Positions 1 to 64,000 of a stretch of DNA of 64,000 nt are shown here, piece after piece. The stretch covers positions 1 through 64,000 of the IMG/VR virus record IMGVR_UViG_3300032327_001202, one strand, 5' to 3'. Both the position numbers and the translations under genes were made by a program. The notes beneath the pieces were generated by a model, which saw nothing but the letters and a program-made list of their open reading frames with translations, did no database searches and had not been told where the DNA came from. The DNA is from a virus. Taxonomy: Duplodnaviria > Caudoviricetes. Position 1 is the stretch's first letter. The number at the start of each line of letters is the position of its first letter.

Positions 1-332
1 ACCCAACTACATACTCTAGGTTGTTTAAATCCTAATTTATCAGCACTTATTTTTATATCATTACATTTCCATATATCATAAAATATAATTAAATACCCTC
101 CTTTTTTTAATACTCTAAAACATTCTTTTAATAAAGTATTTATATCAAAAAATTCTTTATCCCATTCACCAAAGTCTATCTCATGTTTATTAAACTTTTT
201 ATTATCACTGTTTTTAAAATTAGATTTTTTAGATATTATATAAGGAGGATCTGTTAAAACTAGGTCAATAGAGTTATCTTTAATTTTCTTTAATTCTTTA
301 AAGCAATCTCCATTTATTATTTGATTAAGCAT
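1..332 (-). CDS. DNA methyltransferase, N6-adenine/N4-cytosine family (runs off the window edge)
   Basis: Not in the ORF track. Manual translation from ATG at 332: MLNQIINGDCFKELKKIKDNSIDLVLTDPPYIISK...ECFRVLKKGG. Contains the DPPY catalytic motif and the typical GDC..L..I..NSIDL start. Confidence 0.85.
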   Translation of the reverse strand, partial: MLNQIINGDCFKELKKIKDNSIDLVLTDPPYIISKKSNFKNSDNKKFNKHEIDFGEWDKEFFDINTLLKECFRVLKKGGYLIIFYDIWKCNDIKISADKLGFKQPRVCSW

Positions 333-344
333 AATCTATATATC

Positions 345-1067
345 TTAATCAAATAAGTTCCTTAAGTCTAAATTATATTTTAAGTCAACATCAAATCCTT
401 TATGAAAAAGTTTAATATCATTCCATGTTTTAAATGTATTAACTATTTCTTCAATTTTATCATATTCTTCTTTACTCATATCCTCATTGAATAAACTCAT
501 TAAATTATCTATCTCATTAAAACTTAAATAGTTTTTATTACCTAAAAAATAAACAAAGTAAAATGTATATTCTTTTTTAATTTCCTTTTTCTCAAAAATA
601 TAACGAGCCAAACAATCTTCTATTCCCATAGTAGGTAATGAAAATCTATAATCATTCATTAAAAATTCTCTTGTATCATAATCAAATTCATATTTTGAAT
701 AATCAAAATATGAGTAATTATCATCAATAGGAATTTGTATATCACCTAAATTTACATAAATATTTTTCTCTAATGTAAATTTAACTATTTCTAAAAATAT
801 GTAATATAAATCCAATGCTTTTATATCAGCAAAAGAACCGTTTTTAATAACAGTATTATTATTAACTATTTTTATCATACAATTAATAATACTTAAAATA
901 TTATTTTGTTGAAAATTCTTTTTATAAAAAGCAATGTCAATTTCAGATGCTTTTTTAATCTTTACTGTAAAATCTTTAGGATAAAAAATACCATTTGTTG
1001 TAGATCTTGATAAGTCGATAAGTTTTGTTTTATCTTTTAACGATGATAATATAGAAAATATACTCAT
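345..1067 (-). CDS. Hypothetical protein, possibly baseplate hub assembly protein (T4 gp26/gp51-like)
   Basis: 240-aa ORF; only a loose resemblance to hub-assembly proteins. Function is a guess. Confidence 0.35.
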   Translation of the reverse strand: MSIFSILSSLKDKTKLIDLSRSTTNGIFYPKDFTVKIKKASEIDIAFYKKNFQQNNILSIINCMIKIVNNNTVIKNGSFADIKALDLYYIFLEIVKFTLEKNIYVNLGDIQIPIDDNYSYFDYSKYEFDYDTREFLMNDYRFSLPTMGIEDCLARYIFEKKEIKKEYTFYFVYFLGNKNYLSFNEIDNLMSLFNEDMSKEEYDKIEEIVNTFKTWNDIKLFHKGFDVDLKYNLDLRNLFD

Positions 1068-1116
1068 ATTAGTATAAAAATTTTTATATTATATATTATA
1101 TTATATATAAGTTCAT

Positions 1117-1146
1117 AAAAAAATCCCTCTTTAAGAGGGATTTTTT
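1117..1146. terminator. Intrinsic terminator hairpin downstream of nrdA
   Basis: AAAAAAATCCCTCT-TTA-AGAGGGATTTTTT inverted repeat with A/T tails. Confidence 0.75.
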
Positions 1147-1149
1147 AAA

Positions 1150-3678
1150 TTATGCAGAACATACTTCACAATCTTCATCATCATTTGGTTTTGAAAAATT
1201 AATCTGAGTTTTATTCTCTTCTTTATCCTGTGTTGTGAACTTAATAGCACTTGCAGCACCTTTCAATCTTAGATAATAAATACCAGTTTTTAAGTTAGTT
1301 TTATCTTCTCTATAGAACTTAGGATTACCCAATTTATCATAAACTACATCAACACCTTCTGGAATTATTGAATTACCCATTTTATCTAAATTGAAACTTC
1401 TTCTACCCCATCCATAAAAATGCATAGATGTTAATTTAGCAAAGTTAGGTGCTTCCATAAAGATATTCAAAGATTGAGTTTGATCTATAAATGCTCCTCT
1501 ATCCGCAGACATATCTATAATATCTCTTTGTTTAATTTCCCAAACTGTTTTATAAATTTCTTTAATTTCAGTTGGAATTTCAGGTATATTTTGGATAGAA
1601 CCATCTTCATTAATAATTTTAGTTCTAATTTTATCAGACCATATACCCAATTTAACTAATTCTTTTACTAAGTATTTATTTACTATAATAAATTCGCCTG
1701 AAAGAACCCTTCTAACATATAAATTAGAATTTTGAGCCTCATATGATGCTCCATTTCCTAATATAGATGATGTACTTGCGGTTGGCATCACTGCTGTTGT
1801 TAATGAGTTTCTAACACCATATTTTACAACTTCTGTTCTTAACTTATTCCAATCATATCTATCAGATGGTTTAGTATTCCATAAATCAAATTGGAATTTA
1901 CCTTCTGATAATGGAGAACCCTTAAATGTAGCATATGCTCCTTGTTCTTTAGCTAAATCATTTGATGCTTTAATAGCAGCATAATAAATAGTTTCAAATA
2001 TTTCTTTGTTAATCTTTTTAGCTTCAGGACTATCATAAGGTATATTCATTAAGAAAAATACATCTGCTAAACCTTGAATACCTAATCCAATTGGTCTGTG
2101 TAAAAAGTTAGAAAACTTCGCACTTTCTGATGGATAATAGTTTGTTTCAATAACATTATTTAAGTTAATAGTTGCTTGATAAGATACTTCATATAATTTC
2201 TTATGATTTAATGTTCTGTTTTTATTAACAAATTTTGAAAGAGCAATTGATGCTAAGTTACAAACCGCAGTTTCATTAACACTTTCTCTATTATAGAACT
2301 CACCTAATTTAAGACTTTCTAACAATTCTTTATTCTTAAGAATTTCTTTTTGAATCTTTGTAATTCCCGAGCATTCTAATATTTCTGCACAAAGATTCGA
2401 ACTTCGAATAATACCAATATTAGACTGATTAGATTTTTTATTAATAGCGTCTTTATATAAGATATAAGGAGTTCCTGTCTCAATTTGTGATTCAAGAATT
2501 TTATTCCATACTTCCCTTGCTTTAATGGTTTTTTTACCTCTACCTTCTGTTTCATATTTGATATAAAGTTCTTCAAACTCTTTACCATATGTTTCAGTTA
2601 ATCCTGAACACTCATGAGGATCCATTAAAGTCCAATCTTCATCTAAGTCAACTCTAATCATAAATAAATCATTCATCCACATAGCTAAGAATAAATCTCT
2701 AGCACGAATTTCTTCTTTACCTTGATTCTTTCTTAAATCTAAGAAGTCTAAAATATCTGGATGCCAAGGCTCTAAATACATTGCTATACTTCCTTTTCTT
2801 TTACCACCACCTTGATCAACTGCGCGAGCTACTTCATTATAGATTTTTAAGAAAGGTATAATACCATTAGATGTACCATTAGTTCCTGAAATATAAGTTC
2901 CTTTACTTCTTATTTTAGAAAAATCTATACCAATCCCACCTGCATTTTTAGATATTTGTGCACTTTCTTTAATGTTATCAAATATACCTTCAATGCTATC
3001 ACTTACCGATAGTAAGAAACATGAACTTAATTGAGTTCTTGTTGTACCTGAGTTAAATAGAGTTGGAGTTGCGTGAGTATATAATCCTTCTGAAAGAAGG
3101 TTATAAGTTTCGATAACTTTAGGTATATTATTTCCCCATATTTGTAAAGCTGTTCTCATATACATATATTGAGGTCTTTCTGCTACTTTACCATTAATCT
3201 TTAATAAGTAAGATTTTTCTAAAGTCTTATATCCAAAATAATCAAAGTTATGATCTCTTGAATGTATAATAGCAGAATCTAATTCATCTTTATTAGCCAT
3301 TACTAAATCATAAAAATCTTTTGATACTATTGGTTTGTGATCATTTTTTATATCATAAAAATGATATAAATCATAAACTGTTTCTGAGAACCCTTTTTTA
3401 GTTTCTTTGTGTAAAGCTGTAATAGCTAATCTAGCAGCTAAAATTGCATAATCAGGGTGTTTTGTAGTTAATGATGCTGCTGTTTCCATAGCAAATACAT
3501 CTAGTACTCTTGTTTCTATATCAGGTGTTATACCTTCAATAACCTTTTGAGCTATCTCAAAAGGCATTATCCATTTTTGGTCTAAGCCGTATGTTTGTTG
3601 ATTGATTCTATCAAGAATCTTATCTAAGACAACTAGCTCTCGTTTACCATTTCTTTTTGTTACTTTTATCATGTTCAT
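1150..3678 (-). CDS. nrdA: Ribonucleotide reductase class Ia large subunit with N-terminal ATP cone
   Basis: ATP cone (VTKRNG), TPTLFNSGT, SSCFL, QGGGKRKGS, SNLCAEI, VCNLAS, MPTASTS, KTGIYYLR and C-terminal CEVCSA. Confidence 0.97.
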   Translation of the reverse strand: MNMIKVTKRNGKRELVVLDKILDRINQQTYGLDQKWIMPFEIAQKVIEGITPDIETRVLDVFAMETAASLTTKHPDYAILAARLAITALHKETKKGFSETVYDLYHFYDIKNDHKPIVSKDFYDLVMANKDELDSAIIHSRDHNFDYFGYKTLEKSYLLKINGKVAERPQYMYMRTALQIWGNNIPKVIETYNLLSEGLYTHATPTLFNSGTTRTQLSSCFLLSVSDSIEGIFDNIKESAQISKNAGGIGIDFSKIRSKGTYISGTNGTSNGIIPFLKIYNEVARAVDQGGGKRKGSIAMYLEPWHPDILDFLDLRKNQGKEEIRARDLFLAMWMNDLFMIRVDLDEDWTLMDPHECSGLTETYGKEFEELYIKYETEGRGKKTIKAREVWNKILESQIETGTPYILYKDAINKKSNQSNIGIIRSSNLCAEILECSGITKIQKEILKNKELLESLKLGEFYNRESVNETAVCNLASIALSKFVNKNRTLNHKKLYEVSYQATINLNNVIETNYYPSESAKFSNFLHRPIGLGIQGLADVFFLMNIPYDSPEAKKINKEIFETIYYAAIKASNDLAKEQGAYATFKGSPLSEGKFQFDLWNTKPSDRYDWNKLRTEVVKYGVRNSLTTAVMPTASTSSILGNGASYEAQNSNLYVRRVLSGEFIIVNKYLVKELVKLGIWSDKIRTKIINEDGSIQNIPEIPTEIKEIYKTVWEIKQRDIIDMSADRGAFIDQTQSLNIFMEAPNFAKLTSMHFYGWGRRSFNLDKMGNSIIPEGVDVVYDKLGNPKFYREDKTNLKTGIYYLRLKGAASAIKFTTQDKEENKTQINFSKPNDDEDCEVCSA

Positions 3679-3757
3679 AATTATAGTTTTGTATTTTATA
3701 TATTGTTCTAAAAATATTTTATTTAGAAGAAAGATTATTTTTTTATGTTTTTTTATG

Positions 3758-4696
3758 TTAAATAAAATCTAAGTTATTTAATTTATTTAGATTAAATCTA
3801 AACTTAGAATTATTAAGAATTTTAGTAATTTTATCTATTGTTATAATATATTTTTTTTCAAATGAGTCTACTAAATATGTATGCTCATCTTTATCAATTT
3901 CAATTACAATTCCTGTTATCAACTTATCATTATATTCTTCGTCAATCCAAACAAATTCTAATTCAGTTCCTATACTTATATTTTTATGAGCAACATCTTT
4001 AGAAATTTCTTGTTTTCCTATATGAACTTGCAACTCAGCAATTATAACATTTCTCCACTTATTATCCAATAACTTAAACATATTAAATAAATTATCAGAA
4101 AAATAAACTGCTAATTCATTAAATATTTCTACATTTGAAAATTTTTCCTGATGTAATCTAGTTTTCAATAACTGAAAATAATTATTAAAATCAGATTTAG
4201 CAGGTTTTCTTCTATTATTAAAGAAGTTTATATCTGTATTATCTAACAATACTTCATAAACCTTTTCTTTAATCCTTTTATTTCTAATAAAGTTTTCATT
4301 ATTTTGAGATTCATCCCAATATTGAGTAGATCTTTCTACATCAAATTTTTCTTCTAATTGAATTAAATCAAAATCATCTTCACTTATATTTTCTTCCTTC
4401 TTACCCTTAAAGATAGAATCATATTTAAGAGAATGTTTACCTTCTATTGTATGCTTAGATACTAAGATATCTTCTATATACTCTTCGGGTCCTTCTATTT
4501 TTTCTACATCTAAATCAAGTTCTATATCTAAATCTTCTTCTAAGTCGGGAGTTTCTTCATCTAAATTAATAATATCTTCTTCATCAATTTCAATGACTTC
4601 ATCGCACTTATCATCTAAGATTTCTTCATTATATGAAGATTCGTCTAAATTATCGGATAAGTTTTCATCTACTATAGTAGTTTCTTTTTTACTCAT
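3758..4696 (-). CDS. Hypothetical protein with acidic N-terminal region
   Basis: 312-aa ORF, D/E-rich first ~80 aa, no recognisable motif. Confidence 0.6.
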   Translation of the reverse strand: MSKKETTIVDENLSDNLDESSYNEEILDDKCDEVIEIDEEDIINLDEETPDLEEDLDIELDLDVEKIEGPEEYIEDILVSKHTIEGKHSLKYDSIFKGKKEENISEDDFDLIQLEEKFDVERSTQYWDESQNNENFIRNKRIKEKVYEVLLDNTDINFFNNRRKPAKSDFNNYFQLLKTRLHQEKFSNVEIFNELAVYFSDNLFNMFKLLDNKWRNVIIAELQVHIGKQEISKDVAHKNISIGTELEFVWIDEEYNDKLITGIVIEIDKDEHTYLVDSFEKKYIITIDKITKILNNSKFRFNLNKLNNLDFI

Positions 4697-4746
4697 TTTT
4701 ATTATTTATTTTGTCTTTTTATATAAAAAAATTAATTATAGTTTAA

Positions 4747-5856
4747 TTAAGAATCTAAAAATGTTTCATTCTCTAATGTCAAGTATTTAGAATTAAGATT
4801 AATTCTCATTTGACTCTTGGAAAAATCACCATCCCGCTGTTTTAATAACTTAAATCTATATAAATTAATTTTTTTCATTTCATCCGTTCTTATTATCGCA
4901 AAGAATGTATCCGCTGTCTCCGCAATCGCTTTACTTTCAGGTACTGATTCTAATGTTATATCAGATGCATTCCAAGCATCTTTCGCTACTTGAACTGCTG
5001 TTAATACAGGACAATCATATTTAGCTGCAATTGCTCTTAAACCTTCAGCTATAGATTTACCTTTAGAATATAAATTATCTCCAGAAATACCTTTAACAGG
5101 AGCAATAAGTGTTATATAATCAATAATAATAAAATCTATTTTTATATTAGCTTTATCTTTTAATTTTTGGATAAAGAAATCAAAGTCATTTACAGTTGCT
5201 GTACCTGCTGCCCAAAACTTAGTGATAATTTTACCTATTTTTTTCTCAAATAAATCATCCGAATTACTTTTCAGAGCATTTATCTTTTTCATCATAAACT
5301 CCTTATCTTTAGATATTTCATCATAATCATTAATAGGGATATTTAACCTCATTGCTCCTAATCTTTTAAGAACCTTTTTTTCAGACATTTCTAGTGTAAT
5401 ATATAGAACATTATTACCTAAATTAGCAGCTCTTACTGCAAAGTTTTGCATCCATAAAGAATTATGACTTAATATATCATTTGTATAATATTGCTTACTA
5501 GAACCTTCTGAAATTTGTAAATCATACATATTTGATTTCTTACCATTTTTATACATTTCCATTATCATTTCAGGACCTGTTTTAGTCATAATAAAATCGC
5601 CAATTGATAAATTTTCACAATAAATTTCAGTTAAATCACATTTTTTAGTAATAAAATCCATGTTATCACACCGATATAATATATGTTTATCCGCACATAT
5701 TATATCACCACCATTATCCAATAATATATACCATTCTTCAAATTCTATTGTTTTACCAATACCTTCTATATTTATCCATCCATTGGGAGTTAATACTTCG
5801 TAATTTTTAACTTCATAGCCCTCAATAAATTTTTCATATAATATTTTTTCTTCCAT
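4747..5856 (-). CDS. gp41/DnaB-like replicative helicase, C-terminal part, preceded by a 132-aa C-intein
   Basis: Residues 1-132 contain intein block B (CADKH) and blocks F/G (MYDLQI...YYTNDILSHN). They are followed by S-LWMQN and helicase motifs YITLEM, IIIDYI, TAVQV, ESKAIAETAD, KQRDG. Confidence 0.9.
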   Translation of the reverse strand: MEEKILYEKFIEGYEVKNYEVLTPNGWINIEGIGKTIEFEEWYILLDNGGDIICADKHILYRCDNMDFITKKCDLTEIYCENLSIGDFIMTKTGPEMIMEMYKNGKKSNMYDLQISEGSSKQYYTNDILSHNSLWMQNFAVRAANLGNNVLYITLEMSEKKVLKRLGAMRLNIPINDYDEISKDKEFMMKKINALKSNSDDLFEKKIGKIITKFWAAGTATVNDFDFFIQKLKDKANIKIDFIIIDYITLIAPVKGISGDNLYSKGKSIAEGLRAIAAKYDCPVLTAVQVAKDAWNASDITLESVPESKAIAETADTFFAIIRTDEMKKINLYRFKLLKQRDGDFSKSQMRINLNSKYLTLENETFLDS

Positions 5857-6006
5857 TTTATTTTTATTTTTTTAAAAAATCTAAACATTTATTTAAATTG
5901 ACTTATGTCCCTGACTAATAGTGGTAAAGAGCGTTCCTATTTCAATTTTTTCTTCCTTACCAGTCAAGGTATTTCTTATATCTATAACAGTGGAAGAAAA
6001 AGAGCA
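5461..6006 (-). mobile_element. Atypically split intein in the helicase P-loop (IntN 5896-6006, IntC 5461-5856)
   Basis: Cys1 codon at 6004-6006; terminal His-Asn ends at 5461; +1 residue is Ser. Splicing would restore GK-S-LW. The 36-nt spacer holds two more in-frame stops. Confidence 0.85.
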
Positions 6007-6618
6007 TTTACCATTATTAGTTTCACTCATTAAACAATTTAATGTTCCTCTATCCCATCCACCACCTAACATAGTGTTAATAGTATTAAATCCTGAATTA
6101 ATTTTTAATACAGAACTATCTTGTGAGTGAGCTTCGGCATCATCAAAATCAGAACCTAAATCATCTTCTTTTATAAAGTTAGCGTTCATAGAATCTTCTA
6201 CGATAACTCTAATTTTATTAGCAATATCTGTTGTTTCTTCGATATTAGAAAGAGTTTCTAAATTTCTTGTTTGTTCAATAATGTCAGTAGTTCCATCTTT
6301 TATACGATTAGAAAGAATCCATGAGTTTATTTTTGGAAGAATAAAGTTCTTTTCATCATAATCTTCTATTTTAAGAGTTAACATTGACTTTAATATTTCT
6401 TTGGTAATTAATCCTTCATGATCTACTAAAGCCACCATTTCCCAAATTTGTTTAGGAGAAGGTATTTCTGCTTCTTTATTATTTAATACGTATTCTCTAA
6501 TTATTTCATATACGAATTTTAACTCATTATTCTTAAAAAAGTGTGTTTTAACTATGTGAAAAAATCTTTTATTTCCTAATATATACGAAAAGAATATTTT
6601 TTCTAATGAAATTGTCAT
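5893..6618 (-). CDS. gp41/DnaB-like replicative helicase, N-terminal part, ending in a 37-aa N-intein
   Basis: ...INSGFNTINTMLGGGWDRGTLNCLMSETNNGK|CSFSSTVIDIRN...: the Walker A GK is followed directly by an intein block-A Cys, and the ORF stops 37 aa later. Confidence 0.88.
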   Translation of the reverse strand: MTISLEKIFFSYILGNKRFFHIVKTHFFKNNELKFVYEIIREYVLNNKEAEIPSPKQIWEMVALVDHEGLITKEILKSMLTLKIEDYDEKNFILPKINSWILSNRIKDGTTDIIEQTRNLETLSNIEETTDIANKIRVIVEDSMNANFIKEDDLGSDFDDAEAHSQDSSVLKINSGFNTINTMLGGGWDRGTLNCLMSETNNGKCSFSSTVIDIRNTLTGKEEKIEIGTLFTTISQGHKSI

Positions 6619-6691
6619 AATTTTTTTTATTTTTTTACTACATTTTTAGTATATAGTTTTTTTAATATATACATAAAATGTAATACATAAT

Positions 6692-7429
6692 ATGCAAGTA
6701 TTAAAATTTAAGCAGTATAAAAACTCTATTGATCTAGCAACAGATTTTTTAGATTTGCTTGGATCTAAAATTAATGAAGATAACGTTGTGAATGATATCT
6801 TAAATAAAGTAACAAATGATTTAAAATTAAATTTTACTCTTATCACTTCTTTTGGTACAGGTATAAGTTTTATATATCCTATTGTTGATAATTTAATCAA
6901 AAATTCAAAACTAAATATAGATATGTCTATTGAAAATATAGTTTTATTAACTATAACTTCTATAAGTATATTCTATCTTGAATCAAGAAAAGGAAAAGTG
7001 AATGAAAAACTCGAAAAAGAAGTTAAAAATTTACTTGAAGAATTAAAACTTAGAGGTATAGGAAATGGTATTGTTAAAAAATTAACAGAATGTCTAAAAG
7101 CTCTAAATAACATCTTCATAATCCTACTTAAGAACACATATAAAACCATCGAATCTTTTGTTGATATGTTTAGTTATACTTCAATTTTAGTGCCTATTTT
7201 GAGTGCTATAACAACACTAGTATCTAAAAATAATTATAACTTAGATACTTTTAGTAATAGTTTTATTTCTTTAGGTATAGGTATTACTACATTAACTGCT
7301 AAACACGGTTTAAATTGGTTAATACAGAAGTTAAAAAATAAAATCTATTTAAATAACGATATTAATAAAAATATCGCTACTCAAATAGATGATACTCCTA
7401 ATTCTAATTCTATGATAAACGAATCATAG
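6692..7429 (+). CDS. Hypothetical membrane protein
   Basis: 245 aa with several hydrophobic segments; TTTAATATATA motif upstream. Confidence 0.55.
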   Translation: MQVLKFKQYKNSIDLATDFLDLLGSKINEDNVVNDILNKVTNDLKLNFTLITSFGTGISFIYPIVDNLIKNSKLNIDMSIENIVLLTITSISIFYLESRKGKVNEKLEKEVKNLLEELKLRGIGNGIVKKLTECLKALNNIFIILLKNTYKTIESFVDMFSYTSILVPILSAITTLVSKNNYNLDTFSNSFISLGIGITTLTAKHGLNWLIQKLKNKIYLNNDINKNIATQIDDTPNSNSMINES

Positions 7430-8689
7430 TTTAACATTTACTCTTTTAATAGATTCTTGAAACCAAATAGGTAAATATTCTGAACTATATTTGATAATAT
7501 CTCCAAAAGATCCATCTATAATTATAGTATCAGCAAAGTCCGTTTTTGAACGAATACTTCTACCACACATTTGTTGTAAAATAGCACAGGTTTTCCATGC
7601 ATACCATTCAGGATTATTCTTCTGTCTTAGTTTATTTTTTTGTGAAGCTAAACTAGGATAAGGTACTTTTGCTATAATCTGAAATCTGCTTTTATCACCA
7701 TCAAAAGATACCCCTGTTGATATACTTGGTGATATTAAAACAGTTGGATCATCTGAATCAAAATGCTTTTTTAACATTTCTGTTTTATTAGCAGAATCAT
7801 GAAACAATAATCTTTTGTTTTTTATATCATTTTTAATCCAAGTTGATAATTCAAAAGAATTAGTATGTATAATTCCTTTACTATCTTTATACTTATTAAG
7901 TATTTTGTCTAAATAACTTTTGTAATTGATAAAAGTTTCTTCTTTTTTAGCATATGACATCTTACCTAATGGCATATAAAATATTTGTCTATTTTCAATA
8001 GGAAATGGAGAAGGTATAGAATAATATACACATTTTTTTAAATCCAATCCATTCAATTCTGAAAAGATTTTCTTACTTAAAATAGTACCTGACATTAATA
8101 TAACAGTATCATAATTATCCCATACATATTTATTCAAATACTTATATGACCATATTGGTTCTAATGATAATTCATATTGTTTTGTTTTATCATTATAACT
8201 TTTTTCCAAAACCCAATTCTCTCTATCATCATTATACTCCTTTAAGAAAACATCTATTTTAGTTTCATATTGTTTTAAATCTGCCATAACTTGTATAGAT
8301 TTAACATCATCATTAACATAATCTAAAATTTTAGATAACTTTAAATCTCTTTTAGTATTTTTAGCAGTTGATGGTGTACTAATCATATTATTAGTAGTTT
8401 GTGCTATTGTTAGTATAAGCTCTCCTTTAAAATATTCTAAGAATTGAATATAATCATCAATAGTAGCAACATATTTTAACTTACTTATTATTTCATCTTC
8501 ATTATCAAATCTTAATTTTTTAATTACGGTTTCTGTAATTTTTATTGAAATAAAATCTGACATAACTTCATCTAATAAATGGCAATTACTAACATTTAAA
8601 TTATTAGCAAAATAATTATGATTATCTTTAACTCTTAGATTATAAACATCTTCTTTATAATCTATTTTTTTTATTTTTTTTATTTTCAT
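7424..8689 (-). CDS. DinG/YoaA/XPD-like SF2 helicase, C-terminal part, preceded by a 35-aa C-intein
   Basis: MKIKKIKKIDYKEDVYNLRVKDNHNYFANNLNVSN|CHLLDE, then ILMSGTI, GIIHTNSF, STGVSF, IIAKVPYP, QQMCGRSIRSKTD and IIIDGSF motifs. Confidence 0.9.
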   Translation of the reverse strand: MKIKKIKKIDYKEDVYNLRVKDNHNYFANNLNVSNCHLLDEVMSDFISIKITETVIKKLRFDNEDEIISKLKYVATIDDYIQFLEYFKGELILTIAQTTNNMISTPSTAKNTKRDLKLSKILDYVNDDVKSIQVMADLKQYETKIDVFLKEYNDDRENWVLEKSYNDKTKQYELSLEPIWSYKYLNKYVWDNYDTVILMSGTILSKKIFSELNGLDLKKCVYYSIPSPFPIENRQIFYMPLGKMSYAKKEETFINYKSYLDKILNKYKDSKGIIHTNSFELSTWIKNDIKNKRLLFHDSANKTEMLKKHFDSDDPTVLISPSISTGVSFDGDKSRFQIIAKVPYPSLASQKNKLRQKNNPEWYAWKTCAILQQMCGRSIRSKTDFADTIIIDGSFGDIIKYSSEYLPIWFQESIKRVNVKL

Positions 8690-9830
8690 TTTTAAATTGT
8701 TTTAAATTTCTTATTAATTTTTCAGTACAAGATTGTTTTAATACTAATTTTTCATCATAATTATTTTTAAACCATTCATCAGTTATAATTACATAATTAT
8801 AACTATTTTCTTTTGCCCATTTTTCCGCATAAATAATTTTTACTTTTACTTTATCATCATCTAAATTAGATTTAGGTTTTATTTCATAAAAAGTTTTTTG
8901 AGAATGATCAACAAAATCAATTATATAGTTTTTATATTCATTATTATAAACATATGGAATAACTAATTTTTCATATAATAAATCAGGATTAAATAATTGA
9001 AAATATGCTTCCCAACACGATCTTAACTTTAAATTTATAATTTTGTTATTTCTTATAAAAGATATATCACATCTTGATTTTGCCCAACTATTACTTATTG
9101 GTGGTACAAACAACCCATCTTTTATTTTTTTCTTCATAGAAATAGATTGTTTTTTATAAGATTTTTTACGAGTTTCTTCAGTCATTTTATGACTAGTATT
9201 ATTATCACCTTTTTGTATATTAGAAAAATACAAACTAGCACATTTTTTACTACAAAACGGATATATATCTTTTGTATTTCTTCTTGGTAATAAACCAATT
9301 GATTTTTTATTATTATTACATTCTTTTATTCCACATTTTTTATCCCAATGTGATGTTAAATAGTTTTTAACATTCTCTAAAGTAATTTTGGGTAATTCTA
9401 AAATATAATCGTTCTCAATTAAAATTTTATCTAATTTTAGATTTAATCTTTCTTCACCTTTCATATTTAATATCTGTCTTTTTATTAGAAAAGATGATAA
9501 AAAATCATATATTTTATCTTTTTCTTCGTTTGTCATATATTATATATTAATAATATCATCATCTTCTGATAAATCTTCTACTTTTTTCCATTCTCCAGTT
9601 TTTAATCTAACTTTGTGATTCCCTGTTATTTTTAACATAACACCATTTTCCATTTCTAACTCATACATCTGTTGATTTTTACTAAGATTTTTATATACAT
9701 ATTCTACTTCTTTATTTTCATATTCATTAGTTTCTTCATTTAAAGTAAGTACATATTCACCTTCTTTTATATCTTTAATCTTTTTATCTTCCCCTGTACT
9801 CATTTTAATATAACTATCAGGATGTAAACA
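8585..9830 (-). mobile_element. Canonically split intein in the helicase DExH motif with nested endonuclease gene
   Basis: IntN 9543-9830 (Cys1 TGT at 9828-9830); IntC 8585-8689 ends Ser-Asn; +1 residue is Cys. Splicing would restore DE-C-H. Confidence 0.88.
8655..9536 (-). CDS. Free-standing endonuclease (TnsA-N/gp4-like PD-(D/E)xK) nested between the split helicase halves
   Basis: LRSCWEAYF...YIIDF...FYEIKPK...WAKEN..YVIITD, plus an N-terminal Cys motif (CGIKEC...FCSKKC). Confidence 0.75.
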   Translation of the reverse strand: MTNEEKDKIYDFLSSFLIKRQILNMKGEERLNLKLDKILIENDYILELPKITLENVKNYLTSHWDKKCGIKECNNNKKSIGLLPRRNTKDIYPFCSKKCASLYFSNIQKGDNNTSHKMTEETRKKSYKKQSISMKKKIKDGLFVPPISNSWAKSRCDISFIRNNKIINLKLRSCWEAYFQLFNPDLLYEKLVIPYVYNNEYKNYIIDFVDHSQKTFYEIKPKSNLDDDKVKVKIIYAEKWAKENSYNYVIITDEWFKNNYDEKLVLKQSCTEKLIRNLKQFKNENKKNKKNRL

Positions 9831-10331
9831 TTCATCCACAATTAATAATCTAGAATCTCTATTCTCTAATAACTTAGGAGTATATAAAGAATGTATTAAA
9901 TACAAATGAAAATTAGTTAATGAAACTCTACCACCAATATATGCTTCTTTAGCAGAATCATACGGACAAAAATCACAAACAGTTTTATTTAACTTATTAA
10001 ACTCTTTACCTTGAGCACAAGAACAACTATAACTTGAACAATTATAATTATCTTTCCCTTTTAAGTTGGTAATTGATTCGTATTCTTCGTCATATTGATC
10101 TTGAAGAATTTTACCAGGTGTAATTATATCTACTTTTGAATCAGGACTTACTATATTTAAAAACCATTGACTTATCATAAGTGCTAAATGACTTTTACCT
10201 GTCCCTACAGGTAAGTTCATTAGATAAAATTTATTATCAGGTTTATTAGCATGAATTTTCTTAACAAATTCTAATGCTTCATCTTGTTCTTTTCTTGGTG
10301 TGTATCTATTTAAATCTTCTCTTAATCCCAT
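9540..10331 (-). CDS. DinG/YoaA/XPD-like helicase, N-terminal part, ending in a 96-aa N-intein
   Basis: Q motif (PRKEQ), Walker A (PVGTGKS), Cys cluster, Walker B LLIVDE|CLHPDSYI..., intein block B ITGNHKV; ORF ends DDDIINI. Confidence 0.9.
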   Translation of the reverse strand: MGLREDLNRYTPRKEQDEALEFVKKIHANKPDNKFYLMNLPVGTGKSHLALMISQWFLNIVSPDSKVDIITPGKILQDQYDEEYESITNLKGKDNYNCSSYSCSCAQGKEFNKLNKTVCDFCPYDSAKEAYIGGRVSLTNFHLYLIHSLYTPKLLENRDSRLLIVDECLHPDSYIKMSTGEDKKIKDIKEGEYVLTLNEETNEYENKEVEYVYKNLSKNQQMYELEMENGVMLKITGNHKVRLKTGEWKKVEDLSEDDDIINI

Positions 10332-10346
10332 TATTTATTTTTATTT

Positions 10347-11342
10347 TTAATCTTCTAACTTTATTTTATCCCATAAAAACAAACAATCATCTTTTTTTAT
10401 TGATATAATTTCTTTATCTTCAATAAAAAAACAACTTTTTTTATTTCTCTTATGAAGAATTAAATCTTTTCCATATATATTTATACTATCTCCTATTTTA
10501 TAAAAAAATGAGTTTCTTAATACTTTATCTTTTTCTTCCTTAAACTTAAATATAAATTTAGAAGGTATTTTAACTAAATTTCTACATCTTCTTCCAATTG
10601 AAGATTCAGTCATATTTAATTCAACTGAGGCTTCTTTAATAGAAGAAAACTCTTTAATAAAATTTCCTTCTAAATCATATTGAATAATAGATTTTTTTTG
10701 AAATTTAGACATTTTTAATTTTAATTTATTATTATCAATAACTTTATTTCTATTAATTTTTATTTTTTCAATTGTTTCATCAGAATGCTTTTTACCAAAC
10801 ATAGGATGATTAATACCTATAACTCTATCAGATTGTTCTTGTTTAACTTTTTCTGTATGATGTTTTCCAAAAAAAGGATTTTTTTCCCCTAAGTTTATTT
10901 TACTAAAATGCTGTTTTTGCTCTTCAGATATTGGATTATTTTCATAAAATTTTTTTCTTGATAAAATTGCTTTTAATTTAGAATCTCTAGTTATTTGAAA
11001 ATCATAACCACCATTCCCACCTTCACATAGATTAGTTAAAGGTCCTGTATTTATGTTAATTCGACCAATTTTTGATATAACTTTTTTTTCTAATTCATAA
11101 GCTTTACTTTCCTCTTCTATATCATTATATATAATGATAGTTTTTATTTCTATATTATTTTCGTTTAATTTTTTTATTTTATTTGATTTAAAATCAAATG
11201 ATTTCGTTTTTTTAGACTGAGTGTACCTTCTACCACTGCCTTTTCCTACATAAAAAGGTTCGAATTCGAATTCTAAATCATCATAGATAAATTGTCCTGA
11301 TTTAGAAGAATCTAAATAAACATAAATGTAATATTTTTTCAT
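10347..11342 (-). CDS. GIY-YIG-type homing endonuclease with NUMOD3 and NUMOD1 repeats
   Basis: YIYVYLD...PFYVGKG..RY N-terminus; GEKNPFFGKHH and NHPMFGKKHS repeats; IIQYDLEGNFIKEFSSIKEAS. Confidence 0.8.
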   Translation of the reverse strand: MKKYYIYVYLDSSKSGQFIYDDLEFEFEPFYVGKGSGRRYTQSKKTKSFDFKSNKIKKLNENNIEIKTIIIYNDIEEESKAYELEKKVISKIGRININTGPLTNLCEGGNGGYDFQITRDSKLKAILSRKKFYENNPISEEQKQHFSKINLGEKNPFFGKHHTEKVKQEQSDRVIGINHPMFGKKHSDETIEKIKINRNKVIDNNKLKLKMSKFQKKSIIQYDLEGNFIKEFSSIKEASVELNMTESSIGRRCRNLVKIPSKFIFKFKEEKDKVLRNSFFYKIGDSINIYGKDLILHKRNKKSCFFIEDKEIISIKKDDCLFLWDKIKLED

Positions 11343-11393
11343 TTAATCTTTTTTATTTTATATATTAATTAATTTTAAATCCCTATACCAAAT

Positions 11394-12932
11394 CTAATCT
11401 TCTAATTCTTGTTCTAATTGTTTAATTTCATCCAAAATTTGCTTTAATTCCTCTTTTTTCTTCATCATTATGTTTTTATTCTTTTTCCTATCACTAAATA
11501 CATCTATTAACATATTTATAGTAGGTGAAACTACTTTTTTAAAAACACAACCATTATTGCAAATAACTACATTATCAAAATCAATTTCTGTACCATTAGT
11601 ACAGAAATTTTTATTATTTGGGTTTTGAATTCCTACAAAATTTTCAGGTGAAATGTAGAATTGCATCTGGGTTCTGGGATAGAGGCTTGAAAAGTCATAA
11701 CAAACACACCACTTGTTCATTCCAACAATTGGGTCTTTAACAAATCCACCTTCTATTGTTCCTTCGTCACTACCTTCTTTTTCATCATCTTTAAATATGA
11801 TAGCGTTCATTTGATCTTTAAACCTATGTCTTAAAACTCCTTCTGTAATTGCTAATGTACCTAAATTATTTTTTGCTTTAGATAATACATCAGTAATTTT
11901 TATTCTTGATAAAGAACTTATCGCATAAATAATAGAGATATAGTTTTTGGCATCATGTATTTTTTGAACTAACACGGAATCCACCGCATTATAATACATA
12001 AAAGTTTCAAAATCATCTTCATATAATTTTTGTAAAGAACCATTATATTTAATTTTCTCTAATCCAATTAATTTATTAGATACAAATTCTAATTTAGAGG
12101 ATTCTTTAATCTTAATTGTAGTATCACAGATTTCATATAACTGCATATAATCAAAAATCATCTTATGTGCAGGCATTTCATAATCTTTCAACCAAATTTT
12201 ATTCATTTTTTTGGTTGGAGATGCTACCGCAGGATCAATAGTTATTTCTTTACCATTAATTTTCTTTTTTAATTTTCTTGACCTATTAACTAAATAAATC
12301 CAGTCATAGTTAACAAAGTTCCATCCTGTCATAACAGACATTTTTGGAACCATCGTATTAAAAAAGTTATACATCATATCAAATTCTGAATCGTATTTAA
12401 CATACTTAAACTTATATGTTGTTCCTAATTTTTTAAAGTATTTATTAGTATTATCTAATATACGTGTTTGTGTTTCACTTGATAAATCTTTTAATCCTAA
12501 AAGGATTATTTTATCTTCATAAACAATAGATATTGAAAGAACTTTTGTAGCTGCGCCTTCTTTAACTACATTTCCTGCTTCATCTTTAATATCAGCGGCT
12601 TCAGGAAATCCATCTACTATTTCAGTTTCAATATCTATAAAATAGATATTGGGTAAATTAAATTCAAAGATTTCTTCTCTTTCATTTTCGGGAAGAGTGT
12701 CTAAAAATTCATAAATAGAATATCTATTTGGGTATGGTGAATCTACTAATTTAATAGATTTACCATCCCATGATTTATATTTTTGATCTTTTTCAGAATC
12801 TTCATCATCACAAACTACGTATTTTTTGGGATTTGGCCATTTATAGTATTTTAGTTTAATATTTCCTGACTTATCGACATAGGAAACTACTAAATTTTTT
12901 GTACTTGGTAGGTATTGAGTATCAACTAGCAT
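11394..12932 (-). CDS. Family-B DNA polymerase, N-terminal part (3'-5' exonuclease through motif A)
   Basis: FIDIET (ExoI), GWNFVNYDW (ExoII), YNAVDS (ExoIII), GGFV..P, YDFSSLYP. Ends in a coiled coil before motifs B and C. Confidence 0.9.
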   Translation of the reverse strand: MLVDTQYLPSTKNLVVSYVDKSGNIKLKYYKWPNPKKYVVCDDEDSEKDQKYKSWDGKSIKLVDSPYPNRYSIYEFLDTLPENEREEIFEFNLPNIYFIDIETEIVDGFPEAADIKDEAGNVVKEGAATKVLSISIVYEDKIILLGLKDLSSETQTRILDNTNKYFKKLGTTYKFKYVKYDSEFDMMYNFFNTMVPKMSVMTGWNFVNYDWIYLVNRSRKLKKKINGKEITIDPAVASPTKKMNKIWLKDYEMPAHKMIFDYMQLYEICDTTIKIKESSKLEFVSNKLIGLEKIKYNGSLQKLYEDDFETFMYYNAVDSVLVQKIHDAKNYISIIYAISSLSRIKITDVLSKAKNNLGTLAITEGVLRHRFKDQMNAIIFKDDEKEGSDEGTIEGGFVKDPIVGMNKWCVCYDFSSLYPRTQMQFYISPENFVGIQNPNNKNFCTNGTEIDFDNVVICNNGCVFKKVVSPTINMLIDVFSDRKKNKNIMMKKKEELKQILDEIKQLEQELED

Positions 12933-13042
12933 ATGTTTTATTATTTTATAATGTTATATCTAAAAAATAATAAAAAGTTTTTTCAAAATAGATAAAAATC
13001 CACTTTTAACATTTAATATATAATTAAAAATAAAAACAAAAA

Positions 13043-13363
13043 ATGGCAAGACCTTACATTAACACATTAAATGCAACTTATTCTAATCCTACATTCTCTA
13101 TAAATTTACAATACTTTCACGTAAGAGGTGGCGGAACTTTTTCTATAGCTGGACTTTCAGCTGGTGTAGTTTCACCGTTTGCAGCTGGAACTACTAGTTA
13201 TTATAACGCAGGAACTACTTATTCTTTTAGATTAGGAACTTTAGCAACTGCTTCTATTGGAGGTGTACTTATACCAGGAAGTAGCCCAAGCAGATATATT
13301 TATACAGCAACTGTTAGCTATCCATTCCAAAATGGTGTTGAAGGTTTCACATTCTCTGCTTAA
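13043..13363 (+). CDS. Small Gly/Ser/Thr-rich hypothetical protein, possibly virion-associated
   Basis: 106-aa ORF with TTTAATATATA upstream; composition resembles the sheath insertion. Confidence 0.5.
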   Translation: MARPYINTLNATYSNPTFSINLQYFHVRGGGTFSIAGLSAGVVSPFAAGTTSYYNAGTTYSFRLGTLATASIGGVLIPGSSPSRYIYTATVSYPFQNGVEGFTFSA

Positions 13364-14499
13364 TTAGATAAAGGGAATTTTATTGTGGGAGAAGATTTAT
13401 AATCAATTATTTGAATATCTTCGTATTTAATGTCGTCAAAAGAATTATTATTAAGTATTAACTTAGGAAGCATATAAGTTTCCTGAGTTAATTGCTTTTT
13501 AACCCCTTCTACTTGATTTAAGTAAATATGACAATCTCCACCATTAAATATTAATTCATAAGGAATCATATTAGCTTCTTTGGCTAATAAATGTAATAAT
13601 ATACCATAAGAAGCTATATTATACGGAATTCCAAGAGGAAAATCACAACTACGTTGAAACCATTTTAGAGTTAAATATCTTTTTGGAATATTCAAATTAT
13701 CTAAATGTTCGTCAGTAATATCTTCTCCATAATACTTACTTTTACCCAAAGTATTTAACCAATATTGTAATCTTTGATCTTGTGTTAATTCAAATGTATA
13801 ACATTGAAACCCAAAATGACATGGGGGTAAAGTCATTTGATCTATTTCACCAACATTCCAAGCATTTACAATTAATCTACGAGAATCAGGATTTGTTTTA
13901 AGGTCATTAATCAAATTTTGTATTTGGTCAATTCCTTTAATATAAAATTCTTTCATCTCACCACCGACTCTATGTGAAGCTCCACCAAAAGATCCACCAT
14001 AATGGTACCCACCTACTTCACGTAGTTCTTTACGTCCACCCCAATCTCTCCATTGTTTTCCATATACAGGTCCTAATTCACCCCATTTTTTAACAAATTC
14101 TTCACCTCTTTCATTTTTTTCTTGCATTGATTTAACAAACCAATCTTTAGACATTGGTGCATAGTAATCGGGTTGAACGTCTAGTTCAGGAGGACAGGTA
14201 GGTGGGGTAAATTTTTTAAGGTAATTAGCATAGCAATCACCATCCCAAATATGGGTGTCATTATCTAATAAATATTTGACATTAGTATCGCCTTTTATGA
14301 ACCAAATAAGTTCATGGATTATTCCTTTTAAGAACATCTTTTTAGATGTTAAAAGAGGAAATCCTTCGGACATTTTGAATCTCATACTAAGATCAAAAAC
14401 TGATAGAGTTCCGGTGCCGGTTCTATCAGTTTTTTTAATACCATTGTCTAAAATATATTTAAGACATTCTATATATTGTTTATCTACGTTATTTTTCAT
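13360..14499 (-). CDS. thyA: Thymidylate synthase
   Basis: DRTGTGT, FPLLTSKK, ELIWF, LGPVYGKQWR, DSRR, LPPCH, QRSCD, PYNIASY, DCHIY, with several insertions. Confidence 0.97.
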   Translation of the reverse strand: MKNNVDKQYIECLKYILDNGIKKTDRTGTGTLSVFDLSMRFKMSEGFPLLTSKKMFLKGIIHELIWFIKGDTNVKYLLDNDTHIWDGDCYANYLKKFTPPTCPPELDVQPDYYAPMSKDWFVKSMQEKNERGEEFVKKWGELGPVYGKQWRDWGGRKELREVGGYHYGGSFGGASHRVGGEMKEFYIKGIDQIQNLINDLKTNPDSRRLIVNAWNVGEIDQMTLPPCHFGFQCYTFELTQDQRLQYWLNTLGKSKYYGEDITDEHLDNLNIPKRYLTLKWFQRSCDFPLGIPYNIASYGILLHLLAKEANMIPYELIFNGGDCHIYLNQVEGVKKQLTQETYMLPKLILNNNSFDDIKYEDIQIIDYKSSPTIKFPLSN

Positions 14500-14543
14500 A
14501 TTTTTCTATGAAAAATTATTTCAAAAGTTTTATTAAGTAAAAA

Positions 14544-15323
14544 TTATTTTCTAAAACTTTCCCATTTTGGATCATACCAAAATGTTCTATTATCTGAATC
14601 TTTTAGATGATTACCTTTTTGATAAAAAACCCATTTTAAAAAATCATCTGAATTAGAATCATTTGGATTTTTCCAATCTTTTAATTGACCCCCATTTAAT
14701 TTATAAGAAGTAATTTGTATATCTCTACACATATCAATTATTTCAGGTCTTTTAATAATCACATCTTTTGCTTTTTGAAATGGATTTTCATCCAAATAAT
14801 ATAAAATAGTAGACCTAATATAGTTTCCTACTCCACTAAAATACTCTTGATTTAAGAGAGCTTCATAAATAGGTAATTGAAATACTTTTTTATCTAAATT
14901 ATTAACTATATTTAACTTAAATTTATCAAATTCTTTAGTTGGGTCAGGACCTCTTTTGGTATCAAATCCACCTATTTTATATTTAGGTCCTAAATAACCA
15001 CCATATAAAACTAAACTCATATCATCTTCAGAATCAATTCTGAAACGAGTGAATTTTACATTGTTCCATTCATCAGTTGGGACCCAACACCAATTACCAC
15101 TCATCCCCATAAAAAAATCAATATCAATATGATTGTTGTCATTAAAAAATGATAGGGTTAGTAACTTACCACTTGATTGTGTATATACATAAAAATCTGT
15201 AATTATAGGATTTTCGTGTTCTGTATTTTCTTTGTGAACATCAAACATTTTTTTAAATAGTTTGTGTTCAGTATTTTTTTTAATAAAGTCAGACATTATT
15301 CTGACTTCTGGACCTTCGGGCAT
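14544..15323 (-). CDS. Fpg/Nei-family DNA glycosylase
   Basis: N-terminal MPEGPEV, FMGMSG, H2TH region LLNQEYFSGVGNYIRS. No C-terminal Cys4 zinc finger. Confidence 0.85.
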   Translation of the reverse strand: MPEGPEVRIMSDFIKKNTEHKLFKKMFDVHKENTEHENPIITDFYVYTQSSGKLLTLSFFNDNNHIDIDFFMGMSGNWCWVPTDEWNNVKFTRFRIDSEDDMSLVLYGGYLGPKYKIGGFDTKRGPDPTKEFDKFKLNIVNNLDKKVFQLPIYEALLNQEYFSGVGNYIRSTILYYLDENPFQKAKDVIIKRPEIIDMCRDIQITSYKLNGGQLKDWKNPNDSNSDDFLKWVFYQKGNHLKDSDNRTFWYDPKWESFRK

Positions 15324-15356
15324 AATATGTTTTTATATATAGAAATAAAATTGTAT

Positions 15357-15533
15357 ATGGAAAAAATAATCAAAGCAACACCATTAACACAAGAAGAAAT
15401 AACACTTCTTAGAGAGCAATATGTAATAGAATATGCTAAGAAAAAAGGATGGGATTCAAATAAACTTTCAACTACACAACTTTTAGAAATTGTAGAATCA
15501 AAAGGTTATAAGCATCCCATGATTTTAGGTTAA
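15357..15533 (+). CDS. Small hypothetical protein
   Basis: MEKIIKATPLTQEEI...; start moved to ATG 15357 to avoid overlap with the divergent gene. Confidence 0.5.
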   Translation: MEKIIKATPLTQEEITLLREQYVIEYAKKKGWDSNKLSTTQLLEIVESKGYKHPMILG

Positions 15534-16639
15534 AATGGTAAAATTTCATCAGTTAAATGTTCATATGGTATGGTAGATAATTGAGATATATAAGGTATAA
15601 AATAGCTACGATTTCCTACGAATTCATAAGCTTCTTCTGTTCTTATATAACAATCTCTACCGTCCCATACAACACTAACAAAATTAGTTCCCCAATTTTC
15701 TAATTCTTTAGCTAATAGAGCTTTTTCTTTTTCTATCCAAGTATCGGAAATATACATTTTTTTACGAACTCCATTATCTTTAATATAAGTATAATTTAAA
15801 TCAAAGAACTCAGAATATGTATTATCATATCCTGCAAAAGCTTCAAAAACATCTTCATCATTTCTACTAGAGTAATAATTACTATATGAATTAGTTGCTT
15901 TTGTATTATCTCTATGTATTTTTAGAGATTCCCAATCAATTCTTACAACTGCTTTACACAATTTATATAAATAATCTATATCTTGTCTTTCACAAGTTTT
16001 GTGTTCATCATAATAACCAACAGATATATTTGTACATTCGGGAATATCCCACATAAATTGTGCAGAGTCAGTTAAAACTCCTGTATCATCAGGAGATAGT
16101 TCTAATCCATTAGAATTTAATAAAGAGCATAATTGATTAGCAAATTGAGATGAACAACAATCTGTATATAATTGACTTGTAATTACGGAAGTTGTTCCTT
16201 TTCTATCAAATGAAATTACTTTATTGATATTATATAATTCTTTAGGTATTTCCTCAGATCGATTAGCTAATGAAAAAGAAACTTTGGAAGAACCTATACA
16301 TCCAACTTCTTCACTTAAGAAAAAATAGTATAATCCAGGAATATTTTTTTCTATCATATATAACATAACAGTCATACCTGCTTTATCATCCGCACCTAAA
16401 ATTGTAGTACCATCAGTTTTTATGATATTTTTTTCAAATCGGTGTTTTACTTTTTTAAATTCACTACATGCGGTGTCTAAGTGGCATGTAAACATAGTTG
16501 TTGATTCTCCTATCATTAGGTAATAGTTGCCATAAATATCTTTTTTATAGCCAGTTGGTAAATATTTTTCCAACATAAATTCAAAACCTGACGGATAGGT
16601 AAAGCTTGTTAACTCAAGAAATGTTTTTCTTACTTTCAT
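15530..16639 (-). CDS. M28-like zinc peptidase
   Basis: FTCHLD, LGADDKAG, FFLSEEVG, ISFDRKG, TDSA, ISVGYYDEH. Confidence 0.8.
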   Translation of the reverse strand: MKVRKTFLELTSFTYPSGFEFMLEKYLPTGYKKDIYGNYYLMIGESTTMFTCHLDTACSEFKKVKHRFEKNIIKTDGTTILGADDKAGMTVMLYMIEKNIPGLYYFFLSEEVGCIGSSKVSFSLANRSEEIPKELYNINKVISFDRKGTTSVITSQLYTDCCSSQFANQLCSLLNSNGLELSPDDTGVLTDSAQFMWDIPECTNISVGYYDEHKTCERQDIDYLYKLCKAVVRIDWESLKIHRDNTKATNSYSNYYSSRNDEDVFEAFAGYDNTYSEFFDLNYTYIKDNGVRKKMYISDTWIEKEKALLAKELENWGTNFVSVVWDGRDCYIRTEEAYEFVGNRSYFIPYISQLSTIPYEHLTDEILPF

Positions 16640-16660
16640 TTATAATTATTTTTATTTTTA

Positions 16661-16668
16661 CAAATATA
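16661..16668 (-). promoter_or_regulatory. Bacteroidota-type -7 promoter element (TAnnTTTG)
   Basis: TATATTTG on the minus strand ~22 nt upstream of ATG 16639. The same octamer occurs at 21039-21046 (+), 23638-23645 (+) and 55209-55216 (-), each just upstream of a gene start. Confidence 0.55.
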
Positions 16669-16732
16669 ATTATTTTTTTTCATATAAACAAATTTATATA
16701 AATTGTTATAATATAAAAAATAAATAAAAAAT

Positions 16733-17440
16733 ATGATAGATTATTTAATACCATATAGACACTCTGGTAAAAATCTTAATAACTTAAGAAAAGTAATAGA
16801 TTGGATCAAAGGATTTAATACCATTAGAACAACCGTAATTGAAGTTGGAAAAGTTTCTCAATTAAAATATCTAAACTTAGAATGTAATTATCTTTTCTTA
16901 GAAACTAAAGAAAAAATGACATGGAATAGGTCATGGGCTTATAATCATGGGTTATCTAGAACTAATAACCCTATTGTTATATTTGGTGATGTTAATATAT
17001 TAGCAAATCCTGATACTTTAATTAGTTCTTTTAATGAATTAAATATATATGATTGTATATTACCTTATGATTCTATATTACAATTAGACTTTATGAATTC
17101 TAACTCAAGTCTTCAACAAATAATTAGTTTAGATACTACAGGAAAAACAGTTACTGGTTTAGATAATATTTCTATTTTTAAAAGAGAAGCTATTAATAAA
17201 ATTGGTGGGTGGAGTGAAATGTTAAATGATGGGGATGAGAATGTTTTTCAAGCTCATAAAATTGGAAAAATGTTAAATTTTAAGCAGAAAAATAATACAT
17301 CATTCTGTTTTGATAAAGATGATTTTCCTAAACAAAATAATCCCGAATTGTTAAAGAAATTAACAAGTTTAGGTAATTTAGAAATTGAAAGATATATAAG
17401 TGCTGAACAAAGAGGACTTTCTAATAAATTTTTATATTAA
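16733..17440 (+). CDS. Glycosyltransferase, GT2/GT7-like
   Basis: LIPYR, TTVIEV, WNRSWAYNHG, VIFGDVN (degenerate DxD), INKIGGW.E...GDE. Confidence 0.6.
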   Translation: MIDYLIPYRHSGKNLNNLRKVIDWIKGFNTIRTTVIEVGKVSQLKYLNLECNYLFLETKEKMTWNRSWAYNHGLSRTNNPIVIFGDVNILANPDTLISSFNELNIYDCILPYDSILQLDFMNSNSSLQQIISLDTTGKTVTGLDNISIFKREAINKIGGWSEMLNDGDENVFQAHKIGKMLNFKQKNNTSFCFDKDDFPKQNNPELLKKLTSLGNLEIERYISAEQRGLSNKFLY

Positions 17441-17470
17441 AAAAAGCGGAACATTTGTTCCGCTTTTTTT
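17441..17470. terminator. Bidirectional intrinsic terminator
   Basis: AAAAAGCGGAAC-ATTT-GTTCCGCTTTTT between convergent genes. Confidence 0.8.
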
Positions 17471-17864
17471 ATACTTTCTTTAAAGATTTTTTAACTGTAT
17501 CTTTTTTATCAGATTTTTTTACAGGTGTAATGGGAGCTTTTTTAACTACTACTTTTTTAGGAACTTGTTTAACTTTTTCAATAACTTTTTCTTTTACTTC
17601 AACAATTTCTTCTTTTACTTCAACAACTTCTTCTAAAGTAATAGTTTTTTCTTGGGAATCAATCTCAACTTCGATAATTTTTTCTTCATTATTTATCTCA
17701 ACTTCAATTTCAATAGTATCAGTTGTATTAACTAAATTTTCTTCAATAAGTTCTTCAACTATTTCATCAATTTTTTCCTCAGAAATTTCATAAGGTAAAT
17801 CATTATATACATTAAGATCTTTATATAAATGAGGATGCCTTTCTTTTCTTCTTTCGTGATTCAT
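17469..17864 (-). CDS. Low-complexity E/V/K-rich protein (acidic middle, basic tail)
   Basis: 131-aa ORF with strongly polarised charge. Confidence 0.55.
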   Translation of the reverse strand: MNHERRKERHPHLYKDLNVYNDLPYEISEEKIDEIVEELIEENLVNTTDTIEIEVEINNEEKIIEVEIDSQEKTITLEEVVEVKEEIVEVKEKVIEKVKQVPKKVVVKKAPITPVKKSDKKDTVKKSLKKV

Positions 17865-17889
17865 ATTGTTATTATATTTTTATTATATA

Positions 17890-18465
17890 TTAAGAATATG
17901 AAACTCTCATCTTTTGATATTTCATCAGTAATTTATACATCTTCTCGTATTCTAAATCAACGTTATTAATAGTTTTTGGAATCCATCTATCTTCGTTTAA
18001 ATATTCAACAAGCATACCTTTTTTAATATCTTCTTTTTTAGACGGAAAGAAATATCTTTTTTTCTTTTCAAATGAAAAAGACATACTATTAAATACATAA
18101 AGTTTTTGATTTTCATTTAAATCAGGATATAATTTAATATTTAATAAAAATTCTTCCCCTGTTTTTTCAATTAACTTATATTCAATATCATTTTTATATT
18201 TAACAATAACATTGTCTTGTCCAAATTTATCCATTAAAAATACAGAATCTTTTCTTAATGTATTATTATCATCAGGACACATCGCTAATATTGAATTCTC
18301 ACGAATATTTTTAGAAAAAGAATAAATAGGAAATATAGTATAATTTTTAGGATATAAAACAGAACAAATCCTTTCTAAAACTATTTTATTCTCGTGCTGA
18401 GTTAAATAATTTGTAAAAGGATTTATTATTATATAAGAACTATTTTCGTCTAATAAATTTAACAT
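17890..18465 (-). CDS. Hypothetical protein
   Basis: 191-aa ORF in a co-oriented run. Confidence 0.55.
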   Translation of the reverse strand: MLNLLDENSSYIIINPFTNYLTQHENKIVLERICSVLYPKNYTIFPIYSFSKNIRENSILAMCPDDNNTLRKDSVFLMDKFGQDNVIVKYKNDIEYKLIEKTGEEFLLNIKLYPDLNENQKLYVFNSMSFSFEKKKRYFFPSKKEDIKKGMLVEYLNEDRWIPKTINNVDLEYEKMYKLLMKYQKMRVSYS

Positions 18466-18481
18466 AAAGTATATATTAAAA

Positions 18482-19675
18482 TTAATTCATATTAAATTGT
18501 TGTTTTAGTTTTTCTTCAAAAATTAATTCAACAATTTTAGAATATTTTTTTGCACAAATTATACTATCATGAACTGTTATCAATTTTATATCAGGATTAT
18601 ACTCCATAATAGATTTTATAATTTTATTAAAAATTAAATTTGATTCTGCTAATTGTAAAGCATGTGATAAACTTCTATAATCTCCTTTTCTTTTTTTATA
18701 TTCAATAATAAACTTATATACTTCTGGAAATAGATTTTCAAAGTTTTCATCATGTATATTTTTTCTATTTTGTCCAAAAAATACTTTATACACCATTTCT
18801 TTTACTAACTTTTTCTCCGTATATATAGGACATTTATCCATTATAAACTGATATAATTTACCATTATAAGTTAAATACCTATAAAACTGAACACCTTCAT
18901 TATGATAATAGTTTTCATTTTGCATTAATATATTTAAAAATAAAGGCTGAGAATTACTTATATCTACTTCATATGTTTCTTCACTATCTAATAAAAGACA
19001 GTTTTTTCTAATAAAAGATTTTAATACAGTAAAATTAGTATGCATTCTACCAAATACATCAAAGTGATAAAATATCTGATTTTGATCAATACAATCAACA
19101 CTATATTTATTTCTATTATAAATACTATCATCATTAAATGTATTATCCAAATAAAATATAGATTTAGCATAATCTACTTTAGCACTAAATAAATCTAATA
19201 CTAATTTTTTCTTTATTTCAGTGGGTATAACAGTTTCTTTCGCTTTACTAATAAAGTTATTAATATTAAACTTCATGTTATATCTTTTTAAGATAATTTT
19301 ATCATTATTGACATATCTTAAAATTTTACCTCTACATACTTTAGTATTAAACTCATAAACTCTACAGTTATGACCTTTTCTATAATTTAGAAGAAGTTTT
19401 AATACACCTGTTTCAACTAAGTATTTGATATAATAGTTATATAAATAACCATATCTTTCTTTTAAAATTTCTGCTGATAAGCTGATTTTATTATTTTTCT
19501 TATTAAAGTATTTTGCAATTAAAGAATGAACTAAATCAATTAGAAAAGCAGACTTTAGTTTTTTATTTTCATAGAAAAAGAAAGTTTCCCGAGAAATTTC
19601 TAAAAAATCACTCGGTAAATATTGTAGGATATATTTTTTATACATTATGTAATTAAATAGTATTTTTTTTACCAT
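18482..19675 (-). CDS. Small family-A polymerase-like protein
   Basis: FGRMHT, EVDISNSQP (motif A-like), KEMVYKVFFG (motif B-like), LQLAES, LITVHDSII (motif C). No exonuclease domain. Confidence 0.6.
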   Translation of the reverse strand: MVKKILFNYIMYKKYILQYLPSDFLEISRETFFFYENKKLKSAFLIDLVHSLIAKYFNKKNNKISLSAEILKERYGYLYNYYIKYLVETGVLKLLLNYRKGHNCRVYEFNTKVCRGKILRYVNNDKIILKRYNMKFNINNFISKAKETVIPTEIKKKLVLDLFSAKVDYAKSIFYLDNTFNDDSIYNRNKYSVDCIDQNQIFYHFDVFGRMHTNFTVLKSFIRKNCLLLDSEETYEVDISNSQPLFLNILMQNENYYHNEGVQFYRYLTYNGKLYQFIMDKCPIYTEKKLVKEMVYKVFFGQNRKNIHDENFENLFPEVYKFIIEYKKRKGDYRSLSHALQLAESNLIFNKIIKSIMEYNPDIKLITVHDSIICAKKYSKIVELIFEEKLKQQFNMN

Positions 19676-20975
19676 TTTCTGGTATATTACCTATATCCTT
19701 TTTATTTTTTTTAGTTTTATTTTTGCCTGGGTTTTCTATCTCTGAATAAACATCAGGATAAACATCTCCCGTAAAATCTTTATCATATTGGATATCAAAA
19801 TATTGACCAAAATCTAAAAGACCTTTTTTACCTAATTCTACTTCTGTTTTCTTTTTTAAGAAAAAATCTATTCTAGAATTTATTTCATCAATAAACTTAT
19901 TGAATACATTTAACGTTTGGTTAGTAAATATACCTATTACTTTATTTCTTTTCTTATTAAAAGAGCCTAAAATAACTTTAAAAATATATTCTAAACGTTT
20001 GTCTTGTTCAATATATTGTTTAGTTAATTTATTATTTAATAACTCTGTATTAATTCTAAATTTATCCTTATCAAAGAATTTAGGAACTACAAAATCAAAT
20101 TTTAATATATCATCCTTAACTTCTGTAATATACATATTATATAACTTACTTATAAGATTTATATAAGAATCATCTTTTCTAATTCCCGAAAATTTAACAT
20201 TGTTCAGATTAACACTTTGACAAAAGTTTAAGAAATTAACCAATATTAAAGTATATACCTCAACAAATTCTGTTGAGTTTGTTTCACTTATTTTCTTATA
20301 TAAAGGATTTAATATTTGAAATGATAATTGCTCATCATCTGTTTTTATAATCAACTTTTCTAAGTTCTTTTGATAATCACCATCCATTAAAAATGATGAT
20401 TCTAAATTAGGATTTAATATCTTATAAAAAAAGAAACAAAATGACTTTTCTCCAAAAACATATTCCAAATCATCTGGACTTGTATTTAAGAAATACTTAA
20501 TAGCTTCTATCATTTGTTGATTTAAACATCCGCTAAATATAATTGGTAACATATCACAGTCAAATAATCTAGCATACTCCTCTAATTCTTCTATATTAGA
20601 AGAATATTTACCATTTTTATTTATTGATATAAGAACTAAATCATTTTTAGGGGTTCTACTATACTCTATATTAGCAGGTTGATTGTCAGGAAAATATTCA
20701 AAACAAAACCACCAATTTTTATTTAATAAACCCTTAACTCTATCACTTAAACCATTAAGATAATTTAGAGCTTTATTGTAAAAATTTTGCATAGCCAAAT
20801 CAATTATATTAATAGGTTCAGAACTAAGAGTTTTTAATTTTATATTAAATTCTCCATCATAATTTACCCATATTTGGCTACCTTGAACATCTTCGTATAC
20901 TATTATATCTTTATTGAATAAATCATTTAATAATGAATCATCCTCTAAGTTATTTATTGTTATTAATTTTCCCAT
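19653..20975 (-). CDS. RNA-ligase-like (Rnl2-type) fold protein with degenerate catalytic motif
   Basis: IVYEDVQGS (cf. EKxDGS), FCFEY, LEKLIIK (cf. EGxVxK), FQILNP. Confidence 0.4.
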   Translation of the reverse strand: MGKLITINNLEDDSLLNDLFNKDIIVYEDVQGSQIWVNYDGEFNIKLKTLSSEPINIIDLAMQNFYNKALNYLNGLSDRVKGLLNKNWWFCFEYFPDNQPANIEYSRTPKNDLVLISINKNGKYSSNIEELEEYARLFDCDMLPIIFSGCLNQQMIEAIKYFLNTSPDDLEYVFGEKSFCFFFYKILNPNLESSFLMDGDYQKNLEKLIIKTDDEQLSFQILNPLYKKISETNSTEFVEVYTLILVNFLNFCQSVNLNNVKFSGIRKDDSYINLISKLYNMYITEVKDDILKFDFVVPKFFDKDKFRINTELLNNKLTKQYIEQDKRLEYIFKVILGSFNKKRNKVIGIFTNQTLNVFNKFIDEINSRIDFFLKKKTEVELGKKGLLDFGQYFDIQYDKDFTGDVYPDVYSEIENPGKNKTKKNKKDIGNIPENGKKNTI

Positions 20976-21069
20976 AATTAATATATATTATTTATATAAT
21001 ATAGTTTTTAAAAATTTTTTTTTGTTGAAAAATTTTTATATATTTGTATAAATAAAACAAAAAACAAAA

Positions 21070-22338
21070 ATGATAATCGAAAAAAATTTAGTGGAAATAA
21101 TCCAAAATATTGATAGTCCTTTAAGTAAAACTTTTCTAAAATTAGAAAAGTTAAATCTTACTTCTATAGTACAACTATCAAATAAAGATTGGCATTTCCA
21201 AGTAGTAAACGGTAAGAAAAAAGAAACCGTAAAAATGTTTAAATTTATCAATACTTATTTCCCAAATAAGTTTGAAAAAGATGAAGTTATTAGTTTTTGT
21301 GAAAAAATTATAACTAATTCTAAACCTAAACAAGTTACTACTAAAATAGAACCAAGACCATTTAAATATGAGCCTCTTAATGTAAGAGATACATTTATTT
21401 CATTAGTTACTGAAACTTATCCTCATGGATTTGAAGATGAAGTTTTAGCTTATCTTCCACAAGATCTAGAAATAGATGATTTTGGTAATTACTATAAAGT
21501 AATTGGTGATTCTGAAACAGTTTTTACGAGTCATTTAGATACTGCTTTAAGAGAAAAATCTGATATTAATTTATATTCATTCTTTGTTAAAGAACAAGAG
21601 TTTATTAAAACAGATGAAACAACTATATTAGGAGCTGATGATAAAGCCGGTGTTACTATCATGTTATATATGATGGCTAATAATGTTCCTGGTTTATACT
21701 ATTTCTTCTTAGGTGAAGAAAGAGGGGGTATTGGATCTAAAAAGGTTGCTAATGATTTTATAGACAATCCACTTTTAAAAGGTAAAAAAAGAATGGTATC
21801 TTTTGATAGAAAGAATTATTATTCTATCATAACATCACAATTAGGAGAAGCTTGTTGCTCAAATGAGTTTGCAGATGGATTATGTAATGAATTAAATAAA
21901 AATGGTTTGCATATGAAACCTGATGATACAGGTATCTTTACAGACTCTGCTAATTTTGTGGATTATATTCCTGAATGTACTAATATTTCTATTGGATATT
22001 TCAACGAGCACACTCATAAAGAGATTCAAAATATTTCTTATTTAGAAATATTGGCTAAGTGTTTAGTTGATGTAGATTGGGAAAACTTACCAACTGTTAG
22101 AAAGGCAGGTATTAGTGAACAATCTATAATTAAACATGGTGACAAAATTAAGAAGTTAAGAAAGTTAGGTATTAAAAATACGCTTCATATTAAGGAGTTA
22201 AAGGGTAATTTATATACTATCTTAGAGGTAGATAATAAAAATCCTATGGGAATATATGAAGATTTATCTCTTTTAAGAGAAACTTTAGGAAGTATAGATT
22301 TAAGATTTTACAATTCAAATATTTTAATAAAATTATAA
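21070..22338 (+). CDS. M28-like zinc peptidase, paralog of 15530-16639, with N-terminal extension
   Basis: ETYPHGFE, FTSHLD, LGADDKAG, FFLGEERG, SFDRK, TDSA, ISIGYFNEH. Confidence 0.8.
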   Translation: MIIEKNLVEIIQNIDSPLSKTFLKLEKLNLTSIVQLSNKDWHFQVVNGKKKETVKMFKFINTYFPNKFEKDEVISFCEKIITNSKPKQVTTKIEPRPFKYEPLNVRDTFISLVTETYPHGFEDEVLAYLPQDLEIDDFGNYYKVIGDSETVFTSHLDTALREKSDINLYSFFVKEQEFIKTDETTILGADDKAGVTIMLYMMANNVPGLYYFFLGEERGGIGSKKVANDFIDNPLLKGKKRMVSFDRKNYYSIITSQLGEACCSNEFADGLCNELNKNGLHMKPDDTGIFTDSANFVDYIPECTNISIGYFNEHTHKEIQNISYLEILAKCLVDVDWENLPTVRKAGISEQSIIKHGDKIKKLRKLGIKNTLHIKELKGNLYTILEVDNKNPMGIYEDLSLLRETLGSIDLRFYNSNILIKL

Positions 22339-22595
22339 TGCAAGAGACAGTAGATAAAATGGTAGATTACTTAAATGAAAATTTTTCAGAGGAGTTCTAC
22401 GTAGATTTTGAAGAAGATGAAAAAAATAAAGTAGTCTTTATTCAGTTTTTGATGGATAAAGTTATTAGCATTGATAATGCTATAGATTTTTTTAGCAGAA
22501 TCAATGATAGTAAAACTTTGTGTAAAAAACAAGAGTTTGAGTTATGGAAAACAAAGGAAGAAGAACCTATTATTCAAATAAGTTATATTATGTAA
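22338..22595 (+). CDS. Hypothetical protein
   Basis: 85-aa ORF coupled to the upstream stop codon. Confidence 0.55.
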   Translation: MQETVDKMVDYLNENFSEEFYVDFEEDEKNKVVFIQFLMDKVISIDNAIDFFSRINDSKTLCKKQEFELWKTKEEEPIIQISYIM

Positions 22596-22597
22596 TT

Positions 22598-22813
22598 ATG
22601 AGTACAATTAATGTAAAAATACAAACAAATAGAATTATTGGCGGTCTTAGAGATTGTATTAAATTATTTTTACAAGAAACTAAAGAAAAAGTATTAACTT
22701 TAGAAGTTTTAAAAAAATATAATTTTGAAGAAAAAGATTTATATGATATGAATCTAACTAAATCAAAAATAAGAGATTTTAAAATTAATAAAATATTAAA
22801 ATTATGCCAGTAG
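22598..22813 (+). CDS. Mini-protein of the RDxxIxxIL family; N-terminal segment unidentified
   Basis: MSTINVKIQTNRIIGGLRDCIK...LKKYNFEEKDLYDMNLTKSKIRDFKINKILK. Confidence 0.65.
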   Translation: MSTINVKIQTNRIIGGLRDCIKLFLQETKEKVLTLEVLKKYNFEEKDLYDMNLTKSKIRDFKINKILKLCQ

Positions 22814-23043
22814 TTTCATTAGATTTCGCAAGTTTATATCCTAGACCAATGGGTGATTTTTCTATGGGAGATGATTTTGATAAATCTACTAAGTATATAT
22901 TAGATAGAAATAAAGATCATGATTATGTAGATCTTTTATTACTTGAAAAGTATGGGTTGGTAACAAGTAGTTTATTTGATTTTCCTTTTGTTCAAACAAA
23001 GGTAAGAGATTATGAGATAAATAAAATATTAGATAGTATATGA
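22804..23043 (+). CDS. Mini-protein of the RDxxIxxIL family carrying a PolB motif-A-like segment
   Basis: Starts MPVVSLDFASLYPR; ends EKYGLVTSSLFDFPFVQTKVRDYEINKILDSI. Confidence 0.7.
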   Translation: MPVVSLDFASLYPRPMGDFSMGDDFDKSTKYILDRNKDHDYVDLLLLEKYGLVTSSLFDFPFVQTKVRDYEINKILDSI

Positions 23044-23294
23044 GTGATATAATCAGACAAGAACTTAAAAAAGTAATAAATAGTTTTTATGGAAGAAATC
23101 CCGATATAGAAACTGATTTTACTAAATCTATAAAGTTTTTATTATCTAAATTGGATGTTAAGTTTTTAACATACGAGTTTGTAGAAAAGATAAAAGATAA
23201 ATATGATATAGTATATACGGATTTGTCTGATTTTTCATTAGTTCAGATAAAGGTAAGGGATTATGAAATAAATAAAATCTTTAAAAGTATCTAA
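23040..23294 (+). CDS. Mini-protein of the RDxxIxxIL family carrying a PolB motif-B-like segment
   Basis: RQELKKVINSFYG near the N-terminus; ends DKYDIVYTDLSDFSLVQIKVRDYEINKIFKSI. Confidence 0.7.
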   Translation: MSDIIRQELKKVINSFYGRNPDIETDFTKSIKFLLSKLDVKFLTYEFVEKIKDKYDIVYTDLSDFSLVQIKVRDYEINKIFKSI

Positions 23295-23324
23295 ACAAAA
23301 AAAATTATTTTTTTATCACTTTAT

Positions 23325-23618
23325 ATGAAAAGTAAAAGTGATTTAAAGATAAAATATGGTGATAACATCATAGACGAAATAGAAAATAAATTAGCAAAAG
23401 AAATATCTGATAGTATAAACAAGGATATACTTAATAGTTTTAAGAAACCAAGTAAAATTTATCTACTTTCTTTAGTTGAAAATATTAATAATAAAGAAGG
23501 TGAGTTATTTATACTAATGGAAAAATATGGTATTATAGAAAATGATTTATATAGCCTTGAAATTGTTAAATCAAAAATAAGAGAATATAATATAGATTTA
23601 ATCTTAAAAAATAATTAA
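23325..23618 (+). CDS. Mini-protein of the RDxxIxxIL family carrying a major-capsid-like helix
   Basis: DLKIKYGDNIIDEIENKLAKEISDSINKDIL versus capsid DIKANTGMDIVQKMESILVNELSQTISKQII; ends KIREYNIDLILK. Confidence 0.7.
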   Translation: MKSKSDLKIKYGDNIIDEIENKLAKEISDSINKDILNSFKKPSKIYLLSLVENINNKEGELFILMEKYGIIENDLYSLEIVKSKIREYNIDLILKNN

Positions 23619-23646
23619 CTTTTTCAAAAATTTTTTGTATATTTGT

Positions 23647-23934
23647 ATGGAAGAAAAAAATATAAATTATAAATCTTATATAGAGGAACAAATAAGTAAA
23701 AGTATTTCTTATTCTGATTATATATGTGATGAGTTAGATAAAACTATAGATTATGCTGATTACTTAAGTGATAAACTTGAAAGTGAAGTATTTTTAGTAA
23801 AATTACACACTGATATGAATTTATCAGATATAATAGAAATGTATGATTTATCAGAAAAAGATCTTCATAAATTGAGTATAGTTAAGTTAAAAGTAAGAGA
23901 TTATAAAATAAATTTATTACTAAAACAAGATTAA
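23647..23934 (+). CDS. Mini-protein of the RDxxIxxIL family carrying two scaffold-repeat-like units
   Basis: SYIEEQISKSISYSDYICDELDKTIDYADYLSDKL versus scaffold EYIAENLDKNISYSEYIAENLDRNISYAEYLAENL; ends KVRDYKINLLLK. Confidence 0.7.
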   Translation: MEEKNINYKSYIEEQISKSISYSDYICDELDKTIDYADYLSDKLESEVFLVKLHTDMNLSDIIEMYDLSEKDLHKLSIVKLKVRDYKINLLLKQD

Positions 23935-23963
23935 AAAATATAATATATACATTACAAATACAT

Positions 23964-24322
23964 GGGGATGAAATGATTTAGATTCATGGAATTAATGGTA
24001 GAGATGCAAACATCGGATAATCCTAACCCGATTAATAAATTGGATTAAAGTCTAAACGACAAAACAAATACAGTAGCAAGCCGTGAAGAATTAGTAGCCG
24101 CTCTACAAAACAACATCTTAAAGGTAAACGAAGTAGCTTTTGCTTAATTGACAAAAACAAAAAGGTTTCCAAATAGTTAAAAATCTATTCAAAAATTTTC
24201 GGATTTGTTAGGGGTTCGTTAAAAACTAAATTAGTTTGTTATTTTATAAAAAAGTAACTACGTTTGTAAATGAGTTTCTATGATTAACCAGAGAAGACCC
24301 GAATTCGCCTTCGGCATCTCCA
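23964..24322 (+). ncRNA. ssrA: tmRNA (transfer-messenger RNA)
   Basis: 5' GGGGATG pairs with 3' CATCTCC-A (G3.U70 alanine identity). T-arm CCGAA-TTCGCC-TTCGG. Tag frame 24058-24147 follows a TAAAC-G resume context and ends ...NEVAFA*. About 360 nt; CCA not encoded. Confidence 0.88.
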
Positions 24323-24327
24323 CTAAT

Positions 24328-24353
24328 AAATACCCCTTGATTGGGGTATTTTT
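24328..24353 (+). terminator. Intrinsic terminator after ssrA
   Basis: AAATACCCC-TTGATT-GGGGTATTTTT. Confidence 0.8.
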
Positions 24354-24365
24354 AATTAAAATAAT

Positions 24366-24785
24366 ATGAATGATGATAACTTTGATAAATACCTAAAAAT
24401 TAGTAATTTATCTTTAATAATTAAAAAAATAGGAGATAGAATAGATTTTATTGATAAAAATAAAATCTATGAAAATATAGATGGGTGTATTCGAGAATCT
24501 AATATAGATTTTATATTAGAACAACAAAAAGATTTTTATTTTCTTGATATAGAATACTTCAGAGGAAGAAACCCATTAAATAATAATTATTATCCTATAA
24601 ATTATAAATTAATAGAAAGTGATATGATTAAAATAAAAAAATTTAATCAATTATCAAAATCTAAAATAATTATTGTAGGAAACATTACTATACAAAAATT
24701 ATATTATTCCGCAGACTTTATTGTAGAATATATTGATTCTAAACCAAAAATTATTAAAAATAGATATTTTCCAATTTATGATTAA
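24366..24785 (+). CDS. Hypothetical protein with an internal RxxxIDxIL motif
   Basis: Contains CIRESNIDFILE. Confidence 0.55.
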   Translation: MNDDNFDKYLKISNLSLIIKKIGDRIDFIDKNKIYENIDGCIRESNIDFILEQQKDFYFLDIEYFRGRNPLNNNYYPINYKLIESDMIKIKKFNQLSKSKIIIVGNITIQKLYYSADFIVEYIDSKPKIIKNRYFPIYD

Positions 24786-25104
24786 AGTAAGTTTAACCGC
24801 AAAAGAACAAATAATTAAATTAAAAAGTGAAGAACCTAATACAGGACAATACCTTAGAGTAGGGGTAAAGGGTGGAGGATGTAGTGGATTATCATACATC
24901 TTAGAATTTGATGATATATATGATAAAAAAATTGATGAACTTTTTGAAGATAATGATATAAAAATTATATGTGATAAAAGAAGTCTTCTTTATATATTTG
25001 GAACCGAACTAGTATTTTCAGGTGGTTTAAATGGTAAAGGATTCGAGTTTATCAATCCCAATGCAAGTAGAACTTGCTCTTGTGGAGAAAGTTTTTCAGT
25101 TTAA
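24778..25104 (+). CDS. iscA: A-type Fe-S cluster carrier (IscA/HesB family)
   Basis: LRVGVKGGGCSGLSY, LVFSGGLNGKGFEFINPNASRTCSCGESFSV; start placed at MIKV (24778). Confidence 0.92.
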   Translation: MIKVSLTAKEQIIKLKSEEPNTGQYLRVGVKGGGCSGLSYILEFDDIYDKKIDELFEDNDIKIICDKRSLLYIFGTELVFSGGLNGKGFEFINPNASRTCSCGESFSV

Positions 25105-25116
25105 AAAAATAATAAT

Positions 25117-25293
25117 ATGAACAAAGATAAAATAGATTTATATAATTTTTTAGTAGATAACCCTTACTTTTCTAAGGAATATGTTATGGGAAAGATATTT
25201 AATTTTTCTTTTTCTGATATACAATATATCAATAATTTAGAACTAATGGAAAAAAGAAATAAAAAAATAGATGATTTATTAAATGAAGATTAG
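25117..25293 (+). CDS. 58-aa mini-protein carrying a portal C-terminal-like segment plus RNKKIDDLL
   Basis: Not in the ORF track. Manual translation: MNKDKIDLYNFLVDNPYFSKEYVMGKIFNFSFSDIQYINNLELMEKRNKKIDDLLNED*. Confidence 0.65.
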   Translation: MNKDKIDLYNFLVDNPYFSKEYVMGKIFNFSFSDIQYINNLELMEKRNKKIDDLLNED

Positions 25294-25444
25294 TATTGAT
25301 GAAATAATAACTTATGATATAGTAGCATCTCCAGCACTTGGAAGTGCTAAACTAGTATATGATGAAGAGCTTAAACGAAAGAAAATATTAGAGGATATGG
25401 AGAGGAGAAATAAGATTTTAGATGAGTTATTAAAAGAGGATTAA
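25283..25444 (+). CDS. 53-aa mini-protein carrying a prohead-protease motif plus RNKILDELL
   Basis: Not in the ORF track. Manual translation: MKISIDEIITYDIVASPALGSAKLVYDEELKRKKILEDMERRNKILDELLKED*. Confidence 0.7.
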   Translation: MKISIDEIITYDIVASPALGSAKLVYDEELKRKKILEDMERRNKILDELLKED

Positions 25445-25465
25445 ATTAATTTAATCCTCTTTTTT
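25432..25465. terminator. Bidirectional terminator closing the ssrA-iscA-mini-ORF run
   Basis: AAAAGAGGATTAAA-TTAA-TTTAATCCTCTTTTTT. Confidence 0.75.
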
Positions 25466-25468
25466 ATT

Positions 25469-25774
25469 TTAATATTCTTTTAAATCTGAGATTTCTAAAT
25501 CATCTAATACAGATATTGCTTTATCTAATCCACTTTTCCAATTAGGCCATTTTCTTCTATGCATTTCAACTGCTTCTTCTAAATCATGATATAAATCATC
25601 ATTTCCAACTAAGTTATAATATTTATTTTTAAGTTTAGAAACTAATTGATATAAAACAGCATTATCAGTTTCATTTTTTAAGGCTTCAATTTCGGCTTTA
25701 AGTTCAGGAATAAACTCTTTTTTTAATTGCCAATTACCTTCAAATAAATGAAGATATTTTAATTTTTTTTCCAT
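25469..25774 (-). CDS. Hypothetical protein with KYLxLFE leader
   Basis: Starts MEKKLKYLHLFEG. Confidence 0.55.
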   Translation of the reverse strand: MEKKLKYLHLFEGNWQLKKEFIPELKAEIEALKNETDNAVLYQLVSKLKNKYYNLVGNDDLYHDLEEAVEMHRRKWPNWKSGLDKAISVLDDLEISDLKEY

Positions 25775-25776
25775 GT

Positions 25777-26445
25777 TTATTTTAATTTTTTATCAAGGAT
25801 TTTAACTAATCCTTCCCCTATTGTAAAATGTATATTTTTTAATACATCGCTTTTTATATTTAAAAAATCTTCTAAAAAAGTAAAGTTAAAATCATATTCA
25901 TATTCTTCATCTATTTTTACTTTTTTAATACTAAGTTTTAGTTCATAAGAATCATTTACACTAATAACAAAATCAAATTGTAAATCTTCACATTTTGTAA
26001 TCTTAAACTTAGGCTCGTATATAACATCAAATATAGTATAATCAGTTCTATTAACTGTTTTAAGATAATGATTTAAAAGTAATGCTGGTGTTTCAACAAA
26101 ATCTGATAATAATTGTAAATCTTTTCCAAAATTATTTGATTTTATAATCTTCTTTAATTTATATTCTAATTCATTTATATCTTTAAACAATTCTTTATGA
26201 TAAACACAATTTATATTATATAAGTAAGTAAAATAATTTTCTGTTATTTCAGTTTTTTCTAAATTTGTTTTAAATATAAATTTAGTATGTAAAACAAATG
26301 TTTCTTCTATTAATAAACTATGAATAGATATAACTAAATTATAATAATCATCATGTTTTTCATATACATTTTTATATGTTAAAAAACGTCCTTCTGTAAA
26401 AACGGATTTAAATAGTTCCTCTATTTCAGATATTTTAATTGCCAT
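25777..26445 (-). CDS. Hypothetical protein
   Basis: 222-aa ORF. Confidence 0.55.
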   Translation of the reverse strand: MAIKISEIEELFKSVFTEGRFLTYKNVYEKHDDYYNLVISIHSLLIEETFVLHTKFIFKTNLEKTEITENYFTYLYNINCVYHKELFKDINELEYKLKKIIKSNNFGKDLQLLSDFVETPALLLNHYLKTVNRTDYTIFDVIYEPKFKITKCEDLQFDFVISVNDSYELKLSIKKVKIDEEYEYDFNFTFLEDFLNIKSDVLKNIHFTIGEGLVKILDKKLK

Positions 26446-26446
26446 A

Positions 26447-27199
26447 TTATTTAAATTGTTTATCGTAAGTTTTCTTTCTTAGATTAATAAGTTTTTCTAT
26501 ATATTTATTTCTTCTCAATAACTTAAATACTAAGTTTTCTAATGAATACTCACCATCTTTTTCTATACCAGATTTTCTACCATCTTTAATTTTTTTCCAA
26601 ATTTTCTTCCATTTAAACTGAAAATTTTCATAATTAGCCACATTACCTGATTCTATTTCTAAATCATCTATACTATCCATTATATCTTCTGCTTTAAGTT
26701 TAATTAAATGATAATCAATTTCAAAATTCTTTCTATCTGGTTTTTGTACCCAATAGTTATATAGTATAGAATATACTCCACTATTTTTTCTTATCTTTTC
26801 TATGTCTGTTTGGCAGTTAAGTTCTAATTCATATCCTGCTATTATTATATCATGATCTTCATTCCATAATTTAGAATATGTTTTAAGATAATTTTGAACT
26901 AAATTTTCATCGTCATTAATTTCTGTAAAATCTAAAACTATATGTAAATCTATATCTGACCATTCTGACCAATTATAATTGGCTAATGAACCTGTGAATA
27001 TAATATCTTTAACCTTAAAATCTATTTTTAAATCATCTTTTATTTCATCAATAAAATCATTCCCTATTTGGAGTAATTCTTCTTTTACTTCATGATTTAA
27101 TTTAAATTTATGCCATATTTTCGTATTTAAATAATCTTTTAACTTAAATGATTTTAATGGAGTTAAATCCTTTTTATGGTCATTATATTTTTTTATCAT
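26447..27199 (-). CDS. Pol-beta-superfamily nucleotidyltransferase
   Basis: FTGSLANYNWSEWSDIDLHIV (GS...DxD) and YELELNCQ; start placed at MIKKYNDH. Confidence 0.75.
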   Translation of the reverse strand: MIKKYNDHKKDLTPLKSFKLKDYLNTKIWHKFKLNHEVKEELLQIGNDFIDEIKDDLKIDFKVKDIIFTGSLANYNWSEWSDIDLHIVLDFTEINDDENLVQNYLKTYSKLWNEDHDIIIAGYELELNCQTDIEKIRKNSGVYSILYNYWVQKPDRKNFEIDYHLIKLKAEDIMDSIDDLEIESGNVANYENFQFKWKKIWKKIKDGRKSGIEKDGEYSLENLVFKLLRRNKYIEKLINLRKKTYDKQFK

Positions 27200-27251
27200 A
27201 ACTAAAACTTTTTTGTGTATAAGTATATATATTAAAAAATAATACCTAATT

Positions 27252-27776
27252 ATGTTAGATGAAAAATTTCCCGATAGAAAAGAAATTAAATACACTTATC
27301 AGAAAAGTTTAATTGAATCTATTAAATCTATAGATCTTACCGACTATGATTATAATAAAGCAAATGATGAAGAATTTGCACCGAGAACTAAGATAACTCA
27401 AAAACAAAAAATTTATTTTTGGATTAGACTTTATTTAAATGAAGAAATAGAGATTGAACCAAATGATATAGTTAATATAGTTTATACTCCATTAAATGAA
27501 GTATTAGAAACTACTTTTGTTTGCTATTCAAAACCTTATTCATCAAAAGTTGATGTTGATAATTTAACTGAATATAATCCTGAAGATGATAAAAAAGTTT
27601 TATGTTTAATGGTAGATCAATCACGTATAAATGAAAATTCGGATGATATACCTTTTATCAGATCTTTATTTAAAATAAGTAAATATTATGAAGATAGAGT
27701 TATGAGAAAAGGAGAATTAAAATTCATTCTTGAGAAAAATGATACAGAATTAGAATATTTTAGTATTGGATTTTAA
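27252..27776 (+). CDS. Hypothetical protein
   Basis: 174-aa ORF followed by a hairpin at 27779-27811. Confidence 0.55.
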   Translation: MLDEKFPDRKEIKYTYQKSLIESIKSIDLTDYDYNKANDEEFAPRTKITQKQKIYFWIRLYLNEEIEIEPNDIVNIVYTPLNEVLETTFVCYSKPYSSKVDVDNLTEYNPEDDKKVLCLMVDQSRINENSDDIPFIRSLFKISKYYEDRVMRKGELKFILEKNDTELEYFSIGF

Positions 27777-27790
27777 TTAAAAAAGAGGAC

Positions 27791-28288
27791 TTATTTAGTC
27801 CTCTTTTTTTTACCTCTTTTATTTATTGGAGGTGTATAATTTGTTGATGTGGATTGGGTAGATGGCGTAGTGTAAGCATAATCAAAATAAAATAAATTAG
27901 GGCTGGAACCTGTTTTATATAATTCATGTTCTTCTTCTTTAAATTCCTCAAATTCTTTGTTTTCTAAAATAGAATCTAATTTTCTATCACGATTAATGGT
28001 AGCAACTTCTCGTTTAATTCTTTCTTTTTCCTCCTCTGAATTACCAAAACCTTTCATAGGGTTAACAGTAACTAAATCTATCCCTATTGTTTGAGCGGCT
28101 ATTTTTTTAGCAATTGGTAATAAACTTGGAAAAGATTCATTTGACTGTGTCCCTACTAATGTAGTATCCATATTTATTTCATTTTTTAAATGAAGATTAG
28201 CATATTCGGTCATCCAGTTATTTACTACAGATTGTGTAGATGATACATGATTCAAATCCCATTTATCTATTTTTATATTTGGTTTCAT
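27791..28288 (-). CDS. Short paralog of the major capsid N-terminal region with an RDRKLDSIL motif
   Basis: NWMTEYANLHLKNE and SLLPIAKKIAAQTIGIDLVTVNP versus capsid SWMAEYAEYHAINE and NLLPVAMKIAAQTIGLDLVAVKP. Confidence 0.75.
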   Translation of the reverse strand: MKPNIKIDKWDLNHVSSTQSVVNNWMTEYANLHLKNEINMDTTLVGTQSNESFPSLLPIAKKIAAQTIGIDLVTVNPMKGFGNSEEEKERIKREVATINRDRKLDSILENKEFEEFKEEEHELYKTGSSPNLFYFDYAYTTPSTQSTSTNYTPPINKRGKKKRTK

Positions 28289-28291
28289 ATT

Positions 28292-29395
28292 TTATATTAT
28301 TTTTTCTTCTAAAATTATTTCTATATTTTGTTCATAAGAAATTTTTAATAATTCTTTTTTATTTTCCAAAACCCAATTATCTTTTAATTGGTCATTTCTT
28401 TTTACAACCTCAAATTGCTCTTCACCACCAAAAAATTCTCTTGGCTCATAATGTTGAATACCATTAAACTCTATAAATAACCCCTTTTTAGGTAAATAAA
28501 AATCAAATCTATATGTAGAATTACCTATTTTTTGTTTATATTCTTTAATGTATTCTATACCTTTTATATCTAACCAATTCTTTATTTGACGTTCTCCTTT
28601 TGATGAAGAACAATTAGGACAACCACATTTATGATGTATAATATAATTAGGTTTAGCACTCCAAATATAATCACATACTTTACATTTATGTTTTAAATAA
28701 AAAAGAGACCCTATATATTTTTCACCATCTACTAATTCTATATCATTTGGAAGAAGAGATAAATATTTTGTATGAGAAAATTTTCTACCAGAACAAGATG
28801 AACACCCTAATACTATATTAGCTATATTTTTAGGCGTAGTGTTAAATTTCTCACCACATTTTAAACATTCAAAATCATGATTTTCTCTAAAATTAGTGTA
28901 ATTTCCTATTAATTTTATATTCCTTTCTATTAATAATTCATTAAATTTATTAATATAGTTATATGATTTTTTGCTTAATAAATTTTTATCCTTTTTACAT
29001 TCACAAATATATTTTGTGATTTGTTTAGGTGTTTTATTTATTATTTCATTACATATTTTACATTCAAAATTTATATACGTATTAGTGTTAATATAATTAT
29101 CTACTCTAATAAAATCTAAATCTTTTATTCTTAAATCAAATTCTTCATTTGTTATTTTTCTACCTAATGAAGAAAAACTATCGTTTGTTTCTTTTTTACA
29201 TTCACATAATGTTCGATTATATAATTTAGGCTTTTTCATACTTTTTTTACCACATAACTTACATTCAAATTCTATTGGTGTTTCTGCATTAATATAATTA
29301 CCGATTCTTATATAATCAGAATCTTTAATTTTTAAATCAAAATCATTATTAGTAAATGCTTTTGGTCCTGACTTTTCGTTCTTTTTTATATACAT
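28292..29395 (-). CDS. Homing-endonuclease-like protein: Zn-ribbon repeats plus C-terminal Vsr-like PD-(D/E)xK domain
   Basis: Repeated F.CxxC units; SKGERQI...RFDFYLP...IEFNGIQHY...LLKISY. Confidence 0.75.
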   Translation of the reverse strand: MYIKKNEKSGPKAFTNNDFDLKIKDSDYIRIGNYINAETPIEFECKLCGKKSMKKPKLYNRTLCECKKETNDSFSSLGRKITNEEFDLRIKDLDFIRVDNYINTNTYINFECKICNEIINKTPKQITKYICECKKDKNLLSKKSYNYINKFNELLIERNIKLIGNYTNFRENHDFECLKCGEKFNTTPKNIANIVLGCSSCSGRKFSHTKYLSLLPNDIELVDGEKYIGSLFYLKHKCKVCDYIWSAKPNYIIHHKCGCPNCSSSKGERQIKNWLDIKGIEYIKEYKQKIGNSTYRFDFYLPKKGLFIEFNGIQHYEPREFFGGEEQFEVVKRNDQLKDNWVLENKKELLKISYEQNIEIILEEKII

Positions 29396-29446
29396 AATTT
29401 ATATATTTTCTTATTATATTTTTATTTCATGAATAGTTCATGAAAT

Positions 29447-29476
29447 AAAAAAACCTCCCTTGAGGGGAGGTTTTTT
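29447..29476 (-). terminator. Intrinsic terminator after the major capsid gene
   Basis: AAAAAAACCTCCC-TTGAG-GGGAGGTTTTTT. Confidence 0.8.
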
Positions 29477-29494
29477 GTATTCTAATTTATTATA

Positions 29495-31237
29495 TTAGTT
29501 AAGGTAGCCATTAGCATCATTAACGTAGATAGTCATAAATTGTTTTTGTGGGAAGAAACCTAATTCAGCCACAGCATATCTTGATCTTAAAATCATTCTT
29601 GGAGCAAATGTTGCTTCTGACATGATTGAGATAGATTGTGCCATGAGGAATGGCACGAAACAGATACCTGGTTGATCAGGATTGTTTTTACGTCCGATTA
29701 AGATTCTGTTGTCATTGTATTTCATGTAAGGATCTACGTAGATAGTGATATCACCGATTTGACCTACAGGGTACATTTGACCGTTTGTGTTTAATTTAGA
29801 TTTAAGTGGGTTAATTGTGTAACCTGCAACATCCATTAAAGCTGCTGCTAATCCACCATTTGTTACCGCATATTGTGCTGGTCCAACACGTCCTTCAGTT
29901 GCGATGTAGTTAGAAGCATGTACCATTTTAGTGATAAGCTTTCTTTGTACAGCGTGTGTAGTTTCACCACCTGGTCCTGCTTGAACATAAAGAGTATCTA
30001 AGTCAAATATAGTTTGTCCAGAGATGTTAGCGTTAGCATTTAAACCTGTGTATAAAGGAGCAGTTTGTCTGTTTATATTACCCATATCAAATACTTTAGC
30101 AATAATTTGCTTAGAGATAGTTTGAGAAAGTTCGTTTACAAGGATTGATTCCATTTTTTGAACGATATCCATACCAGTGTTAGCTTTGATATCTTCAATT
30201 TCTGTTCTACGTAATGCAGAACTTACTTCTACTGTACCAACTGTAATTGATTTAGAAGAAATTTTTGGTCCAATTGCACCTGCATATGTGCTTTCTTCTT
30301 CTTGACGAGCCATTGGGTATTGCCCACCATTACCATTAAAGTTTGTAACATATCCTGGTAATTGATCTTCAAGAGCAGATACTAAGCTTATGCTTATAGC
30401 ATTTGAGTTAGTAGACTGTCCAAATAAGTAGTTAATTTCTGAAACCATTGAACCACCTGCTGTAGCACCTGTAGTTGAAACGTTAAATGAGTTGTTTGCT
30501 TGATTTAAGCCATAAACAACACCACCACCATATGCACCACCTGCCGCATTTGATTCTTTGTAAGCTCTGAATATAGGCTGTCCATCAATACGAGAGAAAC
30601 CTAAGAACTCTAAGTAACCAAATTTGTTAGTTGGTTCAGTTGTAGTACTAGATACTGAAGTTGATGCAGTGAAACCTGTCCAAATTCTTGTACCAAATGC
30701 TAAACCACCTTGGTTTTGTTGAATACCTGCAGTAGTTAAAGCGCTATTAATAGCTGTATTTAATGAAGCACTTAAACCTGTAGAAGTTAAAGTAGCATTC
30801 CAAGCAATTTTGAATACTTGAGGTTTTGTGTTAAAGTTTGAAAGATTTAAATCGTCATATTGAAAATCAACATAAACTAAATCAATCTTTGGACCTGGAG
30901 TTGGCTTTACAGCTACTAAATCAAGACCAATTGTTTGTGCAGCAATTTTCATAGCTACTGGTAATAGGTTTTGTCCTAAATCACCTGAACCTATGTTTGA
31001 TGAACCATAGTTTGCACCAATTGTTGTACCTGGGTAAGTACCAACTTGTGGAGCTAAAACAGCACCTAAACCACCTGTAGAAGCATTAAGGTAAGCGTTT
31101 TCGTTTATTGCATGGTATTCAGCATATTCTGCCATCCATGAATATTTTTCTCTGTCCTCTTTGTTAACACCAATGTTTTCTAAAATTGGAGTCCATTTGT
31201 TAAGAGCTTTTTGTAAGTCAATTCTAACTTGTGACAT
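29495..31237 (-). CDS. Major capsid protein, T4 gp23-like
   Basis: KWTPIL, AAQTIGLDLVAVKP, ELSQTISKQII, YVDPY, PFL, PRMILRSRYA; strong codon bias; 580 aa with an internal insertion. Confidence 0.9.
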   Translation of the reverse strand: MSQVRIDLQKALNKWTPILENIGVNKEDREKYSWMAEYAEYHAINENAYLNASTGGLGAVLAPQVGTYPGTTIGANYGSSNIGSGDLGQNLLPVAMKIAAQTIGLDLVAVKPTPGPKIDLVYVDFQYDDLNLSNFNTKPQVFKIAWNATLTSTGLSASLNTAINSALTTAGIQQNQGGLAFGTRIWTGFTASTSVSSTTTEPTNKFGYLEFLGFSRIDGQPIFRAYKESNAAGGAYGGGVVYGLNQANNSFNVSTTGATAGGSMVSEINYLFGQSTNSNAISISLVSALEDQLPGYVTNFNGNGGQYPMARQEEESTYAGAIGPKISSKSITVGTVEVSSALRRTEIEDIKANTGMDIVQKMESILVNELSQTISKQIIAKVFDMGNINRQTAPLYTGLNANANISGQTIFDLDTLYVQAGPGGETTHAVQRKLITKMVHASNYIATEGRVGPAQYAVTNGGLAAALMDVAGYTINPLKSKLNTNGQMYPVGQIGDITIYVDPYMKYNDNRILIGRKNNPDQPGICFVPFLMAQSISIMSEATFAPRMILRSRYAVAELGFFPQKQFMTIYVNDANGYLN

Positions 31238-31261
31238 ATTTTTTAATTTTTTTTATTAATC

Positions 31262-31272
31262 TATATATTAAA
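31262..31272 (-). promoter_or_regulatory. Putative late promoter motif TTT(A/T)ATATATA
   Basis: TTTAATATATA upstream of the capsid gene. The same motif precedes portal (36979-36989), gp2/gp4 (palindrome 38226-38239), sheath, gp25, prohead protease and others. Confidence 0.55.
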
Positions 31273-31317
31273 TGCTAAAAGTCTCTTTTTGCTATTTTTA
31301 TAGATTTGTTTGTTTTT

Positions 31318-33522
31318 TTAAATGTTTTTGAATCTTTCTAAGATTGATTTGAAATCTGAATCAGATAGTTTATCTTCTTGTATTAAACTGTCATGAGAAA
31401 TCATTTTTTTAGTTGATTCATTCTTTTTTAAGTTTCTAGTTAACCAAAAATGTTCAATTTTAGCTTCTGAATCCAATTCAGGATATAGTTTAGCTTGTGA
31501 AAGAATTGATTTTTTAGAACTTTCATTTGTTACTTCCCAAATTGATTTTATATTTTCTGGCATCAATCTGATTAGTCTTTCTTCTAATGATTCATTTTTA
31601 ATAGAAAGTGCTTCTTGTATTAATTTTATAACTTCTGAACTTGTGAAATAACTCTTTTCGTTTATGTAAAGTTTTACTTGTTCTTGCTCTTCGTTTGTTA
31701 AGCTATAATAGCTATCAACTTGAGACTTGTTTAAAAATTTTAAGAAATGTAGATCGTTTGTTTCAGAAACTTTACGTTTTCTAGCTTCTTCGATTAATAA
31801 ATCTATTTTTTTACTTAAATCTGAATCTGTATTTTTATTTTCTAAGTAGTCTTCGTCTGCTTTAGATACATCTGGTAAACCTTCTAATTTTACTTCTTTA
31901 CCTAATAATTCATCTTTGAAATCTGCTTCATTTGGAACCGCAGTATCAACTTTTTGTTCTTCTGGTAATTCAACTTCTGTTAATTCAGTATAATCTAAAG
32001 AAACTGGAGTTGCTTCATCAGCTTCACCCGCTTTTTCAACACCATCTTCACCATGAAGTTCATCCTCACCACCTTCTAAATAGTTATCTGATTTATTATC
32101 AACATCATTTTCACCAAAACCATATTCTTCTAAAGTAGGAATAAGATTTGATTCATTACTTTCAAATAATTTAGTACCATTAACTTTTTCAGAAATTAAA
32201 CCTGTATAAGATACAGCTTTATCTAAGTTTTCAGCAATGTATTGAGAATAAGAAATGTTATCATCAAGGTGTTCTGCTATATATTCAGAATATTTAATAT
32301 TACCTTCTAAGTTTTCAGCGATATACTCAGAATAAGCAATATTACCATCTAAGTTTTCAGCTAAATATTCAGCATAAGAAATATTTCTATCTAAGTTTTC
32401 AGCTAAGTATTCTGCATAAGAAATATTCTTATCAACATTCTCAGCAATATATTCAGAATAAGAAATGTTTTTGTCTAAATTTTCAGCGATGTATTCAGAG
32501 TAAGAAATGTTTCTATCTAAATTTTCAGCGATGTATTCAGAATAAGAAATGTTCTTATCTAAGTTTTCAGCAATATATTCTGCATAAGCGATATTTTTAT
32601 CTAAGTTTTCAGCAACATATTCAGAATATTTAATTGATTTGTTTAAGTTTTCAACTAAATAATCGTTATGTTCGATTAATCTATCAGTTGTATCTTTAAG
32701 AGATTTGTTCTCAGAAACAACAACTTGAATTTTTTCTGCTAAATAATCTAAGTATTTAACAACTTGAGAATTAGTTTTATTTAATTCTTCATAGTAGTTT
32801 AAAAGTTTTTCTAATTTAACTGGTTCTAAATTACCAGATTTAAGAGCACTTTTAACTTCTTTTTTAGTTGCAGCAATTTCATTAACTATATATTTCGAAT
32901 AGTCTGACAATTGATCTTTCGTTACGAATTCATTTTTGTTCATGTTAAATAATTCATTTATTTTTGATTCATTTGATACTTCATATATTCTGAAGTTAGC
33001 ATCATTTGAATAATTTAAAGACTCATTTATAGAAGACATTCTCGCAGAAGCAAATCCCGGATCTGCAACTATATCATAAGTAAATAATTTTTTTAGTGAT
33101 ACTGTACCATCAGCTTCTGTAATACCAGCAGCTCTTGAAGATACAAATATAGGGCAACCATCATCAACTAAAGCCTTAGCTTCTTTTCCCCAATAGGTAT
33201 TTAATAATTTAATTTGTCCTTCAACTACATTTTTTTCTTTAACATAATATGCGGTTTTGATTAAATGGGATGCACGGGATAGTGAAGTGTCAAAGACGTC
33301 GGGGTGGTCAAACTCACCATAAACTACTCCCATAGTAGAAATCCTGCTATTAAGTTCTTCTAAACAAGGCAAGAATCTTTCAGGAGTATATACTCTTTCA
33401 TTCCTATTTTTAACCATAAACTCAGTAAAAGTACCTCCTAAAAGATAATCTTTTCTAGCATCTACACCTTCGTTCATTTTTAAAGGATTTGTATTATTTT
33501 CAATGATTAATACTGGCTTCAT
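31318..33522 (-). CDS. Prohead protease (T4 gp21-like) fused to a scaffold/core-like coiled-coil region
   Basis: KNRNERVY, YGEFDHP, FVSSRAAG, TYDIVADPGFASA, followed by 14-aa repeats and an acidic region. Confidence 0.88.
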   Translation of the reverse strand: MKPVLIIENNTNPLKMNEGVDARKDYLLGGTFTEFMVKNRNERVYTPERFLPCLEELNSRISTMGVVYGEFDHPDVFDTSLSRASHLIKTAYYVKEKNVVEGQIKLLNTYWGKEAKALVDDGCPIFVSSRAAGITEADGTVSLKKLFTYDIVADPGFASARMSSINESLNYSNDANFRIYEVSNESKINELFNMNKNEFVTKDQLSDYSKYIVNEIAATKKEVKSALKSGNLEPVKLEKLLNYYEELNKTNSQVVKYLDYLAEKIQVVVSENKSLKDTTDRLIEHNDYLVENLNKSIKYSEYVAENLDKNIAYAEYIAENLDKNISYSEYIAENLDRNISYSEYIAENLDKNISYSEYIAENVDKNISYAEYLAENLDRNISYAEYLAENLDGNIAYSEYIAENLEGNIKYSEYIAEHLDDNISYSQYIAENLDKAVSYTGLISEKVNGTKLFESNESNLIPTLEEYGFGENDVDNKSDNYLEGGEDELHGEDGVEKAGEADEATPVSLDYTELTEVELPEEQKVDTAVPNEADFKDELLGKEVKLEGLPDVSKADEDYLENKNTDSDLSKKIDLLIEEARKRKVSETNDLHFLKFLNKSQVDSYYSLTNEEQEQVKLYINEKSYFTSSEVIKLIQEALSIKNESLEERLIRLMPENIKSIWEVTNESSKKSILSQAKLYPELDSEAKIEHFWLTRNLKKNESTKKMISHDSLIQEDKLSDSDFKSILERFKNI
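32194..32655 (-). repeat. About 11 tandem in-frame 42-nt repeats (14-aa unit AENLDKNISYSEYI)
   Basis: Read directly from the protein and the DNA; degenerate at synonymous positions. Confidence 0.9.
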
Positions 33523-33658
33523 TAATTTTTAAGTTATTTTGTAGTATTATATATAAAAAAATAATACCTCCTTTTTTCTAAAAAAATCAATTATTTTTAT
33601 GACCTGGATTTTTTATAGAAAAACTTAAAACTTAAAATTTTTTTAATATATATTATCT

Positions 33659-34063
33659 ATGTATAAAATTAATTTTGGTGATGAGAAAGTTTTTTTAAAT
33701 TATTTAAAAGGTTTTGAAAATAAGTACCATAAAAGACAAAAAGTATTAAATGAGATTTTAGAAATTAATGATAAAGATGATGAAGCATTAAGCTACTGGG
33801 ATTTTACTGATAATAGTATAATATATGGTCAATTTTTTGATAAAAGATATGATAAAGATACATCTTTAAGTAATGTTTCACATTATGTTAAAAACATAGA
33901 AAAAATAAATGGGGAATATTTCGCAGAAATAAAAATATTAACTACTTATTGGGGTATAGCATTATTAGATTTAATTAATGCTGGAATAAAATTTCATTTA
34001 GAATGTGTCTATCATACTTATGAAAATAAAAAAATAATTAGACTAGATATAAATGATTATTAG
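33659..34063 (+). CDS. Truncated, probably inactive prohead-protease paralog
   Basis: IYGQFFDKRYDKDTSLSNVSH...EIKILTTYWG versus VYGEFDHPDVFDTSLSRASH...QIKLLNTYWG. Lacks the HP His and the SSR Ser; contains RQKVLNEIL. Confidence 0.65.
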   Translation: MYKINFGDEKVFLNYLKGFENKYHKRQKVLNEILEINDKDDEALSYWDFTDNSIIYGQFFDKRYDKDTSLSNVSHYVKNIEKINGEYFAEIKILTTYWGIALLDLINAGIKFHLECVYHTYENKKIIRLDINDY

Positions 34064-34391
34064 CAGAGAAATAGAAATAAAAGTAAATAACACAAATATA
34101 GGTTATTTACATAATTTAGGTTATGAGGTTAATAGAGGAGAATTATTATCAATTCCAATTGAATTACTTAGTCCTGGTAGTCATTACAAAATAAGTTGTA
34201 AATGTGATAAGTGTGGAATTATTAAAGATATTTTATTTAAAAATTATATTAAATATGGAAATAAATGGGGAGAATATTTTTGTAGAAAATGTAGTGAAGA
34301 TAAAAGAAAAAAATCTTTACAATTAAGTCATGGAGTAGATTACCCTATTCAAAATAAAGAAATACGAAATAAAATAAAGTTTAAAAACTAA
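34053..34391 (+). CDS. Small Zn-ribbon protein, likely a homing-endonuclease N-terminal fragment
   Basis: KISCKCDKCG...YFCRKC...HGVDYPIQ; no nuclease domain follows. Confidence 0.5.
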   Translation: MIISREIEIKVNNTNIGYLHNLGYEVNRGELLSIPIELLSPGSHYKISCKCDKCGIIKDILFKNYIKYGNKWGEYFCRKCSEDKRKKSLQLSHGVDYPIQNKEIRNKIKFKN

Positions 34392-35169
34392 CTTGTATTC
34401 TTTCAAGTTGATATTTTCTTATATCTATATTTTTATTAGATTTTAAAAAATCAACAATTTTTTCTAATAAAGTAATTGTGATTCTACAATCACTTAAAGC
34501 ATCATGATAATTAGACATATTTATATTTAAAGCAGGACCAATTTTAGATAAACTTGAAGATATAAGTCCATTATCTCTAATAGAAGTACCAATTTTATTT
34601 ATTAATTCTAAATATTCTAAATTCTCTTCTGATAATTTTTGAATACAAGGTATATAATATAATTGTATTAAATCTTTAGTATCTAAAACATCATTATTAA
34701 ATGTTTTTATTCCACTTCTAATATTTAACATCCTCATATCAAATTTTGCATTTTGTATTACAAAAATTGAATTTTTATATTGATTAGACCAATTCAAAAA
34801 ATCATTTAATACTAAATTTTCATCTTCATATTTATTTTTATTTTGTCCATAATGGTTAAATCTTAATACTTGTTTAATCCTAGAGTTTGAATTATTTTTG
34901 ATTATATCTTTAGTTTTATCTGTTAATTTAATTTTTTTATTAAATGAATCATTTTCCTTGAATTTATTCAAATTAAAATCATATGTGCATGAAACAGCAC
35001 TGATTTGTGTAAGTTGTATATCATAAGGATCAGATTGAAATAACCCTGTAGTTTCAGTATCTAAAAATAAAAAATTATTATTTGATATTTTTTCTAACCA
35101 ATTTAGAAAGTCTTCTATACTTTTATAGAATAATTTATTTTCATTTAATTCAAAAAACCTATTTACCAT
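34381..35169 (-). CDS. DEDDh 3'-5' exonuclease (DnaQ-like)
   Basis: FLDTETTG, QNAKFD, YHDALSDC. Confidence 0.85.
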   Translation of the reverse strand: MVNRFFELNENKLFYKSIEDFLNWLEKISNNNFLFLDTETTGLFQSDPYDIQLTQISAVSCTYDFNLNKFKENDSFNKKIKLTDKTKDIIKNNSNSRIKQVLRFNHYGQNKNKYEDENLVLNDFLNWSNQYKNSIFVIQNAKFDMRMLNIRSGIKTFNNDVLDTKDLIQLYYIPCIQKLSEENLEYLELINKIGTSIRDNGLISSSLSKIGPALNINMSNYHDALSDCRITITLLEKIVDFLKSNKNIDIRKYQLERIQVSF

Positions 35170-35186
35170 ACATTATATATTAAAAT

Positions 35187-35214
35187 AAAAAAATCCTCTT
35201 AAAGAGGATTTTTT
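35187..35214 (-). terminator. Intrinsic terminator after the portal gene
   Basis: AAAAAATCCTCTT-AA-AGAGGATTTTTT. Confidence 0.75.
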
Positions 35215-35221
35215 AGTTATA

Positions 35222-36955
35222 TTAAAATTCAAACTCACCACCGCCAGCTTCACCACCAGCTTCAGGTGCAGGAGGATTTTCACCACCAGCTTCAGGTTCC
35301 GAAGCAGCTTCACCACCTTCAGGAGGAGTTTCACCACCCGCTTCAGGAACAGGAGCTTCAGGAGAAGGTCCTGCTTCTCCACCACCGCCTCCACCTTCTG
35401 GCATTCCACCTCCAGCAGCAGTTGATGATCCAACCCCTTTTGATTTAATCCAATAAGCCTTATTTTCTTCAATTTCTTCGGGAGTTAATTTCATAATTTT
35501 ATCAACAAGGAAATCAACATGGAAATAAGGTTGTTCACCATTCATAATTCCTAATAAAGTAGTCATTATGGTAGCTCTAGATTCCATATTTGCTAATTTT
35601 TTCCATTCTTCAAAAATCTGATTTGTATTGAAAATAACATCAACTTGGTTAAGAAATACTTCATCATGTCTTAATTCAGGAAATTCCATACACATTTGAA
35701 GTTTAATTGGTTTAACAATTAGTTCTTTAATAATTGAACGTAAACGGCTAATAAAATTACCAAAGGTTATTTCATCTCTTGTCATTTCATTTGCAGCAGT
35801 CACTAACTGACCCCCACCATTTTCTTTTTCAAATCTTTGGAAAGGTATCTTACTTGCTCTTTTCAAACAATTCATAAACCAATTTAACATATTATCTTCA
35901 TTAAGATTATGTCCTTGTGGAGAAATCAATTCCATATTTGGTGTACCTTGATCACCTTCTGGAAACCATATTTGTTTATTATATGGTAAGTGTTTACTAC
36001 CACTAATAGTTAATGTACCTAATGAATCATCAAATTCTACATCTTCAGAATAATCAGCTATTAATTGTGCAATTTGTTCCTCAGCTCTTTGTTTTGGTAA
36101 ACCTTTAATAGGTATTGTAAACTTTTGATAAACCATCGCATTAACTACGTTAAACATAATTCTTGTTTGTTCCATAATCTTTAATTGATTATATGGTTTA
36201 ATAAGTCCTTCTACATAAGAAGTTTCGGAATAATCATGTTGAGTAGAATATGATATAAATACTATTTGCGAATCTAAGAAAATTCTTCTTAAAGCAGGAT
36301 CTTCTGGATATTGTATCCAAATATTTCCTATACTTGGTTCATAAGCTGGAACAAGAGTTTCAGGTCTCATTCTATTAAAACTAATAATATTCTTTTTTGT
36401 ATCATCCCATATAATTTCAACTGCGGCATAACCATCAATTAAAAAATCTTTAGTCATATTCCAAGCAGTAATACCATCAGAAAAACCAAAACGACTGTAT
36501 ATTTTTTCAAAAAATTCTTGATATTTATCTCGTATATCTTGTGAATAACTATTATTTAAAGGACTTGGAGAACAGAAATCTTTATCTTCATCATACACAA
36601 TAATTTCATCGGCTAACACAGATACAAATTCACGTATTTCATCCTTAATAGAATATTCTCTTAATATTCTTCTTTTATCTGAATACGCTTTATCTAAATA
36701 AGGAATTGATTTTTTGTTTAAAACTTGAGCGACTGCTCTTTGAGAAAAGAAAGCATACATAGAATCCGCTCTTTGAGCAAGAGGGTCTTCATTCATACCG
36801 ACACCGATAGAATTTCTAAGTATCATATCTTCATATTTTAGACCTAACCCTGAAAGGGATCTAAGAAGACGATTAAATATACCTTTATTTTCAACAGCAG
36901 AAGGTATAATATTTGGGTTTGTATTGCTATTTATTGGATTATATGATCCTGGCAT
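35222..36955 (-). CDS. Portal protein, T4 gp20-like
   Basis: FLIDG, LKIMEQTRIMFNVVNA, QIWFPEGDQG, LKRASKIPFQR, TRDEITFGNFISRLR; G/E/P/A-rich tail. Confidence 0.88.
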   Translation of the reverse strand: MPGSYNPINSNTNPNIIPSAVENKGIFNRLLRSLSGLGLKYEDMILRNSIGVGMNEDPLAQRADSMYAFFSQRAVAQVLNKKSIPYLDKAYSDKRRILREYSIKDEIREFVSVLADEIIVYDEDKDFCSPSPLNNSYSQDIRDKYQEFFEKIYSRFGFSDGITAWNMTKDFLIDGYAAVEIIWDDTKKNIISFNRMRPETLVPAYEPSIGNIWIQYPEDPALRRIFLDSQIVFISYSTQHDYSETSYVEGLIKPYNQLKIMEQTRIMFNVVNAMVYQKFTIPIKGLPKQRAEEQIAQLIADYSEDVEFDDSLGTLTISGSKHLPYNKQIWFPEGDQGTPNMELISPQGHNLNEDNMLNWFMNCLKRASKIPFQRFEKENGGGQLVTAANEMTRDEITFGNFISRLRSIIKELIVKPIKLQMCMEFPELRHDEVFLNQVDVIFNTNQIFEEWKKLANMESRATIMTTLLGIMNGEQPYFHVDFLVDKIMKLTPEEIEENKAYWIKSKGVGSSTAAGGGMPEGGGGGGEAGPSPEAPVPEAGGETPPEGGEAASEPEAGGENPPAPEAGGEAGGGEFEF

Positions 36956-36991
36956 AAATATATATTTTTTTTATTGAATATATATTAAATA

Positions 36992-37519
36992 TTATGCCTT
37001 TTCTAGTATTTCAGAAAAGTAGGGCTGTGTGAAGTTTAATAATTTATTTTTATTACCGTCATAAGATGATATTAAAAAATCAAATAACTCTTGACTTTTT
37101 ATTAAATATTTATTACTTAATTTATTTAATTCTTTTTTTCTTAATAAATTATCTATGCGGTCACAAATTTTAATTTCTATAATATCATTTTTTGTTTTAG
37201 TATCTATATCTTTAAATCTTTCTTTTAGAATATCTAAAGATTTATTTTTTGATAAATTTACATCATTATCATAATATGTCAAAAACTCAACTAATTTAAT
37301 CGAATATGAACTAATCATATTTTTTAGTACATAAATAGATCCACCTCTTTCTAAAAAGTCATGATATAAGGCCGCATTATGTACATCTTGAGAAACAGTT
37401 AATAACTTAATTAAGTTAGCAACTCTTTTTGAGTGTTTAACTTTTTGTAAAGGCATACTCTTTTTAAGAGTTTTTATGTCTGTTTTAGTTGCTTCAAAAA
37501 TAAATTCTTTGAATTTCAT
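36992..37519 (-). CDS. HD-domain protein (SpoT/Mesh1-like hydrolase) with a capsid-targeting-like leader
   Basis: Starts MKFKEFIFEA; contains KHSKRVA, AALYHDFLE, IKICDRIDNL. Confidence 0.65.
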   Translation of the reverse strand: MKFKEFIFEATKTDIKTLKKSMPLQKVKHSKRVANLIKLLTVSQDVHNAALYHDFLERGGSIYVLKNMISSYSIKLVEFLTYYDNDVNLSKNKSLDILKERFKDIDTKTKNDIIEIKICDRIDNLLRKKELNKLSNKYLIKSQELFDFLISSYDGNKNKLLNFTQPYFSEILEKA

Positions 37520-37532
37520 TGTATAAATATTT

Positions 37533-38225
37533 TTATTTTCCATACTTGCTATAACTTTTTTGTATTCTATTAATATGGTCTTTTAACTCTGTAAAATTTT
37601 TATCAATATCTGATGATATATCAAACATATCTTTAACTAATAATTTAGATAATTCAGCATGTCTTTTATCTCGTGTTTCTAATTTAATTTTCCAAATTTC
37701 ATATAATTTTTTTGGATCATATTTATTTATTGGATGTCCTGAATATAAAAATCTAGGAATTAAATTCATATTAATTTCATGAACTAAAACTATTTGAGCC
37801 ATATTATATTCTACAATAGCCCATTCATATCCATATTTTGATAATTCATTATAACATCCTTCATAATCAACGTTCAATCCTATATTATTATCAAAGTTTT
37901 TATCTATAAAAAATTTATCAAAAATAGATACTCTTATTCCAATTGGAATAAAATTAAAATTAACCCCATATATAATAATCAAGTTATCAAACTTTTTAAA
38001 ATCAATAATAAATACAGGAGAATATTTAATCCAATTAGAATCATCTTTATAATGAAGATGATAAAAATATCCTAACTTCATGTTACCAGGACTTATATTT
38101 AAAACATTTTTATCTGAATTTTTGTATTTTTCATAAAAAAATAAAGAATTTTGTTTAAAAACATCGGGTATATCTTTTCCATATACTAAATTAGATAATT
38201 TAACTCTTTCCAACAACTCTGACAT
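37533..38225 (-). CDS. DNA end protector, T4 gp2-like
   Basis: GYFYHLHY...SPVF...YGVNFNFIP; divergent from the gp4-like gene. Confidence 0.55.
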   Translation of the reverse strand: MSELLERVKLSNLVYGKDIPDVFKQNSLFFYEKYKNSDKNVLNISPGNMKLGYFYHLHYKDDSNWIKYSPVFIIDFKKFDNLIIIYGVNFNFIPIGIRVSIFDKFFIDKNFDNNIGLNVDYEGCYNELSKYGYEWAIVEYNMAQIVLVHEINMNLIPRFLYSGHPINKYDPKKLYEIWKIKLETRDKRHAELSKLLVKDMFDISSDIDKNFTELKDHINRIQKSYSKYGK

Positions 38226-38256
38226 TTAATATATATTAAAAAAATAATATTTTAAT

Positions 38257-38763
38257 ATGCTTAATTCAAAACCAAATAATAGTAATTATCATCAAGGTTT
38301 ATATATTCCAAAAAACAAAGATAAAGTTTTAAAATTAAATAATCAAGGTGGATTATATTATCGTTCAGGGTTAGAAAAAAAAGCTATGATATTTTTTGAT
38401 TATAGTGAAAGAGTTATTAGATGGTCTGCTGAAAATTTTAAAGTAGAATATGTTAAAACTGATTGGGATAATGGTACACAAGGTTTAATTAGTTCTAAAC
38501 ATAGTTACTACCCAGATTTTTATTATGAAATGAAAAAACCTGATGGTAGTATTGCAAAAATTATAGCAGAAGTTAAACCACATAGTGAAACTGTAGCACC
38601 AATCTTAAAAGAAAATGCTACAGTTAAACAACTTAAAAATTTTGAATATTCCCTAAAAATGTGGAATAAAAATTTAAGTAAGTGGAAATACATGATTGAG
38701 TTTTGTGAGAAAAAAGGTTTTGAATTTATTATAATAACTGATAAATTCTTATCTAAACTATAA
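38257..38763 (+). CDS. Head completion nuclease, T4 gp4-like
   Basis: YRSGLE, WSAE, YYPDFY, EVKP, KW...FCEKKGFEFIIITD. Confidence 0.8.
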   Translation: MLNSKPNNSNYHQGLYIPKNKDKVLKLNNQGGLYYRSGLEKKAMIFFDYSERVIRWSAENFKVEYVKTDWDNGTQGLISSKHSYYPDFYYEMKKPDGSIAKIIAEVKPHSETVAPILKENATVKQLKNFEYSLKMWNKNLSKWKYMIEFCEKKGFEFIIITDKFLSKL

Positions 38764-39046
38764 TTATATCTTCTAATTTAAGAAGATTATTATAATTATA
38801 ACTTCGTATTTTAAGATTCAAATTCTTTTTTACTAACTTAAAAAGTTTCTCAGTTATTTCAACTAATATAGGTTCTCCGACAATACGAGAATATTTACTT
38901 GGAACTTTTTTTCCTACCCGTTTTTTATAAAATTGATTTATATAATTTTTACAATCATTGATTGTAAGATGTAATGATACTCCGTCATTTTTAACTTCTT
39001 GATTAATTTCTGATAATTCCCAAAATTGTAGATATACTTTATTCAT
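38753..39046 (-). CDS. Hypothetical protein
   Basis: 97-aa ORF. Confidence 0.5.
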   Translation of the reverse strand: MNKVYLQFWELSEINQEVKNDGVSLHLTINDCKNYINQFYKKRVGKKVPSKYSRIVGEPILVEITEKLFKLVKKNLNLKIRSYNYNNLLKLEDIIIV

Positions 39047-39084
39047 AATAAATATTTTTTATATTATAAAGATATGAAAATTTT

Positions 39085-40773
39085 TTATAATAAAAAAATC
39101 CACTTTTTATTGCCACCATTATATACTCTATAATATCCTAATTCTAGCATAATTTCTTCTTCAGTTTTATTTATATCATAACCCATTTTGACTAACTTAG
39201 ATTTTCTCCAATTAAATCTATGTTCTCTTTTTTTATCAATTACATACCAATATCCAGGTTTAGATGTATGTAAATAAGTAAAACCTAATTTTTCATACAT
39301 ATTTCCATTAGAAATTAAATTATCTGAATAAGTTTCTATTCTAATTGGAATCCATTTATCAATAAAATATTTTAATAATTTGGAAGCTCCACCAATTATA
39401 TTAGTGTTTATTATATTACAATACCGTGTTAACTCATAAACATGTTCTTGATTTTTTCCACCTAAAGGAAGTCTTAATTTAGAAAATGTCATTAAATTAA
39501 CTAATTCATTATTATAATATAACCCAATTCTTATTGATGATTTACAATCACCTTGAAAATGATTCCTATCTAAAAAATTTTTAGAAGTTGTATAATCAAC
39601 TTCTTTAATTACACATTTACGTGCTCCTATTTTATATGTTAAGTTTAATTTATTTAGAATATATGATTTACAGATTTCTTTTTTAATAACCCAATCATCT
39701 TCCCATATAGTAAATAAATTAATATTATTTTTTTCTGCTAATTGTTTTTTTATTAAATGATATTCTTCTTTTTTAAATTTCTCACTATGCCAATATAGCC
39801 CATTAAATTCAAACCCTAATTTTAATTCTGGTAAATAAATGTCAATTTCATACGGATTAATATAATCTTTAGTATTTACTATAATTTCTCCATTATAATT
39901 TTCTTTAATAAAATTATAAATATCAATTTGTTTAATACTTGAACTTTCTGATATAGGAAAGCAATTAGTACATATACTAGTATTATTAGTGACTCTATAA
40001 TAAAATTGATAAGTTAATATCTCAAAATTAGTATTACATTTTTTACAAAAAAATTTTAAATATGTAGTTATATTTTTATTAAAACCATTAAATTCATAAT
40101 CATTTTGATTAATTTTATCCATTATTCTTTTTTTATAATCAGAATAAAAAACATCAATTGATTTATCATGTATTTCTTTTATCATCCAATGATGTTCAAC
40201 TCCATATTTTTCAATGGATGTTTTTTTAAAATTTTCTTTAAAATCACTTATTTTAAAACTTTCTATTCTTTTTTTATTTAATTCTTCTGATTTATTGGGG
40301 TTATCTACACCCCAATTTTTTAATAAAGTTTGTTTAGATTTTTCTTGAGTTTTTTCTAAACACATAGCAGAATTAACCCCATATTTTTCTAAATTTGTTT
40401 TTATAATTTTTTGTTTTATTTCTAATGATTCAGCAGGGGTTTTAGTTCCATATTTAACAATAGATTTTTCTTGTTTAGATTTTTTTATATTTTCATCTGA
40501 ACTTATACATTTATTAGAGCAATAAGTTAAATATCCTATTGTTGAGTTTTTATACTTTACTTTATTACTACAATTATTATTTTTACATTTAGGAACTTCT
40601 TTTAAATTATTGACAGAGATAAAAACTTTTTCTTTAAAAGGTAAATCTCCTAATTCATTATTTATACAATAATCAATAATATATTCATATTCCTTTGGAT
40701 ATGTTTTTAACAAAGATTTTTCTTTACACATACTTCCAGAAGGATCACTTTTTTTAAAAATTTCTAAATCCAT
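39085..40773 (-). CDS. Hef-like homing endonuclease with KYG repeats
   Basis: Cys module, KYG..N repeats, EIDIYLPE..LGFEFNGLYWH, then ARKC...NHFQG...IIGGASKLL...GNMYEKLGF. Confidence 0.7.
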   Translation of the reverse strand: MDLEIFKKSDPSGSMCKEKSLLKTYPKEYEYIIDYCINNELGDLPFKEKVFISVNNLKEVPKCKNNNCSNKVKYKNSTIGYLTYCSNKCISSDENIKKSKQEKSIVKYGTKTPAESLEIKQKIIKTNLEKYGVNSAMCLEKTQEKSKQTLLKNWGVDNPNKSEELNKKRIESFKISDFKENFKKTSIEKYGVEHHWMIKEIHDKSIDVFYSDYKKRIMDKINQNDYEFNGFNKNITTYLKFFCKKCNTNFEILTYQFYYRVTNNTSICTNCFPISESSSIKQIDIYNFIKENYNGEIIVNTKDYINPYEIDIYLPELKLGFEFNGLYWHSEKFKKEEYHLIKKQLAEKNNINLFTIWEDDWVIKKEICKSYILNKLNLTYKIGARKCVIKEVDYTTSKNFLDRNHFQGDCKSSIRIGLYYNNELVNLMTFSKLRLPLGGKNQEHVYELTRYCNIINTNIIGGASKLLKYFIDKWIPIRIETYSDNLISNGNMYEKLGFTYLHTSKPGYWYVIDKKREHRFNWRKSKLVKMGYDINKTEEEIMLELGYYRVYNGGNKKWIFLL

Positions 40774-40821
40774 AACATTTTGTTTTTACATATATATTAA
40801 AAACTCCTAATTATGTTTAAT

Positions 40822-40852
40822 AAAAAATCCGTTCCAAAAGAACGGATTTTTT
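40822..40852 (-). terminator. Intrinsic terminator after the tail sheath gene
   Basis: AAAAAATCCGTTC-CAAAA-GAACGGATTTTTT. Confidence 0.8.
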
Positions 40853-40869
40853 ATTATTTTTATTAATTA

Positions 40870-43800
40870 TTATTGGAAACCACCTGAAGCAATTGCTCCT
40901 GTCTTAAGGATTGTTATATTATTAACAATTACTCCCATACCCTTAATAATTTCTACATAAGTATCTAATACACCGATTTGATTATCTATGATAATTTGAG
41001 TATTATTTTCTTGGTCACACTTGTTAAAGTAGTTATATAAACCATTTTTACTTACATATGTGCTACAAATAGAATCAGCTCTTTGCTTGATTTCTGCTCT
41101 TGTTTGTGTTGTGTTATATTTCCATTGGAAATCTAACAACATTGCACTTAAATCTCTTTCTAATTCAACCAACACTTCTCTACAGTGAATGTATGATAAT
41201 GATGATTTGTATTCAGTTTGAGCTGTATTTTCAGTCTCAATAACATAACCTCTATTCTTTTTGTATACAATAGGATTAATTTGAGCCGTATTAAGATTAG
41301 AAATATCTTGTGGGGTAAAGTCAATTTCAGTTTTACCAAAACCACTTATTTTACCATTTGTTATACCTGCTGCTATAGTCCAAGGAGTTATAGAAGATGA
41401 ATTTGCATTTATTTTCTTCATATAAGTTGTGGCTACAAACATTGCTGGTGGAACATTGAATGGTCTACCATTGTCACTAACTGTTACATAAGGAGTGAAA
41501 TAACCTACACAAGTTGTACCTCTACCTATACCAAAAGAGTATAAGAATGCTGGGTTTTTGTCTAAATTACCACCTGCTGCAATATAGCTTGTTTGTAATA
41601 CTCCATTTGCATCTATAAATGTAGGTGATGCTGATTGTTTAAATTGTTTCATTGAAGGCATGTTTAAAAAACCAAAGCAGTCTAATCTTTCTCCACAAAG
41701 GTCAACTAATTGTTGTTTTGAGTATTCTGTTAAACCTAAACCAAATGAATCAACTAAATATCTGAAATCAATTGCATCTTTATTTGATAAAGCAGTAAAT
41801 AAAGGAGTTCCTTTTCCAACTAAATCAAGTATTAATGATTGTCTTGCTTCTGTTCCATCAGGCATTGAGGCATTTCTCATTCTAAATCCTTTAAGAACAA
41901 TACCTTTATATGTTGTCGCATAGTTATCAATTGAAGAATATCTTGTTGTTTGTTTAATCCCATTATAAATCTTATAGTCAATTTTAGAATCACAAGATAG
42001 TAATACTTGAGTATTATCAGAAGGATTAACTTTTTTTGTTAAGATTCTTGTTATTTTCTTAGGTACTTCACCAACTTCTAACATAGTTTCATCATAATAA
42101 GCAGATAAGAAATCTCCTGCTAAAATATTAGAATATCTTGAACCATCTACAGCAACTGTATTTGCATTAATAACACTTTTAATTTCTACACTTTCTTTAT
42201 ATTCTCCATCATAAGATGTTACATCTAATAGTGTTGGTAAATCAAGTATAATAGATTTTGGTGTTTCCTTATCTGTATCAGTAAAAGTTACATTTAATAA
42301 ATTACCAGAAAATTCCATTTGTAAATAATGTGTGTTATCAGGGTCTGTTTTATAAACTCTGTTTGTTGATGTAATAATTTCGTCAGTTACATTATATAAA
42401 CCTGTGTCTATAACGTACCCGTAAGTAGCACTTATAGGATCACCTGTTTTTGTAAACTCAAATTTATTAGATGTTGAATCTGGAACTAATAAGGTATCCC
42501 CTGTAGTTAAATCTAAATTAGGATTAGAAAACTTAACATAATTAGTACCATTAACAAAGCTAAATACTACTGATGTTGTTGTGCCTGAGATTAAATTGTC
42601 ATAAAAATAATCGCCTGTATTTATTACACCATTATAGTAATCCTTATAGAAAGTTGATTGGTATCTTACTGAACCATATCCTGTTGCAGAAATAGGATCA
42701 GTTTCGCTTGTTTTAAATCCTTGACGACCAATTATAAATTCATCATCTTTTATATAGAATACAATTTGATTAAGACTTGTACCTGTTAAATTTGTATTAA
42801 TAGCAATATATCTATCAGTTAAGTTATTATTAGTGTAAGATGCTAAACTCATATTGCTTGTTGATTTAACAACTGCATTTGGACCAGTTGTATATAAAAA
42901 TGCTCCGTGAGTAAAATTTGAACTACTAACTATTGATAATAAGTAATTGAATGCTTTAATTTTTCTGTAAGTAGCATAATCATTAACATTAGGTGTACCT
43001 GCTGTTTTTGAAAATGTTATACCTAAAACTCCATTAGAAAGGCTATATAAAAAGTCTGTACCATTTTGTAATTCTACAAAACCATTTGTATCTACTGTTA
43101 CATTACTAAATGTTAGAGATGATAATCCTTCAGAATTTTTTATAGTATAGTTCATATAACCTAACACTATATCTGTTGGTTGTACTGGGGGATTTATTTT
43201 TCCAGGAACTGTTGATCTTATAGCATTAATTCCAGAATTATTTAATACAATAGCTGTTTGATATAATCCATCTGAAGTATAAGACATTGGATCTATACTA
43301 AAAGAATAATTACCTTCTGAAAAAGTAATAAAAATACCATTAGATACAGCAGAAGCCATTGAACCTATAACATAAGTAACGGGAGTATATAATGTTGGAT
43401 ATTTTAATGATAATATTAAAGGATTAGCTAATGCATTATATGCAGAACCACCTGAAAAAGTACCACTTGTAAATATTGATGCTGTAACACCTTTTGATAT
43501 TTTAATAGAAAAAGTGTATCCATTAGCAGCAGTACCTCCATTGGTGTAGCCTAAAGAAATTGTAGCTCCAATAGTACTCATTGTATAACCTGATGATGTA
43601 CCATATGACAAATTCCAATTCTTAACTATATCAGCAGCAATAGCTGTTGAAGCTGTTGAAGCTGTTGTTGATGAAAGTGTAAATCCAATAGTTAGTCCAG
43701 GGGCAGCACTTGTTAAATTAAAATAACTATAACTCAATCCTGAATAAGTTAATCCGCTTATATTTATATAAGCTAAAGCACTTGCTGTTGCGGTAGCAGT

Positions 43801-45207
43801 TGCTCCAAATGATGTAGATGGTATAGAAACTGTAGTACCATCAATTCCAATTGAACTAGTACCTACATAATTTGTATTTATTACCACACTAGTTCCATAA
43901 TTAATTACATTAATTGAAGCTGTTAGACCAGCAGTAAGACCTATAGAATATGTAAATCCTGATGATGTAATATCAGGGAAATAACCGGTAGTTGGTGAAG
44001 ATATAGTAGTAAGTCCGTTAAATTTTATATAAGAAGATGGTGTAGAACCTAATGTTATATTTCTTACTATACCTTCTGAGTAATCAAAATCTCTATCATT
44101 TACAGTATCTGTTCCTCTTTGTCCGCCTGATATATCAATACCAAAAACATTTCCTGCTCTATTTAATACAGTATTTTCAAATTCAACATTTTCAACAATT
44201 GTGTCTTTATAAGATAAAAAATCAATAGAATTTGTTGAATCAATTGAATTACCTACTAAATCAACTAAGCCATTAGCAAATGCAGTTTCATATAAATCCA
44301 TATTAAATGCACAGTATAATCCTGTTTTTGCAAAATCATTATTTAATACAGTTTCAATAAATAAATTATTACCACTTAAATCAGTGAAATAAGGAATAAA
44401 AGAAAGATTAGAATAAAATGATAATACACTTATATTTCTATCAGCAGCAAAGTTTGATAATTGACCTTTTTTAAGACCTGTTCCATCAAAGTATTTATTC
44501 CATCTAGGATCAACTGATAAAGATGCATAGTTAGACCAATCACCTGATACTGCTAATACATCAACCATATAATCAGAAGCCCAATCTGTAGCTTTTAAGT
44601 ATGGAGGAATATTTTCTACAGAACCATAATAATTAATTAAACTATTATTGTAAGAAGTTGTTTGTGTTTTGTATATAAATAATGTTACATAATTACCACT
44701 CATATTAGTAACATTAAATAATCTATTATGATTATTTCCATCAGTACTACCATTTGGCTCAACATTAGCTAAATAGTTAAATGATTCAGTATCTTTTTTC
44801 CAGAAACCTGTCGTATTAAAGAACTTGCTATAAGGAGCACCATTAGAATTAATATAGTTAGGATAATTACAAGCGGCTGAAAGTGAAGCGTATTGTAATA
44901 GATCTAAAGTATCATCAGTTTCTAATAAGTTTAGAGCATAAACTGGACCTGATAATAACATTTGTTGAATTGTTCTATGAAAGAAAGAACCATTTCTTTC
45001 TAGGGTTCTATCAATATTACCGAATATATTTGTTAAATCACTTTGACTTTGTAATAAAACTGGAGTATTAATAGGTCCTATCTTAGAGAAACCTATTACT
45101 AACGTATAATTCCCAGCTGGTGCTACAATGTTTGGTAAAATTGAATTGTCATACTCATTAATATATATACCTGGTCTTGTATATTGTCCTATTTGAATTG
45201 TTGGCAT
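40870..45207 (-). CDS. Contractile tail sheath protein, T4 gp18-like (1445 aa)
   Basis: RPGIYINEYD, IGFSKIGPINTP at the N-terminus; GYFTPYV, VPPA, INPI, HCREVL at the C-terminus; large central S/T/G-rich insertion. Confidence 0.88.
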   Translation of the reverse strand: MPTIQIGQYTRPGIYINEYDNSILPNIVAPAGNYTLVIGFSKIGPINTPVLLQSQSDLTNIFGNIDRTLERNGSFFHRTIQQMLLSGPVYALNLLETDDTLDLLQYASLSAACNYPNYINSNGAPYSKFFNTTGFWKKDTESFNYLANVEPNGSTDGNNHNRLFNVTNMSGNYVTLFIYKTQTTSYNNSLINYYGSVENIPPYLKATDWASDYMVDVLAVSGDWSNYASLSVDPRWNKYFDGTGLKKGQLSNFAADRNISVLSFYSNLSFIPYFTDLSGNNLFIETVLNNDFAKTGLYCAFNMDLYETAFANGLVDLVGNSIDSTNSIDFLSYKDTIVENVEFENTVLNRAGNVFGIDISGGQRGTDTVNDRDFDYSEGIVRNITLGSTPSSYIKFNGLTTISSPTTGYFPDITSSGFTYSIGLTAGLTASINVINYGTSVVINTNYVGTSSIGIDGTTVSIPSTSFGATATATASALAYINISGLTYSGLSYSYFNLTSAAPGLTIGFTLSSTTASTASTAIAADIVKNWNLSYGTSSGYTMSTIGATISLGYTNGGTAANGYTFSIKISKGVTASIFTSGTFSGGSAYNALANPLILSLKYPTLYTPVTYVIGSMASAVSNGIFITFSEGNYSFSIDPMSYTSDGLYQTAIVLNNSGINAIRSTVPGKINPPVQPTDIVLGYMNYTIKNSEGLSSLTFSNVTVDTNGFVELQNGTDFLYSLSNGVLGITFSKTAGTPNVNDYATYRKIKAFNYLLSIVSSSNFTHGAFLYTTGPNAVVKSTSNMSLASYTNNNLTDRYIAINTNLTGTSLNQIVFYIKDDEFIIGRQGFKTSETDPISATGYGSVRYQSTFYKDYYNGVINTGDYFYDNLISGTTTSVVFSFVNGTNYVKFSNPNLDLTTGDTLLVPDSTSNKFEFTKTGDPISATYGYVIDTGLYNVTDEIITSTNRVYKTDPDNTHYLQMEFSGNLLNVTFTDTDKETPKSIILDLPTLLDVTSYDGEYKESVEIKSVINANTVAVDGSRYSNILAGDFLSAYYDETMLEVGEVPKKITRILTKKVNPSDNTQVLLSCDSKIDYKIYNGIKQTTRYSSIDNYATTYKGIVLKGFRMRNASMPDGTEARQSLILDLVGKGTPLFTALSNKDAIDFRYLVDSFGLGLTEYSKQQLVDLCGERLDCFGFLNMPSMKQFKQSASPTFIDANGVLQTSYIAAGGNLDKNPAFLYSFGIGRGTTCVGYFTPYVTVSDNGRPFNVPPAMFVATTYMKKINANSSSITPWTIAAGITNGKISGFGKTEIDFTPQDISNLNTAQINPIVYKKNRGYVIETENTAQTEYKSSLSYIHCREVLVELERDLSAMLLDFQWKYNTTQTRAEIKQRADSICSTYVSKNGLYNYFNKCDQENNTQIIIDNQIGVLDTYVEIIKGMGVIVNNITILKTGAIASGGFQ

Positions 45208-45261
45208 ATTATGTTATTTTTTTTATTATCTTATATATAAAAATAAAATTATCTATTTTTT

Positions 45262-45789
45262 CTATTTTGTAGATTTCATATTACTAATTTTTTTGTTTAG
45301 TAAAGTTAATTTATTTTTTATTTCCGTATCTATTTTAGTAATTTCCGTTTTTAGTAGGTTAATTTCATTTAATTTATCTGAGATTTTTTTATTTAATTCT
45401 GTTATTTCTTCATTTGTACTTTCTTGTAAGTTAGGATTTTTTTTAATTAAATCTTGTTTTTGGATTATATTATTTTTATAACCTTCTATAGTATCATTTA
45501 TATTTTGTATTTCTTTTTTCTTACCTGCAATTTTTGCCCATATTTCTAGTAGTTCATTGGTAAAAGCCATTTTATTATCTTTACCTCTAATAACTAATTT
45601 AGCATTAAATAATTTATTTTCTAAATCTTTTTCATTAATATTAGTTTGGTAAATTTTATCTAAAATAGTTTTTTTGGATTTATATTCCATTACTTGTTTT
45701 TCTAAATTTTCCAAACTTTCTAAATTCTCTAAGTTTTGTACTTCTACTTCTTCTTTAATAAAAGAAGAAAATTTTTTATATATTTTCAT
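45262..45789 (-). CDS. Coiled-coil hypothetical protein with KKFxxFIKE leader
   Basis: Starts MKIYKKFSSFIKEE. Confidence 0.55.
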   Translation of the reverse strand: MKIYKKFSSFIKEEVEVQNLENLESLENLEKQVMEYKSKKTILDKIYQTNINEKDLENKLFNAKLVIRGKDNKMAFTNELLEIWAKIAGKKKEIQNINDTIEGYKNNIIQKQDLIKKNPNLQESTNEEITELNKKISDKLNEINLLKTEITKIDTEIKNKLTLLNKKISNMKSTK

Positions 45790-45790
45790 A

Positions 45791-47527
45791 TTAAATTATT
45801 GTGCCTTTTTTATAAGATAAAACAGCGTCTGTTAATTTACTTTTAACTTTATCTGTTAATAACTTATGATATTTATTATAAGTATTATCATCACAAGAAA
45901 ATTGAGAACCAGCAGCACCTTCTGTTAAAAAAGAATAATTTTTTATTTCTGTATCACCAAAAGAAATTTTTGTATCAATATTATCTTTAATTGTAGGATA
46001 ACCACCACTTTTATCTTTTGTTACATCTATATAATCAAAAGTTGTATTATTACCACCTTTAACATCCATTAAATACCATTCACAATTATCAATTTTAATA
46101 GGACTATTAGATGTATTTAGTGAATCTAAAAGTCCTATTCCTTCATGATCATTTTCTATATTAGGATATTTAGCATCTCTTAATTTAAATCCTTTATGAT
46201 TTAAATTTATCCAATCTCTAATTATTTTATCATTATTTTTCCAATAATAAAAATATATTCCTTTAAACTCTTCCTTTTTATTATTAGCTTTAAATTCAAA
46301 AAAACATTTTTCCAAAGCTATACATATAAAAGCTAATTGATTACTTGTAGCAGCCGCAAAAAACTTTTTATTTATTTTATCATAATCTGGTCTACCTGAA
46401 ACTTGCCAATAAAAAGTTTTTGGTTCTATATCTCTTTTATTTTTCTTAATAAGTGTCCCATTATAAGTTACTTTATCAACTGAATCCCCTTTAATTCCAA
46501 AATAATCAAACATTAGTTTATTTTTATTACTATCAAAATCTGATAATTTATTTTTATCAAGCATATTCCTCATAAAAGTAAATATTATTTGACCTTGTTT
46601 ATCATTACCACTTGGTGTAGCAGTTGCTTCTTCAGCTTCATTAATAAATTTAATACTTTCTAATTTAGTTTGTTTATTTGGTTCTTCTACAACTGTAGTA
46701 TTTTTTACTTTAAATTTAGAATTAGCAAATATTTTTCTCATTTCTTTATCTTGAAATATTTTCTCAATACCATCTCTCCATTTATTAAATATAGAATTTG
46801 CTATAAAAGGTCCATTTGGTGCTCTTTCTTCAGTCCACTGACCTCCACCTGGTTCTTTTCCTACATAAGTATATTCTAAATAAGTTTTTTGAGATACTTT
46901 ACCTAAAGGTCTTCCTGTTGGAATTTGAGGAGTAAAATATAATTGATGTGCTTGTTGAAATAAATCAACTATTTTAATAATAGGATCTTTATCTGTATCA
47001 TCTGGAGTATAAGACCATGATTCTACATCTTGTGAACCTATATATTCCATTTTTTTATAATCTTCATCCGTCATTTCCCATTTTTGTCTTTCTTCTTGTT
47101 TAAAGATTGTTCCAAACAAACCATCTATAGTTAGAGGAGTTGATGCACTAGCGCCTTGAGTAGGCGCTGTTACTGATGCACTTCCTCCTTGAGTTTGAGA
47201 TGTATTTGATGCACTTCCTCCTTGAGTTTGAGAGGTATTTGATGCACTACCACTTTGTGGTTGATTTTGTATAGAAGAATTATTATTTGAAGCACTTGCT
47301 CCTTTATTATCATTGTTATTTAAACCTTTATATATAGTATCTAATTTATTAATCCAATAATTAGAGTCTTGTTTTTTTGTGTTATCAGCAGAAACAAACT
47401 CATCTAATAGTGATTTTAATTCTGTATTATTTTTATCAGATTTTGAAGCTTTTGCTAATTTATCATAAATAAAATCAGAATTAAGTTCTTCTTTTAATAA
47501 AGTTGGATGTTTTTTTATATATCTCAT
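45791..47527 (-). CDS. Hypothetical protein with an S/Q/T/G linker repeat
   Basis: 578 aa; SQTQGGSAS repeats (33-nt unit) near 47150-47260. Confidence 0.55.
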   Translation of the reverse strand: MRYIKKHPTLLKEELNSDFIYDKLAKASKSDKNNTELKSLLDEFVSADNTKKQDSNYWINKLDTIYKGLNNNDNKGASASNNNSSIQNQPQSGSASNTSQTQGGSASNTSQTQGGSASVTAPTQGASASTPLTIDGLFGTIFKQEERQKWEMTDEDYKKMEYIGSQDVESWSYTPDDTDKDPIIKIVDLFQQAHQLYFTPQIPTGRPLGKVSQKTYLEYTYVGKEPGGGQWTEERAPNGPFIANSIFNKWRDGIEKIFQDKEMRKIFANSKFKVKNTTVVEEPNKQTKLESIKFINEAEEATATPSGNDKQGQIIFTFMRNMLDKNKLSDFDSNKNKLMFDYFGIKGDSVDKVTYNGTLIKKNKRDIEPKTFYWQVSGRPDYDKINKKFFAAATSNQLAFICIALEKCFFEFKANNKKEEFKGIYFYYWKNNDKIIRDWINLNHKGFKLRDAKYPNIENDHEGIGLLDSLNTSNSPIKIDNCEWYLMDVKGGNNTTFDYIDVTKDKSGGYPTIKDNIDTKISFGDTEIKNYSFLTEGAAGSQFSCDDNTYNKYHKLLTDKVKSKLTDAVLSYKKGTII

Positions 47528-47562
47528 AATTTTTTATTTTTTAATTTATTTAAATAAAAAAC

Positions 47563-48381
47563 TTAAATACTAAGTTTTTTATTTAACTCTGCAATTTCTT
47601 CTTCTTTTTTCTTAATATCATCTTCTATTTTTGATTTAAGTACAGGATTATTTGCATTATTCAATGCTTCTTTCTGATTATTAATACTATCTTTGATAGT
47701 ATTAATTTGTTCTTCAACTTTTTTCTTCTCATCACTAATATCAACTTGATTATTAACCTGACTTGCACTAGGACCATTATAAGTAAGTAGCCCTTGTGGT
47801 TTAATTGGTTGAGGAGCTTCTTCTTCAGGTTTAGATTCTTCTTTTGGATTTTTTAAAGTTTTCAACTTTTGTGCAAAATCTCTTAATTGTTTCAAAATAA
47901 AATCACGATTATCAATTTTATACTGATAGTCACCTGCTTTATCTTTTAGATTTAATTCAGTTAATGCTTCAATGGCAGCTTGTATTAAACCACCATTACC
48001 ATTTTTACCTATAAGTTGAATCTTTTTTTCTTCAAACTCAATATCCTCATTTTTAACCATCTCATCAACATTAGACATAGCAAGACGATATAAATAATAA
48101 CCATACTCATTCTTTAATTCACCACTCATATTCTCATCTAACATTAAGTATAATTGATCTCTAACTTTTGTTACTAAGGGAGTTACTTGAGTTCCTTTAT
48201 ATGCATTTGTTGCTCTTCTAATTGTAGAGTTTATCAAACGGCCAAACCATGAACCACCAAATCTAATATCATTACCTACTATTTCAGTAATTAAATTAGA
48301 ATCTTGATTAAGTAATTCAGGATTAATTAAAGATTGTTTTACGTTAGATATAAATAATTTTCTTTCTTTGATATATTTCAT
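47563..48381 (-). CDS. Hypothetical protein
   Basis: Starts MKYIKERKLF; late-type motif upstream. Confidence 0.55.
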   Translation of the reverse strand: MKYIKERKLFISNVKQSLINPELLNQDSNLITEIVGNDIRFGGSWFGRLINSTIRRATNAYKGTQVTPLVTKVRDQLYLMLDENMSGELKNEYGYYLYRLAMSNVDEMVKNEDIEFEEKKIQLIGKNGNGGLIQAAIEALTELNLKDKAGDYQYKIDNRDFILKQLRDFAQKLKTLKNPKEESKPEEEAPQPIKPQGLLTYNGPSASQVNNQVDISDEKKKVEEQINTIKDSINNQKEALNNANNPVLKSKIEDDIKKKEEEIAELNKKLSI

Positions 48382-48640
48382 TTATCTATTATATTTTATT
48401 TATTATATATTAAAATATAATTGTTGTATTTTACATTAGATAATTTAAATAAACATGATTTTTAATGTTGAGAAAAAGTAGTAAATATAAGTAAATATAG
48501 TATATTATATATATCATGATCTTGCATGAATTCAAATTTATTTCATTCTGATTAAAATCTGCGTAAATTAAAAAATTGTGTTTTTTCCAAAAAAACACAT
48601 ATCGGTTATTTTGGAGTTTAAGATTAAAATATATATGTGT

Positions 48641-48928
48641 ATGAGATTTTTAAAATTAAAAATTAATGATAAAATCATTACCGACCCAATTGAAATAAAC
48701 AAAATATTATCTAAACAAAAATTTTATTGGTTAATAGATTCAGAAATTGAAATGGCTGATATTGAAATCATACATGATACTATTGTATGGAATAGTGGTA
48801 ATTTTTATACTGGAAATTGGTATTATGGAATTTGGAAAGGGGGTAATTTTTACGGGATTTGGGAGAATGGGATATTTGAAGCAGGTAAATTTGAAGGAAA
48901 GTTTTTATCAGGAATAAAAAATATTTAA
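48641..48928 (+). CDS. Hypothetical protein with W/F-x-x-G repeats
   Basis: WNSGNFYTGNWYYGIWKGGNFYGIWENGIF. Confidence 0.55.
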   Translation: MRFLKLKINDKIITDPIEINKILSKQKFYWLIDSEIEMADIEIIHDTIVWNSGNFYTGNWYYGIWKGGNFYGIWENGIFEAGKFEGKFLSGIKNI

Positions 48929-48931
48929 CTT

Positions 48932-49372
48932 ATGAGAAAAAAAAGACTTAATGAAGCAGATAACATTATTTTTAAAAATAATAACATCAGCATCATAAAA
49001 GATTTAGAAAACCAATATGTTTATGAAATAGGAAATGAAATTACATATGATGTTGGTGAAGCAGTTGCTCTAATGATCGGTGATAATTCTAAAAATTTAT
49101 GGGATTTAGATATAAAAGTTAAATTAACAGATATTTCTCCTGAAAAAACTTTATACTGGATGAGTGGTGGTAATAAAGAATGGAAAACTTTAGAACATTA
49201 TAATAAAACATGGACGGATTGTTATTTAGATTTTTTAGAAGAATATGGATATATTATCATAAATATTCTTCGTAAGTCTAAAAAGTTAGTAGATATTAAA
49301 AGAGGATTTCAAAAACATATTAATTTACCGACAATGTATGACTTTGCAATAAGTAAAGGTTTTGTCAAATAA
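48932..49372 (+). CDS. Hypothetical protein
   Basis: 146-aa ORF. Confidence 0.5.
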   Translation: MRKKRLNEADNIIFKNNNISIIKDLENQYVYEIGNEITYDVGEAVALMIGDNSKNLWDLDIKVKLTDISPEKTLYWMSGGNKEWKTLEHYNKTWTDCYLDFLEEYGYIIINILRKSKKLVDIKRGFQKHINLPTMYDFAISKGFVK

Positions 49373-49390
49373 AATTTAATATATAACTTA

Positions 49391-50248
49391 ATGGAAAAAT
49401 TTAAATGTAATGTTTTTGATATAGATACTATTTTAGTAATAGATAGTAAAGTATGGATAGTTGATAAAACTAAACCAAATATCCCTATATTAAAAATAAG
49501 CGAATATGAATTTAATTTAATTAAAGACGGTATATATAAAAGTCAAGATAATAAAATATATTTTAATGGTAAAGTATATTGGCTTCCTACAACATTATAT
49601 AATAATATAAAAATTCATGCTAAAAACTATAAAGCAGATCTTAATAATTTAGGAATATCTATTCAAGAATTTCTAAACAAAGATATTATTGATAATACTA
49701 ACTATGAATTAAGAATAGATTTACTAAATAAATTATTAAAGAATAAAACAGATGATAATTATATAATTTGTTCTAAATTAACTAAAAGAAATTATGAATC
49801 TATAATTGAAAAAGTTGAAAAAAAGTTAAATGAAGAAGGTATTATAATTAAAAAATTTATTTTCATAAATGAAACTTTTTATGATAAAGATGCTGATTTT
49901 GTACATTACAAAAAAATAGAATTTTTATTAAGACTATTGACCGGATATAAAATTCAAGATAAAAAGTTTATAGATAAACAAAATAAACAATATAGTGTTG
50001 TTAATTTTTATGATATTGATTTAGGAACTCTTAGTATATATAATGATATAAATAATTACTTAAAAAGTATTTTAAGTAAAACTGATAATGGTCTAAAAGA
50101 AGTTATTAAAGAAAACATAGATTTAATAAAACCACTTTTAGAAATAAATCAATTAACTACAAATAAGCATAATCAAATTATTTCCAAAAGTGTTTATTTA
50201 GATTATTCTAATCTTTTCAAGACTTTTGAATCTTTTAATAAAAGATAA
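49391..50248 (+). CDS. Hypothetical protein, possibly a degenerate HAD-like fold
   Basis: VFDIDTIL near the N-terminus and FYDID near the C-terminus. Confidence 0.4.
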   Translation: MEKFKCNVFDIDTILVIDSKVWIVDKTKPNIPILKISEYEFNLIKDGIYKSQDNKIYFNGKVYWLPTTLYNNIKIHAKNYKADLNNLGISIQEFLNKDIIDNTNYELRIDLLNKLLKNKTDDNYIICSKLTKRNYESIIEKVEKKLNEEGIIIKKFIFINETFYDKDADFVHYKKIEFLLRLLTGYKIQDKKFIDKQNKQYSVVNFYDIDLGTLSIYNDINNYLKSILSKTDNGLKEVIKENIDLIKPLLEINQLTTNKHNQIISKSVYLDYSNLFKTFESFNKR

Positions 50249-50893
50249 TTAATCCTTATTTTTAAGGATTTTATCAATCATATCATTTAAACTTCTTGCA
50301 TCAACAACTTGTTTATCATCTTCAACAACCTTGTTAATTTCTTCCTCTTGGATTAATTCTTCTTTAACTTCTGGTTCAATTGAAGTAGTTACATTTGTTA
50401 AACCTAAATCTTTACGAATTTCTTTATAGAATTTTTCTAATTCAGTTCTTTGAGTAGAAATAAATTTAATATTTTCTCTCATCTGACCTACTGTTTGATT
50501 CACAACTTCATGCATTCTAGCACTATTATCACCATTATCAATTTGTCTTAACTGTGTTAAATAGTTCTTTCTTGTCATTTTACCCAAGAACATAGTTTCT
50601 GCATATATTGAAGCATCCTGCCTCATTTTTTGTTTAATATATCCATGTTCCATTACTACTTTAGAATCTCCTAAATATAAATCAACTAATGATTCTAACA
50701 TATCTGATGCTTCAGTATTTGCTGTAGTAAGATCTAAATCATAATTATATATTTCTATTTCACCTAAATCGGGTAAATCATCTTCTGTTGCAAAGTATTT
50801 TGTTAAATCTAGCCCTTTGCTAGTTTCTTGAATTCTTTCAAACTCCTCTTTTATAGACTCCATTTTGACGTCTTTTTCTGATTTTTTTGCCAT
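50249..50893 (-). CDS. Possible terminase small subunit (gp16-like)
   Basis: Helical protein with SARMHEVVNQTV, divergent from terL. Assignment is mostly positional. Confidence 0.35.
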   Translation of the reverse strand: MAKKSEKDVKMESIKEEFERIQETSKGLDLTKYFATEDDLPDLGEIEIYNYDLDLTTANTEASDMLESLVDLYLGDSKVVMEHGYIKQKMRQDASIYAETMFLGKMTRKNYLTQLRQIDNGDNSARMHEVVNQTVGQMRENIKFISTQRTELEKFYKEIRKDLGLTNVTTSIEPEVKEELIQEEEINKVVEDDKQVVDARSLNDMIDKILKNKD

Positions 50894-50946
50894 ATTTTTA
50901 TGTATATGATATTTATTTATATATATTAAAAAATAATTTTTCTTTT

Positions 50947-53097
50947 ATGGCTAAAAGCACAAAGATAGATGAAGAAGAATTAAGGAAATTTGTCTTTAAC
51001 TCAGAACTAGTTGAAGAATTAACGCAGAAAATAAATGACGGTATTGTATTAAAACGTTATCAAAATCCTTGGTTCAAAAATGAAATAGGAAATAGGAGAG
51101 CAGGTATAACCTTCGCAATGACTCCTGAAGAAATCGCAGAATATATTAAATGTAAAACAGATATAAAATACTTCGCACAAAAATATTGTAAAATTAAAGT
51201 TGAAGATGGTAGTATTAAAAATCTAACACTCAGAGATTATCAAATAGATATATTAGAATTATATCAAAATAGAAAATCTATTCTATGTGGTAGTCGTCAG
51301 ATAGGTAAAACTATTAATGCCGCAATTACCATGTTACACTTTGTAACATTTAATAATGATAAAAATATCATGATTGTGGCTAATATAGCCAGTACAACAA
51401 TTGAAATTGTAGATAAAATTAAATCTATATATGTTCACCTTCCATTCTTCCTTAAAGTAGGTATTAAAAACTGGAACCAAAGAACAATGATATTTGAAAA
51501 TGGTTGTCGTATTAAAACAGCTGCAAGAAGTAGAACTCCCGCTATCGGTTTTACGATAGACTTTTTATACTTAGATGAATTTGCACACATTCCTTCTAAT
51601 ATTATCGAACCTTATTATCAAGCAGTTTATCCCGTAGTATCTGCGGTAGAAAACTCAAAAATAATTATTACATCAACCCCTAATGGAATGAATCTATTTT
51701 ATAGATTATTAACCGATGCGGAACGCCCTGAAGGCGATCCTCAAAAAAATCAGTTTAAGGCATTAAGAATATATTGGTATCAAGTACCAGGAAGATTCGT
51801 AACATTTTATAGATTAAACCCTGTTAAATTATTTAAATTTGGTTTAACAGAAGAATCTTTATATGAACAAGTTATAGCTAACTTTTCACACTTAACTAAA
51901 GTAGAAAAAAAGTTCGATGCTGAAATAGAAAAAGAAACTATAGCAATTCATAATAATGAACTATGTCCTGAAGAATTAACAAAATCTTTTCAATTTTATG
52001 ACAACAATAATGTATTAACACCTATTCAATTAGCATGTGACGTTTCTACATGGAAAGAAGATTCTATAAAAAATATAGGTGGAGAAGATGCATTTAACCA
52101 AGAATATGGTTTACGTTTTATTAACGCAACTCGTTCTATATTAAGTGAAAGTGTGATAGATACGCTAATAAAAGGAAAAAAGCATTTTGAGTATAGAGAT
52201 ATACCTATGTTTGATGATAAATTAAGATTTAGTTATAGAGACTTAGCATGGGTTGATAATGATACATTTAATCATGCAAATCGTAAAGATATTAAAGGTA
52301 TAATGTCGATTGATATATCTGAGGGTTTAGGTCAAGATTATACTATTATAAATATATTTAGAATAGCGTTAAAACCTATAGAATTAATTGAAGCTCAAAA
52401 ATCTAATTTATATGATTTTAGTGATTTCTTTTGGTTAGAACAAATTGGATTATATAGATCTAATTTAATTTCTGTTAAACAATTATCAGATTTATTTTAT
52501 ATGTTAGCTTTTGAATATTTTGATTATGAAAAGTTTAGAGTAGTATTAGAAACGAATACTTATGGTAGTGAGTTTTTAGCACATTTACCACATGTATTTG
52601 ATGGTAATAATAATTATGGTTCTGGTATATTTTTTAGATATAAACACAGGATGGATTCTAGTGAAGAAAAAGTAGGATTAAAATTAGGAGATAATAAAAA
52701 TCTTTTAGTTAAAGATTATCAAGAAAACATGAATAAAAGAAATTTTCACATAACTAATGAAGATAATATTAAAGAAATAACCACGTTTGTTAGACACATA
52801 ACATCAGCAGGTAATGTTAGATATGCTGCGGATATAGGTAAAGATGACTTAGCCATGTCATTAGTAAATGCTTCATCTATATTTAGTCGTTATGATTATA
52901 AAGAGATGATACAAGATTTTAGTAAAGAGTTGCCAAGTGATGTATTAAATTATATTAATAATATAATAAATAATTCAAGTGAAGCTAAAGAAGTTTCGGA
53001 TTATTCTGCATTAATAAATGTTAATCGTAGAAGAAAAAATGCTACTTCATATACTTATGAAAAAAGTATAGATTGGCATGGTAAAAAATATTATTAA
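50947..53097 (+). CDS. terL: Terminase large subunit, T4 gp17-like
   Basis: LRDYQ, SRQIGKT, FLYLDEFAH, ITSTPNG, FNQEY, IDISEGLGQDY, GKDDLAMS. Confidence 0.93.
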   Translation: MAKSTKIDEEELRKFVFNSELVEELTQKINDGIVLKRYQNPWFKNEIGNRRAGITFAMTPEEIAEYIKCKTDIKYFAQKYCKIKVEDGSIKNLTLRDYQIDILELYQNRKSILCGSRQIGKTINAAITMLHFVTFNNDKNIMIVANIASTTIEIVDKIKSIYVHLPFFLKVGIKNWNQRTMIFENGCRIKTAARSRTPAIGFTIDFLYLDEFAHIPSNIIEPYYQAVYPVVSAVENSKIIITSTPNGMNLFYRLLTDAERPEGDPQKNQFKALRIYWYQVPGRFVTFYRLNPVKLFKFGLTEESLYEQVIANFSHLTKVEKKFDAEIEKETIAIHNNELCPEELTKSFQFYDNNNVLTPIQLACDVSTWKEDSIKNIGGEDAFNQEYGLRFINATRSILSESVIDTLIKGKKHFEYRDIPMFDDKLRFSYRDLAWVDNDTFNHANRKDIKGIMSIDISEGLGQDYTIINIFRIALKPIELIEAQKSNLYDFSDFFWLEQIGLYRSNLISVKQLSDLFYMLAFEYFDYEKFRVVLETNTYGSEFLAHLPHVFDGNNNYGSGIFFRYKHRMDSSEEKVGLKLGDNKNLLVKDYQENMNKRNFHITNEDNIKEITTFVRHITSAGNVRYAADIGKDDLAMSLVNASSIFSRYDYKEMIQDFSKELPSDVLNYINNIINNSSEAKEVSDYSALINVNRRRKNATSYTYEKSIDWHGKKYY

Positions 53098-53115
53098 AAA
53101 TTAATATATACAGAT

Positions 53116-54378
53116 ATGGAAAATTATGTTAAAGTTTTTGAACTCTTTGATAAGAGAACTAATGTATTTAAAAATGCTAGTGTAGATAAAATAGAAGGTC
53201 AGAGTAAACAACCTTATACTCAAACAATTAATTACTTTTTTACATTTGAGGAAGCTAAGAAAAAAATAAGTTCTATATGGAACTTTTCTACTCCTGAATT
53301 AAATAAAAGAATTGATAAAGAAGTAAGTCCTTCATTGATAAAAAAATTTGGGGATAAAGTTAAAGATAAGTTAGGTATTTCTAAAGAAAAAGAAATTAAA
53401 ATAAAAAGCTTAACAAGTTTAGGTATTTCTGAAAAAAAAGAAAGTAATCAATTATTTTACTATACATATCAAGGTTTAAGAATTGCTAAAATAGAATTTG
53501 ATAGAACTAAAGTTCATGATAGAAGTTGGAAAATGACTTTTTATTATTATGATGGAGTTAATGGAGATTCTAGTAAAAAAGTTCCAGGAGAAATACCTTC
53601 TAATAGTAAAAAGAAAGAAGATAATATACCTGGTAATATAGAAAGTAATAATCAAGGAGAAGAAAATAATAAACCTAAAGAATTAGGATATAAAAAAGAT
53701 ATTGTTGTTCCATTTATAGATAGTTCAAAAAAAGCATTAGATTTTATTAAAAAGCATTTAGATTATATTTACAAACCAAGTGATACAGAAATAGAAATTG
53801 GGGATATGAAAGTTTTAAAAGATTCTAATAAAAAATTTACTATTAAAATAGATAATAGAAGTATTGAAGTAGTAAATAGTGATATAGTAAAAGGATTAAA
53901 TCAGGTATTTAATTATGAAGGATCTTCTGATGCTAAACAAATAGGAAATGGAGAAACTCCAAATGAAGATCCTATAAAAACTGATAAAGAATCTAATAAA
54001 GATACAGAAGAAAAAGTTGATACATTTGAGGAACATAAAAAGAAAGATACGCCTGAAAATAAACTTTTAAGTGAACTTACTAAAATCAAAAATGATATTA
54101 ATAATGAAGATTATAAAAAAATAAGAAGTTCTTATAGAATGTTGGTTCATCCGGACAAATTAGGTAAAGTTATAGAAGTGAAAGATGATGAAGGTAGAAA
54201 TACAACTGAAAGAGAACATTCTAAGTTAGATAATAAAATTATTGCAATATATACAGAAACAGAAGAAATTTTAGGTAATAAACAATTATCAGAATCTGAT
54301 AAAAAAAATCGTATAAAAGGAGATTTAGATAAAATAATAAATTTATTAGAAAAAGAAATAAAAAAAGAGGCTAAGTAA
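53116..54378 (+). CDS. Hypothetical protein with a C-terminal J-domain-like HPD segment
   Basis: YKKIRSSYRMLVHPDKL near 54110-54160. Confidence 0.5.
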   Translation: MENYVKVFELFDKRTNVFKNASVDKIEGQSKQPYTQTINYFFTFEEAKKKISSIWNFSTPELNKRIDKEVSPSLIKKFGDKVKDKLGISKEKEIKIKSLTSLGISEKKESNQLFYYTYQGLRIAKIEFDRTKVHDRSWKMTFYYYDGVNGDSSKKVPGEIPSNSKKKEDNIPGNIESNNQGEENNKPKELGYKKDIVVPFIDSSKKALDFIKKHLDYIYKPSDTEIEIGDMKVLKDSNKKFTIKIDNRSIEVVNSDIVKGLNQVFNYEGSSDAKQIGNGETPNEDPIKTDKESNKDTEEKVDTFEEHKKKDTPENKLLSELTKIKNDINNEDYKKIRSSYRMLVHPDKLGKVIEVKDDEGRNTTEREHSKLDNKIIAIYTETEEILGNKQLSESDKKNRIKGDLDKIINLLEKEIKKEAK

Positions 54379-54393
54379 TTAGCCTCTTTTTTT
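54361..54393. terminator. Bidirectional terminator
   Basis: AAAAAAGAGGCTAA-GTAA-TTAGCCTCTTTTTTT. Confidence 0.75.
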
Positions 54394-54394
54394 A

Positions 54395-54679
54395 TTAGAT
54401 ATTTTCTTCCATTGTCACACTAAGACCTTTTGACTTTAATTGTTCATACATCTTAGTTACTATTTCTTTAGTACCTCTTTTTACATCACATTTACCTCTA
54501 AAATGTACTATATGAGCACACTGAGATGCTTGTTCGTAAGAATGCTTACAAACTTTCATTAAACACTCTATTACGTGTTCAAAACTATTATAGTCGTCAT
54601 TGTGAAGTAAAAGGGTAAAAGGTTGACTTAAGATCTCATCTACTTTTGTTTCACTTTTTGTTTCTGTAATTGTTGCCAT
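54395..54679 (-). CDS. clpS: ATP-dependent Clp protease adaptor ClpS
   Basis: LLLHNDDYNSFEHVIECL...QASQCAHIVHFRGKCDV...L.V.ME. Confidence 0.9.
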   Translation of the reverse strand: MATITETKSETKVDEILSQPFTLLLHNDDYNSFEHVIECLMKVCKHSYEQASQCAHIVHFRGKCDVKRGTKEIVTKMYEQLKSKGLSVTMEENI

Positions 54680-54683
54680 ATTA

Positions 54684-55184
54684 TTATATTAATTTTTTCT
54701 TGTTTATAACATCTATTATTTCAATAGGAACTTTTTGTTTAGGAGCCCATTCATTTACAAACTTAATTAAATGTTCATGTCTATCATCGAATAAAATGAA
54801 TTTCTTTGGTTTATATCTATCAATTAGATTTGTAAATAATCTTGCTTTAAATAAATATGTATCCATGCCAGGGTTACAATACAAATCTATATCAATATCA
54901 TGAAGTTTTAAAACTTTTATTACTGATCCTCTTAACTTCTCAACTCTACCTGTTGCTAAAAAGCAATGACTGTTAGTATCTTCTGAATATTGTTTATAAA
55001 ATTTATATACCCATTCATTACGAGGTATATAAAATATATTTGTATTTAAGGATTCTTTATTTCCCCACCAACCTCTTCCTTGCCAAGAAGAACCTGTTTC
55101 TTTTTCCCAAAGATCTTTACCACTTTCTGGTGTTGGAGTGTGGAACATTGTTGAATCAAAATCAAAACTCACTAGGTTTTCCAT
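54684..55184 (-). CDS. HAD-superfamily phosphatase
   Basis: SFDFDSTMF (DxD), ATGR, LFDDR. Confidence 0.7.
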   Translation of the reverse strand: MENLVSFDFDSTMFHTPTPESGKDLWEKETGSSWQGRGWWGNKESLNTNIFYIPRNEWVYKFYKQYSEDTNSHCFLATGRVEKLRGSVIKVLKLHDIDIDLYCNPGMDTYLFKARLFTNLIDRYKPKKFILFDDRHEHLIKFVNEWAPKQKVPIEIIDVINKKKLI

Positions 55185-55274
55185 TTTTAATTATTTTTAT
55201 TTATATAACAAATATAAGAAAAATATTTATTAAAACAAAGTATTTTTTTTATATATAAAAATAAAAAAGTTTCT

Positions 55275-55892
55275 ATGAATAAATTATTTATTCCAATTAT
55301 CGGAACCCTACTTATCATTTTATTTTTAATGAGATTTAATAGTTGTGGTTGCCATTCTCCAATCCCTCAAATAAAATCAGACACATTAGTAATACATGAT
55401 ACTATTAAAATTTATGATACTACTCCTGGAAAGATTGAGTTTGTAAAATCTAAGCCAATTCAACATTGGGATACTATACCAAAATATATTCCTGATACAA
55501 ATTATCCTGGTTTATTAAAACAATATAATAATTTAGGAAATGAGTATTTTACTCAAAATATATATAAAGCTATATATAGAATAGATTCATTAGGAACATT
55601 AACTGCAATAGATACCATATCACAAAATAAATTAACAGGTACTTCTTTAATTACTAATTTAAAAATACCATATAAAAGAATAGTTGTAACTAATACTATA
55701 ATACCTGCTGCTAAAAATCAATTATATATAGGTGGTGGTCTTAATGGAAATAGAAGTTCATTAATAAATTCAGCAGAAGTTGGGCTTATTTTAAAGACGA
55801 ATAAAGATCAAATTTTCCAAGTAAAAGTAAGTGAAGACTTAGATGGTAAAATTAATTATGGAGTTGGAACTTATTGGAAAATAAAATTATAG
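55275..55892 (+). CDS. Membrane-anchored hypothetical protein (spanin-like or exported)
   Basis: N-terminal hydrophobic segment followed by Cys; beta-rich C-terminus ending YWKIKL. Confidence 0.45.
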   Translation: MNKLFIPIIGTLLIILFLMRFNSCGCHSPIPQIKSDTLVIHDTIKIYDTTPGKIEFVKSKPIQHWDTIPKYIPDTNYPGLLKQYNNLGNEYFTQNIYKAIYRIDSLGTLTAIDTISQNKLTGTSLITNLKIPYKRIVVTNTIIPAAKNQLYIGGGLNGNRSSLINSAEVGLILKTNKDQIFQVKVSEDLDGKINYGVGTYWKIKL

Positions 55893-55951
55893 AAAATTAA
55901 TAAAAAATGACTTTTGATTAATAATATATAATTAAAATTAAAATTAAAATT

Positions 55952-56458
55952 ATGAAATACATAAAACAATATGAAAATCATGTAAAATTAAAAAAGGCAC
56001 AAGAAGTTCCTGTTAAAGAAGTAAAAACTTTACAAGTGATTAATGAAAGTGTTGAAATAATTGATGATATATATGAAGTTAGAACAACTACTGAGATCCC
56101 TCAATCTCTTATTAATGGTTTTATTAAAAAAGCAGAAACTAATTTAGACATTAAAGTTCGTAAAACTTACAGTGATAAAGACCTTGCTGAGATGTTAGTT
56201 AATAAAGTTATTAAAATGAATTTAGATATTGAGAAGTTAAACCCAAGTGATTTCTTTGGAGGAGGACAATCTTCTTCACAAGAAGGACAATCTCAAGAAA
56301 CTCCAACAGAAGCTCCAACTGAGACACCTCAAGAAGATTCAGCAGAAGCTCCTCAATCTCAACCACAAGCACAAGCACAATCAGCTCCTACAGAAGGATA
56401 TGAAAGTACAGAAGAAAATTTACCAGAAGAACAAACTCAAACTCAAGAACAAGTTTAA
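55952..56458 (+). CDS. Hypothetical protein with KYIKxYE leader and Q/E/A/P-rich tail
   Basis: Starts MKYIKQYENH; hairpin follows at 56475-56502. Confidence 0.55.
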   Translation: MKYIKQYENHVKLKKAQEVPVKEVKTLQVINESVEIIDDIYEVRTTTEIPQSLINGFIKKAETNLDIKVRKTYSDKDLAEMLVNKVIKMNLDIEKLNPSDFFGGGQSSSQEGQSQETPTEAPTETPQEDSAEAPQSQPQAQAQSAPTEGYESTEENLPEEQTQTQEQV

Positions 56459-56518
56459 AAATAAAAGCCAAAACAAAAAAACCACCGATTAGGTGGTTTT
56501 TTATTTAATATATACTTT

Positions 56519-57127
56519 ATGAAATATTTAAAAATATTTGAAGAATTTGAGGATAAAGTATTAGTTATTGTAGATGTTCAAAAATCTTTTAAGAAATACT
56601 TTAATGATATTTATTTAGAAGAATTAAAAAAATATTGTGCGGAATTTACAGAAGTTTATCAAATATACGATAATCATATTTTTGATAAACCAGGAACAGA
56701 TTTTATGTTTTCTGATAATCCTATAAAACCTATTTTTGATGAATTATATAATTTTAATGAAGTTGATATAATAGAAAAACGTTATCATAATGAACACCAT
56801 TTAGTTTATTACAAATCTTATTTAACTAATGAAGTTTATAGAACTATTGTTGAAAGACAAAAAAATAATTTGTTAAAAGTTGGTGATATGTTTGATACTA
56901 AACACGGAACTAAAATAATTTTTGTAAACCATAAACATATGTGGTTTCATTTAACTAAAAAAATGATAAATTTCTTTAATAAATTAAAAGGAAGAAAAAT
57001 TATTTTAGTAGGTGGTGCTATAGACCATTGTTTAAAAGATATAGAAGTTTCTATGGAAACATTTGTATTAGATATAACTATACAACACAAATTTATTTAT
57101 AGTGGTACTTACTGTTATTTTAGTTAA
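56519..57127 (+). CDS. Isochorismatase/nicotinamidase-like cysteine hydrolase
   Basis: VLVIVDVQKSF...IILVGGAIDHCL; leader MKYLKIFEEFE. Confidence 0.7.
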   Translation: MKYLKIFEEFEDKVLVIVDVQKSFKKYFNDIYLEELKKYCAEFTEVYQIYDNHIFDKPGTDFMFSDNPIKPIFDELYNFNEVDIIEKRYHNEHHLVYYKSYLTNEVYRTIVERQKNNLLKVGDMFDTKHGTKIIFVNHKHMWFHLTKKMINFFNKLKGRKIILVGGAIDHCLKDIEVSMETFVLDITIQHKFIYSGTYCYFS

Positions 57128-57512
57128 GAACTTGATTATAAACACCTAACTTAGCATATACATCATACTTTCCTATTTTAAAATTAACATAAAGTATATC
57201 TTGATAGTTAAAAGGATCTTGTGTAAATATACATTTTACTTCATAATTTATACCTGCTATTTCAGGAATAAATTGAATGATCTGATCATTTATTGATTTT
57301 TGAACATATTCAGCACTTACTGTAGTATTAAAAATTAAAGATTCTAAATTAGCACCTAATTTTGGTTCGCCATAAACTTCTCCTTGATTAGTAAAAAGAA
57401 TTATTTCATATTTCTGAATAATCATTTGCATTATATCATCTTCTTCTATTACAGAAGAATTAAATCTAGGATGTCCATCGTATAGTATATAAAAATCTTT
57501 AAAGTCAAACAT
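57120..57512 (-). CDS. Baseplate wedge protein, T4 gp25-like
   Basis: ILFTNQGEVYGEPKLGANLESLIF...QIIQFIP. Confidence 0.75.
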   Translation of the reverse strand: MFDFKDFYILYDGHPRFNSSVIEEDDIMQMIIQKYEIILFTNQGEVYGEPKLGANLESLIFNTTVSAEYVQKSINDQIIQFIPEIAGINYEVKCIFTQDPFNYQDILYVNFKIGKYDVYAKLGVYNQVLN

Positions 57513-57539
57513 AAAATATATATTAAAATATATATTCTT

Positions 57540-58517
57540 TTATTTAAACAAATCTTTTAATTTACCAATTAAAGTCATTCCAACAACTACAGGATCTGTA
57601 TTAGTATCTAATAATTTATGATATTCTGAAATAATATAATTAACTTCAAATAATTTATCCATGTTTTCTCTTTTTTCATTAAATACCCAATTGATAAAAT
57701 CACGACTAAATAATTGGAACATTTCGTCAATATTATCTTGACCAAAATTATCCATCATAAAGTGATATATCTTTTCATAATCCATATCACTAAATACAAC
57801 ATTATATAAATCTGTTTTTAATTTAGCATTAATGGAATTATTACTTGTTACTTCACCTGTTAATTTAAACTGTTGTAAAGCATTTATTATAGATCTAAAA
57901 TCAGGAAAATTTCTGTTAATTAACTTTACTAAATTTTCTTTATTAATTTCTATTTCTTCTTTAACACATATTTCATTCATTATTCTTTTATACAAAGAAT
58001 TTTTTAAGAACTTTTCTTCTTCACCATTTATTGTATTAAAGTTAATACAAGTCATTCTTGACTTAATACCATCTGATACTTTATTTATATTATTTGTATT
58101 AAAAATAAATCTAACATTCTTATTAGAAAAATCTTCAATATAAACTTTTAATGCATCTTGATATTGAATTGAAGATCTTTCAAACTCATCTAAAAATACA
58201 TATTTTATATCATCTTTTGTTATTTCGGAATCTAAGTCTATCCCTGTATATACTTTAGAACAGAAATCATCAACTTTAGTTCTTAAATCATCAATTGAAG
58301 AATAGTAAGAATTATTTAATTCTAAATAAGGTTTATCTTTTGAATATTTACCAATTAAAATTCTTGCTAATGAAGTTTTACCTGTTCCAGGTGTTCCATA
58401 AAATACATAATTAGCGGTTATTTCTCCATTCGGAAAAAACTTTTGGATTCTTGGTATAATAACCAAATCTTCTAATTTTTTAGGTCTCCATCTCTCGTTT
58501 AGTAGTAATTGTTTCAT
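57540..58517 (-). CDS. Sliding-clamp loader large subunit (gp44/RFC-like AAA+)
   Basis: ERWRPK, GTPGTGKT, FLDEFE, FIFNTN, SRM, FPDFRSIINALQ. Confidence 0.9.
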   Translation of the reverse strand: MKQLLLNERWRPKKLEDLVIIPRIQKFFPNGEITANYVFYGTPGTGKTSLARILIGKYSKDKPYLELNNSYYSSIDDLRTKVDDFCSKVYTGIDLDSEITKDDIKYVFLDEFERSSIQYQDALKVYIEDFSNKNVRFIFNTNNINKVSDGIKSRMTCINFNTINGEEEKFLKNSLYKRIMNEICVKEEIEINKENLVKLINRNFPDFRSIINALQQFKLTGEVTSNNSINAKLKTDLYNVVFSDMDYEKIYHFMMDNFGQDNIDEMFQLFSRDFINWVFNEKRENMDKLFEVNYIISEYHKLLDTNTDPVVVGMTLIGKLKDLFK

Positions 58518-58547
58518 ATAAAATTATATTATTTTTTAAGGAAAAAG

Positions 58548-59513
58548 TTAAAAAATAATATAGTCGTATATTCTAGATAATTCATGATATACATAAATAT
58601 CATTATTAAATTCATCATTATTATAGTCATTACCTATAGTTAGGTAATGACTTTCAGAATAAGGTTTATTGTCTCTTATAAATTTATCTATAATTTCATT
58701 AGAATTTAATAAAAATTTATTCCCAATTTTTTCGAAATTTATTTTTATTTCTTTATAAAAATTTTTTAATTCATTAAATGTTTTTATAACATATTTTTTC
58801 TTTAATATATTTTCTATAAATAAATTTGTAAATTCTAATAATTCATTAAATTCAACTTTTGTTAGAATATTATTTGAATCAAAATTAATAAGCATCATTG
58901 CTGATTTATATAAATAATTTTTTTTGAATTCATCTTGAATCATAGATTTATCAAATGTTCTTAGATAATATAATTTATCATACAACATTCTAATTCTTGC
59001 ATCTACCTCATGATCTAATGCTAAGTAATTTAATTGCATAAAATCATGTATCCAATAATTTTTTTTATAAAAGTTTATTAATCCATTTGTATATAAAACT
59101 TTATCAAAAGATTCAAGATTATTATTATGATATAAGTCATATATATGTTTTAATTCATGAACAATTATAGAAAATAATTGATAATAATCTATTTTAATGT
59201 CAATTATTTCTATTTTAATGTCAAAATTTTTAAAATTATTTTTTTTAATTATGTCTTCCTGTACATAAGCATAATATTTTTTCTTATTATTATCTTTATA
59301 ATCTATAATTATATCAAATATAACACCAAATGGATCAAATTCTTTAAAGTCATTTTTGTTTCTAAAATCAAAATCAAAATGGTATTTATTTATTCCTAAA
59401 TTAATATTATTTTCTATTTTTTGTCTAATAATATTCATATGCTTTTTTAAAGCAAACTCATATATTTTTTCTTCACTTTTACTAAATTCTTGATATTTTT
59501 TTAAATTATCCAT
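58548..59513 (-). CDS. Hypothetical protein with HExxH zinc-peptidase-like motif
   Basis: IIVHELKHIYD...DHEVDA; leader MDNLKKYQEF. Confidence 0.5.
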   Translation of the reverse strand: MDNLKKYQEFSKSEEKIYEFALKKHMNIIRQKIENNINLGINKYHFDFDFRNKNDFKEFDPFGVIFDIIIDYKDNNKKKYYAYVQEDIIKKNNFKNFDIKIEIIDIKIDYYQLFSIIVHELKHIYDLYHNNNLESFDKVLYTNGLINFYKKNYWIHDFMQLNYLALDHEVDARIRMLYDKLYYLRTFDKSMIQDEFKKNYLYKSAMMLINFDSNNILTKVEFNELLEFTNLFIENILKKKYVIKTFNELKNFYKEIKINFEKIGNKFLLNSNEIIDKFIRDNKPYSESHYLTIGNDYNNDEFNNDIYVYHELSRIYDYIIF

Positions 59514-59642
59514 ATATTATATATTTTTTAAGAAAAGTATCTTTATTTTAAATAATATATTTTTACATGTAAAAGTTTAAAAAATACATTTTTCACATGT
59601 AAAAAATACAAGAGGAAAACACCATTTTAATATATAATTAAA

Positions 59643-59951
59643 ATGTCAAAAAAATTAACACAAGAAGAATATATAGAAAAAGTTAGGTTTATTCATAATA
59701 ATAGTTATGAATATTCAAAAACTATCTATACTGGTAATAAGAATAAATTAATTATTACTTGTATAGAATATGATGGAAAGCAACATTTCGAATCAATTGA
59801 ATATTTTGGTAGTGAAGAATCATTAAAAAAGAAAAAAATAAAAGATTTTATTAAAGATAATTTTTGTTTAAAAAATAAAATTAATCTAATAAGAATACCT
59901 TATTATGATTTTGATAAAATTGAAAAAATTATAGAAGAAATATGCCAATAG
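59643..59951 (+). pseudogene. Internally deleted Vsr-like homing-endonuclease remnant
   Basis: N-terminal KLTQEEYIEK...YEYSK...IITC joins directly to IEYDGKQHF...LIRIPY; the RFDFY catalytic strand is absent. Confidence 0.55.
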
Positions 59952-60730
59952 GTCAAAAACACAATGCCGACGACAGTTTTTTCCGGGACCTAATTTTATG
60001 TGTTTTAGATACTTTAGAATCTGAGTTAATGTGGGTTAATAGATTTTCAAGTGGTAATATAGAAGTATCTGTGCCTATTTATTATTCTCTAACTGGTGAT
60101 GAAAGATTTTTATTAGATTCATTTGTTGATGATGTTGTATCTGATAATAGATATGTTGAATTAAATACTGATAAAATACCAAGAGGTCATTTAACGATGA
60201 CTGGATTTGATATTTTGTCTGATAGATTTAATAATCCAAATGTTTGGTTAAAAACTGTAATTGATGATAATGAGGAAATAAAAAAAGTTTTGACAAAAAT
60301 TAAAGCTATTCCTTTGAGTGTAAAATTTGATTTAGTAATTTTATTAGCAAATGAAATAGATTATTTTAAATGTAGTCAAGCTATTTTAGATTCTTTTTCA
60401 TTTTATAGATATATTCAATTTGAGTATAATTATATGAATATAGATGCTATGATTATATTACCTGATACAAAAACACTTGAGTTTTCAAGAGAAAAGAACA
60501 TGACATCAGACAACTCACTTAAATTAACAATGCAATTTGAGGTATCTACTTATTACCCTGCTTATAGAAGACCAAAAAGTAATTTAGAACTTAATGATAA
60601 AAATATGACGTGGTCAAATGCTTTTAATTATGATGGATTTAAATCAAATAATAAAGATTTGATAGTAAATCCAAAGAAAAGTAAGTGGTGGAGTAATTTA
60701 CTAAGAGTACAAAAAAGAAATAATGAGTAA
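59942..60730 (+). CDS. Tail terminator/sheath stabiliser, T4 gp15-like
   Basis: FRDLILCV, VPIYY, IPRGHLTMTGFD, IPLSVKFDL. Confidence 0.65.
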   Translation: MPIGQKHNADDSFFRDLILCVLDTLESELMWVNRFSSGNIEVSVPIYYSLTGDERFLLDSFVDDVVSDNRYVELNTDKIPRGHLTMTGFDILSDRFNNPNVWLKTVIDDNEEIKKVLTKIKAIPLSVKFDLVILLANEIDYFKCSQAILDSFSFYRYIQFEYNYMNIDAMIILPDTKTLEFSREKNMTSDNSLKLTMQFEVSTYYPAYRRPKSNLELNDKNMTWSNAFNYDGFKSNNKDLIVNPKKSKWWSNLLRVQKRNNE

Positions 60731-60802
60731 TTGTTTTTCTAAAATAGAAATAAATGACTTTTTATATAAAATATATACTAATAACAAAAATAATAAATAT
60801 TC

Positions 60803-62086
60803 ATGAAAAATATTAAATTGGAAATTTTTAACTTTCGTAAAAGTTTATCTATTGAGCAAGAAGAAGTATCTAACATATTAGAAGCTTATCTAGGTTCTCT
60901 TAATGATATATCAGAAAAACAAACTGTTCTTTCGCTTAATGAAAGATTAAAAACATATACTTATGATAAAGGAGTAAAATCTTTTTTAGAAGCATTAAAT
61001 AATGATATGAAAGAATATCAATTAGTATATGAATTAAAACATTTATATAGTGTATTAAATACTAAAAATCAAGGTGAACTTTATAGACAACCTATTAATG
61101 TTATCTTACAAACTATCAATTTAGATTCTGATTCTGACAGAATGTCAAAAGTATTAAACGAATTAGCAATTTATGATTGGGTTCCTGAGATTAAATTATT
61201 CGTACATAACTTAACAAAATCTCCTGAACAAAGAGCTAACTTATTATCAGGGGGTAAGGGAGAACCTATTTATACATTAGTAGAACAAGTAGAAAATGGA
61301 TATATCTGTTTAATTAGAGATTCATGGTTTTTCTTAAGTGATGATAACATCGAAAAAACTTTAGTAGAAACTCATGTTAAAGATGAAAGTAAAATCCTTT
61401 TATTAAGAACTTTATCAACTGCAATGCAGTATTCAAATATCACGGCTGAAAGAGTTAATTTTAGAATTTCAGAAAATTTAACAATCGGCTTATCAGTATC
61501 AAAGAAAGGGCAAATTTATATCAATGAAGATTTATTAAATAAAGAAACAACATTAGAAAGTTTATTCAATTCTCCAATCGTGCCATTAATAAATAAAAAT
61601 TTCTATCCATTAATTGTTGAAACTGCAAATAATTTAGACAAATTCGTGGAATTAGATATAGTTAAAAAAGTATCAAATATAGTTAATCCTTATTTAGAAG
61701 CTTATGTATTCAATTATAAAGACGCATCTTATATTTATCGTTGCGATGAAAGATTTGGGCATTCATTATTCAAATATGATTCAGTTTTAGAAATAGTAAA
61801 TGAAATTAAAAATGACTTAAATTACGATTTAACATATTTCTTTGAAAATAAATTAGATAAAGAATTAATTAGCAAAAGAAAATTAGAAGATAAAGAAAGA
61901 GAAATAGTTCTTAAATTAGAAGATATTAAATTCAATATTAGTAAAATTAAAACATCTTTACAATATATCGGTGAATCAGAAACTTTATCAACTGCATTAG
62001 TTAATTTAGAAAAAAGAGAAAACACATTATCTACAGAATTACAAGCTGTAAAAGAATTACAATATAACGAAAGAATTAAAATCTAA
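60803..62086 (+). CDS. Hypothetical protein with C-terminal coiled coil
   Basis: 427-aa ORF; hairpin follows at about 62104-62138. Confidence 0.55.
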   Translation: MKNIKLEIFNFRKSLSIEQEEVSNILEAYLGSLNDISEKQTVLSLNERLKTYTYDKGVKSFLEALNNDMKEYQLVYELKHLYSVLNTKNQGELYRQPINVILQTINLDSDSDRMSKVLNELAIYDWVPEIKLFVHNLTKSPEQRANLLSGGKGEPIYTLVEQVENGYICLIRDSWFFLSDDNIEKTLVETHVKDESKILLLRTLSTAMQYSNITAERVNFRISENLTIGLSVSKKGQIYINEDLLNKETTLESLFNSPIVPLINKNFYPLIVETANNLDKFVELDIVKKVSNIVNPYLEAYVFNYKDASYIYRCDERFGHSLFKYDSVLEIVNEIKNDLNYDLTYFFENKLDKELISKRKLEDKEREIVLKLEDIKFNISKIKTSLQYIGESETLSTALVNLEKRENTLSTELQAVKELQYNERIKI

Positions 62087-62188
62087 TCAAATAAAATAAC
62101 GGCAAAGACCTATGTATTTTTATACATAGGTCTTTTTTTGTTAAACTTTTTATCAAAAAAGTCTATAGTATAAAAATAATATCTACAA

Positions 62189-62554
62189 ATGTATTTACAA
62201 AACAAAGAACTTTTCATTGAAATTGTTATTTCAAAAGCTCAAGGAAAATTAACTAATCCCGCTAAAAAAATGTTAGAAATGTTAGCTAAAAAAACAATTA
62301 AAAAATTTAGATATTACAACAACGAAGATAAAATGGATTGCTACCAATCTGCTTTATTAGATATGTTTTCTAATTGGTATAATTTTAATGATGAAAAAAG
62401 TGATAATGCTTTTGCTTATTTTACTGAGATATTTAAAAGAGGTAGTGCGAAAGGACTTAATCAAATCTATGTAAAAAAAGGAGATTCATTAAATCAAATA
62501 AAAGTAATTAGTATAGAATCATCAAATGATGGTCAAGGACTTCACTCAATTTAA
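62189..62554 (+). CDS. Late-transcription sigma factor, T4 gp55-like (121 aa)
   Basis: YLQNKELF...FRYY...DKMDCYQ...NF.DEKSDNAFAYFTEI. Confidence 0.75.
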   Translation: MYLQNKELFIEIVISKAQGKLTNPAKKMLEMLAKKTIKKFRYYNNEDKMDCYQSALLDMFSNWYNFNDEKSDNAFAYFTEIFKRGSAKGLNQIYVKKGDSLNQIKVISIESSNDGQGLHSI

Positions 62555-62575
62555 TTAAAAAAAAGTAGGCAATGC

Positions 62576-62857
62576 CTACTTTTTTGCTTTATGTAATAAC
62601 ATTTCTAAATTATCTTTAGTAAAATCTTTAAAATCTTCTTTACCACCATCTTTTAAATAAGCATTATATAACTCTTGATATTCATATAATGTATAATATT
62701 TTCCTGTAGTTTCGGAAAATAAAACTCCTGTATCTTTAGCATCTATTCCTATATCTAATACTTGATTACCATATGCCGGTCCTATACTTCCTGCACCAAC
62801 AGGTATTTCTGCTCCACTAATGGATTCTACAAACTTGTTAAATTTTTTAATTATCAT
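62576..62857 (-). CDS. Hypothetical protein with IKKFxKFVE leader
   Basis: Starts MIIKKFNKFVES. Confidence 0.5.
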   Translation of the reverse strand: MIIKKFNKFVESISGAEIPVGAGSIGPAYGNQVLDIGIDAKDTGVLFSETTGKYYTLYEYQELYNAYLKDGGKEDFKDFTKDNLEMLLHKAKK

Positions 62858-63263
62858 CAGTTTCTATTTTTTCATAAAATTCATCACTTTCGGTTAATAA
62901 AAAGTGATCATTTTTGCATACATAATTTATGTGATAAAGATAATTATCTTTTACTTCACAACGTTTTTGATTTTCTAATAAAAGAAAATCTCTATCTTTT
63001 TTATTTATAACTTCTAAAACTTTGTCATTGTATGCTTGAAGATTACATATCATATCTTTTTTATCTAACAAATATTTAACTTGTGAAATAAAATCGTATT
63101 TTGATAAATATAAATAATCTTTTATATAATCTAAATTATAGTTATCTAAAAATTTCTTTTCACATGTAGATATAATTTCATTTTTAGATATTTTATCCAA
63201 AATTTGATTTAATGCATACACTTTATCAGTGTCTCTCTTAAAAAAATATTTTAACCTCTTCAT
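62847..63263 (-). CDS. Hypothetical protein
   Basis: 138-aa ORF. Confidence 0.5.
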   Translation of the reverse strand: MKRLKYFFKRDTDKVYALNQILDKISKNEIISTCEKKFLDNYNLDYIKDYLYLSKYDFISQVKYLLDKKDMICNLQAYNDKVLEVINKKDRDFLLLENQKRCEVKDNYLYHINYVCKNDHFLLTESDEFYEKIETDDN

Positions 63264-63313
63264 ATATGTATATATTATTATTTTATATATAAGATTAATA
63301 ACTAACCTAAAAA

Positions 63314-64000
63314 ATGGATAAAAAACTATTAGATGCTTTTAATAATTTGAGTAAAGCCTTAGATTTACTTGCTAATACATTAGATAAAAATAAAAAAAGC
63401 AAAGAATCTGGGTCGGCTACTGGAGATGCTTTAAAAAATAAAGAAATTAAGGATATTGCTACGCAGATAAAAGATATTAGTGATGGTGTCAAATCATTAA
63501 AAAGTGATAATAAAAAGATTTTAGCCAATCAAAAAACTTTATTAGACTTAGCAAGAAAACCACAAAAAGGAGTTGAAAGTAAAACAGGCGCAGTTGAAGA
63601 TGCAGGAGATCCTAATAAGAATAAACGTATTAAAGATGGTGCTTTAATGATAGTTGGGATAGCAGTTGCTGTATTAGCAATTGGTCTGGCATTTAAACTA
63701 ATAGGTAAAATTGATGTAGGTAGTGTATTAGCTCTTTCTTTAGCAATACCGTTAATAGCATATGCTTTTGAAAGAGTTTCTAAATTAAAATTAAATTATA
63801 GAGATATATTAAGTACTTCTTTAGCATTAATAGCAATTGCTGGTGTTCTTACGATAGCATCATTCATTATGCAATATATTCGTCCTATTTCATTTGCACA
63901 AGGGTTTACAGCTATTTTTATAGCTACAACATTTGTTGCTATATCTTTTGGTATAAGACGAATTGTAGATGGTTTCAAAAGTATTAATCCAATTCAACTT
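63314..64000 (+). CDS. Start of a large protein with hydrophobic Ala/Ile/Gly-rich helices, tape-measure-like (truncated by the window edge)
   Basis: Not in the ORF track. Manual translation: MDKKLLDAFNNLSKAL...GALMIVGIAVAVLAIGLAFKLIG..., open to the end of the window. Confidence 0.55.
   Translation, partial: MDKKLLDAFNNLSKALDLLANTLDKNKKSKESGSATGDALKNKEIKDIATQIKDISDGVKSLKSDNKKILANQKTLLDLARKPQKGVESKTGAVEDAGDPNKNKRIKDGALMIVGIAVAVLAIGLAFKLIGKIDVGSVLALSLAIPLIAYAFERVSKLKLNYRDILSTSLALIAIAGVLTIASFIMQYIRPISFAQGFTAIFIATTFVAISFGIRRIVDGFKSINPIQL

Follow-up and report, generated by a model that had tools for sequence, protein, structure and literature searches.

Small tandem genes of a huge phage join segments homologous to capsid and scaffold proteins to a shared C-terminal module

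Introduction

In plants and animals, microProteins such as LITTLE ZIPPER and the Id proteins are pieces of larger proteins and probably work by occupying the interaction site of the larger protein. In phage T4 the capsid-targeting sequence consists of some 10 residues at the N terminus and is cleaved by the prohead protease, and the Gol peptide of T4 gp23, known from the Gol/EF-Tu/Lit exclusion, is a short conserved piece of the capsid protein that is read on its own by another protein. Sid of P4 and CpmB of SaPIs are small helical proteins, encoded by satellites, which redirect the capsid and do not copy the scaffold repeat of the helper. The sensors of conserved phage proteins that are known recognize folded domains for the most part, rather than short helices.

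Here we analyse two adjacent small genes in a stretch of 64,000 nucleotides of phage DNA (hereafter the window; positions 1 to 64,000 of IMG/VR record IMGVR_UViG_3300032327_001202). The window lies in a record of 82.8 kb, a fragment with a completeness of about 15%. The original prediction for this DNA was that the two mini-ORFs mimic a capsid helix and the 14-aa repeat of the scaffold, and that they could co-assemble with, poison or stand in for prohead components.

Results

Genome setting

The window has 24% GC, and its minus strand carries a T4-type head module consisting of a gp23-type major capsid protein (MCP) gene at 29495-31237 (-), a protease-scaffold gene at 31318-33522 (-) in which an S77-like prohead protease is fused to a scaffold of 14-aa tandem units, and a gp20-type portal gene at 35222-36955 (-). 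Sheath, large terminase and replication genes are also encoded in the window. By MCP, the nearest public genomes are LR756502, LR745206, LR756504 and LR756501 (50-62% identity), all "uncultured phage" records of 630-735 kb, and Lak phages are more distant than these. Genomes larger than 634 kb and Lak phages together make up the Mahaphage clade, whose members are predicted to infect Bacteroidetes (PMC7162821). The phage is a huge, uncultured T4-like member of the Mahaphage clade.

The two small genes lie outside the head genes, about 4 kb from the head gene block, in a plus-strand block that also contains a peptidase, a tmRNA and an Fe-S protein. The first gene of this block, at 21070-22338 (+), encodes 422 aa with a weak likeness to PepT-type metallopeptidases (NCBIfam E = 3e-9, far under the cut-off), and a strong hairpin terminator at 25432-25463 closes the block. 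Directly 3' of the small genes is a divergent phage tmRNA at 23964-24325 (+), which matches Rfam RF00023 over its full length with 22.2 bits (gathering score 47; E = 3.4e-7 in a 396-nt search) and which ARAGORN did not detect. The 430-nt intergenic stretch that includes the tmRNA has a mean column identity of 98% over three relative loci, compared with 33-82% for the flanking mini-genes. Other huge phages have been reported to encode tmRNAs (PMC7162821).

A scan for sigma-70 promoters found sites no more numerous than in shuffled sequence. By eye, an alternating T/A run is visible about 20-35 nt before the start codons of head and sheath genes, upstream of 31237, 33522, 36955 and 45207 (-) and of 33659 (+), and this common run may be a late promoter. 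A different motif, ending in T-A-n-n-T-T-T-G, was seen by eye upstream of both 21070 and 23647.

Two further genes of the window are interrupted. DNA polymerase B (PolB) is split at 10347-12932 (-), where an N-half of 512 aa with the exonuclease domain and motif A is followed by a GIY-YIG/NUMOD endonuclease gene (NUMOD1/NUMOD3). We did not find the C-half in the 82.8-kb record; in LR756502 and LR745206 the two halves are more than 100 kb apart. A helicase at 7424-10331 (-) is interrupted by an intein whose parts are spread over three ORFs: one with ResIII and the N-part of Hint, one for a free-standing TnsA-like endonuclease, and one with the C-part of the intein and the C-terminal domain of the helicase.

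Five tandem genes share a C-terminal module

The two mini-ORFs are the last two of five tandem genes, which we call cassettes, at 22598-23934. The final ~45 residues of all five cassettes are one module, with profile E-values of 1e-21 to 1e-24 for each of them in the record, and their N-termini differ. Cassette 1, at 22598-22813 (+), has the module and an N-terminus for which we found no parent in the 83-kb record. The second cassette, at 22804-23043 (+), joins the module (E = 1.8e-24) to a piece of PolB motif A, which matches motif A of the resident PolB N-half (BLASTP E = 0.001). The third, at 23040-23294 (+), has the module and a K-x3-N-S-x-Y-G piece, which we take to be PolB motif B; we considered whether this cassette starts where the C-half of the split PolB starts, and the starts differ. 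In the fourth (MCP-like) cassette, at 23325-23618 (+), the module occupies 23481-23615 (+; profile E = 1e-22, also seen in alignments), and in the fifth (scaffold-like) cassette, at 23647-23934 (+), it occupies 23797-23931 (+; profile E = 4.8e-23).

Conserved features of the module are a Y, K-x-K-x-R and I-x-x-I-L, and both mini-ORFs match its profile. Among 1.84 billion representative sequences the profile finds 80 clusters at 50% identity. Nearly all of these are proteins of 55-120 aa that have the module at their extreme C terminus. Their N-termini include pieces of the scaffold repeat and of the MCP helix, both of which were scored, together with PolB motif A and B pieces, a sheath-like piece and several unidentified peptides, which were read by eye only. 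The module has no family match in Pfam, PHROGs, NCBIfam or PDB sequences, and Pfam RFC1_C matches on orthologs are weak (E about 0.001, under the cut-off). A query with the module against 50,697 phage records gave matches in two genomes only, both uncultured, and in no cultured relative. Within the clade the full module is rare–of five complete genomes, three have one or two strong copies and two have none. The tail motif, in turn, occurs 11 times in the 83-kb record, compared with 0.16 expected, and 8 of the 11 occurrences are 2-4 residues from a C terminus.

Structure prediction confidently models the module as a compact helical domain. Because it has no known family or fold match, any role that we give to it is a guess. 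Both mini-ORFs are real genes of a widespread and undescribed family of 55-120-aa proteins, whose architecture we describe as "bait plus handle", the handle being the module. Full-text searches of the literature did not find a published description of such proteins.

The MCP-like cassette contains a fragment of the capsid protein

The MCP-like cassette encodes 97 aa, in which an N-terminal segment derived from the MCP is connected to the C-terminal module by a variable linker. By BLASTP and profiles, the segment at 23337-23489 (+) is homologous to MCP residues ~348-402, which span a long conserved helix and the next turn. The parent segment, residues 348-402 of the 29495-31237 product, is encoded at 30032-30196 (-), and few stretches of the MCP are as well conserved in the clade. 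The original prediction had aligned a string from the mini-ORF (23340-23432, +) without gaps to a string from the capsid protein (30101-30193, -, inside the MCP gene). Both strings are in the window exactly as quoted and the resemblance is borne out, with 11 of 31 residues identical and a BLASTP E-value of 2e-4 for the pair. Profile alignment with significance estimates, which had been proposed as a check, agrees: hhalign of the ortholog alignment against the clade MCP alignment gives P = 2e-4 and pairs ORF 23325 residues 5-44 with MCP 348-387. The same segment is matched independently by Pfam Gp23 (E = 0.003) and PHROG 138, the major head protein (E = 0.0026).

An obvious concern is that amphipathic, low-complexity helices in an AT-rich proteome might resemble each other by chance, and it had been suggested that the prediction would fail if the alignments scored no better than random amphipathic helices. 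None of 2000 plain shuffles reached the score of the mini-ORF/MCP pair, and among shuffles that preserved hydrophobic and polar classes 23 of 3000 did (p ~0.008). Taken as a maximum over the whole proteome, the score of 58 is less exceptional, being reached by 6 of 150 shuffles, and a query with the mini-ORF gives 55 for another ORF of the record, close to the 58 of the MCP. These two results are what favours chance. With the MCP helix as the query the mini-ORF is the clear top match in the record, at 58 versus 42.

Other members of the family carry the same signal, some of them more strongly. P0034, a distant member located in the syntenic locus of a 633-kb contig, is above Pfam's curated cut-off for Gp23 (28.1 bits, E = 1.8e-6, profile positions 165-220). 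The orthologs from the relatives L044 and L042 outscore the window copy against the MCP in an identical register, and three family members at a greater distance, P0034 among them, match overlapping portions of this MCP region. Against MCP 348-400, orthologs and family members have z-scores of 3.3-8.5; the weakest is reached by 10 of 1000 shuffles and the others by none. These independent profile, ortholog and family-member results raise the moderate statistics of the single MCP pair to a firm result. Together with the class-preserving shuffles, and with a scaffold match in the neighboring cassette that is far beyond any null (see below), they argue against chance resemblance, which is disfavoured by the tests and which we regard as extremely improbable.

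The copied region is small. The whole-protein Gp23 (PF07068) score of ORF 23325 is 17.4 bits, below the gathering cut-off of 24.4; it covers only profile positions 161-196 (36 of 376), and the complete HK97 fold is absent. Its N-terminal segment is only ~35% identical to the MCP helix, and at the DNA level the similarity between this segment and the MCP gene is no better than that of codon shuffles. As judged from these alignments, ORF 23325 is a fragment homologue of the MCP and not a capsid protein. An AF2 model made with 10 close orthologs is poor (pLDDT 60, pTM 0.31) and has residues 4-38 as one helix, with low confidence. An ESM Atlas model of the same ORF (pTM 0.64) has no structural neighbor with a TM of 0.5 or more.

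The scaffold-like cassette contains three scaffold repeat units

The scaffold-like cassette encodes 95 aa from the ATG at 23647, which is preferred as the start codon over the less likely TTG at 23635, since orthologs begin at the ATG. Its N-terminal part has three 14-aa units of the scaffold repeat type at 23656-23790 (+), identified by BLASTP and DNA similarity, and the parent tandem repeat region of the protease-scaffold gene is at 32212-32676 (-). The mini-ORF string in the original prediction is in the window exactly as quoted, at 23695-23778 (+). The scaffold string set against it has no verbatim counterpart, although near-identical 14-aa units fill 32224-32577 (-). The predicted resemblance to the scaffold repeat is real (BLASTP E = 4e-12 over 45 residues), and it extends over three units rather than the two that were described.

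Against successive registers of the scaffold repeat, BLASTP E-values range from 4e-12 to 5e-9. The Smith-Waterman score of 130 compares with a proteome-wide null of 49±5, and the scaffold units of ORF 23647 have z = 16.9 against the scaffold repeat. Similarity to the scaffold gene extends to the DNA level, with a score of 41 compared with 18±2.5 for codon-shuffle nulls. Whereas the full protease-scaffold protein has a protease domain at the N terminus, at least 10 units and a long acidic C-terminal part, ORF 23647 has only its three units and then the module.

An AF2 model of ORF 23647 from an alignment of 46 sequences has a pLDDT of 87.7, with a helix at residues 8-53 followed by the compact helical module at pLDDT 94-97. 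Because the scaffold-like N-terminus is modelled as a single 46-residue helix, zipping of this helix onto the coiled coil of the scaffold remains physically plausible. Searches with this model gave no significant match in Foldseek, and in VIA only generic long helices (Z <=5.3). The alignments of both cassettes show N-terminal segments homologous to their parents, and because the resemblances are real homology, the label "mimic" in the original prediction is fair as a description of the sequences.

Other ORFs with pieces of head proteins or the tail motif

Two overlapping micro-ORFs within 25117-25444 end in a shorter form of the tail motif. One of them, at 25283-25444 (+), copies a strand of the prohead protease (BLASTP E = 4e-6 to protease residues 141-162), has the tail motif 3 residues from its C terminus, and has a counterpart in LR745206. 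For the other, we rejected a candidate identity as portal-like, because it has no BLASTP similarity to the portal and the sole support was a PHROG 213 match with E = 0.01.

Elsewhere in the window are two ORFs that are paralogous to parts of head proteins and contain the tail motif internally. The 165-aa product of 27791-28288 (-) corresponds to the N-terminal region of the MCP (BLASTP E = 2e-10) and has counterparts in LR745206 and LR756502. The 134-aa product of 33659-34063 (+) corresponds to part of the domain of the prohead protease (E = 1e-6, residues 66-125). Beyond the window, at 78620-78982 (-) of the record, a 120-aa ORF has the tail motif 2 residues from its C terminus; no parent of its N-terminus was found in the 83-kb record.

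The five complete genomes of the clade have many ORFs of 80-260 aa built from MCP pieces, several of which end in the same tail motif. One 196-aa ORF joins the N-arm region of the MCP, the same helix that is copied in ORF 23325, and the C-terminal strand. In the 735-kb genome LR756501, several MCP-piece ORFs have a different recurring motif, the acidic D-P-Y-G-E-E-x-W (for example 145657-146043, 497461-497556 and 552664-552915), and a 459-aa ORF seems, by eye, to join polymerase-like, sheath-like and MCP pieces.

The cassettes turn over and evolve faster than their parents

Syntenic copies of the cassette locus are present in several metagenomes, and the cassettes keep open frames in every relative examined. 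Syntenic orthologs of the MCP-like cassette are 64-99% identical to it, and their conservation is highest in the N-terminal segment and in the module. The ratio pN/pS in this gene is 0.11-0.26 for the bait, 0.75-1.7 for the linker and 0.32-0.52 for the module. The bait and the module are thus under purifying selection, with the bait the most constrained part and the linker near neutral. The scaffold bait has pN/pS ~0.95 and shows indels between relatives, compared with 0.12 for the scaffold gene; it evolves nearly neutrally, which also fits weak constraint. In the relative L044 the scaffold repeats are nearly identical, with one unit fewer.

Compared with three relatives, the MCP-like cassette has an identity of 0.37-0.82 and the scaffold-like cassette one of 0.33-0.45; most of their neighbors have 0.77-0.98, which makes the two mini-ORFs the fastest-changing genes of the locus. 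Over the same relatives no change is seen in the MCP helix and hardly any in the scaffold repeat units. Since the parents stay constant, there is no co-variation of baits with parents, and the baits do not track them.

The arrays are also remodelled. Their cassettes number 5, 5 (one replaced) and 3 in the relatives. In one relative the position of the motif-B cassette is taken by a cassette with another N-terminus; a second relative has only three cassettes, none of them scaffold-like. A relative whose MCP is 87% identical lacks the scaffold-like cassette at its syntenic locus. For the replaced cassette of L042, a search of the 83-kb record gave no parent.

Discussion

We suggest, with a probability of about 0.4, that the cassettes are competitive mimics made of a bait and a handle, tuned to a fast-evolving outside partner rather than to routine head assembly. 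By bait we mean a short piece at the N terminus that copies part of a core protein of the phage itself, here ~55 residues of the capsid protein (gp23-type) or three coiled-coil repeat units of the scaffold, and by handle the constant helical module of ~45 aa. Exposed as a long helix, the bait could occupy a site that normally reads the parent segment and so compete with it, and the handle might add an activity that all members have in common, for instance oligomerization or docking to a shared partner. The partner would most likely be a host immune sensor or the machinery of a competing phage. A fast-evolving partner is favoured because change in the baits is several times faster than in parents that stay the same, because close relatives differ in their arrays, and because pieces of the polymerase are carried on the same handle. 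Polymerase baits, failure to track the parents and loss of the scaffold-like cassette are what would be expected of genes facing such a partner, and for this reason we favor, with low confidence, a role in conflict, in which the proteins would be decoys directed at a sensor of the host or at a rival phage. If the bait is a decoy of a capsid helix that does not change, it should have remained similar to that helix, and its low identity counts against mimicry. The preference of sensors for folded domains similarly counts against the decoy reading, and the near-neutral evolution of the scaffold bait and the failure to identify a parent for cassette 1 or to confirm the portal likeness also weigh against the model.

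Among the alternatives, a role within the prohead is the closest to the original prediction. The scaffold-like protein would zip onto the scaffold coiled coil and the MCP-like protein would dock where the MCP helix is read; both could be carried into the core, or could cap or time assembly, with the module as a core-targeting or release element. The three true repeat units and long modelled helix of the scaffold bait, the purifying selection on the MCP bait, the nearness of the head genes, and the origin of most identifiable baits, in the window and in the clade genomes, from head proteins (MCP, scaffold and protease) all suit this idea, and for the scaffold bait we consider it plausible on the strength of the model. 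However, the cassettes sit with a peptidase, a tmRNA and an Fe-S protein rather than among the head genes, their baits diverge fast and without co-variation from parents that stay the same, and a relative with a closely similar MCP does without the scaffold-like cassette. In particular, the polymerase-motif cassettes, the fastest evolution at the locus, and the gain, loss and replacement of cassettes argue against a role limited to the prohead, and as an account of the family we think it rather unlikely.

Alternatively, the cassettes could be by-products of recombination with little or no function, produced when a 3' cassette encoding the module spreads by duplication and illegitimate recombination and captures scraps of resident genes at its 5' end. 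A genome rich in homing endonucleases and inteins, with PolB split beside a GIY-YIG/NUMOD endonuclease and a helicase split by an intein, would provide the means, and the scaffold bait, with its DNA-level similarity to its parent and its near-neutral evolution, looks as such a scrap should, as does the turnover of cassettes between relatives. Against this, the MCP-like cassette keeps its Gp23 match down to 37% identity and the ~80 clusters keep the module strictly C-terminal. Because frames are intact in all cassettes of every relative, the MCP bait and module are under purifying selection and the family is broad, the neutral-debris model is weakened, and we consider it unlikely. A further idea, which we judge distinctly less probable, is that the cassettes encode small nucleic-acid-binding regulators, in which the module is a minimal domain like a helix-turn-helix (HTH) and the bait lets the unassembled parent or its partner titrate the regulator, coupling expression to assembly or replication. 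By eye the module does have a hydrophobic-G-I-T turn flanked by helices and then a basic K-x-K-x-R helix, and several weak Foldseek matches are to HTH proteins (~44-50 columns, E 2-7, not significant), but none of the searches of Pfam, NCBIfam, PDB, Foldseek and VIA linked the module with significance to an HTH family, by sequence or by fold, and the long helix dominated the VIA matches.

Returning to competitive mimicry, a bolder and doubtful extension is that huge phages keep a modular, fast-turning library of decoys, in which short copies of conserved core segments that are read by immune sensors or rivals are joined to a shared handle by which the reader is blocked or diverted. In this library the two mini-ORFs would be the entries for the capsid helix and the scaffold repeat, and other lineages would use other handles. 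If baits do act as mimics, they would provide large phages with a general and evolvable way to interfere with readers of conserved proteins, and they would offer a route, by sequence only, to the segments of capsid, scaffold, polymerase, protease and sheath proteins that are "read" inside an infected cell. Leaving function aside, the family accounts for a group of small genes of huge phages that lack annotation, and it shows that gene fragments of essential proteins can be retained under selection.

Comparison with known systems

Like P4 Sid and SaPI CpmB, the mini-ORFs encode small helical proteins, in their case with putative ties to capsid and scaffold assembly. They differ in origin, since Sid and CpmB come from satellites and we saw no satellite features here, and in that the scaffold-like bait copies the phage's own repeat. 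The internal and prohead core proteins of T4 are similar in having a constant short element on variable small proteins, in a T4-like phage and with a link to head biology. In the cassettes, however, the constant element is C-terminal, folded and ~45 aa long, in contrast to the targeting peptide of T4 cargo, and the variable N-termini are copies of core proteins.

The pair gp24/gp23, and the "mini-MCP" ORFs of the clade, are likewise duplicates of a major capsid gene kept in the same genome, but gp24 keeps the whole HK97 fold whereas ORF 23325 keeps ~55 residues fused to an unrelated module. The Gol peptide is in the N-terminal region of gp23, not in the helix that is copied here, and it is part of the capsid gene rather than a separate gene; the paralogue of the MCP N-terminal region at 27791-28288 is a closer case than ORF 23325. 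MicroProteins are similarly small and related in sequence to part of a larger protein. The phage family differs from them in drawing on many parents–capsid, scaffold, polymerase and protease–by way of a common C-terminal module.

Follow-up and report, generated by a model that had tools for sequence, protein, structure and literature searches.

A small phage protein, ORF165, as a partial paralog of the major capsid protein N-terminus with an inserted helical module

The window, i.e. the whole stretch of 64,000 nucleotides analysed here (positions 1 to 64,000 of IMG/VR virus record IMGVR_UViG_3300032327_001202), was drawn from an 82.8-kb virus-record fragment with an estimated completeness of 15%, and its G+C content is about 24%. 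The GenBank records nearest to the window phage are uncultured phages of 634-642 kb with a capsid protein identity of 61%; the Lak phages are at a greater distance from it than these. The capsid gene, a homing endonuclease gene and ORF165 follow each other on one strand, with ORF165 as the most downstream of the three (Table 1). The stop codon of the endonuclease gene and the start codon of ORF165 are 3 nt apart and, in the window lineage, ORF165 is found within the head gene cluster, coupled to the endonuclease gene past the capsid terminator. The exact ORF165 protein is also encoded on a 332-kb contig on record. The sequence TCTATAAAAA(ATCC) is present on the minus strand at 31295-31304 and 33610-33619, 5' of the capsid and protease-scaffold genes; TCTATAAAAA is kept 5' of the capsid genes in many related loci and may be a late promoter box. 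A box resembling it also precedes the ORF165 paralog at other loci. A shared late promoter was not supported by counts of the bare TCTATAAAAA pattern, which is without enrichment in the window (6 occurrences versus 5.1 expected).

Table 1 Features of the ORF165 locus and segments of the ORF165 protein, with positions in the window.
Feature	Position	Strand	Basis and remarks
ORF165	27791..28288	-	165 aa, whole CDS with stop codon; partial paralog of the major capsid protein N-terminus
ORF165 aa 1-38, copy of capsid propeptide (Delta) helices	28175..28288	-	Family alignment; AF2 helix 18-38 ~ capsid helix 29-50
ORF165 aa 53-77, FPSLLPIAKKIAAQTIGIDLVTVNP, copy of the most conserved capsid block	28058..28132	-	Capsid aa 88-112; 64 nt with 76.6% DNA identity to the capsid gene
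ORF165 aa 80-128, charged helical insert without capsid counterpart	27905..28051	-	Most conserved part of the family; AF2 helix; module in relatives
ORF165 aa 100-108, RDRKLDSIL, instance of the motif R-[DENQ]-x-x-[IL]-[DN]-x-[IL]-L	27965..27991	-	Motif scan, hhalign, insert profile
ORF165 aa 131-139, NLFYFDYAY, copy of capsid beta-strand DLVYVDFQY	27872..27898	-	Capsid aa 119-127; strand 117-127 of the capsid model
ORF165 aa 140-165, Ser/Thr-rich with STQS, then basic tail KRGKKKRTK	27794..27871	-	Sequence
HNH-type homing endonuclease gene	28292..29395	-	phrog_559, E 2e-56; between the capsid gene and ORF165
Intrinsic terminator-like stem-loop	29448..29476	-	Directly 3' of the capsid gene
Major capsid protein gene, T4 gp23 type, 580 aa	29495..31237	-	Pfam Gp23 (PF07068) E 3.3e-27; PDB T4 gp23 E 4.8e-18
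Capsid aa 1-127, part copied in ORF165	30857..31237	-	BLASTP, family alignment, capsid profile
Prohead protease fused to 14-residue-repeat scaffold region	31318..33522	-	Upstream of the capsid gene

A sequence-only reading of this DNA had described ORF165 as a paralog of the capsid N-terminus lying 3' of the capsid gene, from which an endonuclease gene separates it, with three capsid blocks in order and a charged, motif-bearing helix placed inside the capsid-homologous sequence. This description was borne out. In BLASTP, residues 25-80 of ORF165 aligned to residues 34-115 of the capsid protein (E = 2e-10), and a profile of 40 capsid proteins, searched against the 637 six-frame ORFs of the window, recovered ORF165 with E = 2.8e-11 in three collinear segments (profile positions 30-44, 80-116 and 120-138). 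Once relatives were added, the ORF165 alignment covered the whole capsid N-terminus. The family alignment contains a start block KKW-P-ILE-MG, a helix W-M-x-E-Y-A-E-x-H-x-x-N-E, an invariant block LLP-A-K-AAQTIG-DLV-V-P and a strand L-x-Y-x-D-F-x-Y. The first of the three blocks (IDKW) is degenerate in the window copy but clear family-wide, where KKWAPILESMG stands against KKWSPVLENMG of the capsid protein with i-E values down to 1e-13; the degeneration in the window lineage affects the first 16 residues, and NWMTEYANLHLKNE is kept. The third block, NLFYFDYAY versus DLVYVDFQY, is weak alone in the window copy but significant in the relatives L014 and L016 (i-E 5e-4 to 7e-4), with a clean alignment family-wide. 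Compared to the capsid protein, the paralog is without a glycine-rich loop of about 28 residues and stops a few residues past the strand. Where the capsid protein has residues 112-115, between N-arm block and strand, the paralog is longer by about 45-48 residues. Searches of Pfam and PHROGs with ORF165 gave no match, Gp23 included.

The homology is limited to the first ~127 residues of the capsid protein and stops at the equivalent of gp23 residue ~131. Mapping of the capsid profile onto T4 gp23 placed the conserved block at residues ~96-119 and the strand at ~122-131, and the profile of the ORF165 family itself gave a weak but collinear match to T4 gp23 (residues 2-119, E = 1). With its 165 aa, ORF165 is not a complete HK97 fold, which comprises P and A domains in about 450-600 residues. 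In T4 gp23, cleavage removes residues 1-65; the stretch 66-105 has no ordered structure in the prohead and presumably faces the scaffold core, the head-length mutations A66D, A94V and G97S map to this region, and the linker of the I-domain begins at residue 132 (PMC9546572). Since the paralog ends where this linker starts, ORF165 is a copy of exactly the N-terminal module in front of the I-domain. At the level of sequence, the paralogy of ORF165 and the capsid N-terminus is solid.

ORF165 belongs to a large and undescribed family that is absent from the Pfam and PHROGs descriptions. A word-indexed search retrieved 39 homologs of 105-168 aa with 41-100% identity, an exhaustive HMMER search at least 187 cluster representatives, and a metagenome scan 338 stretches encoding the family; scanning viral contigs with P0012, which with P0005 and P0011 makes up the nearest relatives, gave no match. 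The 150 representatives among the HMMER matches listed were all 66-236 aa long and included no full-length capsid protein, so they are not full-length penton-forming proteins of the gp24 type. At the 35 loci with informative flanks, the paralog is located in one conserved block with no adjacent endonuclease. The usual order in this block is a 320-aa and a 96-aa protein, the paralog, sometimes an 84-aa protein, a T5orf172/MUG113 protein, a 90-aa and a 105-aa protein and an SbcC-like gene, and in LR745206 and LR756502, the two complete genomes in which both were located, about 90 kb separate the block from the capsid gene. When the usual neighbours of the paralog were searched against Pfam and PHROGs, no match was obtained except for the T5orf172/MUG113 domain two genes downstream; a small protein with this domain (GIY-YIG-like; L001 6674-7003) is encoded one or two genes 3' of the paralog at at least 30 loci. 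The usual synteny block was not found on the 82.8-kb record (~15% complete), and the window phage may have a second ORF165 copy. By tblastn, the family was undetected in huge phages that share the capsid type but are more distant (LR756504, LR756501 and Lak) and is therefore regarded as accessory.

Two further observations concern the paralog at other loci. A conserved palindrome with a TATA-like loop and a T-run (e.g. CTTTTCTATAAAAAGAAAAG TTTTTTT) is present 15-25 nt before the paralog start codon in L013 (about 9960-10000), L035, L036, L050, L059 and more than 20 others, and could be a terminator of the upstream gene, a stem-loop promoter or both. The most divergent paralog, in the 640-kb complete genome L019 (9802-10276), consists of two overlapping ORFs of 71 and 102 aa, which cover different parts of the capsid N-terminus and may be a frameshifted or rearranged copy.

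The arrangement in the window, with ORF165 directly beside an endonuclease gene and near the capsid gene, would also fit another origin that the sequence-only reading had raised, namely that a piece of the capsid gene was duplicated at the insertion of the homing endonuclease and is now decaying as a non-functional scar. The degenerate first 16 residues in the window lineage would agree with it. We consider the probability of this origin to be negligible. The paralog is not confined to the surroundings of an endonuclease, as the 35 loci with the other synteny have none adjacent to it; conversely, among 80 capsid loci inspected up to 5 kb downstream, the paralog was found 3' of the capsid gene in the window lineage only, and 79 of the 80 are without it. 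The order capsid-endonuclease-ORF165 occurs only in the window, L008 and L009/L113. Endonuclease-like ORFs follow the capsid gene directly, without the paralog, in L093, L123, L139 and L154; with such ORFs in at least four lineages besides that of the window, the site is a recurrent insertion point. In a tree of 105 shared columns, the window paralog grouped among the paralogs and the window capsid protein among the capsid proteins. The approximately unbiased (AU) test rejected a clade joining the paralogs and capsid proteins of the window lineage (p = 0.0007) and did not reject a single capsid clade (p = 0.46); a duplication that was both recent and local is thereby rejected.

Nucleotide comparisons gave the same picture. 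The best DNA match between ORF165 and the capsid gene extends over only 64 nt with 76.6% identity. Recent gene conversion with the capsid gene was rejected as well, as codons are shared at just 8 of the 17 identical residues of the best block. Between the window and L008/L009, the dS of the endonuclease gene is 0.02-0.04, several-fold under the 0.13-0.24 of ORF165 and the flanking genes; over all neighbours, the range is 0.08-0.24. From this lower dS it follows that the endonuclease spread after the genomes had diverged, with the paralog already in place, and it indicates a recent sweep. Judged by these divergence values and by the synteny, the neighbouring endonuclease is an unrelated recent insertion in the window lineage. 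An endonuclease-linked duplication is thus ruled out by distribution, AU test, DNA identity and dS, and the sequence comparisons identify ORF165 as an old partial duplication of a gp23-type capsid gene rather than an endonuclease scar.

Relaxed selection, the other property expected of such a scar, was not found either: the ORF is intact at 48 loci and subject to purifying selection, with a median dN/dS of 0.25 over 40 pairs. In the window lineage, the dN/dS of ORF165 is higher (0.37-0.52 versus 0.02-0.1 for its neighbours). Of the 16 differences between ORF165 and its L008 counterpart, half are in residues 1-16, where the sequence has moved away from the family consensus, and the remaining ones are scattered over the core and the C-terminal tail. 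The near-invariant family residues P58, T67, Y134, D136 and Y139 correspond to the invariant or near-invariant capsid residues P93, T102, Y122, D124 and Y127, and N99, R100 and K103 of the insert are as conserved as these capsid-derived residues; N99, R100, R102 and E115 of the insert are invariant in A1. Such a substitution pattern argues that ORF165 is a real, selectively maintained small protein. The capsid gene, too, has a dN about ten-fold above that of its neighbours among close relatives (dN/dS 0.37-0.39 versus 0.02-0.1), and the length of its product varies (580 versus 598-602 aa). As the first ~140 residues of the capsid protein differ at few positions, the fast changes must lie further along. 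Coevolution of ORF165 with the fast-evolving capsid gene in the window lineage was not supported for the same reason, the capsid N-termini (~140 residues) of the window and L008/L009 differing at few positions.

The charged insert carries a motif that recurs in other small proteins of the window. The pattern R-[DENQ]-x-x-[IL]-[DN]-x-[IL]-L has nine instances in the 75 genes of the window versus 0.07 expected from shuffles, an enrichment that is partly circular because the motif was defined after its instances had been seen. In ORF165, RDRKLDSIL lies 57 residues from the C-terminus, whereas in the mini-protein family of the window the motif lies 3-4 residues from it, after a tail domain of about 30 aa. 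Searching the 637 window ORFs with an insert profile, we obtained as best non-self match a 58-aa ORF at 25117, which was marginal (E = 0.044), and in third place an 89-aa ORF at 22544 (E = 0.46); both align to the profile at their C-terminal motif. An hhalign comparison of the insert with the window tail motif matched the same columns, 15-25 only, and was marginal as well (P = 0.008 and 0.036). The related loci gave stronger matches: the ~45-aa module is common to other capsid and scaffold fragments in L016 and L030, with E values from 1.8e-12 to 1.4e-3. In L016, a 107-aa ORF has the module (E = 3.4e-10) after a stretch copied from capsid residues 338-383 (E = 2e-6), and in a 111-aa ORF the module (E = 1.8e-12) is followed by a stretch, IEYSEYIVEQL, that resembles the scaffold repeat by eye. 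In a 261-aa ORF of L030, the module precedes a stretch copied from capsid residues 392-516 (E = 3e-7). A 97-aa ORF at 23325 of the window has a spine-helix piece in common with an L016 ORF (E = 7e-4; capsid profile E = 0.0018) and ends in the window tail motif rather than in the module. The link of the insert to the motif family, as proposed by the sequence-only reading, is therefore supported in part: by sequence comparison across the relatives, where the module sits on other capsid and scaffold fragments, and only weakly within the window. ORF165 is thus the member that has this element inside the protein and not at its end.

Several of these loci deserve a closer description. The 122-kb contig L016 has, at 9628-9951, 9968-10297, 13112-13447 and 13710-14240, three ORFs with an NRDxKIDSIL module, which carry capsid spine-helix, capsid N-arm and scaffold-repeat-like pieces, and a fourth ORF that ends in YMRDKKINDILKD. 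L030 (1078-1860) and L028 (1279-2052), which belong to one 176-kb genome that also includes L017, encode ORFs of 258-261 aa that are partial copies of the capsid C-terminus (profile E = 9e-8 and 2e-7), one of them with the module near its N-terminus. A 75-aa ORF at L001 7302-7529, three genes 3' of the paralog, ends in VRDEKIDQILS, i.e. in the window tail motif. The metagenomic protein P0174 (236 aa) is composed, in this order, of a piece resembling capsid 497-518, a module, a piece resembling protease 145-160 and a TIPIGNIS piece, followed by an N-arm piece, a second module and a strand. Either neighbouring mini-genes have naturally fused in P0174, or the gene call has read through. The TIPIGNIS piece of P0174 resembles the 84-aa neighbour of the paralog. 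An origin of the insert from the 14-residue repeat of the scaffold was not supported, as the BLAST match of P0174 was weak (E = 0.24) and the insert profile missed the protease-scaffold protein even at E = 50.

The structure of ORF165 was predicted with AF2 from a 118-sequence alignment, with a mean pLDDT of 73.5 and a pTM of 0.38. The model contains a helix at residues 18-38, a low-confidence helix at 57-67 and a helix at 85-109 with pLDDT above 95, into which RDRKLDSIL falls; the strand is unpaired. In the capsid model, the matching helices are at 29-50 and 91-99, and the strand is at 117-127. Taken together, the low pTM, the capsid-matching helices and the unpaired strand make ORF165, in this model, look like an extended, partner-dependent element that has no compact fold alone. 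A Foldseek search of the model against the PDB gave no match, and a search of the ESM Atlas with ORF165 returned just unnamed viral clusters and low-feature matches to portal fragments, which we judged to be noise.

With regard to processing, the motif H-x-x-N-E is kept in 37 of the 73 family members having the propeptide helix, and a capsid-like hydrophobic P3 is found in just seven of those 37; a capsid-like putative cleavage site (I-N-E/N) is accordingly present in 7 of the 73. Short T-[QE]-S sequences recur in the family, near the C-terminus in 39 of 184 members versus 2 expected; 21 members have an MTQS N-terminus and 29 of 184 a basic tail. The window ORF165 has STQS at residues 17-20, GTQS at 46-49 and STQS at 143-146.

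We tentatively propose a role for ORF165 in head assembly, in which it would mimic the capsid N-terminus, and regard this as a real possibility, if somewhat less than probable. ORF165 has kept the two propeptide helices, the invariant N-arm block and the first beta-strand, and has gained an amphipathic, highly charged helical module of ~45 residues at the turn between N-arm and strand, with loss of the glycine-rich loop. It would bind the partners of the capsid N-terminus in the assembling head; in T4, these are neighbouring subunits and the scaffolding core. As a handle, the inserted helix would connect ORF165 with other mini-proteins that bear the module or with a common partner, and ORF165 could in this manner tune or join the assembly of a very large head. 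We favour this proposal because the copied region has that role in T4 and constraint falls on the same residues in ORF165 and in the capsid protein, and because most of the module-bearing fragments examined derive from head proteins and ORF165 itself, in the window lineage, is in the head cluster. Against it, the capsid-like cleavage motif is mostly lost, and the paralog is usually located outside the head cluster, among unannotated genes by the SbcC-like gene. Moreover, the family is accessory and ORF165 evolves faster than its neighbours, which also fits an arms-race gene.

These last two properties count in favour of the main rival to the assembly mimic, a decoy for host sensors. ORF165 would then show the least mutable capsid motif, the equivalent of Gol, so that host sensors of short capsid motifs bind it without firing, and a partner would be recruited or blocked through the handle. 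Known sensors of this kind are CapRel and, with EF-Tu, Lit. No other part of the capsid protein is as conserved as the copied block, the equivalent of T4 gp23 ~96-119, which belongs to the Gol region on the coordinates that we assume for the latter on gp23. This places the block inside the gp23 region that activates Lit via EF-Tu (PMC3014915). Lit and CapRel detect capsid proteins by short motifs, and many receptors sense the core phage proteome (PMC13581612). In addition, relatives hold sets of several core-protein fragments on one handle. On the other hand, an extra Gol peptide in T4 activates Lit and does not block it, no defence system of the host of this phage is known to sense the Gol-equivalent motif, and ORF165 is without a padloc or anti-defence annotation. 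Furthermore, the propeptide helices and the beta-strand, which a decoy for a motif would not need, are retained. We consider the decoy unlikely.

Two other functions have to be weighed against the assembly mimic. A truncated copy of a multimer interface is a classic form of dominant negative, and ORF165 could accordingly be a weapon between phages, a fragment that caps or misdirects the capsid protein or the scaffold of co-infecting relatives and that its producer tolerates. The family is indeed clade-restricted and fairly fast-evolving. The copied residues are, however, invariant in the capsid protein of the producer itself, so that self-poisoning would be expected, and no covariation suggestive of self-tolerance was seen; the aligned capsid N-termini of the window and L008/L009 differ at few positions. 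Such a weapon is in our view improbable. The other function starts from EF-Tu, which in T4 is bound by about 100 residues from the first quarter of gp23, a property proposed for T4-type phages generally (PMC3014915). Like this first quarter, to which the region spanned by ORF165 is homologous, ORF165 might be directed at EF-Tu or a chaperone and modulate the translation or folding of the abundant capsid protein. As this is pure analogy and would leave both the conserved insert and the other proteins with such fragments unexplained, we regard it as very improbable.

The assembly mimic and the decoy could both be extended to the whole clade. ORF165 would then be the most widespread member of a huge-phage system in which each mini-protein shows, on a shared helical handle, the best-conserved motif of one of the core virion proteins, so far the capsid N-arm, spine helix and C-terminal strand, the protease and the scaffold repeat. 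Jointly, they would either serve as decoys, making host pattern-recognition receptors blind to the core phage proteome, or form a hub, joined by the handles, for the nucleation of giant heads. This extension seems to us rather doubtful at present.

Among known systems, ORF165 resembles T4 gp24 in being a paralog of the capsid gene and, in the window lineage, in its position just 3' of this gene, with the homing endonuclease gene between. Whereas gp24 has the HK97 fold in full length and forms the pentons, ORF165 comprises the first ~127 capsid residues plus the insert, without an A or P domain, and the paralog is usually about 90 kb away from the capsid gene. To our knowledge, known capsid paralogs are full-length vertex proteins, and scaffold-side N-termini are either within the capsid protein or separate, unrelated scaffolds. 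ORF165, as a free-standing, conserved copy of the capsid N-terminal module only, with a shared handle spliced in, differs from both. ORF165 keeps, together with the N-arm, helices homologous to two N-terminal regions on the scaffold side that the prohead protease removes, namely the propeptide of T4 gp23 (65 residues) and the Delta domain of HK97 gp5 (PMC9546572). These two regions are part of the capsid protein, whereas ORF165 is encoded by a separate gene with an insert and has mostly lost the cleavage motif. The LLPIAKKIAAQTIGIDLVTVNP block of ORF165 is homologous to the gp23 stretch that holds the Gol peptide, the activator of the Lit protease through EF-Tu (PMC3014915), and both are the most conserved segment of the capsid protein. 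The likeness is positional, as Gol sits in the capsid protein itself and the ORF165 block in a separate gene. In T4, the region copied here makes contact with the scaffold, affects the length of the head and is what the Lit defence senses. If its assembly role holds true, ORF165 would be a lead on the very large heads of phages with genomes of ~0.6 Mb; if the decoy holds true, it would represent a new anti-defence principle against the sensing of conserved capsid motifs.

Two more distant systems are similar in their logic. The capsid targeting sequence of T4 internal proteins is an N-terminal tag for loading into the prohead that is cut at L/I-x-E. ORF165 would match it, by logic alone, as a scaffold-binding element that brings a passenger, with a 'tag' of ~60-130 capsid residues; the T4 internal proteins have a basic tail, as do some members of the ORF165 family. 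MicroProteins are small copies of one interaction domain that regulate a larger protein by competition, and ORF165, which has no fold of its own, likewise reproduces in a small protein an interaction region, here that of a multimeric protein. MicroProteins were described in eukaryotic transcription factor families, whereas the target of ORF165 would be the shell protein of a virus, approached with a shared extra handle.
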